Numbered from the stretch's first letter, positions 1-64,000 are shown. The stretch: DNA of 64,000 nucleotides from Camelus dromedarius (GCF_036321535.1 NC_087436.1:36892001-36956000); one strand, 5' to 3'. Notes: generated by a model from the sequence alone, not told the origin. Made by a program: numbers and translations.

Positions 1-2164
1 CTACAGGCTATAAGCCATAAGATAAAGCCCTATGGTCATCTGCCCATAAATGAACCATTTAGCTCTGGAGTAATCAATGAGAAGCCCCATCTTCATCTTC
101 AAAAAGAGTGTGGCCAACAGTCACATATAGCTTAGCACTGAATTGATTTGAAAAAAAAAGTGTTATCCTATAGGCTGGCACTGGCTGAGAGAGCTGAGTA
201 AATCGCACTATCAGCCTTTTGTGTTAGTCACATAGTCCATAGAGCCCTTGGGCTAATTCTAGCTATTTGTGCCAGGCTGTCTGTCTTCCTGCCTCGGCCA
301 GGGAAGCTCTAGGTCAGCAATATCCAGACCTCAGCTTCCAAATGGCTTATGGCTCTTGTAATTACCAAGAGACTCCCAAACTTCTGGTTGTTGAACTGGA
401 ATATCCGTGAGACTATTTAAGAGACTGTGGCCTTTCCAGTTAATGGTGATTGCAGCTGTGAGGCTCCAGGATCCCAGGACTGCAGATACTACTGGCCTGG
501 GTATTAAGTATGAGACACTAGAAGTCATGTGGTGACCTCTGGGGAAGGACCCAAAATAACCAAGGCCAAGCTGAGATGTTACAAGGAAAACTGAACCTGA
601 ATAAGCACCCATGATATACAGCAAGAAAAACAGGGATTGCTTGTGTCTACAGTCTATGTTTAGCAAAATGTGCTCCTTTGAAAGCTGGAATGTGTGGCTG
701 TTATTTATAGAAAGCACTGTAAGCATGTCCAAGCCCCTTCTGTGGTATAAAAAAGCAAACTATGGTGAGCCACAGAGAGGAATTTATTGTCAATGCTGAT
801 AAACCGAAACCCCAGTGATGAGGGTGTGATTACACAACTCACTGGGGTTACTTCCCCATCAGTCATGTGTTCCCGTGTTCCAGGAGGATCAGGGCAGCTA
901 TGAGAATAGAGACGGAGGAGGGAAGCATGGATAATCAACAAGAAATGTTTTTAAAGTTAAAATAAGTGTTCAGTCTCCTGGTGTCCCTACTTGACAAGAG
1001 AAGGGATACAATAAGGTTGTCATCAATCCTCATGCTGTTGAGTAGAGTGGACCAACAAACAACTATAAGGAAGAAATGAGCTAGAAAAGAAAGAAGAACG
1101 TGTAATTTAAGGCATTTGCTATCACTTTCCTTTTGACATATTATCAAGGAAATCATTACCTTTCTTATTGGATAAGGTGTTCATTTAGTTTAACAAGCAC
1201 TTACCGGGCATTTATGTGCTTAAATTTTACAGGGAAAAATGTTACTTCTGTCATTATCTATTCTGTGTTTCAGAAGAATGCCTCTTTCTTTCAAAGGAGT
1301 TCAATGTCCCAGGCAGGTTGCTTTGCTTTTGGTAGGGCCACTGCTGGCCTTTTTGGTGCTATTGAGTAAGTGCTGGCAGCCTCATGAGCACACGGCTCAG
1401 GGTAAAAAGTGTGGGCTGGATTTTGGCTCCCATTTGTGCTCCAAGTCAGGTGTCATTGGGCAGTGCACAAACTATACACCTGTACTTGGCAGCCTAGCTT
1501 CATGTAACAAGTATGTTTTTTATTAAGTTGTGTGTGAATTGAAATATGTGTGGACTCACTATGATCTCTGGTTTCCCCATAAAAGGAGATTTGGTAAATT
1601 GTCAGGGCAGTGTTTTATACCCTGAAGCCAAATCTTTGCAGATGTATTGTTTGTAAGGTAAAGAAGTATCTCATAATTTACCCATTATACAAATCAATAA
1701 TTAATAGTAATATTATAGTAATTATTTAATTATTATTACAGAATAATTTAATGATGAATTAAATTAAATTCAGCTCACTTCCTCATGTCCAGGGTGGCAA
1801 AAAACCTTAATTTATGTGCCCCCAAATTCTTCAGAATAAAAGCTTTATTACCAGCTATCTCTGCAGAAATATGTGATACTATAAAAACTTATTTCTCACT
1901 GCCTAATGGTCAGGAAAGCCTCCTTGCAATATAAAAGTCTTGACAGTCGGGAGAGAATATAAAAGAACAAGAGTGCTATTGGTGAGCTTCCAAAAATTTG
2001 TTTTTCTGCTCCGTCAGTCCTTACAACTACCATCTCTTCCAGGGCTGCAGAGTCTAAGTTTAGAGATAAGGAAGCATATGCAGCGACAGAAGACAGAATG
2101 TATTCTCCCCTTTCTCTCAGTATAAGCATGAACTTACTGTGTCAGAATTTTTATAAACCCACCA

Positions 2165-2650
2165 CTTTGGTCAGAACTATTTTGGTGGGAAGCGACTAAA
2201 TCCCACTAGTTGGCAAGGGGATGTGAAGGCAAGAATGGAAACGGTACCTGAGAACAGCTTGATACTAGAGCTCAAACTCTGCCATTCTTACTATCTCTCC
2301 TTCGCTCCTCGTGGTTTCTCTCTCGCGATTCACGCGGTTTCTGACTACGGATCAACTTTAAATTCCCAGACCTAACGTAGAAACACCAGCTGCACTTACG
2401 CCAAACATCTCCTCGCTTCACCACCAGAAGGAGACTGAGACTATGGTCCCAGTTGAAAGATCAGAGGGGAGGACTCTGATTGGCTCGGCCTGTGTTGCTG
2501 GGCTCAAATCTGTTCCAATCAGCTCTAAGCAGGGCCACCGGGGCCAATCAGAGGAGGCACGAGAGTGGGATCTGTAGGGAAAAGGCAGCTCCTATTTGCA
2601 TATGGTGGGAGTAGAGGAAGGGGCGTTTCCCAGGAGAAAGTTGTGCCGTT
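2165..2650 (-). mobile_element. MLT1J/K-like MaLR LTR
   Basis: GAGGACTCTGATTGGCTC...CCAATCAGCT core typical of MLT1J/K. Confidence 0.55.
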
Positions 2651-5600
2651 CTGGGCAAACAGTGGCCACTGAGCCCGTTGTTAGATCAACGGGTTAGCGC
2701 TGAGCTAACAGGCTCCTTCATACCTGTTTGTTCAACACGAATTTATTGAACTCCTCTTTAAGTTCCAGGTAGGAAGCTTGGAGTTGGAAGACAAAGCTAA
2801 CGGGTATCTTCCAGAACCCCATCCAATTAATGGCATTTAGAGGAAGGACGCTCAATGATCAAGAACATGGTCTCTGAGTTGACAAAGATAAGCTCAAATC
2901 TCAGCTTTACCATTTACTTTGGGTGTCATCTTGGGCAAGTTTTTTAACTTCCCTCAGTCTCAATTCTCGTTACTACTCAAAGCGCTTTACCAAAGACCGT
3001 GGCGTAAAGTAAGCCCTCAATAAGTGACAGCTATTATTATTTTAAAAATATATTGAGAAGGTCGTATTGTCTCCATTGTGTTAATAAAATGGAAGACTGC
3101 CTTCATGAAGACAAATAGAATTTGTATAAAAATCCATATTGTTTTCTTTGGTGGGGGGCCATTAAGCACCCTGACCAGAACAATCCCCATTCTGGCGCAG
3201 AACACAAAGAATCCCTGTGCAAACTAGACATTACCTCAGAATAATTTCTCATTATAGTGGCACCTGATCCTAAATTCCCTGTGTGTCTGGATTTTGTGCC
3301 TTTTCCCTACCCCTTCTCTAATATCTGTTGCCTCTCAGTCTGTGTTGTGACACTCCAGGTTCCTGACATCCCTGTTGTTTCTGATTTTCTCCGCTTTCAC
3401 CTTGGTAGCAGGTGTTCCTGACTCTCCAGACAACTGAGGTCTACATACTTTCATATGGTTGCTGGGGTAACTCCTACTGTGTAGAGAATCAGGAACACAG
3501 GTGGATATCAGCATAACAGAGGAGCAAGCAAAAAACAGGGAGAGGAGTGGGTGTATGTACTGAAGAAGAGAGGGACAGAGAGTAAGTGGGCCACCAAAGC
3601 CCTTGTAAGAAGAGAAAGACCCATCCCAAGGATCAGCCAGTAGCCAAATTCCAGTGGAGGGTTGTGGTAAGGCAGTCTAAGGGCTGGCTCCACAGCAAGG
3701 AAAATGAAGACACACTGCAAAAAACACATGCAAGTAAAAGGATTATCAGGGGGCCACTAAGTTGCCAGAAGGCAGAACAATCTGCCTTGGAAATGCGCAG
3801 GCGCCAGGGCAGCTCTGGAAGAACAAGAAGGAAGGACCCTAGCAAGATCTCCTAACAGATCAGGGTGCCACCGATGAAATGCATAAAACCCCTGTTCCTT
3901 TGTTGTGTCCCTCCAGAGTTAGAGATCATCTGATTGAAGGAGCACAGCCCTTGCTGTCCTGGGGCTTTGAGAGGAAGGATCAGGTCCCTTCAGCTCCTGT
4001 GGAGGGAAGTCCCTGGATTCACCATCCACCAGCGTCATATTCAGCGGGAGAGAGGTTAATTCCCCAAAAGGAAACCAGGATGCTACTCGGAAAGGGGAGT
4101 AGATCCCAGGCAAATATCCTCCACACATTCCTGAAACCTGACATTTTGTATCTCAATATGGAAAAATGATTCGCTTTGATTGAAGGAAAATAAATGTCTC
4201 CATGATTCCATCATTCAGGGATTTTAGAATTTCTTCCCCTCAGAAGCCATTTTTTTACTTGTAAATCTTAAGCAGAAATGCAAATGTAAAACATAAAAAG
4301 CAAAACTACTAGGGTAGGAGGGGGAAAAAAAAGCATCCTTTACACACAGCCCCAATTCTGGCAGCCCTGAGCTACTACCATGGAAAACCTGTGGCTTTGA
4401 GAAACAGTTTGAAAACCTGTGTGGAAAATCTTTAATGGTAGCTATATTAAAAAAAAAAAACAAAAAACAACTTCAACCACATATTAAAAGGCAATTCTCA
4501 CATTAGAAGAGGAAAATATATGAACCAGTGTATTTATATCCTAGTTCTTGTCTTTCCTTCCTGGCAACCAGAGGTTAAATTATGGCTGCTAAGAAATTAA
4601 AATGCAATGGTGATAGACTGCCCATAAAAATGTTTCTTTGCTTTTTAGAGTTTTGTCTCATGATGCTGTGTCATTTCGAGCTATTTCTTGAAAGGCTAGA
4701 AAATTTACTCTTCATCATTAACATGCTGCACTCAGGACTTGAAAAGGATGAGACTGAATGCTGTGTGATTGTTAGAAACACTGGTACAGCCAGCAGACAC
4801 TGATCTCTATACAAGGGGTTTCAATGGAGAAGAAACTAAAGCCTGGAGGGCATGAACTGTACAATTGCAGAGTATTCTCTCCAGCTCAAAACGAAAGTGC
4901 ACTGACTGGACAGAAAAGCAAATTGCTAGCACCAAGCCCGGGAACAGGGGGAGTCAGAGGTACCTGCACTATTGAACTGGTACATTGCAACAGCATCGAA
5001 ATTTACAGGCACCTTTTTATTTTCCGGTTTAAAATGTTTTCCAGCATCTTCAAATAGCAGCTTGTATAAAACTTGTGAATGTGTTCTTGGTTCCAGTTCT
5101 TAATCCTTACCCTTAAAACAGTTATTCCCAAACCCCTTTCCTGAATTGCAAAGTAAGTCATGGCTACCTGAAATGATAAACTTTAGCAGCTTTTTCTTCC
5201 ATCACCATTAGAAAAAGAGAGAGGAAAAAAAGATGGATGTAACTGTTTAACATTTAGGGTCAGAAAGAGGAAATTCAGGAACATAAAGAAATATTTACAA
5301 TTATTATTTTGTTGTTAGTATTATTGAAAAAGTAGACTCATAAAATCCAGCACACATGGTACTAAACCTGCTGACTTTCTTTTAAATGAGAAGCTAAATA
5401 TGGGCCAAGAAAATCAGTGGTGTGGGGACTTTCAAAGAGATCTCACATACTAATTCTTCCTTTCACAATTTGGGATATTGTTCAGTGTGCTTTTATGGGA
5501 GAGGGTGAGGAAATGCTAACAGTAATTAGCCCGTGGGGAAAAAGGCAAATTAAATGTATTTCTGAGCAACTCATTTATATATAGGAATTAATTTTATCCT

Positions 5601-5779
5601 CAGAGAATTCATTGTTGTGCCTATGAGCCAGAATTACTGGGGTTGAATTCTTATATTTAAACCAAGCTAGAATCAATCATACAATGATATTTATAGAACA
5701 TCTGTAAGCCTCCTATGACTTCTGACTTTTCATTCCTGGTGTACCACATATATAGACTGCTGATAATTGTTTTAGGGGC

Positions 5780-5811
<32 letters not shown>

Positions 5812-5830
5812 AATGATAATGATAATAATG

Positions 5831-5868
<38 letters not shown>
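5780..5868. repeat. Compound microsatellite (ATG)n grading into (ATA)n
   Basis: Seen directly; ~89 bp. Confidence 0.95.
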
Positions 5869-5869
<1 letters not shown>

Positions 5870-6169
5870 TCTTCTACAGCTGGTAATTTATAATCTAGCT
5901 GGGCAAGTAGCACATGAAAAGCCAAAAAATAAAGTAAAGCAGTACTTATTTAAGGTCCAAATAGGACAATAGTCCCCTAGGAGTTAGGGGAATAGATAGG
6001 TCACCATGAGCTGTAGTGGTCATCAGAAAGTGTGTGGATTGGGTAGGACCCTCAGGTGGATTTTCACACATTGGTAGGATTTTGATTAGAAAAATATAGG
6101 GAAGAAAGTGCTCATTTTAGGTAAGAGAATTCGTATGCACAGTACTGAGGAAGGCAGGCTGGTAAATAG

Positions 6170-6565
6170 CACTATTCATTGCCATAGCAAACAACCTCCA
6201 ATCTCAGAGGCTTTAACACAATAAACCTTAATTATTCATTTACATCCCAATTTAATGTGATGGGGGTGGCGGGGGGTGGGGGAGAATAAAGGATTCATCT
6301 CCATCCAACCATTTAGAGCCCTTAGCTGATCCATCTTTTGATGTCATCATCTTCCATGTGTAATTCCCAAGGTTGCCACAGAAGAAGAGTAAACAGAGGA
6401 CGGGATGGAAGATTTTTATGGGCCAAGGCTCGCTGAGGTGTAAATCACTCTGCTCACATTCCATTGTCCAGAAAACAGACAGATGGCTGCAAGGAGCTGG
6501 GAAATGTAGTTTATCTGTGTACTCAAGACAAACTTCTGTTATTGAACCAGACACTGCTTCTGCTG
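6170..6565 (-). mobile_element. MLT1-type MaLR LTR (old subfamily)
   Basis: CAAACAACCTCCAATCTCAGAGGCTT...CTGCTCACATTCCATTG...GCAAGGAGCTGGGAAATGTAGT. Confidence 0.7.
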
Positions 6566-6949
6566 CAGGAGGTCACGTGAAGGACGTAAGAAGAGCATAT
6601 CATGGTGGCAAACTTGAATGGCTATTTCTGGTCATGTCCTTAGTCCCATTTCCTCCTCTTAATATTACCCCAATTTTTGGTACCCTATAGTTTCCCTTAC
6701 TTCAAGGGTATTGACACTAACTTGAAGGACAGCTGGAGAAGAGAAGACAAGTTCAGACCAGATATCAAAGAAAGTAAACTGGAAGCTATTGTTGGCTTCT
6801 TTGTAGAGAACTGACCTGGTAAAAATTTGGCTAGCTGACAATGGTAGGAAGATATTGAAAAGATGGGAGAGACCTGAAAAATATTATCTTTGTAATCTTT
6901 TTAACCATATTTTTCTTATTTGTCTTTTTTCTCCCTACAATCTCTTACT

Positions 6950-7330
6950 ATTACTAGACCAGGAGATCCTGGATTTTTGTCCTAGGAAATAAGATGGAAA
7001 ATACCACCCAGGGAAGGTGAAAAAGCAGGTGATATTTATGTATTATCCAGTTTAATGGTGTGTTGCCTAGTTGGTCTCCACTGTGGGCAACTGGGGCTTG
7101 ATGCCAATGGCACAACCTGTGGAATTGTGTAGAAAGAGCCTCAGATCTATCTACCCAAGGGATGGCAGAGAGGGGAATTTTGTTACCCTGTCCCCAGGCA
7201 AACACACTCTCAGGTCACAAGTGTGAGTCCCAGAGGTCCCACAGGCATCCCACCTTGAGGCATCTGAGAAGCCCCACAACATTCAGTGAGAGATGCTTAG
7301 AGCATCTTGTGCCCAGTGATACAAAGTAAA
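6950..7330 (-). mobile_element. LTR16-like ERVL LTR fragment
   Basis: CACTGTGGGCAACTGGGGCT...TGTGTAGAA...GCCTCAGA resembles the recalled LTR16 consensus. Confidence 0.45.
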
Positions 7331-8359
7331 CTTGTTTGGAACTAGGTGGCCCAGTAAAGGCTGGACCAGTGATGTGGGCTGGGATGACGGGAGGTTTCTG
7401 AAGCAGGTGCAGTGGTCCAGTCCCAGGGTGGTGAGGGCACAGGCTAGAGTCCTGAAGGCTGATGACAGGGAAGAGACATCAGGTGCCCTGCCCTTTCATC
7501 ATCAGGTCTCCTCCATCCTTTTAAAAAGAGCAATAATCCTTGCCTTCATAAGAAAGCATGATTTTACTTGTCGGCTTTAGTACAATACACTACTTAAGGA
7601 AGCCTTTTCCTTAAAAAAAAAACTACCAGTTTCCCTTTAAAAAAATCCCACTGGTAAAGAAGTCCAGGCCAATTTGGGAGTCATGCCCCCTCAGTGTCAT
7701 TACTTAGTCTACTATAAATTATGGCTTCGTAGAGGGTGAGTCACTGAATAATGTATCTCTCTTATTTTTCCTTTAGAATTGCCATTACACAGAGAAAGCA
7801 GCTAAAATAGTTGTCTCGCTCTGACCGCCTCTACCCTGCCCACTATAAATGAAATGCTTTTGGCTTATACCCACAGTCAGACAAATGTCTTTACCAGATA
7901 ATGGTCTCCGGGCACTGGGTTTCTTCCTTTAGAGAGTTTCTCATACTAAAACATTCTATTTTCTATGCTCCTTCACCCCTGCTGGTTTTCACAGGTCAGC
8001 ATTTTTGACATTGCCCTGAAGTTGACAGCAGCAGCCAGTAATGTCACAATTAATAGAGTCAAAACTTTACTGCACGTTCCAAGATAAGGAGATTTGACAT
8101 GAAAATGAGGATAAAGAAATGTCTTGTTGGGATTTTTCTGTTAATCACTGCCCTCTCTTACATTTTTCTAAGCATAAGCATCCATTTATCTCATGTCACC
8201 TCTTTTCAATGATTACAACTTCAGGTATTCTGATTGAAAAAAAATTCCATGCTGAGTACATGAGACAGAAAATTACAAGCAAGCTGTGCTTCTATAATAC
8301 ATTGCTAATGCAATCATTTTTAAAAACCACTAATGTGAGAATCTTTTAAGTCAGTGTCA

Positions 8360-9070
8360 ATACATTTATTCACTCAATGCTGATTAAGGAGCTGTTATGT
8401 ACTAGGTTCAGAGATTCAAATGTGAGGAAATCTCTACCCTCAGGGAGTTCACAGTCTAGTGGGGGAGACAGAAAAGTAAATAATGATACTGCTTGTGGGA
8501 AATGCTGTAAGAGGCACACACATAATGTGTTAGTGGGTGGGGTGAGTTCCTCTGAGTGTGTGGGGTGCAATAACAGGATGGGGGAAGATTGGGAAGAAGG
8601 CTGTGGAGAAGAGGCTGCTCTTGCACTGAGTCTTGAGGGCTGGGTGAAAAATCATCAGAAGAAAGTGGAAGGGCAAGTGCAAAGGTATGGCTTTGACTGT
8701 GGCTTATTTGAAGAGCAAGACAGAGTCAAGTTGGACTGTCAGGTGCAACTGGAGAAGCTCTAACAGGGAAAAGCTGATTGTGAAGGGGTCTGCTGAGCTT
8801 CGACTTTACACTTTGCCCAGCCATCAGGGAGGCAATCTGGGGATTTAAGCTGGAGAGTGACATGATCACACTTGTATTTTAGAAAAACAAAAATCTCTGT
8901 TGTGGGAATTGGATTGATGGGTTGGTGCAACACCCAGTCAAGAGGCCACGAGTGCCTGCAGGAAGGCAGAGGTGATGGCGTGGAAGAAAGGGTGTATCTG
9001 AGAAATATCCAGGGTGTAAAACTGACTAGTTCCACAACAAACAGAGGAGAGGATGGTGTGAGGGAGAGGA
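8360..9070 (-). mobile_element. L2 LINE fragment
   Basis: CCCTCAGGGAGTTCACAGTCTAGTGGGGGAGACAG and GAGTGACATGATCA.ACTTGTATTTTAGAAA motifs. Confidence 0.65.
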
Positions 9071-9819
9071 TAGGGTTTGGGTTGACTGTGTTTGCTCTGC
9101 TCTCTCTCCTTGCTGGCACCAATGCTCCTTGCTACAATTGCTGCCTGCCAATAACTCTCGCCACATAAGTGACAGGGTAAAAGTGGCGTCTCAGTTGAAT
9201 TTGCTGGTTATAGTCTTATCTTCTGGCGTTTGACCTGTGATGTAGAAGATGAGCTGTTTTTAAATATCTGGGGGACAGTCATGTTTGCACTTGAACTTTA
9301 AAATAACTAAAACTGATGTAAACCTTTACAGTTTACAAAGCAGTTTGCCATTTGTCATCTCACTGAAGACTCACGTCAATGGTGGGTGAAGCTATGACCA
9401 TTCCCATATTGCTGATGGGCAGTTGCGAGTGAGGGAAGTTAACCGACTTGCCCAAACCCACACAGCTTCTGAGGAGCTGACCCAGGAATCTCACAATAAC
9501 TTTCTCCATAACTTTATGGTACCCCACATTAGCTGAGCCTTTTGGTTTTTAGTTTGGACTGTCAATATACTGCTTTTTATTTCTATTTTATTACTTTTTA
9601 ATCCAGCTTGATTATAATTCTCACACATACTAACTAGATAATCAATAACTGTTACTGATAACAGTAATTTCTTTTAAAACTGAAAAGAGCTAGGAATTTG
9701 GAGCAGCATGTAAAAGCAGCCCTTAATTATTTATACTAAAGGAAAGGAGTGTGGGTCTAAGAGTGCCAACCAGTCCAACCAGTACTATGGGGCTGATGGG
9801 GACCCTGGAAAGGTAGTGT

Positions 9820-10060
9820 AAATTACTGGTTAAAAATATGGGCTTTTGTGTCTTGCAGTTCTCTGTTCTCTGTTTAGTTTCAGTATTTATGACCTTGGGC
9901 AAGTTACTTAACATTTCAATGCCTCAATTTCTTCATCTCAAAGAGGAAAAGTGATTTGATTAAAACCATATAGAATTGTGGGGGGAATGAACAAACAAAA
10001 GAGCAAGACATGTAAGCTCTTATTCCAAGATCTATTCTCAATACATGTGTAATTATTAGT
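9820..10060 (+). mobile_element. MIR SINE
   Basis: Core TGACCTTGGGCAAGTTACTTAAC....TGCCTCA.TTTC.TCATCT. Confidence 0.75.
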
Positions 10061-12794
10061 ATCTTAGTAACCTAGATGTCAACTGAAGCCACCGTCCCAT
10101 TTCCTCCCCAGAATTTCTGTGCCAACCTTGGGCTCTATTTGTGACTCTGAATTCCTGCTCCACAGAGCTCTCAGTCTCACTGGTGTCTTGTCTCCATTTC
10201 TTTGATTCACACAACCTTAGACGTGGAACTCAGGCTGTTTTTCATTGAATTCCACTCACACCCTTCCCCTCAAAAAAACTGATGCATTTTGATGTACAGC
10301 CCATTTTCACTAATGGTTCCAAGGAATGGGAAAAAGGCGACATCACAGGTTTCTAGGACAGACAACTGAAAACATAATGTTAGACTTTCTTTGTTTCACT
10401 GTCTCTCACTCCCCACCAGGTTGCCTAGCTGTGGCTCTGCCTCCCTCTTTGGTTGCCACAAACAACTAAAACAGCAACAATAACAATGGGTTTTCCTACT
10501 GTTGATGGGGTGGGAGCCAACTCTGCAGCTCTAACTTCTATCCCCCAACTCAGTACCAAGCCCATCTTGACTGGCCAAAGACTGTGACTGATGGGTCCCT
10601 GCTTCAGGTCTCACTGCCCCCTTCCCTCCTCCACGGTCTCTGTGAGGAGAAAAGAGCCACATAGAGATTTATTGTGAATGATTTTTCTTTTTATAGAGTT
10701 ATGATTTTCATAACTAATGAAATGAGTTACGCCACCTCTTCCTTATAAGAGAGAACAGGCCACAGTCAGTTTTAGCTTCAGTTATATATTTTTCTCTTGG
10801 TAACATACTATTATTGTACATTCTAGTGATGGATACAGCCTGCTTAATAAGATATTAAAAGATAGTAATGAGTGGATTGGGCTTTTTTTAGATATATTTT
10901 TGTTGGATGGAGACCTTCACTCCGAAGACCTACCATCTGCACTGACTGTAACATTGCACAACTCCTCAGGTGATAACTTAAAAAGGAGTTGGGTTTGCAT
11001 GAGATGCAAGAAAACTCCTTGCAAAGCAATGCCATAATTTGACTCAGATAAACCACCTCTTAAATAGCTAATTTTTCTTCAGCCTTTGGAATAACAAGGT
11101 GTCTTAGAATTACATAGTACCTATAAATTATTGCAATGTTTTCGAGTTACCTCTATTCGAAATAAAGGATGTCTTGTTATTCTGGGACAAGGAATTAATG
11201 TCTTTGTCTTTGTGCCAATGAAAATGAGGCAATCTCAGACTCATGCAGATCTAGAGGCCTGGCTCTTAAAAAGGTGAATCCCTGAACTCACAATAAATAA
11301 AAAGCTCCGTCTGAAATTTGAAGTATGCCTTTCACTTCATAGGGACTCTTTCTGGAATATTTCCAGTAACGCTGCTCTTTCAGTATCTTGTGACTGGAAG
11401 ATTTTAGTCCAAGCTTTTTGAAAGAAAGGATGATACTCCTTGTTACTTTCCAACACATGAAGTCAACTCCTTAACTAAACTGTCTCTTCTGACAAGCAGT
11501 CAGAGATGTTGGTATGAACCCAATCAAATTATGTGACTTTACGTCCGGGCTTTTTAATTGCCACTTGGATGGAGCATAATAGATAGTTTCACTGAAGAAT
11601 CTTACTTTGTTATCTCTAATCTGTCATCATTTTGATTTGGTCATATACATAATGTCTCTGGGTTTCAATTTCATTCCTTTTTCAATTTACATCAGATTAG
11701 ACATGTGTGAATTCACAAATTCCCTTCAATTTAGAAATAGAATGAGTTTTTGGAATGATAAGACAAAAGACTAAAATCTTAATTCTCAAAATTTAACTGG
11801 TATGTTAAGAAAAAAGTCTTAACTTCAAGATAAATTAGTGTTCGATTCAGAATTCTTTGTTTTGACTTCTGAGTAACATTTGCCTTTCCTGTAATACTTG
11901 CCATTAATAGACTAAAATTTCAACGCTTATTTGTTGCACAATAGTAACACAGGCAACTTGGTTTTGATTGCCTGGAATCCTTTCCAGTCTTCTTAGACAA
12001 AACCCACGTTCTCCTTCAGAAACTACCCCCCCCCCCCCCCGCTCTCAGTCTAGGTGGCTGGGGTAGGCAAACTCCTCCTCGCACCAGGACAGGGTGTGTG
12101 AGGAGACCCGCCCAGTCAGAGCACTGTATCCCTCAAGGATCTGCAGAGCCAAGAGATGGAGAAAGAGCCTTAACTGTGTGAACCTGGATCCAGCTGGGCC
12201 AGAATTCAGTCCTCCTTGACTATGCAAGCTTACGTCAGCTTGATTTAGGTTTCTTATTATTTACAACAGACAAAGTCCTGACTACAACAAACAGCTTCAG
12301 ATCCTATTTGGTGACATCTCAAGAAAGACTTTCCTTTAGTTTATCTCTGTTTTACTAGTAAGTAAGCTATTGAAGCTAGATAAGTCACTTAACAGTGGTA
12401 ATTTTAAAGGTGACACAAAAAAGCACATTCGAGGATTTATTGTTTCTGCTTCTGGAATGGTAGGTAGCTTTTACTCATGTTACCCTCAGGAAATCTTACA
12501 TATAAATCAAAGTTTCTCTTATCAAAGCCATTTCTGAAACCTGGGCTTGTATTTCATTTGTGTTTTGCTGCTTTGCTTCCTGTTTCTAGACTTTCTATGT
12601 ATGTGCCTCAACATCTCACGAGAAAGAGAAACTGGCCAATATGAGCTAGGTCTCTTCGGTGGGGAAGCAGTATTTTCAAGAAGCCTTGTCCTTCAGTGTT
12701 GCACCACAATTTATTTTGTCTATTTTTTTCTGTTCCTATTTTTATGTAAGAATTTACTTTTATGTAAGAATGTCTCTGACTACTAAGATATACA

Positions 12795-13280
12795 AATTGA
12801 ATTCCTTTTAGCTATTAGAGGAAAACCCCAACCCAAATGGCTTAATTAAAAAAAAAAATTATTTCACAAACTGCAAAGCCTAAGCAGGAAAGGCTTCATG
12901 GCTAGTTAATTCAATAACCAATCAATGAGTTCCTTCTCTCTTTTCACTTTGCCACCTTTCAGTAAAGCTTTCTTCATTTAGCAAGATGGTTACAGCATTG
13001 CACAGATGAACAGTATTGCACAGATGATACTGTCTGGAAAAGAGCTGCTTCTTCTGCTGTGTCTCTTCTCATCAAAGATGAAATCAGACCTCATTGGCCA
13101 GAACTATAACATATGTTCATGCCTCGACCAGTTGCTGGCAAAGGAAATGGAAATCTACTATTGGCTTAATCCGCTCTCCCGGATTTGAGGATGGGACCAG
13201 GCTCCCTTAAAAGGATGGCCAAGTGAAAGTAAAGGAATGTCCGAGGATGGCAGTTGGGAAGTAAGCAGAGTTCTGCCCCA
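12795..13280 (-). mobile_element. MLT1I/J-like MaLR LTR
   Basis: GAAAACCCCAACCCAAATGGCTTAA...CTCATTGGCCAGAACT...TGGCAAAGGAAATGGAA...ATTGGCTTA. Confidence 0.65.
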
Positions 13281-13284
13281 GGTC

Positions 13285-13422
13285 AGCGTCATGAGAGCAC
13301 ATCCTTGACAGCTGCACAGAGACCAGCCCTAGAAGGGCCCGGTTCCTCGTTTAATGCTCAGCTGTCCTGAAGTTCTTAATACATTTTGAACAAGAGGCCC
13401 TGAAAATTACATAGCCCATCTT
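13285..13422. mobile_element. MER91-like hAT-Tip100 fragment
   Basis: AGAAGGGCCC...GTTTAATGCTC.GCTGTC...TTCTTAATA..TTTTGAACAAG.GGCCC. Confidence 0.55.
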
Positions 13423-14099
13423 AGCTGTGGCAAATCAAATCACTAAGCCAGTGGCTTGGCAGAGTTCTCTGTCATCTTTTTCTTTTCCATCTCTCCTTGG
13501 AGGAATGCAAAATAAAATTCTGCTGTGCAGAGGTGAAGCCAAACCAGGCAAAAGAAGGTGGAAGACAGTCACCACAAATGTAAGGAGGAAGCTGTCAGTA
13601 GAGATGCGAGCAGTTGGAAGGAGTAAAGAAAGGATGGAAGATGGAAAGTCGGAAGCAGGAAAAAACTTAGAAGAAGGTCAACCTCAGGGATGAGCCGGAA
13701 CAGGTCAACTCAGCTCATTCTCAGGGGCTTATTACCAAAGCAGGGTGTGTTCTACAGGAATCGGCCAGGGCAAATGTTGTGATTAACTTTACAGCTGTTT
13801 AATGATCCTCATATTTGTTTATGTTTGTTTTTGTTTTTTAATCTCTCTTTCTTTTACTGTTTGCTTCCTTTTTCTTGCTTTTCCTTTTTTCTGCTGTCTC
13901 TCTGGTTTTCCTGTTAGGGGGCTGCTTCCTTCACGTCAGTTATAATCTCTTTCCCCTTTTCAAGAATAGTATCTACTGTTAGGTAAAAAGGGGCCACCTC
14001 ACCCACATGTGCAAAGGCCTGGTGAGAACATGGGGCTTGAGCAGAACTATAGAATAAAACCCTCAGACCCAGCGCAGGCATGCAGCACATGTATCAATG

Positions 14100-14580
14100 C
14101 TGCTGTTCGTGGGGTTGACCCCACACCCAACCCCAATTTCAGGAGTGGACATGTGGTATAAGCCTAGCCTCTTGGGAAAGCCCAGTCCTGCAGGCTCAGT
14201 GGTTATTTCAGAAATGGACACCTTATTTCGCCATTGCATTAAGTAAAATATAGCTCCAGGATATGCACAAGAGGAGCTGGGAAGGTGGTGCCCACTGTTT
14301 GCTGGAGTCCATGGACTGACAGGATGTAAGCCTGGAGCTGCTGGCTGCCACTTCCCTCATGACTTGGTCAGAAGCTGTCAGCGACGTGGTTAGCAGTGAG
14401 ATCAGCAGAGCTGAGAAGTGGAGAGAGATCTCTAATGACAGGATTTGAGTGTCCGGGTTCAGATGAGCTTAAACTCTTACCCAGACTTTCAATTATGAGG
14501 ACCAACAAATTTCCTTTTTGGTGTAAATTGATTTGGTTTCATCCGGTCACTTTTAATCTAAAGAGATCTGACTGATGCAT
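14100..14580 (+). mobile_element. MLT1K-like MaLR LTR
   Basis: GATGTAAGCCTGGAGCTGCTGGC.GCCA...GCAGAGCTGAGA.GTGGAGAGAGA...ACTTTCAATTATGAG..CCAACAAATT.CC...CTGACTGATGCA. Confidence 0.65.
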
Positions 14581-15029
14581 AGTGCTACTACCAGAAAATG
14601 TGTCATATTATTTTCAGCCACTTTTTAGGAAGAGATGTGTTTTCAAGGAAATTTCATTTGCTGTCTTTCCAACTGTTTAATATCGACTTAAGAAAAATAA
14701 GAGATAATGAGTGTGACCTGCTCTTGCACATGTGCTCTCTCACTGGCCAGGTCCAATCAGGTGCAGGGGATTCAGCCAATCAGAACTGAGCAGGATTTAA
14801 TCATACTGGATTTCTTTGGAACTTCTAATATTGCTGACAATCCTTCCTTCTTAGAACAATCTTTTCCTTTGACACTTTGCCCCCTAAGGCCTCTAAGACA
14901 CACCTTCTTTTGCTTATCTTTATTTTTCCCCAACTTATTCTTTCTTTTTGAGACTACTCTTCTCATTTCAGTGATTCTACGGAGTCATCTTAACCATTTC
15001 CATGGCTTTGACCTACAGCCTCCATACCA

Positions 15030-15493
<464 letters not shown>

Positions 15494-16494
15494 AGAGCCA
15501 ATAAAGTTACCCATTGGAAAGCAACTAAAGAGAGCTTGAGGAGGCCTTTCTGGAGGAAGGGGTTTCCTGAGCTTTCCCTGCAGAGGAAATCATTGCCATA
15601 GACATAGACATAGAAATCATCTCCCCATAGACAATGAAACAGAGACATCTGTGTCCAAGTCAGAGAGTGAGGAGCATTTAAGACAATGTCTGGTCTAATA
15701 TGATCCATATCCTTCTGAGACTCTGAACTGAGAGAAGGCAGAGATGATAGGGAAGTTTTCACCCACCAAATTGTAATATAAATGGCATCTCCATCCACAG
15801 AGAGGCACTCACAGGATCAGACATGTTTATAGTTCATTCCGTTTCGTTCACTGGCACAGAAGAGAGTACATAATGCAGTCATTTTATCAAAAGGTTCTAA
15901 TGTAAGAAATTACATGGTGAACATCCCTGAATTCCTATGAATGGAGTAATGGCTTCATGGAAGAAAGAGTTTCTAGAATTATGATGAATGGTGAAAGATT
16001 GAGACATTCTGTAAATGGGTACATATGTAAATTTTTAAAGTTACCTGAACTAAGGCATCTTGGTCTTTAAAATTTGTGGAGGGGCATTGTTTGTCCAAAC
16101 ATAGAAGTAATGTGCTGTATATCCAAGTGATTTTGGCAGTTACATTGTCAAATCTGGTCTAATTATTCTTTATTTTTCTTGGATTAAGGTGCACTTTTAA
16201 TTTGCTCATTTTAAAAAGAATATGCTATAGAATAGACTTTTTCTCACATAAAAATGGCCTATTTTTCATTTGTGGGTTATTAGGAATGAGTCAAAGATGA
16301 TATTTTAGTGAAAAACTTGAATACATTCATTAATTCATTGAAAATGATATTGTTTGATTTATGATGGTAAATACTAAAATATGGAGCTTATGTTTTATTA
16401 AAAGAGAAAATAACAACAATAAAAAATAAATAAGGCCATCTTTGAAAGTGGTAAATGCCCTAAAGGAAATAAATAAGATGGTATGAAAATACAT

Positions 16495-16710
16495 ACTAAT
16501 AATGGTTAACATTTATCAAATACTTAACTATGTGCCAGCTTTTCACATTCTTGACATGTAATCCTGTAGTGCAGGTACTATTATTATCCCTGTTTTACGG
16601 ATGAGAAAACTGAGGTTCATGGAGCTTAAATAATTTATCCAAAGTCACACAACTACAAAGTAACAAAGTGAGAATTTGAAGCAGATTCGTGTGTAACAGT
16701 GGGCTATGAT
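16495..16710 (-). mobile_element. MIR SINE
   Basis: GGTACTATTATTATCCC..TTTTAC.GATGAG.AAACTGAGG...TTAA.TAA.TT..CCAA.GTCACACA. Confidence 0.78.
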
Positions 16711-18257
16711 ATTTGAATCAATAGTCCTGCTGGAAACAACCAAAACACTTAAAAGAAACCTCTTCTTAAAATCATTAAAAAGATAAGACAGTTTTTGAAA
16801 AGACCAAGCATGGAGGGAAAATGAGAACTTTGGAAGGTAATGGACACAGAAAGGAGGTGGGCAAAGAAACAGCTTTTGACCTGAAGTCATTTCCCAGTCT
16901 GGTTAAGTCAGAAGCTTCATTCTGATGGCCTTGTTGGACAAGGGAGATGACACAGTGGAGAATCTAGTAGAAGACCCTCCTTTCAATAAACTGGGAACCC
17001 TCCTCCAAAAGGCTGCACATTCAGGATAGGCACGAATCAGAAGGGAAACAGCCCAAAAGAAAATTAAAACCTCTGATTTAATTGTTATCTCAAGACTTAA
17101 ACTTACAGTTTAAATGGAAATGCTCCCAGAAGCCTAGCAAAAGCAGAAAAAAATTCTCTGGAGTTGAGTACCTTCATCTGGGTCTCAAACTGTTTCCACA
17201 AATAATTTTCAAATATAGTGCTCTACATATGAAGAAAATGAGGAATATAAAGAAACTAGACTTACGACCCCAAAAGACTCCAGAGGCAGACAGTAAAAGA
17301 ACTATGCTGACTTTGTTAAAATAAATAAAAGATAAGCTTGAAGACATCGGTAGGAAATAGAAAACTATTAAGTGGCTGCCTTGTAAAGAAGGAACTTAAG
17401 GTGGAAAATGGTAGAGACAACAATTAAAAGGCCATCGTAAGAGTCTGCACAAGGGTTATTATTTAAAGACTATGATGTATAGTTATCAACCAAAATAACG
17501 GACTTGTCTTGGCCACATCTTAACACTATATTCAAAGCTTAGATGAAGTTTTAAAACTATCTATCAAATCTGTGGGTAACGCGCAGTTAAGAACAAAGGA
17601 GACGACTTGAGGTGATTATTTAGTACCCAGGAAGATATCATCTTCTTGGTGTGAACAAATAAAATAAACTGAAATTAAGCAGAGTAAATGTAACATCGGA
17701 ATGACAGGCCTTCATACAGCTCATATAAGACAAGAAAGAAAGATTTTCTTTGACAGTGAGTCCAAGATGAGTAAACAGTGATTTCAATAGTGGGTTTATT
17801 AATTACTGTAAGTGATGATACCACGTTTCTTTTACTACTTAAAGCAAACCTTAAAGTTAAGGTCAGTTATGGGCACCTTGCCGAGAAAATGAAGACAAAG
17901 GTGATGAGCAAGGACACACCACCGTATCATGTTAAGGGTTTTGGAAGAGCTGGGAATATTTAACATTGATAATCGAATCTTATTCCACCAATATTTGCTG
18001 AACATTTTCTTTATGCCAAGGATTATAGGCACAGGAGATACAAGAAAACAGGATTGGTTCCCAGTCTCAGAAAGTTCATAGTTTCATTACAGTGTAAACA
18101 AGAATAGAAGATTAGAAATAAAAAGCATAGCTGTGTTAAAATCATTTAAGATTTATTTATGTGGAAGAAAAAATGGACGTGACACCTAGCTAAGAGTCAG
18201 GACCTATGAATCAAATATTTAACTTACTAAAATGAACTATTTCCTAAACATTATAAT

Positions 18258-18420
18258 TTCCTCAAGATGGAATGGACTGTCATTTATAGTAGTGAGTTTT
18301 CTGTCATCTGGACCATTTAAACATAAGCTAGACATGCACTTGGAGGAGATTCACAGTAGAATATAAGGTTGAACTGTGTGATTTTTAAAAAGATTCTTCA
18401 CACCCTGGGAATCTATTATT
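18258..18420 (+). mobile_element. L3/CR1 3' end fragment
   Basis: GATGGAATGGACTG.C...AGTAGTGAG....CTGTCA.CTGGA...TTTAA.CA.AAGCT.GA. Confidence 0.5.
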
Positions 18421-18425
18421 CAATG

Positions 18426-18958
18426 TGTATTGGTTGTCTATCACTGACTAACAAATTACCACAAGCTTGGTGGCTTAAAACAATACACATTCATTATGTC
18501 ACAGTTTCTGTAAGTCAGGGGTGGTTCAGCTGGGTTCTCTGCTTCCAGTCTCTTACAGGGCTACAACTAAGGTTTGCCCAGGGCTGGGGTCCCATGCGAA
18601 TATTTGACTGAGAAAGGATCAAGTTATTGGCAAAATTTCAGTTCTTCGAGGGTTATTGGACTGAGGGCTGTTGGCCATAGGTCACCCTCATTTCCTTACC
18701 ACGTGGACCTCTCCAACATGGGAACTTGTGTTATCAGAGTCTGGAAGGAGAGAAGACTCTCTCCTGTTGACAAGACAGGAGTCACTCTCTTATGTAACCT
18801 GATCATGGAAGTGACATTCCATCTTCTTTGCCATATTCTATTGGTTAGAAACAAATCATAGCTCCTTCTCACATTCAAGGCGAGGGGATTATACTCAGGC
18901 ATAACTACCAGGAAGTGGGCATCTCTGGAGGCCAAGTCAGAAACTACCTGTGTTGCAC
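18426..18958 (-). mobile_element. MLT1E-like MaLR LTR
   Basis: TAACAAATTACCACAAGCTTGGTGGCTTAAAACAA...CACAGTTTCTGT...CATATTCTATTGGTTAGAA.CAA.TCA...CACATTCAAGG.GAGGGGATTA. Confidence 0.78.
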
Positions 18959-19124
18959 TAGGAATAAATAAAAGGTGTGTTTGAGGAGATAGAAAAATTG
19001 TGAGTCATCAAGTAAAGAATAAAGGGATTGAGAAATAGAAGTAAAAATCCAACCAGAATTTAGCAATCTATGATGTGACGTTCTTTAGGACAAAATCTGT
19101 TATGTTGGAAATTTTGCTCTGAAC

Positions 19125-19460
19125 AGAGAGTTATAACTAATACCAAAAACTGACAAATGTATCACAAAAAGAAAGCCATACTCCATTCATATACAGATGA
19201 AATCTTAATACCAGCAAAGAGATCAATCAGTGTAGTAAAAGGACTATAACCACAATAAAGTAAAGTACTTCCCAGGCAGGCAAAGAAGTTTCAATGTTAG
19301 AAAATCTATTAAGATAATCAATCCTATGATTCAAAGAAGAATTCCAAACCATGACCATCTTCACATATGCAGAAAAGGGGGGGGGTGGCATTTAATAAAA
19401 TGAAACATTCAGTCCCAAATAAAAAATCTTGATAAAATAGGAATAAGAAAGATACCTTAA
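19125..19460 (+). mobile_element. Old L1M ORF2 (RT region) fragment
   Basis: ATACCAAAAACTGACAAA...TTCAATGTTAGAAAATCTATT...ATATGCAGAAAAG...GCATTTAATAAAAT resembles decayed L1 ORF2. Confidence 0.65.
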
Positions 19461-19495
19461 TAAACGTTTTAAAGTGTTAGAAGAACAGTAGCTAG

Positions 19496-19988
19496 TGTGG
19501 TAGACTGGCCACTGACTGTCTGCATTCACAGCCTGCCTGTCTTCATGCCTTTTTAATATGACTCTGCCTCTCCCCCCATCAAGAGGTAGTGTCTACTTCC
19601 CACGTCTTGAATCTGAGTTGGCCTTTTGACTTGCTTAGGCTAACAGAACATGGCAGAGTGAGCCTGTGTCAGTTTTAAGTCTAGTCCCCAAGAACCCTTG
19701 CATGCTTCCACTTCCTCTCTGGGACCTCTGCCTCCAGCTTGAGCACAAACTCTGGCCAGCTGGCTGGAGGATGATAAATCATATGAGGGAGAGCCAAGAG
19801 GTGCCAGCCAAGCCCTGGAAGAAGAGTTACCACGCCATCACATGGCTGCATGTGGACACACGAGGGAGCCCAGGTGAGACCAGCCTAAACTGCCAGCTTG
19901 ATTTGTGGTATTAGGAACTAAATAAATGGTTGTTTGAAACCATGAAGTTTTGAGGTCCTTTGTTATGCAACAGGAGCTCATTGATACA
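19496..19988 (+). mobile_element. MLT1F/H-like MaLR LTR
   Basis: TGTGGTAGAC...CCCATCAAGAGGT...CTTGAATCTG...TGACTTGCTT...AATAAATGGTTGTTT...TTTGTTATGCA...TGATACA. Confidence 0.78.
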
Positions 19989-20831
19989 GCAAGCAAGTCC
20001 GTGAAAATCCTTAATTGACTGTCTTGGTTTTCGGAAGTGATAACTTCTGGCTACTTCATCCCTCCATTCAAAAGAATGGAAGGAAGGAAGAAGGCAGGGA
20101 GGAAAGGATGGAGGGAGAAGGGAGTTCAGGTTACACCCAATTCACTATTACATTATATTTCTGAATGGTGACAAAGGGAAACATAATGAAATGTTTAATC
20201 TATATAGTTAAGAGATTTTATTAGCGATTTTTAGATCAAACTTAGGATGGCTCCTCATCTCATGAAGTTATTTCTAAGAATGCTTTGATGTACTTAAAGG
20301 ACAGTTGGCTTGGATGAGAATTTTAGCTAGTTTATCCTTTTTCCCTTACTCACAGCTTGAAAGTCAGATTAATGATAATTACTTGGGCTTCTTATTCATG
20401 TTTTGCTTTTGCCAAGATGATTCCTATAAGCTAAATCACGGTGGAGACAGAGAATTTCCAGAGACATAATATTGCCTTCATGTTTTGGTTCAAAATCCAC
20501 CTACCTCAAACACGTTCTTATGAAAGTTGAGCACTTTTCCCCCTTGTTGTGCAATTAAATTATAACCCTCATATTTCCATGTCCTTTCGGAAATTTTCCA
20601 GCAAACGATGGCATTGGAAGCATAGCTTGGGGGATACTATCTCCTTGCTACTTACTGATTTTCATTTGTATTACATGTTACTCATTGTTATGCATTAAAT
20701 ACTACTTCTTTTCCTTTGCTGGTGCTCTGCAGGATTGGTTACAAAGTAAAATATAACTCAAATATTCAAGATTATCCTTTGAGGACTAGCTAGTTGTTCT
20801 AACTACTATATGCCATAAAAACAGACCTCTC

Positions 20832-20985
20832 GGGGAAAGGGTATAGCTCAGTGGTAGAGTGCATGGTTAGCATGCACGGTCCTGGGTTCAATCCCCAGCA
20901 CCTCCATTAAAAATAAATAAATAAATAAATCTAATGATTCCCCCAAAAAGGGAAAAAAATTATTAAAAAAAAAACTTAAAAAAAA
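20832..20985 (+). mobile_element. tRNA-Ala-derived SINE (Vic-1-like, camelid)
   Basis: GGGGAAAGGGTATAGCTCAGTGGTAGAG...GGTTCAATCCCCAGCACCTCCA head with A and B boxes, then (TAAA)n, CTAAT..CCCC and an A-rich tail; degenerate TSD. Confidence 0.9.
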
Positions 20986-22149
20986 ATTAGAGCTCTAGCT
21001 TAGAGTGCAAAAAGCAATGTAACTCTGACAAAATTAAACAACCAAAGTCATGATTAAATAATCATTATGATCTCTAGACTTTTCTTGAGGAAGAAGCGAT
21101 GGGCCTTGGGGATTCTTCATAGTCCTCATAATGTCCTTGAGTCCAACATAGTTGAAGGAGATGAGCAAATTGAATCTGTTTAGAATCTCTGGAACTGAGA
21201 TCTTCCTCTAAATTTAATTCCAACTCTTGAGTCAAATCCTATAAATGAGTGAACCAAAGAGTCCTCAAGAGTAAACATTCTTCCCTCTTTATTTTTTCTT
21301 TCCTCTGAAGATCTATTTATTTTTCAACTACCTGAGTGCAAGATGGCTCTCCTGGCATAAAAGCTTTTAAAATTCTACCACTGCTTAGGATTTCTCTCAT
21401 CTTAGGTCTTCTCTGTTTGCTACAGTCTTTTCCCGCTATTTATCTTATAGCAGGAGCAATTAGTATGATCATGACACTAGGCTCTATGACAGAGTTTATG
21501 GTCTTCCCTCCAGAAGAGAGATATTGAAGCTGTTCTTTGAAAAACATTACTTTAAAAGGTATTGTTACCTCTGTTATCATCAAGAAAGCTTTTTGGCAGC
21601 CTTTCCTTAAGAACTACGTTTGCAATCCCTCCTCTTTAATAGTAAAGAGAATTATGCTTTGGTGTCAAGTTCCAAGCTCAGTTTTCCTGCTTAGAAAATG
21701 AATGCACTCAAGCCAATAAACTGAATTCTGAAAAACTGTAAAAAAATACATCCTTAATTGCTTGGCAATCAGAGACTCAGCTCTGGCAGGTTCTGATAGC
21801 GAGCTGGGAGGGCAATGAAGGTGCAAAGAGCTCTCAACACACTTTTCTTTTCCTCTCCTGTCATTGGAACACACACTTGCTTGGTCAAAAGCAGTACTAC
21901 TGTTAACCCCAGGAGACAGAGGAGTCTGTTTGCAGGCAGATTCTTTTCACATGTACCCCTTCATCACTTTGTTTTTTGCTTGTTTCATTTTGTTACAAAT
22001 ATGCTCTCAAAATAGCTTGTAAATTGGGAATCATTTCACTAGCAAGATGGTTCTGCAGAAAACATAACACGATGTGAAATAATTTTCAACCTCTGGGACC
22101 AGCTTTCCTGACAATGATCCAGTTCCTCTTAATCATGCACTACTCACAC

Positions 22150-22690
22150 CCAATCAGAGATCAACTCCTGTCAAGCTCTCCTCCATAAATTCCCCCACTC
22201 CTCTACAGTCTACAACCGTGATCCTAATTCACTTCCTTTCCTCTGCCCTCTGTTCTCTTACTTTGGGCTCTAATTTGGTCTCCCCATGTCCTGTGTTCCC
22301 CTTTCCTGTCCATTCTGATTCTAATCATCTTGAAGACCACTTCATTTTTCATCAATGACACGTTTAAAAGGCTTTTCTTGTTGTCCATTACCTACAGGAT
22401 AAGATCCAAACCTCTTCTTTGGCATTCACAACACTCCTCCGTCTTGACACAGCTTCTCTCTCCCACTCCCTTCAGCCCTCCGCACTCTCACACATCCCAT
22501 GGCAGTGTCAGCTTGATCACCTCCTTCTGTGCTGTGTCCACTCTTCTCTTTCCTGCCCCTCTGCCTCAGCACGTTCAGTTCCCTTTAACTGAAATATCTT
22601 TCTTAACACTGCTAGTGTAAAGGCTATCTTTCCTTCTCAGGTCAAATCTGATGCCTCCTTATTCACAAAATTTCCCTTATATCCCCATGT
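22150..22690 (+). mobile_element. L2 LINE fragment
   Basis: CCATTACCTACAGGATAAGATCCAAAC.TCTT...TGGCATTCA; pyrimidine-rich + strand. Confidence 0.55.
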
Positions 22691-23589
22691 AAATGAGCCT
22701 GATCTAGCCCACTTCCCCAGCTTGAGTGGGAGAAAGAACTACTGTTCCTTTCATTTTCATTTTACGTCAATCTGAGGCTCTACCTTAGAGAACAGCCTTC
22801 CCGTTGGAGAGCCCTCCCTCCATGGTAATTCCAGTAACCCTGAGGCAAGCTTTCTCAGTTCCTGTGGGTAATGTTAATTACTCTTATCTCCTGGAGGGGT
22901 TGGACACACAGAAAACCTGCTTTCTCAGCCAAGGGGCCCTTTCCTGTCACGCTCATTGCTCTCATTATCATACTAAGGTGTTGGGAAAACACCAAGAGTC
23001 TGGTTATCCCTGTGCCACACTTCGTGTCCATTATTTGAGAATCTTCATCATCTTGGACATGTACTACCACCCAGATCTGGCAACTTACCAGCAGGCGCAA
23101 CCCCTGTTCCCTGAAGAAATTCCCTTGGGCTACCTAGGATTACACCACTGCTGTTGCCCTGACCATCATTCCCGCCACAGGGTGGGCAGAAGAAAAGCCT
23201 CTCTACTGGGCAGGCACGCAGAGCTGCCTTCATCCCCTGCCACCCAGAACGTCGCTGTTCTTCAGTCACTCGGTTCCTCAAGTCTACAGCAATGTATCCA
23301 AAGAGCCTTTGCCCAGGGCACTGTGAGCAGTGCCAGAATAGTGTGTTCTTGACGGATTTTCACCTCAGCCCCATGCTCTAGCTGGAGCCCTCCATCCCAT
23401 GCCACCCCACCCCTGGCTGCCTGTCTTGCATCTCATTCCCATGATGAAGCTTCACGCCACTCTCCATTCAGTTAAATGTGCCTTCCAAGTAACCATCCAA
23501 GTCCTAAGGAGATGTGTTGGTTAAAATGCCCTTAGTTTTAATTATCAAAAAAAAAAAAAAAAAAAAAAAAAAAGCCCAAAGATGAAAAA

Positions 23590-24065
23590 ACAAGAAAAAC
23601 CTCAAACTGGATTAAACAAGAATGAGATTTGCTGAATAACATAACTGGAAACTCAGAGGTAGGACAGGCTTAAGGATGAGTTAACCCTGTAGATCCGCCT
23701 GCTTCCTTGTGATTCTTAGCTCTGTCATCTTCCTCGTATTGACTTCATCCTCAGGCCTGGTAATGGGGTATCCTTAGAGGTCTGAGTCTCACATCTGCAC
23801 ATGACAACATCCAGAGTAAGAGTTAGGGGGTCACTTCTGCAAGCATTCCTGGAGTAGTGGGCAAAAAAATTCCTGGGAGCCCCAGGAAGCCTCTCCTCAG
23901 TTCTCATTGGTCAAAATCCCATTCCTCAGCCAATCACTGGCAGAAGGAGCACGATTACCAATCCAGCTCACCCCACCATGAGTCACATGGGTTGCACAGG
24001 GCACTGGAACAAAAGTGGGGTCTGTTAGGAATGTCAGTAAAGAATGCTGAACAGGCATCCTCCAG
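23590..24065 (-). mobile_element. MLT1J-like MaLR LTR
   Basis: TCAAACTGGATTAAACAA...CATAACTGGAAA.TC.AGAGGTAGG...CTCATTGGTC...CCAATCACTGGC. Confidence 0.65.
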
Positions 24066-24199
24066 AGAGAAATTTCACGCATGCCCCTTAATAGCTGCCT
24101 TCTTTCCAAACTGGAGATATGGAAAACATCTCATACATGTTGATTAAAATCTTAGACACTGCAATATTACTTATTTTTTAAGAAAGCTTTTAGAATCTT

Positions 24200-24475
24200 A
24201 CAAGCATCATATCAAGCAAAAGAAGACAGACACAAAAGAGAATACGCACTGTATCATTCCATTTATATAAAGTTCAGGCAACACTTTACTGTGTTAGAAA
24301 TAAGAGGGGTTAATGACTGGAAAGGGGCATGAAGAGGAATTCTGAGGTAATGTTCTGTTTCTTGATTTCTGCTAGTTACAGCATGACTTTAAATTGTGAT
24401 TCATCCAGGTGTCTGTATATGATTTATGCACTTTTTGAAATGCATGTTTTACTTCAATTAAAAAGGTAAAAATTA
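24200..24475 (+). mobile_element. L1ME-type 3' end fragment
   Basis: CAGACACAAAAGAG..TAC..ACTGTAT.ATTCCATTTATATAAAGTTC...GACTGGAAAGGGGCATGA...TACTTCAATTAAAAA. Confidence 0.7.
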
Positions 24476-25890
24476 CAAAATGAAACTATAGTGCGAAGTG
24501 TTGTGCAGGTATTACAGATACTGAGATAAACAAAATCTCTTCAAAATTCAAAGAAGTCATGATCGGAGGATTCATATAGGTCCATAATCCATTATTATAC
24601 AGTGTTAGGAAACTTTCTATGATATGGGGCATCAAATCCAAGGTTGGGGAAGGCTATCCAAAGAGGATGACATGGAAGTGGAAACAAACAAAATCTGTGG
24701 GTATGACTTTGCCTGGTGAGGGACGAAGGGCTGCTGTGACTGCAGAGATAACAGGCTACCTGAGACTAGGTTAGTCTGACTGGGTCTGAGTGTTTGAGAA
24801 GAGCAAACGTAAAAGCTGGAGAGGTCAACACAGGCCTTCTAGGTCACGTTAAGGAGGTAGACTTTATCCCATGGGCAAAGGAAAGATGGAAACATCTCTG
24901 ATCCGTCACTCTCAGCACCCGGAGTGAAGGGACTTCGACTTGTGTGTCTAGGAGATTGGAAACAACCTCCATGAAGATGGTGAGAGGCCTCAGAGCTTGG
25001 CTGAAAGGAATGTGTGGGAAGCTAACTGGCCTACAAGACAGATGACCTAGAGTCTTGCCCCAGTTCTCCTACAATCTGTGCCCTTACGCTAGGGGGAACA
25101 GGGAAGGGAAAGAACACTTTCTGAATAGATCCACTCCTTAGGCTTAGGAATCTCTCCAGGCATAACAGAAAGTAGGCAAGTTCATCTCCCAGGACCAGAG
25201 GAGGATGAGTACGGAGGCCACTGTACAAACAAAGGCATCGAGGCACTAGGTGTGGTCATGCAAAGTGACCCGACTCAGAAGCAGGAGTGTGGTGAGGGGA
25301 GGATGCTGGATGAGTGAGAAGTAGCAGGATAGGAGTTGCAAAGGTATCTTAGGGCGGAGTTCAGTCCTGGAAGGATAGCAGACTAGTTCCTCTGAATGGC
25401 TCTCCACGATCACACTGCCAATTCCTTAAAACATTTTAAAAAGCATGCTTTTAAGAGAATTGCTCACCTCACAAGAAATCGAGAGAAATAGCTTAGGGCC
25501 AACTTATTCAAGTGATGGAGAGGATGATGAGGGAGACGGAAAATGCAGGTTTGTAAGGGAATTGGCCAGCTGAGTGACCTTCGAGAAGTCAGTTGGATCC
25601 TTTATCTCTCATTTTCCTTACGTGTGAAATGAGGGTGTGGGGCAAGGAGATCTCTAAGACCCCGGCTCTGATGCTCTCACTGTCTGGCAGCAGCGTGCTT
25701 TTCCTTCCAAGCCCTCAATTCACACAACTAACATTTACCACTCAGATCTCCAAGAGGCAGAGAGGACCTTTGGAAAGATCATAGAATTTCCTTCTTCTAT
25801 TCTTGTTGTCCTCTGGAAATGTAGACCCTAATAAATTATTCAGGACTTTAAAATTTTCTGGTAAAAATTAACATCAAGAATATTCAGCTT

Positions 25891-26627
25891 TTGTCACAAA
25901 GGTGCTTCATCTTTAAGATTCATAGGAACGTTATAGGAGTGGTTACAACAATTTCACATCATAATGATGGTTATGCAAGGATTCCAGCCCATACCACCCT
26001 CTGACTCAAAAACAAGAAGGTGTCCTGTCCCTGGGGCCCCTAGATTAGGCATTCAGAGATTTTTACTCCCTGACAGGCAGGGTCAACGCCCCTACTCAGC
26101 CCTGAAGTAGCTACGGAAGACAGACTTTCACCCTTCTGCACCCCAACAAGACTATGGGAGTAAAATCTCTGAGAGGCGAATGAGATAGGAAGGAAGGGGG
26201 CAGGGCACAGCCATTCCAGGAATGACACAGCAATTAACACCAAAGTGGCAGAAAATTTAACTCCCAACAGACCTTGAGGCCCAAGATAGTGGGAGATTTG
26301 ACTTCCAGTAGACTTTGAGCTTCATTATGTGCTCATTGTAATATATTAGCATGGTGAATGGCACTCCCACCGGCACCATGACAGTTCTGAGACTAACTGT
26401 GCCAGGCCAAAAAGTGGGCAGTGGCTAAATTCCTGGGAATTCCCGCCCCTTCCCCAAAGTAGTTGGAATAATCCTCCCACGTGTTAGCATATGAAATTAC
26501 AGACAGAGCTCATAAAAATTAACTCCCACACCTCGTGGCCACTCTCCCTTCTGAGTGAGATAGCCTGCACTCTGTCCATGGGTTATGTATCTTTCCGAAT
26601 ATATCAACGTTAACTCAAAAGAGACAA
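25891..26627 (+). mobile_element. ERV1 (MER41-like) 3' fragment: env C-terminal remnant, PPT-like stretch, LTR U3-R from 26181, A-tail remnant; processed (L1-type) insertion
   Basis: From 25943 translates LQQFHIIMMVMQGFQPIPPSD, resembling an ERV1 env cytoplasmic tail. LTR starts TGAGATAGGA at 26181 and contains CACTCCCACCGGCACCATGACAGTT and AATAATCCTCCCACGTGTTAGCATAT, resembling MER41. Flanked by a 15-bp direct repeat. Confidence 0.8.
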
Positions 26628-28804
26628 AAGAATATTCAGCTTGGTCAAAAGCAGCAGAGAAAAAGCAAATGCTATTTCATTTTTTAAAAATCTTAAATTT
26701 ACCTCATATCAAGTAAATAATGTAAACAGTGACTTCCAGAGAGGGGAGGGGAAATCACTTACTCAGGACAATGTTTCGCTCTGTTCCATCAGTAGTTTTA
26801 TAAGCAAAATTTCTAGCTTCAGGTATAGAAAAGTACTTAATGAATATTATCTTATGAAAATGATAATGTATTCACCTAAATGAGAAATTTGTGTGTTTTA
26901 ACAGGCTTATACTAATGTAAGAGTGAGTGTAATGTTAAGAAGTCATTCTCTTAAAAACATTTCTATTTCAGAGAAACAACATTCTGGGAAAACAGTGATT
27001 TAATTTTCTTTTTACATAAAAAAATACTTCACTTGAAAAAAGCACTCATTTGGTTATGCTTTTTTTTTTTGTTTCAAATAAATTATTTTTAGGTTTTAAA
27101 AGAGCCATTGAAAAGTTCTCTTTCAATAGGCTTCTCTCTTTCAGGAGGCTACTGTTGTTTCTCTTTGGGCTTACTATTTTTGCTTTGTTTCCAGACAAAA
27201 GGATTTATAAGCTTTTGTATTCGTGAAATCAGTGAGAAAAGACACAAACGCTCCTCAGAAGTACCTATGGAAATCTAATTTCAAACACATGTATGCAAAT
27301 TATTGGAAGAAAATAGGATGGAAGGAAAGAAGGGTGGAAGGGAAGGAAGGAGGGAGAAATCTATGATAAGGAAGAAAATATAAATTTTCATTAGCTAAAT
27401 ACATTTGCAAGTGCTGTGGGAAAATACTTATCCCTGCATCTTTCTCGCTCACCAGGCATGAAGTGTCATTAAGACCCTGTTATCACTTTTATTGTATCAC
27501 TTTTTAAATTTATCCTATGCTTAAGTCTCTTCTGGGGGGAATACACATTCTCATACAAGGTTTTGAAAATCACTCTGTAAGGAAATCTGTGAAAATCTAT
27601 ATAGTGTAACAGAAGGATGTGATTCAATGATTACTTGTCTTACCTACACCATAGGTAACATTTAGGGAAATATAAACCAACATCTTCCATTATTATAGGT
27701 AAGAATACTAATTTTCTTTCAGTGCTAAATAATATATTTCTTTCCAGTGGAATTAGCTTCTCTAAATGACAATAATTCATTCCCAGTCTTCCCCATTAGA
27801 AGAATTAGCAAACATGGTCAAATACTGAGGGAGAAAAGCAACCAAGTTAGGTCTTATTTGAAATATATTTAGTTTCTCTCAGTTCAACCCTCTTTATTTT
27901 ACCACTTTACTGACTGACATGCACCATTGTGTTTTGGTATTAGTGCATTTCTACATACGTCTCAAGAAATAGCCATTGACTAAATGACAGATTAATTTAC
28001 TGTACCCTCCCTTCTTTGGCTGGGAAAATATGTCAAGATCTCCAGAGCAAAAACACATGACTTTTTTTTCCTCCCCCATCTTTTAATCTACATCAGCAAA
28101 TGGGGAAGGAAGAAAGTTTTACACGCTATCCCTAAGTTGAAATCTCTGACAAAGGATAAAGACTGAAATGACAACTATGTTGTAAAGTTCTTACATGTTA
28201 CTAAACAGCTGTAGTCAAAGAACTAGGAGGTTCCAGAATTGTGCTTTGCTAAATGCCACTGAAATTGAACTCAAGGACAGGATTATCCACAAATGATGAG
28301 GTCATCAATGAAACACGACTAGGCTTAAGTACAAATTTATGTACAAATAGGAATGAGAAAAGCATGAATTTGTTATACTATATCAATGAAACGCAGGCAT
28401 GTTAAGCAGAAAAGTGATTCTCCCCATAGCAGAAACTGTCAATATAATTAATCAAATATGCTTATCTTCTTTCTGTTCCTGGCTTGACTTGTTATTTAAA
28501 TATTATTGATTTTTTTTAACATTTTATATTTTTACATCGAATACTTCTGAAATATGTCTGGAAGCTCCTTGACTTCAGGAAAAATTGTCTTTCAGAAATA
28601 TCTTCTTACAATGTCTTGCACTAGGTTGGTGTTCTATAAATATTGATTTGGATAATGAAATTAAACAAAAACTGACTTTAATCTGAGCAATTTGGTTTAA
28701 AAATTTTCTTCTACTTAGAAATAACACATGGTCAGTGCAGAAAATTTGGAAAACACAGAAAAGCTAAAGGAAAATTTAAAAGTCATCACAAATTCTAAAC
28801 ACCT

Positions 28805-29243
28805 TGTCAACTTCAAAAATAAAATAGCAAGTTATTTTACTAGCAAAATGAGTTTATTTGGGAATGGTAGAGGAATTACAATTCAGGACATGCAAACTAT
28901 GGCAAAGCATAGGTAAGTTCAGAGAACAAAGGAGAGGAATGTTATTTTTTAGAGAAAAAGGGGGAGTTGGGAGGGGCTGCTCTGAAATGCAAGTTCATTG
29001 GAGGAAAGTGGGAGTTTAGAGTGGTAACGGTTTGTCATTGGTTGAGTTGTTGCAGTTCTCATTGGCTGGGCTGTTGCTAGGCAAGGAAAAAAATCTTCCT
29101 TTCTCCTGCTAGGGTAGTAAGGTCAGCTTCTTCCTGCTCAGGGATGGGCAGTAAGCTGGGACAGAAGGTCCGTGCCTGAGGGTTCTCCCTTTAGGGTTTC
29201 TTAACTCCATTTTAAATGCGGTTTCCCTTTATTAATTTTCACA
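28805..29243 (-). mobile_element. Solo ERV1-class LTR (439 bp)
   Basis: TG...CA termini (TGTCAA... / ...TTCACA), perfect 4-bp TSD ACCT at 28801-28804 and 29244-29247; minus-strand AATAAA and CCAAT boxes. Confidence 0.85.
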
Positions 29244-31099
29244 ACCTTTTCCACATTCTTCTCCTGCCCCTAGAAATAGGTGAAAGTTTTTAGAGTCTGT
29301 TTTGTCGGTTTGTACGGGGAAAAAGTTTATATAGTTATATAGAAAGTTCAATGGCCCACAAATTTTACTTAATGTGTATCGTGAACTTTTTCCCATGTTA
29401 ATATCTTCTACAATGTGACTTTTGTGCCAGCACAATATTCTATTGCATGAGATCACCATAGTTACTTTACCAAGATCTTACTGTTTCTAATTTTTTCATT
29501 ATAAGTTATTCTACAGTGGCTATCCATGTTCATATAATAATCATATATGCATATAATATGATTAATTAATAATTAATCAAGTAATTGAGCTCTGATAAGA
29601 GAGGATTTATGATTTAAAAGAGACAAAGAATGGAATTAAATGGATTTGTATAATGTTGTATTATATATGTTACATTTTCATATAGAATAATTACTAACCT
29701 TGATTTCTGATGTGGAAATAAGTAAAATAATAAGATTTTACAGGAAAAAAAAGTATGCCTTGATAAAATGACTGATTTCTTTCTTTAGAGAGTAATGTGA
29801 TTAGAGATAATCAAAGCCTTATATCATTTAACAATGGAACAAACAAAAGGCTTAGCATTTATTTTCTGCACCATTTTCCATATTTCAGTGAGTTACTAAA
29901 AAAAAATTAGAATTCTTGCTAATTCAGGAAAGTTTGAAGACAAATGCATTCTAGATAAATTATATAAGTGCTGAATGAATTGATACATGATCATTGCTAA
30001 ATTTCAATCTTGACTTGTGTCACATGCAAAAATATATGTGGCTTTTTAAAAAAATATAAGATTCTAGATTATAATTACATACTTACTTAATTCTAAGACT
30101 GAGACCATCTATTACAGGTCAACATCAGGATGTTTTAAAGATAATTCTATCACCAACAAAGATAAATGAAAAAAACTCAGAAATAACTCAGGCTATGCCA
30201 TTTAAAGGAATCAGTGTGTGAACTATTGACTTCTACTTCTTTTTATTGGTTATCCCTCCTGATAGCTGGTGACCTTTTTTGTTAATCCAGAAATTTTAAT
30301 AGGAGATAAAACATCAGATTATTAATAAAGAAAGGCTTTAAGTGAAAGGATTATTACTAAGATTATCATTCTCTTATTCAATTTGATCCCTTGCACACAA
30401 AGTAGCTTTATACCTTAATATGGGCCAACAAATAAAAGAGTAATAAAAGAGAGTCACAAGAGTAAAAGACACAAAATGGATTTGGGCCATGGGCTGCAGA
30501 GATTCACCAAGAAGCTAGGCCTTCTGCACTGGAGAATTCACAATATTCTCAGAATTAAAATTTGAAGTCTAGCCTCATACATACAACCAGTTATTGCTTA
30601 AAAAGGACATTAAAGACTATCAAAGTTCTGAGAGGATGATGTTTAGATAAGATACATTTAAGAAGTGTCTACACTCACATCATCACCATCATTCCCACCC
30701 CCACCACCATTTTGTCGATTTACATCACTGCCTATAACAAAGGAATATTCTGGTCAAAAATAATTTCCCAAGCATTTATTGAGTGCTAGGTTGCTAGAAC
30801 TCAAGAATGAAGAAACATAGTCCTCATCCTTAAGAGTAAAGTAACATCCTGAAGGGAGAGCGATTTGTAAAAACTGTCGTGGTTGCTCATAAATAACATA
30901 CATTTAAATGTCTGTTTTTCATCACCGTTTAGAGTTAATCTATATGGTTACCCTTTCCCCAAAGAGGACACGACTCTTCACTTATTTCTTCGTGCCTCCA
31001 TCCCCCACTGCTTTCCACGTTGTGATGGTCAGAGAGCATAAGAGCCCACTGTTATTCTCAGCCTTGATTTCATGTGATTAAATGAAATCAGCTCACTCA

Positions 31100-32050
31100 G
31101 CTGTACAAGTACAAGTAGAGGGATGGTGCAGCAGATTCGTTTTGCCAAGTGAATATGAGGAAGGAAGAGGGGGCAAGGGAGTTGGAGGTATTATGCAGGG
31201 AGTGGTAATAATGACAGTCACAGAGTTTAAGTTAAGTAAGGGGGCATGGGGAACAGAGGGAAAGGGGTAGGATCAATGAATTCAAGATTCTGGAAAGACT
31301 GAAGTATTGCTAGGGTTGTGCTACTAGAGGGAATGAATGGCAAGCATCGGGGTAAGGCATGAAATGGAGATTATGGAGGGATTTTATGGACTGGTTATGA
31401 CAAATTCTCGGGTCACAACATGGAGTGATGGCTGAGATAGAGTGTCGGGCAAGACAGAGAAAGGAATTCAAGAAACTGAGAGGCCAGAGTGTTGGAAATA
31501 TCATCTCTATATATATTGAATCTTCAAAAATTAATACAGGGAAAGTGCTGGGGAGAGTGACAGTGAGTCAGGAGCTAAAATCATAGAGAAATTGGGAGTG
31601 GCTCAGGCATAGGTAGATGGTCCCACCAATGAAGTTAATCAGTAAGATCTTTTGATGACATCAGAGTCAAGCTGCAGAGAAATCTACCCTGATTGCAGGT
31701 CTATAAATACAAACGGTGTGGTAAATAGCCCCCACTTTCAAAGACTGCAGGGCAAAAAGCATCCTCAGAAGATAGCCAGGTTTTCTGTAAAGCCAGAAGC
31801 TGAAGGAAACTTTCAGAAAAGAAGTTGAAGATTAGCAGATTTTTCTTAGGATGGATCTTGAATTCCAGAAGGAACAGTGAAAGGGATTCAAGAATTTGGT
31901 GAAGGGTGTGTGGGAGATGGGGTGAGAAGAAGAAATGCACTGAGCTGATGGGAGAGGAGGGGCCACCTGGAATATGGAGTTTCTTGTGGTGAGTGACGTA
32001 AACATGTAGACAAAGGGCATAGTGAAGATAGTCCTGGTAGACTCAAGGCA
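31100..32050 (-). mobile_element. L2 LINE internal fragment
   Basis: Purine-rich tract with AGGAATTCAAGAAACTGAGAGGCCAG and GACAGTGAGTCAGGAGCTAAAATC motifs. Confidence 0.6.
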
Positions 32051-32571
32051 GACAGTGGGGTCATGGGAAGGCTGTGTCTGTTAGGAGGCAGGGAAAGAAG
32101 ATATTCAGGACTTTCAGTATTCCTTCCTGACCTCAGCAGTTAGACATAAGGAGCCAGAGAAGCCCAATATCAGAGGTTGATGAGGGTATGTGACCCAGGA
32201 GATGTGTCTTACTCAAAGTGTACTAGACTCACTCTGGACCCCTGCTGGTCAGGACTGCAGATGGGAATTTAATTGATTCCATACTCCTTAAGGGTAATTC
32301 CTTAGTACCTAAGTAAACGAGAAGTGAATATACACTTTGACTCAAAAGTTTTAGGAATTTTCCTGCAAAATACTCTCATGTAGCAATCAACTTAGAAAAA
32401 ATTAAATAATGAATGGCCAAATCACATACAGTAAATTCACATTACAAAATAAGATAGATAGATTGCTGAGCAAAATTAAAATTTGCAGAACAGCAAGTAT
32501 AGTATAATTTCATTTATACATTTTTTAAAGCAATATAAAAAGCTATACTTGTATGACATATAGAGCAAACA

Positions 32572-32645
32572 CTTTTTTATGGAAGTATAGTTGATTTACA
32601 ATGTTCAGGTGTACAGCAAAGTGATATTTATATATTCTTTTTCCG
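32572..32645 (-). mobile_element. Very short L1 3' terminal fragment
   Basis: GAAGTATAGTTGATTTACAATGTTCAGGTGTACAGCAAAGTGAT, the same terminus as the 54384 copy. Confidence 0.7.
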
Positions 32646-32654
32646 AATGAATAC

Positions 32655-32741
32655 TTTAAAGAACTTACTATGTGCAGCGCACTGTTCTATGTGTTTTATG
32701 TATTAACTCAGTCAGCTATGCATTATTATTAATTATTATTA

Positions 32742-32782
<41 letters not shown>

Positions 32783-32945
32783 TACTACTACTATTGTTAT
32801 TCTTGTGGTGACAAGGATAAGGAACCTGAGACACAGAGAGTCTAAGTAATTTGCCAAAGGCCCCCAAAATGTTAAGGAGTAAAGCTTGAATTTTCTCCCA
32901 AACAGCCTGGCTCCAAAGTCTGTGTTTTTAAATACATTAAACTGC
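32655..32945 (-). mobile_element. MIR SINE with internal (TTA)n(CTA)n microsatellite (32722-32793)
   Basis: ACTTACTATGTGC...GATAAGGAA.CTGAG.CACAGAGAG..TAAGTAA.TTGCC.AAGG. Confidence 0.72.
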
Positions 32946-35900
32946 CTATCAGGTATACAAGCATATAGAAAAAAGCCTGAAACAATATGCCCCTAACTCT
33001 TAATTGCAGTTATTTCTGAAAAGGAGAGTAAGGTTGAAGGTGGTGGAAGGTGAAAAAGATTATTAGTTCTTACTTTGAATAACTCATTTGCTTAAACTTC
33101 TAACAATTGGAATATATTCACTTGTGTAGTTTTTCACTTTTTATTCCCTCAAAAAAAGGTTGCTTTACGTTCCACCAGCGTTGTGTGCAAGTCTGCACCA
33201 GGGTTATATATAAGGACACAGTGGTGGAATTATTTAAAAGGGTGAAAGGAGAGTTATCAACTTGCCTTGAGGAAGGAAACTTCAAGGATGAGATTTTTTG
33301 AGTTTTAAAGGATGAAGAGTTTGTTAGGCAGATACTTAGGGAAGGGCATATAATTGGTGCTCGATACATTTTTTTGAATGAATGTATTCTAGTCAAAGGG
33401 AACACATATACAAAGTCTCAAAGGGAAGGTAGCAGGAGATAAGGCTGGGAAGATAGTCAAGGGCCAGATCACCAAAGGTCTTACATGTTAAGTAAAAGAT
33501 ATTATCTGGAGGAAATGAGGAGACTTAGAAGGGTTTTGAGTGGTAGACATCTCACTGTTCTTTGCTTGTGGGTTTAATTTAGGCTCACCAGCCTATAGGT
33601 GCTTACTTCACATTAAACAGAAAGGGATAGAAGAAAAGGGTAGCGCTGCTGCTGCTGATGGGAGATTCTGGGACACAAAGTATGTGGACTCCGATCATGA
33701 CTGTGCTGTATGATACACCAGTCTTATATTTTCTATATATAAGATCATTTAATTCATGGCCATATTGGTACTTTGGGATTTTTCATTTCCTTGGGTACTG
33801 CTGATTTTGTACTCAATTTTATATTTTGCATTTATATAAAAGTAGTTTTGAAACAGATCTCAACTCAAGGATAAGATCTTCTTATATGTTTTCACAAAAA
33901 AAGTCATTCTAATTAAACTATTCCATTTCGTTCCCTTAACGGTACTAATACATAAATCCTTAATACACTCTCATTATTATGAGCTTATTATTCCTCCTGA
34001 AATCAATTCATTTGTGGATATTGAGCTTTTGCCAAATTATCTCCAAAAGTGTCTTTGTTGAGGTTCTAATGGATTTGGCTAGAGTACACATAATATTTCC
34101 AGCCAAGGATGAGCTGATTATTTTTAAATAAGGTATTATTGGTGGCATAGCCTTTCAGTGCATTTTTGGTAAAAATCCACCTGTGATTCGCTAAGCTGAC
34201 TTTACATGAAAATTAAAGCCATTATGGCAGGTTTGGGAGGCTGCCATCTTCTTTAGATGTGTGAGCCTCTCTCTCACTTGGGATTTCAGAATTTCAAGCT
34301 GCTAGCCAAACAGTTACTGCTAGCTGAGTAGAGAAAAATGTCCTCATAAAACAAACAAAACATCCTAAAGAAATGATTCCTATTTGTGGTTCAGAAGCCA
34401 AGACTAATGTCTAACTTCTAAGAGGGATATTTCATGTGCAGGAATTATTTGTTTGATACAGATACCAGCTCCTTCTATTATGATGCCTGGGCTCTGCCTT
34501 CACAGGGAGCCAACAAAGTCCCTTGGACAAAGCTCCCTTTCCAGGATAAACCAAATTTAAGCCAAGAGTCAAAGCTTCCAATTTCAAGTTATATTTCAGA
34601 CCATTCTCCTGTTTTGTAGTCACACCTAAATCTACTGTATACAAAAGTCTGTAATCTGTCTTCTTTCTGGTTTACAATAACATTGATCTTTATTAATTGC
34701 TCTTCGCCCCCATCGCCAACTCACAATCATAAGACATTCTGACTGGGTTGTACCCAAGGCTCAAAATTTAAAAGCCCAAACTTTCAATGGAGACTTAATT
34801 GTCCTGATTTAATTTGTACAGGTCGGGTTGGACTTTTCCAGTCAGTCCTTGTAGTGCTGGTGTTGGACATCAGTGCTTCCCAGGAACCTTCATAGATATC
34901 ACTTAACTTCCCCCTTGGGACACATATTCCATCGCTAAGAGATACAACAACCTTCCTCATAAAGGCAGTTACTCATAGATTTGACTCACTGATTAAGATA
35001 CAAGCTACACAATTTCTTCCCCTGCATCTAAACATCTTCGAAAAAAAGATTTATTGCACTAAAAAGAATCTATGCAGACAGGAGGATCATTTTTAAAAAC
35101 TGTTGACATAATAAAGCTATTAACGTATACATATGAACATTTAGCTGGGACAGTGCAGAGGGACTGAAGTATGATAAGGTAATCAGATTAGATGTCCTTT
35201 AAGCTATGTTTTAAATACATAGCGTTCATGATTTTCTAGACAGTATAATCTCCTCCCTTTACTTTATCCCTAAAGTGCTTAAAGATATTATATTGATTAT
35301 AATATATCAAAAGTATTAATAATTGAGCTGTATATTTTATGTTGCTGTGTGAATATCTTGTAATTTAATTTTTAATCAAAATTTGCATTAAAATGAGACC
35401 ATTGAGCATCCATGTATGTAGATACTTCATACATTTTCAGGATAATTTATTCCAAGTGAACACAGGTAGAGAAAAACAGAAAATTCTGAGTCATTTACTT
35501 CTCTTTGTTTTTGCTTTCTCTTAATGCTTTAGCCTAAGTTGAGTTTCAAGATAAAGGACTTACATTTGGTGATCAGAGAGAGTTAATGGGGTGGGAGAGG
35601 AGGAAGGTCTTGGCTTAAAGCAGTGGGAAACCTTGTCCTTTATATACCCAGAATGTTTAACTAAGGCCCATTTTCCCTTCCCTAAATCCATACCTGGTTA
35701 GACCTGGTTACATGTCACAAGGTCAAGTCTCTCTTCATCCATTGTTGGTGAATAAGATAATTATGCTTTTAAACACAACAAAGGACATTAACTGGTAATA
35801 TGGAGACTAACAACTCTATCCTAATTCTATTACTGAACGATTCAGAACTTAGAATAGGATTGCATTTGCAACGTGTAAAAGGTGCACACGTAGCACAGAA

Positions 35901-36666
35901 CAAATTGGACACTGAAGAGCTATACGATTAGGAAAAGGAGAGAGAATTACACTTGAGTATTTTAAATCACCATTTTTAATATGTTTGAAGGATTCACCCT
36001 ACACAAAAATAATATAAATAAGAAACAATTTTAGCTCATTTCACTAATGGTGAAAATACTATGACTGGAAAAATTGAAAAACTCTACTTTCTCAAACTCC
36101 CTTTCTAACAGGTGACTTACACAGACACATTTCTGCCAGCTTCCAGTACTTATTCCCCTCCCTCAAGGAAGGACAAATATAACTTTGAGGAACATGTCTT
36201 TAAATAGGTTTTGGAAGGGGGTGGGCAGGGATCACAGGGGTTGAGATGAGGCAGTTGTTCTTGCCCATGCCAAAAACAGAGGCGGGACAGACTTGACTTC
36301 TGCATGTACATGCAGACAGAAGTGGAGGAAGTGAGATCCAGATCTTCACCCTCATCTCTCCTCGCATCTCCGAACACAGCAGCATTCGAAGTCTGGAGGA
36401 GCAGTGTTGGCTGAGGAGCAGTGCCCAGCCACTCCTCAGACTGTCAACACGAAGCTGTATCTTACTATGTAGAGGGTATTGACTTCCCTGGGTACTGATT
36501 TCACATAAGAAAAACTGCTATTAGCAAGCACAGAAAAATTAATTGGTAAATAATGTATTGAGTCCCAGTGGGAAGTTATTATAGTCCCTTTCAGAACCTA
36601 ATATCCTCTTGAAGATTTCTGCTTTGGGGAGAGCTGTGAATTTCTTCATCTGTAAAATATAACCTT

Positions 36667-37184
36667 TGTCAAGAACTACGAAGGGGCTGAGATGTTACAG
36701 TATTGGCAAACTAACACGTCAGTCAGTCACAGTCTCATGGATGACGGCAGAAGGCACAAAACTCCCAGACCAGAAACGAAGGACAGCGATATTATTACTC
36801 ACGGCAACAGCAGTAGCTGGAGTGTCAGCATTTGTGCCAGTTCCCTGAGTCCCCACTCCCACAAAGTGACAGGAAGAGGGCCAGATGATCTCTGGACGTG
36901 CAGTGCATTGCACTACCTGAGAGGAAACCCCACTCTTCGGGAATCGAATCTTTCGTAACGATCAGTTAGCCTGCCTGACCTTTGCCCAGTGGGAGCGTTA
37001 TCTTTATTCTACTGGACAGTCAACAAACCTGCTCTTTACTCCAGAGAGGGACACCTCTCTGCCTTCCAAAGCTATTTACCATACACACACCTTTGAAAAG
37101 ATATTCCAGAACAAAGGCAGGCTTTGCCTCTGCCTGAGAAATGTATAGAAATGTGAGGCACTCGTGGGGCGTTGCCTTCCAACA
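36667..37184 (-). mobile_element. ERV1-class LTR (MER89/MER90-like; subfamily uncertain)
   Basis: TGTCAAGAACT...GAAGGG.CTGAGAT..TAC start and ...CCAACA end resemble a recalled ancient eutherian LTR; no TSD seen. Confidence 0.65.
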
Positions 37185-38269
37185 ATAATCAATTTCTGTC
37201 CCTTTTTTCTCAAGATTGAGACTCCACAGAACGTCTCTAGCTCTGCCTCTTTGCCCATTTCGACTCCCTCCTCAAACTGCGAGCCTTTCTTTGCAGTGCT
37301 GTGGGGAGATGCTGACGAGGGGGCGAGGGTGCGAATTGAAAACGTTCGGGAAGAGTAACTTTAGTGACCAGGAAGATAAATGTCAGAAACCCTGTAGGAA
37401 GTCCCTCCTGGGCCGGCTTGCTACTTGGCGGTCCCTCACTCCTCCCCATCCCTCTAAAAAGTATCTTCCTTTCGCTTCACTTTAATATGCAGCTAATAAG
37501 CCCACTAAATGGATATTCACTGCAGTTTTTGAAAAACACAAATCTCTCGGACGCTTAAGAACTCTGAGATATTCATACACATTAGCGTGAATTCATGAAG
37601 ACATGTTCCCTTTCCTAGCCAGCTGGGACTGGCTGCCCTGAAGGAACAGCTGACTACAGGGGTAGAAGGGTGACTGTAAAGCCGGGCGCACGTTTTCTGC
37701 AGAGCCGGCAAGAGAGATAACATTGTGAGAGAAATCAAACCATCTGAAGGCACTGAGTCCAGAAGTGCCAGGGACGACAGGCACCAGAAAGCAGGAAAAG
37801 ATGTGAGAGAAAGAGAAAGAAGAGATGCCAAAGAGGAACTTGGCTCATTCCCAGACTTCATTTGAAGTTGGCACTGTGCCCAAAGCAGAGGAAGTCCTCT
37901 TCTTCCTTCTCACACCTGGATTTTCATTCTATAAATATTTACCCAGTATTGGCTGCTGCAGCTGCCACTGCTACTATTACTAGTTACCATTTATTGAACA
38001 CTCACTGTTTCCAGTTTTATGATTCCATGTGTGATAATGTCCGATAAGGCACCATCCCCGCCTTAAGTAGAGCTTACAGTCCAGTGGGGGAGACAGACAA
38101 GTAAGTCAACAGTTGTGCAATATAGTAAATACTGTTTTCTGAACACAATTATACCATTTAGTAAATGCTTTTATTGAGAGAGGCAACTAAGTCAGAATGG
38201 CAGGTCCTTGCCCAAGGACCCAGACTTCAGACCTCCATTGTTAGTTTTATCCTTCACAATAGTGAACTA

Positions 38270-38510
38270 ATAGTAGTTAATTCTTACACAGTACCTGCTA
38301 GGTTCCAGGCACAGTTTCCATGCAATTAATCTAGAATCTTTACAGCAATCCCATAAAATAGGTGCTGTGATTATAATCTTCATTTCACAGGGGAAAAACT
38401 GAAGCTCAGAGAGGTTAAGTAGCTTCCCTAATGTCACAGAGCAGCAGAGGTGGGATTTGACTCCAGGCCCTGCCCTGGAGTACATGTTCTTAGCTGCTTC
38501 CCTATACTGT
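38270..38510 (-). mobile_element. MIR SINE
   Basis: AAACTGAAGCTCAGAGAGGTTAAGTAGCTT.CC.AA.GTCACA.AGC...GGGATTTGA. Confidence 0.8.
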
Positions 38511-38890
38511 CACTGAAACAAGTGTAAGTAAGCATTTGTGAGCTGTCCGGGAAATGTAACCATCACTCACAACTTATTTCTATGATAAAGTAAAGTTGGA
38601 GTTCCCAACTTCGGACTCATAAAGAAAATATCGAAACAGATGTTTTAAAGTAGGAAACTACCTGAGGCCTCCTGGTCCTGTAAGAGAGCTGCAAGCATTC
38701 GTGGACATCGTTAAGAGAACACTGGCAACCCTGCATAAAAGGCGCTAGAGCATCAACGATCACATCGTGCGTTCAGGGATCCTCCTCTTTCAAGTCCAAT
38801 TGTTCTGATATGCAGCACTCCCATCTTACTAGTTTATGCTGCTCAGAAAAATTAATGACTCGTGTTTACTTTAAAAAGCAAAGAATCAAG

Positions 38891-39093
38891 GGTGGGGGGA
38901 GTGTAGTAGACCAGTGGTAGAGTGTGTGCTTAGCACGCATGACGTCTGGGGTTCAATCCCCAGTACCTCCATTAAATAAATACATACATACATACATACA
39001 TACATACATACATACATACATAAACAAACAAACAAACAAACAAACAAACAAACAAACCTAATTCCCCCCAAAACAAACAAAGAAAAAAAGTAC
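38891..39093 (+). mobile_element. tRNA-Ala-derived SINE (Vic-1-like) with expanded (TACA)n(AAAC)n linker
   Basis: tRNA-like head with B box GGTTCAATCC; 20-bp TSD TTAAAAAGCAAAGAAT(C/T)AAG at 38871-38890 and 39094-39113. Confidence 0.9.
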
Positions 39094-39113
39094 TTAAAAA
39101 GCAAAGAATTAAG

Positions 39114-41030
39114 AGCATAAGGACAAGCCACAGACAGAGAAAATGCAGTAGTCCTCCATTGTCCTTGAACGATACATTCCAAGACACCCACTGGATGCCT
39201 GAAACCATGAATAGTACCCAACCCTATATATTTATATACACTAAGTTTTTTCTTATACATACCAATCATAAAGTTTAATTATAAATTAAACTTTAATTAA
39301 TCAATTAGACACAGTAAGAAACTGACAACAATAACTAATAAAGCAGAACAATTATAACAACATACTGTGATAAAAGTTATGTAAATGTGGTCTCTCTCTT
39401 AAAATAGCTTATTGTACAAATTTAATGCCTTTTTCATCCTAACTAAGCACTTACCACATGTGGTGACTATAACTTTTGCAGTCTGAAGTGCAACAGAAAA
39501 ACTAGCATCAATTTTTTTTCTTTCCTCACAATTTCATGGATAGAGGATTCGTTCTTACCGTATGTAATCTTAGCAAACTCAGCATACGATTTTTTTCCTT
39601 TCCTTAAGGCAAGAACTTTTGGCTTTATAGTTTCTCTTTGGCATATCCAAATTTCCAGCATCACTACCCTTGTGCTTTGGGGCCACTATCAAGTTACATA
39701 AGGGTGACTTGAACGCAATACAAGTACTGTGATACCACTATAGTGGACCTAATAACTGAGACGGCTATTAAGTGACAAAGGGAATACCCTGGATAAAAGG
39801 ATGAGTCACATCCTGAGGAGGATGGTGTGAGATTTCACCACGCTACTCAGAAAAGCGAACAATGTCAAGTTTATGAATTGTTTGTTTTCTGGAATTTTCT
39901 GTTTAATATTTTCAAACCATGGAAAATTGAACTGTGGTTAAGAGGGAGCTGCTGTATTTGCAAAAAACATATCTGATAAAGGACCGTTATCCAAAATATA
40001 CAAAGAACTCTTAAAACTCAACCATAAGAAAACAACCAGATTAAAAATGGGCCAAAGATCTCCACAGACACCTTACCAAAGTCACACAGATGGCAAACAA
40101 GCATACGAAAAGATGCTCCGTATTATACCTCATCAGGGAAATTCAAATTATAACAACAACGAGATACCACTACACATCTATTAGAACAGCCAAAATTCAG
40201 ACCACTGACAACACCAAATGCTGGTGAGGACATGGAACAACAGGAACTCTATTTCAATGCTGGTGGAAATGCAAAATGGTACAGTCATTCAGAAAGACAG
40301 TTTAAAGGTTCTCATGAAACTAAACATACTTTTACTATATCCAATAATCATACTCCTTGGTATTTACCCAAAGGAGTTGAAAACTTATGTCTATACAAAA
40401 ACCTGCACACAGATGTTTATAGCAGCTTTATTCATAATTGCCAAAATTTGGAAGCAACCAAGATGTCCTTCAGTAGGTGAATCAATAAATAAACTGTACT
40501 GCATTCAGATAATGGAATATTATTCAGTGCTAAAAAGAAATGAACTATCAAGCCATGAAAGGACATGATGGAAATGTAAATACCTATCACTGATTGAAAA
40601 AAGCCAGTCTGAAAAGGCTGTATAATTCCAACTGTATGACATTCTGGAAAAGGCAAAACTATAGAGACAATAAAAAGATCAGCGGTTGCCAGGGGTTAGG
40701 CGGGAGGGTGGGATGAATAGGCAAAGCACAGAGGATTTTAGAGTGGTGAAACTACTCTGTGGGATGGAATATGTCATTATAAATTTGTCCAAACCCATAG
40801 AATGGACAACACCAAAAGTGAACTATAATGTAAACTATGGACCCTGTGTGATAAAAATATGTCAACGTAGGTTCATCAGTGGTAGCAGATGTACTGCTCT
40901 GGGGGGGATGTTGATAATGGGGAAGGTTATGCCTGCGTCAGGGTCAGGGGTATATGGGAACTCTCCATACCTTGCCCTCATTTCTGCTGTGAATCTAAAA
41001 CTGTTCTAAAAACAAAAGTCTAATTTTTTA
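39114..41030 (+). mobile_element. L1MC-type LINE-1 3' portion (ORF2 end + 3'UTR), interrupted by the Tigger7/MER44 element
   Basis: GACAAGCCACAGAC..GAGAAAA[Tigger]TATTTGCAAAA..ATATCTGATAAAGG rejoins the L1 consensus. ORF 40218-40568 contains LGIYPKELKTYVYTKTCTQMFIAALFIIAKIWKQPRCPS (L1 ORF2 C-terminus). L1MC1-like 3'UTR. Confidence 0.9.
39146..39954 (-). mobile_element. Tigger7/MER44-type TcMar DNA transposon derivative
   Basis: TIRs CAGTAGTCC... and ...GAGCTGCTG, flanked by TG/TA (decayed TA TSD). Minus-strand remnant KVLALRKGKKSYAEFAKITYGKNESSIHEIVRKEK resembles the Tigger/CENP-B-type N-terminal HTH. Confidence 0.85.
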
Positions 41031-41741
41031 AAGCAAAGCAAAATCCACTTATAAAAGAACTTTTATTCTTAAAGATGAAAAAAATGTGCACTGTTTGGAA
41101 CATTATACCTGCTTCCATGCTCTTGCTCCCTTGAGAAAACTGCTAAGTCTAACCTTCATCCTAGGGTGCAAGAATTACTGTTCAACAGTATCTTCTTATT
41201 AGGTGTGTTACAGACAGCCCTGGAGGAAGAGAGAGAGAGAAGACAGAGAGACAGAGAACAGAGCCTTCCACCGTGTGTGAAACAGGATTTAAAGAAGGTA
41301 TAGCATTTCTTAGAGACTTAGGAGGAACTTGGAATCCATCTTCTGTTACTATGTTTTACAAATCGCTCTTATTTAATTTGGACTTATCATGAAAGTTATG
41401 TTTCTCTTATGCCTCAGTGGCCACACACCTCTACTTGAAAATAACCTGCCTCAACAATTGGATTTACTGAATATTGAATATTGATTTTGTTGTTGTTATT
41501 CCCCAAAGGAGTAATGGATTTTGAATGTATGTTAGGCAAACACTTATTTCACGAATACATAGACAGCCAACAACATATATGCAGTGATAGACCCTCTTTT
41601 ACAAAAGAAGAAAAAACCAAAGCCGGCTTATGCCAAGGTGGTCCATGTTTCCTCTCTCTTCTAAGAATCTACTTTCTTTTAGATTTCTTCTCCTCTGGGT
41701 TTTCATTAATCTCATAGATGCACTTCTTAAGAATAAAAATG

Positions 41742-41824
41742 GGGGGGAGGTATAGCTCAGTGGTAGAGTACATGCTTAGCATGCACAAGGTCCTGTGTTC
41801 AATTACCTCCATTAAAAAAAAAAA
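41742..41824 (+). mobile_element. Short tRNA-Ala-derived SINE copy (head + poly-A only)
   Basis: GGTATAGCTCAGTGGTAGAG head, small deletion after the B box, poly-A; perfect 13-bp TSD AAGAATAAAAATG at 41729-41741 and 41825-41837. Confidence 0.9.
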
Positions 41825-41885
41825 AAGAATAAAAATGTTAGCAGACTCTGGATGGAACAGTTTTCTAAGCCCAGGAGAGAGTCTG

Positions 41886-42267
41886 TGTTATGGACTGACC
41901 TGTGCTTCCCTCCCCCAATTCATATGCTGAAGTCCTAATCACCAGTACCTCAGAATGTGACTGTATTTGAAGATACCATCTTTAAAGAAGTAAAAGAAGT
42001 AATTGGCTAAAAAAGAGGTCATTATGTGGGCTGTAATCTAATCTGACTGGTGTCCTTATCAGAAGAGATGAGGACACAGACACCGAGGGAAGACCAAATG
42101 AAGACTCCGGAGAAGACAGTCAAGGAGAGAGGCCTCAGAAGAAACCAACCCTGCCGACATCTTGATCTCAGACTTCCAGCCCCCAGAGTTGTCAGAAAAC
42201 AAATTTCTGTTGTTTAAGCCATCCAGTCTGTGATCCTTTGTTCCAGCAGCCCTAGCAAACTCATATG
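41886..42267 (+). mobile_element. MLT1B-like MaLR solo LTR
   Basis: TGTTATGGACTGA...CCAGTACCTCAGAATGTGACTGTATTTG...GACTTCCAGCC.CCAGA...AAATTTCTGTTGTTTAAGCCA...GCAGCCCTAGCAAACT. Confidence 0.88.
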
Positions 42268-42387
42268 GTATCGAAGAGTAAACCCTCGTGACTCTGGCAC
42301 TCCTCTGTTCTCTATTCCCCATCCAGAGCCTCATAAAAGCAGTTCATATGCCTGTAAACATAATATAAAGAACCCGTAGACTTCCTG

Positions 42388-43150
42388 AATTCATTCAGCA
42401 AACATGTATTGCGCTTGTCCTGCACACCAGGCACTGAGCTAAATGCAAAGACAAAAAGATAAACTCCCAAGTAGCTCAAAATAAATAAGACCCCAAACTA
42501 TCCTAAGGAATTCACAGTCTCAAAAGGAAACAGACCCGTGAAGAGTTCATGTCAATGCTGTGACTAGTGGTAAGATTGTGGTATACACAGAGTGCCTCGG
42601 GTGAGGACCAACGGCTGTGGGAAATACACTGGCACACAGGAGGGGTATCAGATTGGAGGCACATCTAATGTAGGTCTTTAGGAAAAAGTAAAAGTGTGCA
42701 GGGTGGATGAGGGGAGAGAGATGCTTCAGTGAAAGGAATACCACAGACCAAGGCTGTGAAATGGGAGAGTGGCTGGAATGCCAAGGGATGAATGAGAAGT
42801 TCAGGGTAAGTGGAGTTAGGATGAATATGAAGGAGGATGGGAGGAGAGACTGAAGAATTAGGGTCAGACCACAAAGGGCCAGGCATGCCAAATTTGGATT
42901 TTAACCTGAAAGCAGTGGGAAGCCACCAGAGATTTTTACAGTGAAAAATCATGATCAGACTTGCTCTGAGCATGGTCTCTCTAGTAGTGTGGAGGATGAA
43001 GTGGTGTGGGAAGAGGGGGGGCTACAGAAAGACTAGACGGCAGGGAGGATCATGGGAGCCTGAAATGAAACAGGAGTTTTGGAGTGGGAAAAGCAGACCT
43101 GCTTTAGAGATAGTTCAAATGTGGAATTGAAGGGGTCTGCAAACTTGCAT
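42388..43150 (-). mobile_element. L2 LINE 3' fragment
   Basis: ATTCATTCAGCAAACATGTATTG..C...CCAGGCACTG.GCTA terminus; GCAGTGGGAAGCCA...CATGATCAGA. Confidence 0.7.
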
Positions 43151-44555
43151 TGTGAGGATTTTAACACTTCTATATGTACTGGTATGGGAAAAGTGCTTCC
43201 AACTGTAAAACACTAATATTACTTATTTGTTTTTTCTGTACCAGATATGTAAATAAACAGCATTGCTTCCTTAAACATACAGACATTATCATCTTAATAA
43301 AACACACAGTGTATTATTTACTTTTTAAGACTGTAGTTCAAAACAGCTAATTTTCCTTGTTTTTTGTTTAAATTCGAGAAGAACTGCTCTTCAAAAATAT
43401 AGTATAATTGAATACAGTTAAAAATGAGTATCTTATTTTATTTCATTGTAGCATATCTGGTATTTTTGTGATTCTTCCAAGTTGAACTTGCTGGAAAGCG
43501 ATTCATCTGAAGCAACAGAAAGCTTTGGAAAATACACTCACCTAATTCTAACGAGTTTTTTCACTACCTCGAATAGTTTACGCAGTCTCTAAGCCTCAGT
43601 GTTCTTATTTCTCAAACAAGAGATAAATACTTTGATCCCTAAAACTTCTTCTGACTAAAATTCCATGAGTCTATTTCTCCCAGAAGAAATATTGCTCTTG
43701 AATTTTAAAATGCAATTTTTAAGTTTTAAAAGAGATACTTTAAATTTTGCTGGAAAATATGTCTTTAAAAAAGTACATAAATCTTGTTAGTCGCTTTGGG
43801 GATTCATAAAAAATAACCCCTAAAGCACCAAGCATGATTAAAACATCACCATTCTTGGGGTACAAAAACTCAGGGGAACGTACTTAAACCTCTGTGGGTT
43901 CAGCTAAATCAACACGACGAACAAATGATGCTTTTGAAACATCAAACAACAAATGAAACAAATATAAAGTTACATAGGATAAATACGAATGCAGGAAAAT
44001 GAACAAGCCAGGCGATTTCCATTTCCCCTCGTTAGGAAACTTGTATCTGTAAATGGAAAAGGGCTCTTTTGGAAGAGGAGTGGGAGGACGGAGAGGGAAG
44101 TTTCTCTGATTTCCTTACTCCCTACCTGCTGGTTTGTCTGATTCCCTCTCCAGCTCTCACTGTCTGATAAGGAATTGATTCTTCCACTCCTCTCCCCCTC
44201 CCTCCCTCCCTCCCTCTCTTTCCTTCACCCTGAGTAACGGTACTGTCCTAGCAAGTGATGCTGTCGGAGACAGGAGACGGGCACCGAGGAGGCATCGCCC
44301 TCGCAGCCGCGGGGCGGGAGAGCCTTTCCCAGCACCAGCTCCCGGCTCGGCCCCGGGCTCCCTCCTCGCAGCCACGGGCGCAGCGGCTGCCCCCACGGTT
44401 TGATGGTGGGCGGCGGCGGCGACTCTGCTTTGGTTCCCGCCTCTAACTGCTCGGTCTCGGGCCGCACGGTTCGGTCTTCCTGCCTCTCGGCCCGGGCCCG
44501 CCCGGGACTGCAGGAGCCGCGGGAAGTGGGGAAGGGGCGCAGCGGGAAGACCGCG

Positions 44556-44579
44556 CGGCGGCGGCGGCGGCGGCGGCGG
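44556..44579 (+). repeat. (CGG)8 trinucleotide repeat in the TRPC3 5'UTR
   Basis: Eight uninterrupted CGG units ending 45 nt upstream of the ATG. Confidence 0.95.
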
Positions 44580-44623
44580 AGGCCAGCAGCCGGCATCCCG
44601 GCGCTGGGGCCGCGGCCGGAGCG

Positions 44624-44838
44624 ATGTCCACCAAGGTCAGGAAGTGCAAGGAGCAAGCGAGGGTGACCTTCCCCGCGCCGGAGGAGGAGGAGGAGGAGGG
44701 CGAGGACCAAGGCGCGGAGCCGCAGCGCCGCCGGCGGGGCTGGAGGGGCGTCAACGGGGGGCTGGAGCCGCGCTTGGCGCCCTTGCAGCGGGAACCTCAC
44801 GGCTACTGCCCGCCGCCCAGCTCCCCGGGGCCCGACAT
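44624..44838 (+). CDS. TRPC3: TRPC3 (short transient receptor potential channel 3), first coding exon of the long N-terminally extended isoform; partial CDS, continues beyond the window
   Basis: Translation MSTKVRKCKEQARVTFPAPEEEEEEGEDQGAEPQRRRRGWRGVNGGLEPRLAPLQREPHGYCPPPSSPGPD closely matches the recalled N-terminus of human TRPC3 long isoform (MSTKVRKCKEQARVTFPAPEEEEDEGEDEGAEPQRRRRGWRGVNGGLEP...). ATG has G at -3. The exon ends in phase 2 at a consensus donor AT|GTGAGT (GT at 44839-44840). Lies in a CpG island. Confidence 0.95.
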
Positions 44839-45875
44839 GTGAGTACCCGGCCGGCCGCGGCCCCGCGCCTCGAGAGGACAGGGCTGGGGCGGGTAGGCTC
44901 GCCCCCGGCGGTCCCGTAATGTATCCCGGACCCCCAGAGCCCACCCTCCACGACAGTTATATTCGGGGCGACTTGAGGGTAGACCTAGGCCGGGGTCTCG
45001 CCCCCTTGGTCCTGCTTTGTGGAGGGACTTGGGGGGCCACCGAAGGCGTGGCAGGGGTCTGTGCCGGCTCGAGCCTCGAGCGCTCGGAACAGCCCCGCCG
45101 ACTGACACGACGGATGCCAAACAAGCTTTCCAGTAAGCGGACGCCTGCTCTCCTATAACCAAGGAGCCGCGCACCGCTACCCCATAGTCGGAGGACCCCG
45201 CGGATAAAAGGACCCCGGGGTCCCCGAGCTTACCCCGGGAGGTCAATGAAGGGGAAGGTGTGCTTAGACCCAGGCGCGCACTCGAATCCCGACCTCCTCC
45301 GCGGCGTCCAGCGTGGCCCCACCCTGGGAACCCGAGTCGCCTCAGACGCTCCGGGCCGTCGAGAATGAGAAGGGAGGGGACCGTGTGCGATACCGAGTGT
45401 GGGCTGAAGGTTTGCCCTGTCGCCTCTTTTCCCGACGGTCCATTTACAGTCGGGGGGAAAACTGGAGCCGAAGCCCCAGCGGGTCTCTCGGGGAGAGAGT
45501 GGGCGCGGGGCGGCCTCCGGAACTTGGTTGTAGTTCCCAGGCGGCTGAGGGTCAGTAGCTGTTTCTTTTTTAAAGGAAGGTAGAGGTCGGCGCTTTAATG
45601 TGTGAGGAAGAGCAACTTTTTCTTAATTTCCAGATCTTGGAAGTAGCCTTTAACCAGCTGCGAGACGCAGAGAGATGAAAAAGAGGGTGGTTAGTTGTAT
45701 AGGGGTGCATGCTCTTTATTTCTTTTGTCACGTACCTTGGGCGTGTCGCGAAGTTTACTGTCTTTATTTTAGGAAGAACGCACGGATAGGTAGAGGACTT
45801 GGGGCCAGTCTTGGCGGGCGGCACTCACCGCCTGGGCCGGGTAACTAATTTTCCCGGGAAGGGACGGAGGTTCTG

Positions 45876-45894
45876 CAGCGCCCCCTGCTGCCCA
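45876..45894 (-). promoter_or_regulatory. Candidate CTCF site at the 3' edge of the CpG island
   Basis: Minus strand reads TGGGCAGCAGGGGGCGCTG, close to the CTCF core CCASYAGRKGGCRS (one mismatch). Confidence 0.6.
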
Positions 45895-47147
45895 CGTGCT
45901 GTGCATAGCCCGCGTGCGAGACCTCTGGGGCGACCCCGAACCGACCTGATCTCGTGCTGCTTATCTGGCTCAGAGCCCGCACCTGGCTCGGCCGGACTTG
46001 CTTACAGAAAACAGAAATCAGTGTCCGGGAGTAGATCGCCTAGGGAAGGTCTCTGATTGAAAATGAGCAACGCATGCAGACGAGGTTCAATTACTGCTGA
46101 AGATTAGCCTGGAGTGGAACAGGCCCAGGAAATGGAGGGAAGGTATGTCCTTTGGGATTAAAGCGCGGCTAGCTCTCTTCCCGCCTCACCTAAGGTTTTA
46201 AACAGATTGTCCATTTTTCCGTTTGCCAGTTTGGTTTTTTTGAATTTCTTAATTCTTTTATTGATTTGTTTTTTTGTTTTATCTTAAATCCCCACTAAAA
46301 GGGACACCAGAGCATTCTTATCTGAGGAAGTAGGGCGAAGCAGAGGTTCCACACTTTGCTTTTTGAAGCTTGAGGTCAATTACACAAAGCATTGGGACAA
46401 ATTCTATTGTAGACTTGCTGTCTAACTGGTAATAGAACGAACATTTTTCCTATCTGCCGACTTTACAAAATTCAACAGGTAAATGTAGCGTACTTATTTT
46501 GTGAAGCGACCTAGAAGACCCAGTCATTTGGAGGAGACACATGTTAATAAATGTTCTTTCTGGAAGCAGGGCAGCAAGCTCTTCATGTTTCTTTGCGTCC
46601 TGTCACTTGGTAGCCTTAGAGACGCACTTAATATCTGTAGCACAGATTAGCTCTTTATTCCATCTTTGAGTGGAATATGGCCACAGTTTAATAGCCCAGA
46701 AAGTGAACATACACTCCTAGGATGGAAATGGAGAAGGATACCCAGTTTACCAAAGCCCCAGGGTCATTTTCAGTAGGCAGAACAGAACAGCCGAATTTAA
46801 CATTCAGCAAGATGAATCCCACTTTTAAACCACAAAGATTCCTTAGCAGAACCCTGTTGCTCATTTCACTGCTCCATGTTCTAGTATTCCATTCAGAAAT
46901 TTTAAACAGACTAGCTTAGGAAGGAAGTGTCATCTGCTTTAGCACTAACAAGACTTTTTTTTTTAATCCTTTGCTAGAACTCTTAATTCAACCATTGATT
47001 CAAACCAAGACTTCCTTTTTCCCAATTGTTTTGCAAACCTAGGACCAAGAAGTATGTTACTGGCAAGATGAATTTATTCTTGAAGTTTTTGGTTATTAAA
47101 TATGATTGATGAACTCCAAAAGCATTTGAAGGGCATTCTTGTGAATT

Positions 47148-48290
47148 TTCATTCAAAGACATTTCTTAAGCATTTACATGTGCCAAGTGCAGACTAGGAA
47201 CAACAAGCCATAAAGACAAGTATGACAACTTTACTACACTTGAGGACTTTTAAGTCTCATAAGGGAGAGGTTGAAATGAAACTGGGCATGATCAATTGTA
47301 CTATTAGTTAGAATACATTTGTGCATAAATACATACATCAAGGATAGAACTATGAAAAGTCAAATGCAAAGGAGAAATGGGCAACATAATGTTGTGGAGA
47401 AATCAAGAAAACCTTATGAGCCTTAAAAGATAAATAGGATAGGAAGCAGAGACAGAGTGGATAATTAATCCAAGCCCCCCTGCTTCCAAAATGCCACACA
47501 TGTCCAGAGAATATTAACTGAGTTTTGTTGGAACACAGAGCATGTGTAGGAGAGCAGTGAGATTTAGCTGGATGTGTTAGTTTGGGGAATTAATGTAGAG
47601 GATCTTGTGTGTCAACGGAGGCGGTAGGGAGCCATCGATTGTTTCATAGCAGCAATAGTTTGATCAAAGCCACTCTGCGGACAGGATGGATTGAAGTGGC
47701 AGTTGGCAGAATATGAATAAATAAATCAGGGGGCTATCGTAGCTGTCCAGGCTAAGATTAGGATCTGTAATAGTGTAGGACTGATGGGGTGGAATGGAGA
47801 GGGAACACACAGATGGAATCTATGGGAATTTGCAACTCCTATCCATGAGGGTTTTAAAGAGAAAGCAAGATCAGAGATGACTTGGTAATTTTGATGTAGA
47901 TGACTAAGGTCATGAGGTCATTGTTGAAAAGAAAATAATAAAGAGGAGGATCTGATTTTTCAGCCAGTTCTGATAGAAGTGTCAAGCAGGAAGATGAAAT
48001 GCAAGTTTGAAGCTTGGGAGAATGTGACAGTCTACTGTCTACTGGCATTGTTAGTGAGTTGTATGAGTTTATGATACTATCCCAGGGAGGAATGTGAAGA
48101 GAGATACGAAGAGGGGCTGGCTAGTTTTCTGAGGGAATTTTTTTTGTTTGTTTAGAGGGCAGAAAGAAAGAGGAGCAAGCAAAGGACACAGAAAAAGGTG
48201 AAGGAGCAGGTGGTACTTAGACAAGAATGCCTAGAGAGAATTTCAATAAAAGGAAAGAATTGACCCAGAATTGGCAAATACTCGGTAAAT
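47148..48290 (-). mobile_element. L2 LINE 3' fragment
   Basis: TTCATTCAAAGACATTTCTTAAGCA.TTA..TGTGCCAAG terminus, followed by a decayed purine-rich body. Confidence 0.6.
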
Positions 48291-48307
48291 CAAGAGAGAA
48301 ACTCACA

Positions 48308-48445
48308 GGGGAGGGTTTAGCTTAGTAGTAGATTGTGTGCTTAGCATACACAAGGGCTGGGATTTAATCCCCAGTACCTCCATTAAAAATAAATAAGTAA
48401 ATAAAAACCTAATTACCTCCCTCCCCCAAAGTGGGGAAAAAATGT
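48308..48445 (+). mobile_element. tRNA-Ala-derived SINE (Vic-1-like), more diverged
   Basis: GGGGAGGGTTTAGCTTAGTAGTAG...AATCCCCAGTACCTCCATTAAAAATAAAT...AACCTAATTACCTCCC; TSD AAGAGAGAAACTCACA / AAGAGACAAACTTGCG. Confidence 0.88.
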
Positions 48446-48788
48446 AAGAGACAAACTTGCGAGTTTGCTTTTAGTAAGAAGAATCAATCCTTTGTATGTA
48501 TTAACACACATGAACAAAATCATTAGATTTCTCAGCTGTTATCTTTAGGAGAGAAAGGCTTCTGGAAGAGTGTATTTTGTTTAGTTTTTCTTGTGCTGCC
48601 AAAAATTTGTCATAATAAAAGCAGTAATTTGTGTTTACGTAATACCTCATGCTGTCATTTATACAAATTAACTTGAGTTACACCTCTTTAAAGCAGGTTT
48701 TGTCATTTGGCAAATGAGAAAATTGGTACACAGTGATGTCAAGTCAATTTCTAAAGGTTATTTAGCAAATCAATAATAGAGCTTCTGT

Positions 48789-50478
48789 AGTCAATATAGT
48801 GTTATTAACTATAGTCCCCATGCTCTACAATAAATCTCTATAGATTTATTCATCCTATGTAACTGTAACTGTGTACCCTTTGACCAGCATCTCCTCATTT
48901 CCCCCCACCTCTCAGCCTCTGGTAACTACAGTTCTACTCTGCGTCTTATGTATTTGACTTTGTTAGATTCCATGTATAAGTGAGATCATGAAGTTTTTTT
49001 TCTTTCTGTGTCTGGCTTATTTCACTTAGCCTAATGTCTTCCAGGTTCCTTCATATTGTCACAAATGGCAAGATCTCCTTTGTGAAGGCTGAATAATATT
49101 ACATTGTATACACACACACACACACACATGGTTTCTTTTTCTATTCATCAGTAGGTGACACAAGTTTTTTCCGTATATTGGCTGTTTGCTAAGAGAGTAG
49201 GTTTCAGGTTCTCTCATTGCACATACACACAAAAGGTAACTATGTGAGGAGATGGACAGTTAATTACCTTGACTGTAATAATCATTTCACTATGTGCAGT
49301 TGACCCTTGAACAATGCAGGGGTTAGGGGTGCCGACTCCCCTGCACTGTCGAAAATCCCTGTTTAACTTTTGACTCCCCTAAACTTAATTACTAGTAGCC
49401 TACTGTTGATCAGAGCCTTGCCAATAGCATAAATAGTTGATTAACACATATTTTGTATGTTATATGTATCATATATTGTATCCTTCAATAAAGTAAGCCA
49501 AAGAACATGTTATTAAGAAAATCCTAAGGAAGAGAAAACACATTCACAGTATTGTACTGTATTTATTGATACCATAGGCTTATGTCATCTGTTACAAAAG
49601 GACTCATCTGTCACAAAAGGATTCATCTGTCTGTCAGTATCTACATCAGTATCGTATTGTATGATACAAAACACTGTAGGTATTATACATATGGCTAACA
49701 CTAGACATCAAAAATGAAAAAATAATTTGAAAAATTCATAATTTTTTGCAGGTATAATGTACATGCATTGATAACAAAGAAGTAGCAATATGATTGCTTT
49801 ATGGTAGCCTGGTGTAATCCATACGGTTGCTTCACTAGCCTAGAAACTAATGAATGAACCATTATAAAATTTTTACAGCACACAGTATTACCATGCCATA
49901 TTCATAATACAGTATTGGAAACATTACTACTTTTTCTTTAAAACCAATTACCTGTGATGCTAGATTGATAGACAGTTTCTCCAGCTGAGAGAGAGAGGCA
50001 GGCATACTAAATAGTAATGTAATTCTTTGAAAACAAAGTTATAAAACAGTAAGAAAACTAACATTACTATTATTAAATTTATTTTAAGTATATTATTTAA
50101 TTATTTAAATATATTTAATTACTTAAATATATTATTATTAAATATCACTCATCTTATGGCTATGCAAAGATAGACTAGTATCTCTATATATTTTATTCAT
50201 TTGTGACATGCCTAACTTTTTCTTAGTATTTTCAATGTTTCTAGGCTACATGGTTTGTCTGTGAGTTTTTTCAAATTGTTGTAAATCTCTAAAAGTCTTT
50301 CCAATATATTTATTTTAAAAATACGTGTACAGGTGAACCCACACAATTCAAAGCAGTGTTGTTCAAAGATCAACTGTATATGTATATCAAATCGTCATAT
50401 TGTATACTATAAACATATACAATTTCTATTTTGAAAATTATGTAAAATAAAGCCGCAGAGTGACTTGATGATTAAAAA
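48789..50478. mobile_element. 5'-inverted L1MA-type LINE-1 3' end (minus ~48790-49185, plus ~49186-50478), interrupted by Tigger2
   Basis: Minus-strand L1 3' sequence (TGTCTGGCTTATTTCACTTAGC) joins plus-strand TTGCTAAGAGAGTAG...GGTAACTATGTGAGG; TSD AATAGAGCTT(C/T)TGT at 48775-48788 and 50479-50492. Confidence 0.8.
49297..50376. mobile_element. Tigger2-family non-autonomous DNA transposon (~1080 bp)
   Basis: TIRs CAGTTGACCCTTGAACAA / TTGTTCAAAGATCAACTG; flanks TG/TA. Confidence 0.88.
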
Positions 50479-50949
50479 AATAGAGCTTTTGTTGCTCAAC
50501 TTTGTATGACAAGGGATCTGAATTTGAGTACACAGTGCCTTGCATGCCAGATTTTCTAGCTGGATGTTAGTTTCTGTAGTGCTGGCCTTGTGTAGATGTT
50601 CCAGTCTAGGCTTAGCTTGGCTGTGGGACTGAGAACACGTTGCACGTGTTGGATTGGATTTCAGGTTAGAAGCAGCACTTCTCTCCCGTGGCTGGAGTGG
50701 AAATCAGAGATTTGCCAAGTCACTGTTGAATCTTCAGGGATAGGAATTTGAACTTCAAGGATTAAAGTCAGACTATCATTATTAAGGAAGAGGCAGGTTT
50801 CTCCATAGTTATAATTTTCAAGAATAGCACAGCACAGCATTAGACTTGAGACCTTTAATCATCAGATACTTTGAATTATATTTTTAGTTTATCCCCTAGA
50901 GTAGTAATTTTACTATGTACAATGTAGAGTTGTCATGTTGGTTTGTTGT

Positions 50950-52530
50950 AAATTATTTTCGTATAATATTGAAATAATGCATGAATATAGTTTTAAAACT
51001 TAGTGCTAAAAAAAGGCTTACAAGAACAACAAGAAGCTCATGGCAGTTCCCTGGTTCCCTCCCCTTTTCTTCCTGTTCTCTATTTCACTCCACTTTCAAC
51101 TCCTTTCGGTATTGCTACTTTGTTTTTCATGTATTTTAGATGTCATCAGTAGTCTTAAGTAAGAATTTTCACTCACTTATACCTTTCAGTCTCCCCGATC
51201 CTACACCACATGGTTTATCACAGTTTTGGGGTAATATCTTCCTTAACGTCTTCCTTATTATGATCATGTAACTGTCACTCACTGCTAAGTCAAGTTGTGT
51301 AGTATGATTACGTTTCTTTTCTTTTATGGTTAGTTGTTTTTCTTAGAGAAAATATTTGTCCCATCTTGTTCTTGCCTCTTTAGCTAAATCTTTTACAGTC
51401 TCTGACTGCGTGTGTTTTCCTGAAGACATCTCTTCCAAACCTTCTGACTTCCCTTGTTTGTGGACTTTAACTCCCCTTGCCCTCCCCATGAATGATCTCT
51501 TCATTAGTGCTGTTCTGAAATGTCAAGATATGGGTCTTGAAATGCCTTGATATGGGTCTTTTTTTCATTCCATGAATTGGACATTTGGTAAACCCTTTGG
51601 TGAACCCTCTCATTATTTAAAGCTTATGCCCTTTGATTCTGGGAAGCTCTCTTGTATTATTTCTTTAATTTTTCCTACCTGCTATTTTCATTCTTCTTTC
51701 TGGAATTCCAACTATTTGGATGTTGGGTTTCCTGATCTGATACTCTAGTTTTTGTATCTGTACTATGGTGTTTTCCAGTGGTTGTTTTTTCTGTTCTTCT
51801 TTCTGAGGTATTTCCTCAAATATATTTTCTGACTCTTTCACTAATTTTTTTCAATTTTATCTATTATATTTTTCATCTCTAAAACTTTGTTTTAGTCTTA
51901 TGAGTATTCCTTTGTTATAACATTCTTTCTTATTTCAGAGATACAGTATTTTTAAAAAATTTCTCAGGGAAGGAAGGATTAGAGGATAGTACACCTGGCT
52001 GCTGGTATTCTGGAACTAGCCAGGGACCCCCTGTTCTTAGTTCCTACCCTCCCCTGGACCTGGTATCCCCACATTTAGAGAATCTTTTTAGTTTCCCCAG
52101 AGATTTTGTTTCCTGTATTTCTTATAGGGAGGTGAGAGTGTTGTCACTTGGTCATATCGGCTGGGGGTTAGTGATCCAGTGGGAGGGTTACTACCTACTT
52201 CTTATACAAAATTTCAGCCAATTCCTCCATTTTAGGCTCCTGCCTCATCTCTACTTTCTGAGACTTCTGCCTTCAGTTTCTGAGTCTTTTCTAGTATTGG
52301 GTAGATTAGCCTGCTTTTTGTCACAGGCACTCTGGTTGGACCTTCTTTCTTTCTGTTAAGTCCTTCACCATTCTTCCAACTCATCTCCTTTTTGTACATT
52401 GTGGAGTGGGGTTACACATGTCTCCTGGTTTTGTGGAAGATGAAATTTGTGTTCTTTGTTCTCTGTGTTGTTTAGGCGGGTAATTTTGGAGAGGTGAAGG
52501 GGTGAGAAAGGCCTTTATTCCATCATCTTG
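50950..52530 (-). mobile_element. Old L1M/HAL1-like 5'/ORF1 region, decayed
   Basis: T-rich + strand with TTCTGGGAAG..CTCTTGTATTATTTCTTT...TCTTTCTGGAATTCC..CTATTTGGATGTTGG motifs typical of antisense ancient L1 ORF1. Confidence 0.55.
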
Positions 52531-52688
52531 AAACAGAACATCCCTACAATTCTGTTTTAGGTGTTCATTTAAGTCCAAATGATGACAGTATTATTAATAG
52601 AACCAAGATTGCAGACGGAAGAATATTCTTAATTATGATTGATCCTAATAGGCAAATGGAATTGACAGTAATCTATTCAGTGTGATTT

Positions 52689-52802
52689 TGGAGGAGGGGG
52701 AGCAATTAGATATATTTATTTATTTAATGGAGGTACTGGGGATTGAACCCAGGACCTCATGCATGCTACATATGCACTCTACCACTGAGCTATACCCTCC
52801 TC
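52689..52802 (-). mobile_element. tRNA-Ala-derived SINE (Vic-1-like), antisense in intron 1
   Basis: Minus strand GGGTATAGCTCAGTGGTAGAG...GGTCCTGGGTTCAATCCCCAGTACCTCCA; 16-bp TSD CTAT(T/A)CAGTGTGATTT at 52673-52688 and 52803-52818. Confidence 0.92.
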
Positions 52803-54383
52803 CTATACAGTGTGATTTGAGGATCATCTGACACCCTCCACCTAAAATTATCTTAGTACCATACTTCCTAAATTTAACTCATATAGAATATTTTGAAGAA
52901 GAATAGAATGTTTGAGTTTATCTAGTCTAGAATGTTCTTTTACAAGTTGATAAACTGAAGCTGAAGGTTGCCATTGAATTCACAGCAGCTGCGGGACATC
53001 TGAAATCTCCATATTCCTAGAACTGCAGTGTTTACACTGTGGCCCCTTTTGGGTTAAGCATTTCTTTCTTCAACGAAATTTTAAATGCATTTACTCCTAG
53101 GAGGAGCAACACAGGAGACTACTAATTATTACTAACTCATTTATGAGATTCAATTAATTCATCATTTCAATTTGACTACTGATGGGAGATCAGCTTGAGA
53201 AAGTTTGAGCTAAGTAGGAGGACTAAGAATGGGGGGAAAGAGAAAAGGACATCTCAAGGCACAACTGTCCCCCTGCCAAATACCATTTACAGTTTTCTAT
53301 TTTTTAATATCGAAGAGGTGAAAGGATCCTAGACATCATCAGAGGACTGGGTTAGAATTTTAGAGGTTTTTCATTACTGTGCTAGGATAGCAAAGGTCTG
53401 TCTGTTGTGTTCTCTCCTTCTCTCTAAAACTCCACAAGAAATGTAATGGGAGGAAGACAGCTTTTTACAGAGCTCTCTGCTCTTAATAGGAAGACTTTCA
53501 ACTTCCTCGCCAGAGATCGAGATCGACCCCCTTCAGGTGATCAACACTGCACAGTGTTGTTCTGGCAGGGGAGCCAGATTAGTGGCCTGTTCAGGGTGAA
53601 TACAGAGGAATCTGGCCCCATACAGAAGGTCTGGTAGTTGAGAACTACGGGTGGACAACTTCACACTTGTGCATTAGGGGCCCAGCAGTGACTTTATGAG
53701 AATATTTAGGATTGTTATAGCATTTTGTCTTTAGCGTCTAGAGCAGAGATGTTTCTCTTCACTTATCTAGTCAAAAAAATTCCTCTATTCAAAAGAAAAC
53801 TCCCCTCTTTTCTTTGCACTATTCAAATAAGAGGTGACAACATGGATTTGGTCCTGGACCTTTTTTAAAATGAGATTTAAATGTCCATAAGTGTGTGACC
53901 TGTTAAGGAAAGAGCATGTCAGTACTAAACACTGTACAGCAGTTTTGCATTTCTAAATACATTTTGTCAAATAGGACTGATGCATATGGATTCTCTGTTG
54001 AAAAGCAGGTCACAGGGTGATGAGATGGGAGCAAGCATCTGAAAACCTCAGACTTCTGACTTGAATATGGATGATACTGATAGAAACCCAGATCCTTTTT
54101 CTTCTAATAATATTAGAGATTTATATATATTTATATAATTGATAGTGACTAATGTATTTTAAAAGCCAAATGTGAACTTATCTTGGGTCAGTAGAGGTTT
54201 TTGATTTTATTATTGAGTTCATTTGTCTCAGTTCTTGTTCAGTTATAGACTGAATTTGTATTTCACTTGTAATGTCATTGTCTCTAATCTTCCTGGAATA
54301 ATAGAAATTAGTTGTAGAAAATATTGTTTAATAAATGATTTTCTTTTTGAAGATAAGCTTAATTATTATTATAAAAGCTTATT

Positions 54384-54695
54384 TTAAAATTTTTATTAAA
54401 GTGAAGTTGATTTACAATGTTAGTTTTAGGTATAAAGTAAAGTGATTCGGTTGTACATATACATACATATATATTTTTCTCTTCAGATTCTTTTCCATTA
54501 TATGTTATTACAAAAAATTTAATATAGTTCCTTGTGCTATAGAATAGGTCCTTGTTGTTTATCTATTTTATATATGGTAATGTGTGCCTGTTAATCCCCA
54601 ACCCCAAATTTATCCCTTTTCACCCTATCCCTTTTAGTAACCATAGTTTGTTTTCTACGTCCATGAGTCTGTTTTTGGTTTGTAAATAGCTTGTA
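54384..54695 (-). mobile_element. Cetartiodactyl-type L1 3'UTR end, 5'-truncated
   Basis: GTTGATTTACAATGTTAG...TTCAGATTCTTTTCCATTAT...AATATAGTTCC.TGTGCTAT; 11-bp TSD AAAAGCTTATT at 54373-54383 and 54696-54706. Confidence 0.88.
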
Positions 54696-57600
54696 AAAAG
54701 CTTATTAATTCTATGATTTATCCTCTGTTTGCCCTCAGATTTTCCTGATAAAACGTAACTTTATGTAAGACCAAAGTCAAGAGATGTTAAGATTCATCGA
54801 TTTCTTTGCATGGTGTAACTAAGAATCGATGAATGTGATTAAGCATAAATCTGCTTCAAAAGAAGAATGATTGTTTACATTACTTTAATTTCTGATAATT
54901 AATTTATATTAAAGTATTCATGACATTACTCCCAGTTCCCCTCCATCACTACTTCCACACATTATATGTGACCAAGGGTATTCATTAATCTGAAGAGGAA
55001 AAGTGTCTGTTCCCTAGGTCTTCAGTCTTAACAGTTTAAGGACACATGCATCTGTGCCTCCAACAGATGAATCTTCATCAGTCATGTACTAAAAGCCAGG
55101 CATACAGAGATACAAAGAGACAGCTTCTGCTCTTATGTATGTTACAGTATTGTTGAGGAAACAGGCACGCAAGCAGACAATTACAAAGCAATACAACAGT
55201 CAGTTCAGTGGCGTTACACACAAAATGCAGTTCCTGGAAACAGAAACATCTACGTTCTAGAAGACATTTGCTTCAATGCCTTTTGGGGCATATTCGTCAA
55301 GAACTCATGCCATCAATGGTTAGGGGTGCTCACCTCTGCTCTCGGTGGACTTCTAGAGGGAGCAACACACTGTTACATGGCTCTTTTGCTTTTCTGGCCT
55401 TAATGCTGAAGGGTCTGGCTGCGCTTTCGTGTGAGGGGTGACAGGGAAAGCGACAGAGAACGGGGACCGGAGCTTCCCTCCAACAACAGCTTCTTGTCTT
55501 CGACTTAGTCATTAGGGCAGATACCAAAATTAGCAACTGTCTAATAGATTTATTAAAATGATACATGGAGAATTCTGAATATAACACTGGCCATCAGAAA
55601 CTCTCAGGGAATTAATTACTGTGGAGACCCAAATCTCTCTCTAGACTTGTGGGTGCTGGAATCGCTACATTTTAATTTTTTTCTCATATGGGAATCTTTA
55701 GACATGAAAATGATGCCTTCCTGTTTCTAAAATGGAGCGCCTTATCTTGCTGGTTTGGCTGCTGCCATGACAATGTGTTGCTGAGCAGCGCGCGGTGTCG
55801 GTAGATGCAGGCTCGCGGCAGGCCGTGTGGGACGTCCCCGCTACACTAGACAGTCGAGCTGATTGGACCACCTTTCTCTAACTTGCACGCTGGTGCGCTT
55901 AGGGACTCCTGACATTCTGAGTGTCCCCCCACTGTACTTCTCCTCCACAAATACACAGATTAAGGGATTTTCGAAATGTGTGGTTTTGATGACATTGTTG
56001 AGGCTGTTTGTAAGAAGCCCTTTGCTCTCTCCAAGCGCACTCACACGTAGGCATAGCGGGTAGCTATCGGATGTCTCCAGAGGCAGCCGCTTTGACTGAC
56101 AGGTGCCTGTTTGCCAGGGGAACTGTGGGGTTTGTCTATTTTTTGACTTATCATCTCTGACTTTCTTGTTCTTTGTCAGTGCCTGCTGCTTCCCACCTTC
56201 ATTAAACTTCCAATTATCACCAGCCCCGATATGGTAACTATCATGGTGGTTGCTCTCACACACCTCTTCCCCCTCCTCTGTGCTTTTCTCACTCCTTACC
56301 TTCTGCTTTCTTGCCCTTCACAGAAGGGCAGACTGGATCCTAGCCGGTGGGCACGTTCACTTTCTTCAGCGTGGTAAACTGATTAGACAAAACAATTTGG
56401 GTGTTATTCTCATTGCTTTGACTCACATCTACGGTGGTGGTGTTTTGCTTGCTTGCTAGATGAATTGAGTAGCTGTTTAATTCTTCACCTCATTTAAATA
56501 AAAGATTTGAGGTGACTTCTTTAATAATGTTCATTTGTTGCTGACTTTTAAACAGCTTGTGATTCAATCCAAAGAGCCATTTTAGTGTTTTTAAGAGAAC
56601 CAAAATATTCCAACATATAAGCTAAGCATATATTTTAATAATGCTATTTTGACTTGCAACTTGTTATTCATTTTTTTTTTTATTCCCTAGCAACAGCATG
56701 GTAAAGTAGAGAGACCCTTGGAGAGAACCTCTGAGCTCTCATTTTCTGATTGTCTACCTTTCAGTGACCTTAAGGAAGTTAACATTCTGACTGAGTCACT
56801 TTGTAGATTAGCATCAATTGACAAGTATTTTTGAACTATATTAGGCACTAGCTAAGAAGTATAAAAATTAAGATAGGAAGCATGGAACATTTATCCTCAA
56901 TCAAATTTAAAGGGCATGGATATCACAGGAGACAATAGTCAAGGAGACAAAAATCAAGGAGCGGGGGGGGGGAGAAATGTATAGATTTATGGGCGGATGC
57001 AATATTACAAAAGCTTAGGCTGAAGTAGTCAGGAGTGGTTTCAGAAGGGGTCAAAAGACAACATTTCAGAATGAACAGAACCCTGCTGGTCTTCTAGTTA
57101 TGACCTGTGAAGCTCTGCCTTGTTTACAGAGGTGTAACGTAAGGTGGACCACAGAAAGTAGGGAGGATTTGCATTGGTGAAGGGCCGGAATAAGGGTATG
57201 CCCAGGGATGAAAACAAAAAGGACCATCCCAGAGGCAGGTGTAGCAGGGTCAAGAAGCCAGAAAAGCTTGGATGGGCAACAAGCTCCTGAACTGGTCTTT
57301 CTCCTGAACCTCCTGCCCACTGACGAGGAGAGAAAATAATCGACCAGTGTTCAATCTGTGATTTAAATTAGTTTTTTTTTTAAATCTGCTTTATTTTTTG
57401 CTTGCTAAACAGACAGTTGTTCTCATTCAACAAGTGAATTAAGCAATCAATAAATTAAGCAATTAAGTTAATTAAGCAATTAAGTAATTATGTGAGTTAA
57501 TAGGGAAGGAAGGTTGCCCTACATTATCGCAGGGATTTGGTCAACTAGGACAGTGTCTCCCTGTGCGGCAAGCTGGTGTCTAAGGGACTTTGCTTGCTGA

Positions 57601-58939
57601 TTCTTCCCCCCAATCTCTAAAAGGGGTCAGAGTCTCTTTATGGTTTGCATGTCCACTCCCATTTCACTCTAGAGAGATGCTATGAGGTCAATTTCACTGA
57701 TCTTAGCCTGATACTATAAAGTAAATTTTCTTTTTAAGAAATACTTTTTCATTTGGATAAAATGGCTTGGGCTCTTGGAAAGCTGCCCCTTCCCCTGCTC
57801 TTCTCTGTAACATTGGGGCATTGGGGGAGGAGAGCATATGTGTCCCCTGAGGGTGGGTGGAGGGGGAAGGGTGATGTTCTCTTAACAATTCTGGCCTCTG
57901 GGCAATATGCATTGCCTATGTGGGTTTGCTTGTTAATGGCAATAGCTTGATCTTGGCTGACTTGCCTTTGTCACCCAGACGTGCCCCCTGGCATATTTAG
58001 TTTCAGCTCAGTTCCCACAAGCTACGGAGCTGGGTGCCTGCAACATCCTCTCTCCAGCTCACAGCACCAGTGGTCATCTCTAGTTCTGGTGCAGGCTCCC
58101 TGGCTCTCAGGGCAGGGTTCACACTACATGAGAGCAGAGGATGGCTTGAGAAAGCCCATACCATTCCCTGCTTAACCAGGCTGGGCTGCTTCAGATCTAC
58201 AAATCAAGCAAGTGGGCCAAGAATCCCCCCTCAGTGTTCCTCACCTTATTGGATTCACATCTTGACTTTTACTTCCCTTCTGTTGTTTCTTTCTTCTCAC
58301 AGGATGGGAGGCATGACGGCACTGCTGTCAAAAGTGGGAGAGCTACCCTGTCTGTGGATGAGGGAGCTCAGCGATCAGGGTGCTTCAGAAGTAGAGAAAT
58401 AAATTCTTCCTCAAGACAATTCCCCTTTTCCCAAATTCTGCTTGCAAAAATCCCATTTTTCTTGCAAAAAGCTGAAAATTACCTTGATCTTTCTCTTTAT
58501 GCTCCTCCTCTAAAATTTATCTCCTCCATTTTCCCCCTTAACACACCTACCCAACTCTATACAGCATTCCTCACCCCTGAGGCTGCAAGATGTACTGAGT
58601 TAACCAGGGCCAAGATCTCGTATTTGGAAAGGCAAAAGAGAAAAGCATGTTGCTAACTTTTCAAAAAAATATCCTTGATAGCGTAGGAATACCCTTGATA
58701 GTACAGAAATAAGCAGAATAATATGTTTATAGGGCAGTGAAGAGTGAATCTGAGGAGCAAGGAAAAGAAGGTTGGTCAGGAAGGGTGGGGCAGGCTGCCA
58801 ACATCCTTGGAAATCAGCTGGAGGAGCCTAGTACTGTTTTGCTTTTAAGAGAAGTGTGACAGTAAAAGCAGAGTTGAAGAAGCACAGGCTGCTGGGGATG
58901 GCCGTTGGGTAGCAAATCTGGAGCAGCAGGAAGCCCTGG

Positions 58940-59135
58940 AAAGAATAGGAGTCAGACAGCCCCTGGGTTGAATCCCAATTCTGAATTGTACTATGTGGGT
59001 CTCCTTGGGCTCTGTCCTTTGAGTTCACTTTTCTTGTTTCTGAAACAGAAAATAATACTTGCTTCATAGCAGTGTTATGAGAATTAAATATGATAGTGCA
59101 TGAAAAACGTACATATATACCAGGTACGCAGTAAA
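58940..59135 (+). mobile_element. MIR SINE
   Basis: GGAGTCAGACAG.CCTGGGTT.GAATCCCA..TCTG...AATAATAC...CTTCATAG...TGTT.TGAGAATTAAAT. Confidence 0.72.
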
Positions 59136-60344
59136 GTTTGGTTGCCTCCTCTTGTGCCATCTCTGCTGGAAAGCTGTTGTAATAACCCTGCCACGATGTG
59201 TTAAAGATCTGGGGGAGAGTGTTGACAATAAGAATTGGAAGGAAGGTGGTCCAGTATAGGAAACATTCCAAAGGAGAAGCTTCAGAACCTTGTGACTGAC
59301 AGGGTCAAGACAGTGAGTCACAGATGACCTTGAAATTGCTGAGCCTGAATAACTAGCCTGAGATGCAAGTGTTGCGGGGTTTGGGGGGAATGTAGGGAGT
59401 ACTGATTTAAGGGAGAATGTGAGTTGGGACATTTCAGAGTGACCAGAGGGCAGATAGTTGTACATGTGGGACCTGAAGTCAAGTGACAGGATGAGGCCCG
59501 GGAGAAGATTTGGGAACTCAGTTGGACATTTATTGAGCATGTACTCCCTAGGGAGCATTGGGTAATGACAAGTAAAGCATGACTGTACCGTCCAGGAATG
59601 TGGGCAGTGGTGGACATAGAAGGGGCAATTTATTCATACTCTATTAAAAAAAAAGAATTTAGAAACCATAAAATAGGCTTAAGACACATGGAATATAGGA
59701 TAACTGATTTAAAATCTATGTGAGAAATTACTTAGGAGGAGGGGAAAGACTGTGCCAGAAATCTGGGATAGACTAGTGATGGTAGTTGAGCATTTTTAGA
59801 TCTAAGCCAAATTCCTGGATACCCTGGGCCACAAAAAAAGGTGAGGGTTAAATAGTTCATATTGTTAGATCAAGGGAAGCAAACTCATCTGGAGAGACAG
59901 TCTTCTTGATACACAATTCTAGGATGATGTTAGCACTTGAATCCTCATAAAAGGTACAAGAGATGCTATAATGGAAACACTTCTTTAATCCTTTAAAAGC
60001 AGTTTTGAAGGAAACATAGTAACCCTTTAAAAATATCAATCCTTGATAAAAGAAAGGGCGTGACATTAAATGGTCACTAGTGAAGGCATTTTGCAGGCTT
60101 CTTATTAACTGTGATTCAGGGAAATAGCCTCCTGGAGATGAGATTTGAAGTGGTAATAAAGCATGGAAAACCTAAACGAAGGTAAGGCTGCTTGTCCTCT
60201 AGCCAACACTGCTCAAACCCATTATTCCAGCTTTGCTTTTGGCAGGGCCAGTGTGACAAGTGTCTAAAGGCCTACTAATTTGGGCTCATTGACCCAGGAT
60301 ATGTCCATTGCTTTTATATGGGAGATGGTCAGCCTTCAGCGTGC

Positions 60345-60510
60345 ATAGGAATTGCAAAGGATGCTCATTCAAAATACATATTCCAGGGCCCCATCCCTGA
60401 GAGATTCTGATTTAGTTCATCTAGAATGGAGCCCAGAAATCTGGATTTTTAACAGGTACTCCAAGTGATCTTGAGGCAGGTGGTCCTCAAGTTACGCTTA
60501 GAGAAACACT
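60345..60510. mobile_element. MER5-type hAT-Charlie MITE
   Basis: ATTCCAGGGCCCCA.CCC...GATTCTGATT.AGT...GCCCAG.AATCTG.ATTTTTAACA.G...GAGAAACACTG. Confidence 0.75.
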
Positions 60511-60723
60511 GTTAGAAGTCAGAGGAGTTGATGGCAAAGTTATGAAAACTGAGGAGTGTTGCTTGTATTTCTGCCTCTGAATAGAATGGAGCAAAAGGAT
60601 TGCCTCCGGGTACACTAAAATATTTCTTTTTATCTGCTTAAGTGTTTGGATAAGTACTGAGAACCCAAAGTTTGTTTCATAAAGCATGAAAAAATTTTTC
60701 TTTGCCTTAAGATGTGTGTTCAG

Positions 60724-61037
60724 TGTCTTACTCAGCTCGGGCTGTCATAACAAAGGACCACAGACTGGGTGGCTTAAACAACGAAAACATATTTTCTCAC
60801 AGTTCTGGAAGCTAGAAGTTGGAGATCAAGGTGCCAGCATCATCAGGTTCTAGTGAACGCTCGGTCCCTGGCTTGCAGACAGTTGCCTTCTCTCTGCTTT
60901 CTCTTCTTACAAGGGCACTGATTCCATCATAAGGGCTCTACCCTTATAACCTCATCTAACCCCAATTACTTCCCAAAGGCCCCATCTCCAACTACTATAT
61001 TGGGTGTTAGATCTTCAACATATGGATTTGTGCGTGG
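60724..61037 (-). mobile_element. MLT1A-like MaLR solo LTR
   Basis: CACAGACTGGGTGGCTTAAACAAC...CTCACAGTTCTGGA.GCT.GAAGT...GATCAAGGTGCCAGCA...TTCAGTCCATAGCA. Confidence 0.85.
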
Positions 61038-62469
61038 ACACAGTTCAGTCCATAGCAGTCAGATACTACCGGCCATCCATATCAGCCATGAAGGAGATTG
61101 CACATGGCACTTGTAGAGCAATTGATTTAGGTCAGTGGTATTCCAATGCTTTTACCAGAAAGAAGGCTCTACCTAAAGTACCCTTGCAGTTCTGAATGAG
61201 TTGACTCATTGGATGGGGATCTACAGGTAAGAAAAGATCTGGCAAAATGATTTTAGTTTTAGCATCATTAAAGTTGAGCATCCTTTCCCATTCACCCTCA
61301 CTCCTTCCTTATTTCTCATGTTGGAAGAGATGCATTGTCAAGACCAGCTGAGATTTAGGCCATGTTTATGCATTGTGGATGAATTGAATGTGACTCATAC
61401 CATTTTATCAGTCCAGATTAATGAAGTTTATCTTGATACTGTAAGGAAAATTTTATAAAAAAGACTCTTCTTATGTGGATTCACCATGAAGACAAGCAGC
61501 ATGGTCAATGCTTTTATTCTGAAATAGCAGTATAATTTGTTCTAATTAAGAAATCTGACTTTACACTTAACTCAGTGTTAGAATCTTTTCAAGACAAAAT
61601 CAAAATGACTCATGTGACTTGCGTTGTATAGTACTAATCCCACATTTCAGCTTGAATACACAAAATGAAGGTATAGTTTCCAAAAGAAGAAGAAATTCTA
61701 AGAAAAAACTTTAAAATACTAAAAAATGCAAAGAAGAAATTCAGGAAAGAGTAATTTCCTAATATTTTGAGATCACATTCTTTTGGAGGAAAAGGTGATG
61801 TTTTTATAAGTGATTTTCTTTGTATGTAGCAATCTTAGATAAAAATCCCTATTCCATTAAGATGTGACACTTTAATAATGAGTTTATTTCCCCAAAGATA
61901 ACTCATCTGAGATTCATTGGAATTCTGCAGATATGTATATTCTGCATATATATTCTCTACTTATAGATAATGTCAGTATATCATCAGTGGTTAAGCACAA
62001 AATTCATCATATGGAAATTATACCCAATTGAACAGTACCAATGTGCAGCTTAGTAGCAATTAAGCTACTAATATAACAAGTGAGTACTCACTTATTATAA
62101 TAAGAATATTTTAAAGATTTTTTAAAAACTCTTGTCACAGCGTTCGGTCTTAAAACAAAGTTCTCTTCTATACAGTCCAGTGAATACTATTTCCCAGTTC
62201 TTGTTTACCTAAAAATCGTCATTATACCAACAAAGACACGCACACAACACATGCTTCCACCCAACCTTGCACCTCCTAGTCTCCCACACACAGCACACAC
62301 TTTACACACTTCACTCTGCACACAACTCTACACACCACACCTATTAATAATAGTCAAGACACATGGCCTTTGTTTAGCTTCAGAAAGATTATGATGTAAT
62401 GGTTGCCAATATGTACCTATATTTTTAAAAATTTTTGTCAACTAAGGGATTACAATTTTTTAAAATTTA

Positions 62470-62760
62470 AAGATGATTTTATTTTTTAATAAAAATACTC
62501 AAACTATGGTTAAAACTATTCAAAATGTATAAAAGGGTATAAGTGAAAAGTAAAAATCTCCTTCCTCTGTGACTCCTCAGTCTCACTCCCCAGAGCCCCA
62601 AGTACAAATACAATGAAAAGCTTCTTATATTGCTTTCTAGAAATTTCTACGTATACATGTGTATCTGTACATATATGTATGGCTATGTATTCATAGAAAT
62701 GTGTGTGTATATATGAATACTAAATTTAATTTTTAAAAGTTGATCACCTACACTAGTTGA
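62470..62760 (-). mobile_element. L1ME-type 3' end fragment
   Basis: AAAAGGGTATAAGTGAAAAGTAAAAATCTCCTTCC...CTCCCCAGAG...TTCTTATATTGCTTTCTAGAAAT. Confidence 0.55.
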
Positions 62761-63766
62761 GCAGTTAGAATGGGGGCTAGTCACAGCACTCCCTGTCCTT
62801 GGACAAGTTAACAAGCTTGTGTGAGGACTTCTTTGGTTTCCTGACCCCTGTAGGTTTGCTGGCCATGCCTTGGTCTCTATCTGGGAGACCTCTGCCTGTG
62901 GCTTCAGTGCTTCTCTCTTAGTTTGGGGCCCACAGGGCTGAGAACTGAGTGGGCACTGGTAACCACCTCTGAGTCCTCCTGCTAGAGATGTCCCTACTGT
63001 CCACGCCCAGACCCCCGGGGAGGCCAGTGTCCTCTCTAGTTAGTTTTGAACCCCTGACTATGTGAATATCCTTCTGTCAATGGTAGAAGTTATTTCTGGA
63101 ATATATATTATAGAAGGAAAGCTCTCCCCACCCCAGCCTTTCACTTTCAATTTGTAACTTTTATTTGTTCTTATTCAAAAGTCAGTAATGTGAAAAGAGC
63201 TTAACTGGTACCTTTGGTTTAACTCATGCAAAAACCAAAAATCACATTTTTTTAAGGGAAGTTATCTTAAGCATTTCAGTCAGCAAGAATGTTAGAACTG
63301 GGTAAAGATGCAGATGTGTACTTATAATAATAACCACTGAAATAATAAAAATAATCTATTAAAATTATATTGTTTATCTAGCATCATTTTTCAGAGACTC
63401 AGAATTTTAAAAAAGCTTTTTATTCATGAGCTCACAAGGAAAATCTGGAGCCCTTTATAAATTTCCATTTTACACTTGGGATAAGGAGGCCCAGGGAAAT
63501 GAAATTATTTACCCAGCATCACAGAAATTAAAATGTGAACTCAAATTGCTGTACACATCAATTAATGACATGACTTTCATAATGCAGCTAAATCTCAGCT
63601 AACATGGTTGGTGTTAGGATTTCAGTGTACACTATTCTGGATGTACAGTTGCTTTATTCACAAAGTAATACTAGTGCTTTTTAAACCATAAATCATACCA
63701 TCTTCTTTTAGTACAAAGAGGCAATTATATAATATTGGTAATTAAACAACTCTTATAACAAAAGCC

Positions 63767-63898
63767 AATTATTTCCAAGAATATAATTATTTCCAAGAAT
63801 ATAAATCTAGATACAATTATTCATTTCCAAGAATATAAATATTATTTCCAAGAATATAAATTATTCCCAATTACTTCCAAGAAAATAAATCTAGATAC
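63767..63898 (+). repeat. Imperfect tandem repeat, ~18-nt unit AATTATTTCCAAGAATAT with two AAATCTAGATAC spacers
   Basis: Five copies of TTCCAAGAA at 63773, 63791, 63825, 63846 and 63875. Confidence 0.9.
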
Positions 63899-64000
63899 TC
63901 TGATTTTATAATTGCTAAATCTTGTCTGTGTCATTGAAAAACTGAATCTTGTAAGTTTTTCGTAAGGGGGCTGGGAGGAGGATACCCTCAAGTGAAAAAG

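Follow-up and report, generated by a model that had tools for sequence, protein, structure and literature searches.

SINE-R, which derives from HERV-K, forms part of SVA, a self-propagating composite element. Among the human endogenous retroviruses (ERVs), HERV-W is described as the sole group to have been mobilised by L1 as processed pseudogenes, for reasons that the relevant passages of PMC5537654 and PMC5016936 treat as unclear; according to the former, the determinants that limit L1 capture to HERV-W remain to be clarified. These copies are recognised by a 5–15-bp target-site duplication and a TT/AAAA-like insertion site (PMC5537654, PMC5016936), TT/AAAA being the site of the L1 endonuclease (PMC5537654). 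Spliced HERV-W pseudogenes exist, and PMC6995185 records no processed copies of the close relatives in New World monkeys (Platyrrhini). In the tarsier, TINE1, TINE2 and TINE3 start at the TATA box of an LTR, end at its poly(A) signal and are attributed to L1 (PMC5059674). MER41-like LTR families exist in artiodactyls, and the passage of PMC7281430 that deals with them does so without reference to L1 mobilisation.

Here, we describe an insert within a 64 000 nt stretch of DNA from Camelus dromedarius (GCF_036321535.1, NC_087436.1:36892001-36956000; hereafter, the window), for which the initial annotation had proposed retroposition of an ERV transcript by L1. Retroposition of the L1 type is supported by a 15-bp duplication, a tail, a 3′ end shared with relatives and the L1 hallmarks of the wider family. 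We consider it highly likely that the insert is a processed retrocopy of class I (gamma-like) ERV RNA, made by L1. HERV-W differs in being another ERV family in another host order. The window locus is one ordinary member of a family-wide habit.

Anatomy of the window copy

The insert and its flanking repeats comprise the following features.

25876..25890, + strand: left target-site duplication, 15 bp; insertion site TC/AAGA
25891..25941, + strand: internal ERV sequence, 5′-truncated, upstream of the junction of a gap of ~410 nt
25942..26170, + strand: remnant of the env cytoplasmic tail (LQQF... from 25943), together with 3′ untranslated internal sequence
26171..26180, + strand: polypurine tract (PPT), with one C substitution in the window copy; a purine run precedes the TG in relatives
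26181..26535, + strand: U3 of the 3′ LTR, with a TATA-like box at 26511–26518; 3′ limit inferred from the start sites of relatives
26536..26616, + strand: R region, one-unit variant, with the poly(A) hexamer AATATA at 26598–26603
26617..26627, + strand: decayed poly(A) tail, 11 nt, at the family cleavage site
26628..26642, + strand: right target-site duplication, 15 bp

The two 15-mers, first described as a perfect direct repeat, have 0 mismatches to each other and enclose 737 bp, and no third copy was found in the whole window with up to 2 mismatches allowed. A shuffle control for the 15-mer (mean of 0.46 matches, with 11 of 100 shuffles reaching 2) is weak, because matches with up to 2 mismatches were counted. 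The stronger argument for a 15-bp duplication is that both 15-mers stand at the edges of family homology, relatives matching from query position 1 or 2 to 730–737. The TC/AAGA insertion site is a variant of the L1 endonuclease site TT/AAAA. Since relatives continue upstream of 25891, this position is a truncation end. The right junction was crossed with 0 differences by a contig of public run X15, and the left junction was crossed by only 28 letters, too few to count as bridged. None of the 15 joints listed of 91, from four runs assembled over the locus, skipped the insert to leave an empty site. Of 24 sequencing runs listed, 15, all from one organism and drawn from 7 studies, hold 0.86–0.94 of the words, which indicates presence, not fixation.

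The description of the internal sequence and LTR also held up. An LQQF... frame was found from 25943, and we take it to be an env tail from its apparent resemblance to such tails and from its location between pol and the PPT. The purine run before the TG occurs in relatives too, and all 30 best matches align at the LTR start TG at 26181; loose ends lie just before this position in 139 contigs of run X15. The hexamer AATATA, which aligns to AATAAA in the family, is followed 13 nt later by the tail, as described. The window copy tracks the intact LTR of relative L008 through R to the first base of U5 and then becomes tail; the tail begins where L008 enters U5, and its first two A's are templated. 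The initial annotation had reported that U5 is missing, and none was detected in the window, where a real U5 scored 23–34 against 20–32 for shuffles and 145 for a true U5 pair. An ACCT-flanked LTR offered there for comparison is real (28805–29243, with 4-bp ACCT repeats), but it belongs to a different family.

It is very improbable that the insert is a provirus remnant trimmed by DNA deletion or repair, with a direct repeat and an A-rich run placed by chance. The copy is old (U3 terminal branch of 0.096; best U3 identity of 88 %) and its tail is decayed, and deletions of the microhomology type do occur in the family, where at least one join (L024, L045) looks like such an event. However, the perfect 15-bp repeat lies at both ends of the homology, and the copy ends on a base common to hundreds of tailed copies, with no U5 in the window.

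Like HERV-W processed pseudogenes, the window copy has a 3′ LTR shortened to U3-R where poly(A) was added; it also shares the tail and a long duplication, here of 15 bp and with TC/AAGA. It is also like SINE-R, in which the 3′ end of env and a truncated LTR ending in poly(A) were moved by L1; unlike SINE-R, it is a one-off, and its 5′ end is not a shared fixed start. Many matches began at query position 2 or 51, and a fixed family 5′ start at 25891 or 25941 was considered and rejected, because relatives continue upstream and query position 51 is the junction of the missing segment. The distance from the TATA box to the hexamer is 86 nt in the window copy; among the 23 U5-bearing LTRs in which it could be measured, it is 87 and 91 nt in two and 145–188 nt in the others. 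Most relatives have two R units of ~95 nt, and the window copy has one. Within U3, positions 26430–26439 read TTC-N4-GAA, one base longer than what we take to be the GAS spacing (the STAT1 GAS motif).

A family with two kinds of 3′ end

Genome-wide scans covered 2.31 Gb in 171 contigs. The 737 bases match a large family, with 5153 first-look candidates, of which 40 were scored, and the best relatives are 76–83 % identical. Among the 30 best matches, the window copy included, 23 have an A-rich tail at the same base, five continue into U5 (L008, L014, L018, L024 and L028) and two end otherwise (L015 and L023). This distribution, together with the alignment to the L008 LTR, bears out the proposed stop at the R/U5 boundary. 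The query, lacking U5, is not expected to bias the result towards one 3′ end or the other, its short tail apart. At the shared base, relatives have pure poly(A) tails.

Genome-wide, an exact 25-nt motif returned 194 tailed against 615 U5-continuing matches, and a 32-nt motif with up to 3 mismatches returned 648 against 2503, with 0 for reversed-pattern controls. The proposal that the family spread partly as L1-mobilised RNA is supported, among other results, by this count of 648 poly(A)-ended and 2503 U5-continuing matches. In all, 90 loci were read, and class proportions were taken from samples of 30. The first 30 U5-type loci have no adjoining internal or leader sequence in the sense orientation. 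Among internal-bearing copies, the L1-made share is 23 of 30 here, against 135 of 213 reported for HERV-W (PMC5537654, PMC5016936).

The two kinds of copy contrast in the length of their target-site duplications. A duplication score of at least 10 was reached by 13 of 29 tailed loci (L033, which runs off its locus, was left out), against 2 of 145 mismatched controls. For longer copies, a score of at least 9 was reached by 9 of 19 (L003, L006, L016 and L026 were left out for the same reason), against 7 of 95 controls, one of which scored 15; this scoring missed the window's own repeat, as the boundary was overshot. Many tailed copies have no convincing duplication (16 of the 29 score below 10, and 10 of the 19 longer copies below 9). 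In U5-bearing (solo) LTRs, an exact 4-bp repeat was found in 13 of the 19 whose ends could be located, out of 30. In the 18 copies listed that have a supporting duplication, the sequence after the nick is A-rich. In one copy (L012), the 5′ part is inverted, within a 14-bp duplication, and in another (L037) a full-length U6 (Rfam, 90 bits, model positions 1–105) is fused to R and a tail; 5′ inversion and U6 chimeras are known L1 outcomes (PMC4476161).

Outside placental mammals, LINEs other than L1 can give rise to U6 chimeras as well (PMC4476161). In the present family, poly(A), duplications of ~10–18 bp that start with A runs, 5′ inversion and the U6 chimera match the signatures described for L1 (PMC5537654, PMC4476161), and we judge it most unlikely that an RTE- or L2-type LINE supplied the enzyme in place of L1.

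The U5-bearing and internal-bearing relative L028 has rve (integrase core) and MLVIN_C domains, and the family is classed as class I (gamma-like) because this relative combines an integrase core with an MLV-type C-terminal domain. The class I features found are this C-terminal domain (in L028, not in the window), 4-bp duplications, a TG...CA LTR and a PPT. In its gamma-like class, its TG...CA LTR and its 4-bp duplications, the family is like the MER41-like families as far as the published passage describes them. The name 'MER41-like', given in the initial annotation, is provisional, and the family may also resemble the MER41-like ones in the U3 end, R and U5.

Membership of ERV-W appears not to be supported by these comparisons. 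None of the 120 integrase relatives listed, of 202, is a named HERV-W match; the best identities are 46–57 %, and only to unnamed or generic entries. The primer site, seen in L022 and L027, may be of Lys type and does not appear Trp- or Arg-like, unlike that of HERV-W. R is about 80–180 nt in this family, against about 70 nt in the HERV-W LTR as described (LTR17 256–326). The family is nonetheless like HERV-W processed pseudogenes in the U3-R 3′ end, in the R-U5 5′ end of full-length copies (here L007 and L022), and in poly(A), long duplications, TT/AAAA-like sites and the splicing of some copies.

Short R-only copies

The first 30 exact tailed matches comprise four with internal sequence, five that begin inside U3 and 21 without a TATA box, the last being mostly R region and tail (R-only copies). 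One of the poly(A) loci (L047) duplicates L022; it was counted in the 30 and left out of the tree described below. Scaling 21 of 30 to the 648 tailed matches gives an estimate of ~450 R-only copies, a rough lower bound from a sample drawn from contigs C1–C4. Such abundance is a difference from HERV-W as described.

The 5′ starts of these copies are shared. Eighteen of the 21 TATA-less copies start about +18 to +50 from the TATA box, and 3 of the 30 loci start later than +50. Where a duplication defines the 5′ end of a TATA-less copy, 10 of 14 start at +23 to +27 (L040 included) and the other four at +18, +34, +39 and +49; the 5′ ends of L034 and L044 were taken from duplications. The full-length copies L007 and L022 start at +22 and +24 after the TATA box. 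We infer that the shared 5′ starts correspond to the transcription start.

Short copies could also have arisen from long transcripts if reverse transcription tended to drop off on reaching the C/T-rich beginning of R; such preferential truncation is the principal rival reading. This stretch is indeed variable as well as C/T-rich, and the scattered starts at +18, +34, +39 and +49 and the three loci beyond +50 are in keeping with such drop-off. However, the spacing between TATA box and start cluster is the textbook one, and the cluster coincides with the point where full-length R-U5 copies begin; in these, reverse transcription had gone through one R without a stop. In addition, the ~330 nt of U3 contain the ends of only 5 of the 30 copies, and a stretch of about 35 nt contains those of 18. 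We therefore regard truncation at R as unlikely.

For the window copy, the main rival is host read-through, in which L1 copied a host or L1 read-through RNA that used a family 3′ LTR as its poly(A) site. Because it is 5′-truncated, inside internal sequence and with its start lost, the window copy cannot show whether its RNA began at an LTR or at a host promoter, and about 2500 family LTR poly(A) signals are scattered across the genome. Against read-through, surviving 5′ ends (L007, L022 and the R-only copies) lie 22–27 nt after the LTR TATA box, and duplication-bearing tailed copies begin in or adjoining family sequence, not in long host sequence; the exceptions are the U6 chimera and a handful of copies with a short addition at the 5′ end (L010, for example). 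Read-through is, in our assessment, quite unlikely, and a transcript started in the LTR is the reading that we prefer.

A tree built from 57 U3 rows shows tailed copies and solo LTRs intermixed (18 changes, against a shuffled mean of 18.8); its supports are rough, the bootstrap not being fully settled (9 of 54 branches flagged). The median nearest identity is 0.90 among R-only copies, 0.92 between R-only copies and solo LTRs and 0.91 among solo LTRs. A SINE with a single master was considered and rejected on the mixing in the tree and on these identities. Since the tree mixes and the identities are similar, many LTRs were sources, at about the time when the family spread. R-only copies carry no promoter, and they are thus dead ends fed by many LTRs and not a self-propagating SINE.

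R-only copies are like TINEs in being short, in carrying poly(A) and a long duplication, in beginning after the TATA box and in ending at their own poly(A) signal. They number ~450 as an extrapolated lower bound, against 29,041 and 1,668 copies given for TINEs (PMC5059674). TINEs are described as having arisen long after their LTR fell silent (PMC5059674), whereas R-only copies are about as diverged as solo LTRs. Unlike TINEs as described, the same family here also made long and spliced copies.

Spliced copies and source RNAs

A leader follows U5 and ends at a GG/GTGAG donor, which is unspliced in L018; genome-wide, the leader donor motif gave 87 matches against 10 for the control. In four tailed copies (L007, L022, L019 and L027), this donor has been joined to one or another of three AG sites close to the 3′ end. 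Two of these, L007 and L022, are complete R-U5...U3-R-poly(A) units of ~1.5 kb with 11–13-bp duplications.

A second segment, of 385–412 nt, is present in 7 of the 30 best matches and covers the degenerate membrane-proximal end of env. It starts with GT in four of five aligned copies (one base off in L006) and ends with a pyrimidine-rich AG. The window copy is missing this segment of ~410 nt at 25941/25942, and the initial annotation mentioned neither this gap nor the much larger R-only class. Motif counts across the genome were 50 for the canonical joined form and 17 for the unjoined acceptor, and the join lies at the canonical donor in 13 of the 19 joined copies listed. In the window copy, the junction falls exactly on the acceptor, position 25942 being precisely the AG acceptor seen in segment-bearing relatives. 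At the donor side, the window copy, L002, L005, L014 and L025 are 4 nt short and L026 is about 3 nt short. Because it lies 4 nt short of the canonical donor, the window junction is not a clean splice signature. The segment is absent from all five U5-bearing copies too; for this reason, splicing of the window RNA itself at 25941/25942 was not accepted as shown. A spliced RNA probably became a provirus early in the history of the family, so that the window copy would have inherited the gap from its source provirus.

In the mechanism that best fits these sequences, RNA would have started in the LTR of a provirus and received its poly(A) tail where R meets U5 in the 3′ LTR. L1 ORF2p would then nick an A/T-rich target, prime on the poly(A) tail and, in the case of the window copy, stop after about 730 nt. 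The resulting insert would be truncated at its 5′ end, end in a tail in place of U5 and be flanked by a duplication of 15 bp. L1 appears to be the enzyme that acted on capped, polyadenylated LTR transcripts. Three types of RNA may have been fed to it: long internal transcripts, mostly recovered in 5′-truncated form, the window copy among them; spliced full-length transcripts with the structure R-U5-leader...env-tail-U3-R; and short transcripts that would run from a start shortly downstream of the TATA box to the poly(A) site within that same LTR.

The short RNAs seem to come mainly from solo LTRs. Solo LTRs, which are without a leader donor, might use their own poly(A) site to give RNAs of 140–180 nt, and proviruses might read through the promoter-proximal poly(A) site to give long and spliced RNAs. 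In HIV-1, U1 masks the promoter-proximal poly(A) signal. By analogy, we hypothesize that a downstream splice donor masks this signal in proviruses of the present family. In the RNA-labelled runs X16, X18 and X19, contigs over the LTR come from other family copies, and we draw no conclusion on expression from them because contigs cannot show starts, ends or strand.

We suggest tentatively, with rather more doubt than confidence, that this is an unreported non-primate ERV family in which L1 made most of the surviving internal-bearing copies and solo LTRs were a dispersed source of R-only copies. A search of the open literature, subscription journals, Repbase and Dfam apart, found neither L1-processed ERV copies nor TINE-like ones described for any non-primate. 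In the sections of a camelid repeat survey available as PMC8605555, neither 'MER41' nor 'solo' appears, and short non-autonomous ERV1 clusters are described in alpaca. The R-only class may already be listed by repeat curators.

If the suggestion is correct, HERV-W pseudogenes and TINEs would represent alternative products of a single process, the choice depending on use of the promoter-proximal poly(A) site, and the copies would amount to a fossil map of where transcripts of an extinct element started, were spliced and were polyadenylated. For the question of what makes an ERV RNA a substrate for L1, a comparison is offered by a separate family, from a different order of mammals, that yielded both long and R-only copies. 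Such copies are likely to be labelled as 'truncated LTR', which could inflate counts of retroviral insertions and mislead LTR-based dating. With the element itself beyond the reach of any virus assay, its copies supply start, poly(A) and splice positions at single-base resolution. Copies of ERV RNA made by L1, very short and SINE-like ones among them, are a pattern best known from primates, and the family described here has several hundred tailed copies.

Nested copies and R units next to small-RNA-derived sequence

Members of the insert's class I (gamma-like) ERV family were found inside one another. At locus L002 (G000:C12 of the searched genome, locus positions 1193-1390), an R-only tailed copy, consisting mostly of the R region and a poly(A) tail, sat within internal sequence belonging to a second tailed family member. 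The nested copy had a duplication of ~15 bp, and the outer copy had a separate 16-bp duplication of its own. At locus L061 (421-1622), a family LTR was inserted within another family LTR.

R was also observed beside sequence derived from small RNAs. Locus L037 (1338-1535), in which a full-length U6 snRNA runs into R unit two and then a poly(A) tail, is a U6/ERV-LTR chimera, and is flanked by an imperfect repeat of ~12 bp. At locus L060 (1247-1400), a tRNA-derived, SINE-like head with an A-rich tail was followed directly by an R-only copy.

U5-bearing copies and clustering on one contig

Among the copies that continue past the poly(A) site into U5, L008 (G000:C14, around 20184.0-20185.6 kb) has a complete 3' LTR and an inverted piece of U5 at its 5' end, so that both of its ends are U5 termini. 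The flanks carry a 4-bp repeat with one mismatch, and the locus is possibly an aberrant integrase product. An inverted U5 piece was likewise seen at L018, where another copy of the family also lies in reverse orientation. A further U5-bearing copy, L028, has a stop-free stretch of 316 residues (198-1145) containing an integrase core and an MLV-type C-terminal domain.

Contig G000:C38 contained 5 of the 40 leader hits, as well as four donor-motif matches, all with one and the same variant. This concentration on a single contig suggests that one family copy was locally amplified there.

Other features of the window

The insert was not found to lie within any gene. The window has the following other features:

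23548-23573, long stretch of A, 2.3 kb upstream from the insert
28805-29243, solo LTR, from another family than the insert, flanked by 4-bp repeats
41746-41811, + strand, tRNA-like head
44000-46000, GC-rich island (GC 0.645)
near 44620 in this island, + strand, likely first coding exon
52728-52799, - strand, tRNA-like head

The solo LTR had 385 candidates genome-wide, many of them aligned over just part of its length. Both tRNA-like heads probably represent SINEs.
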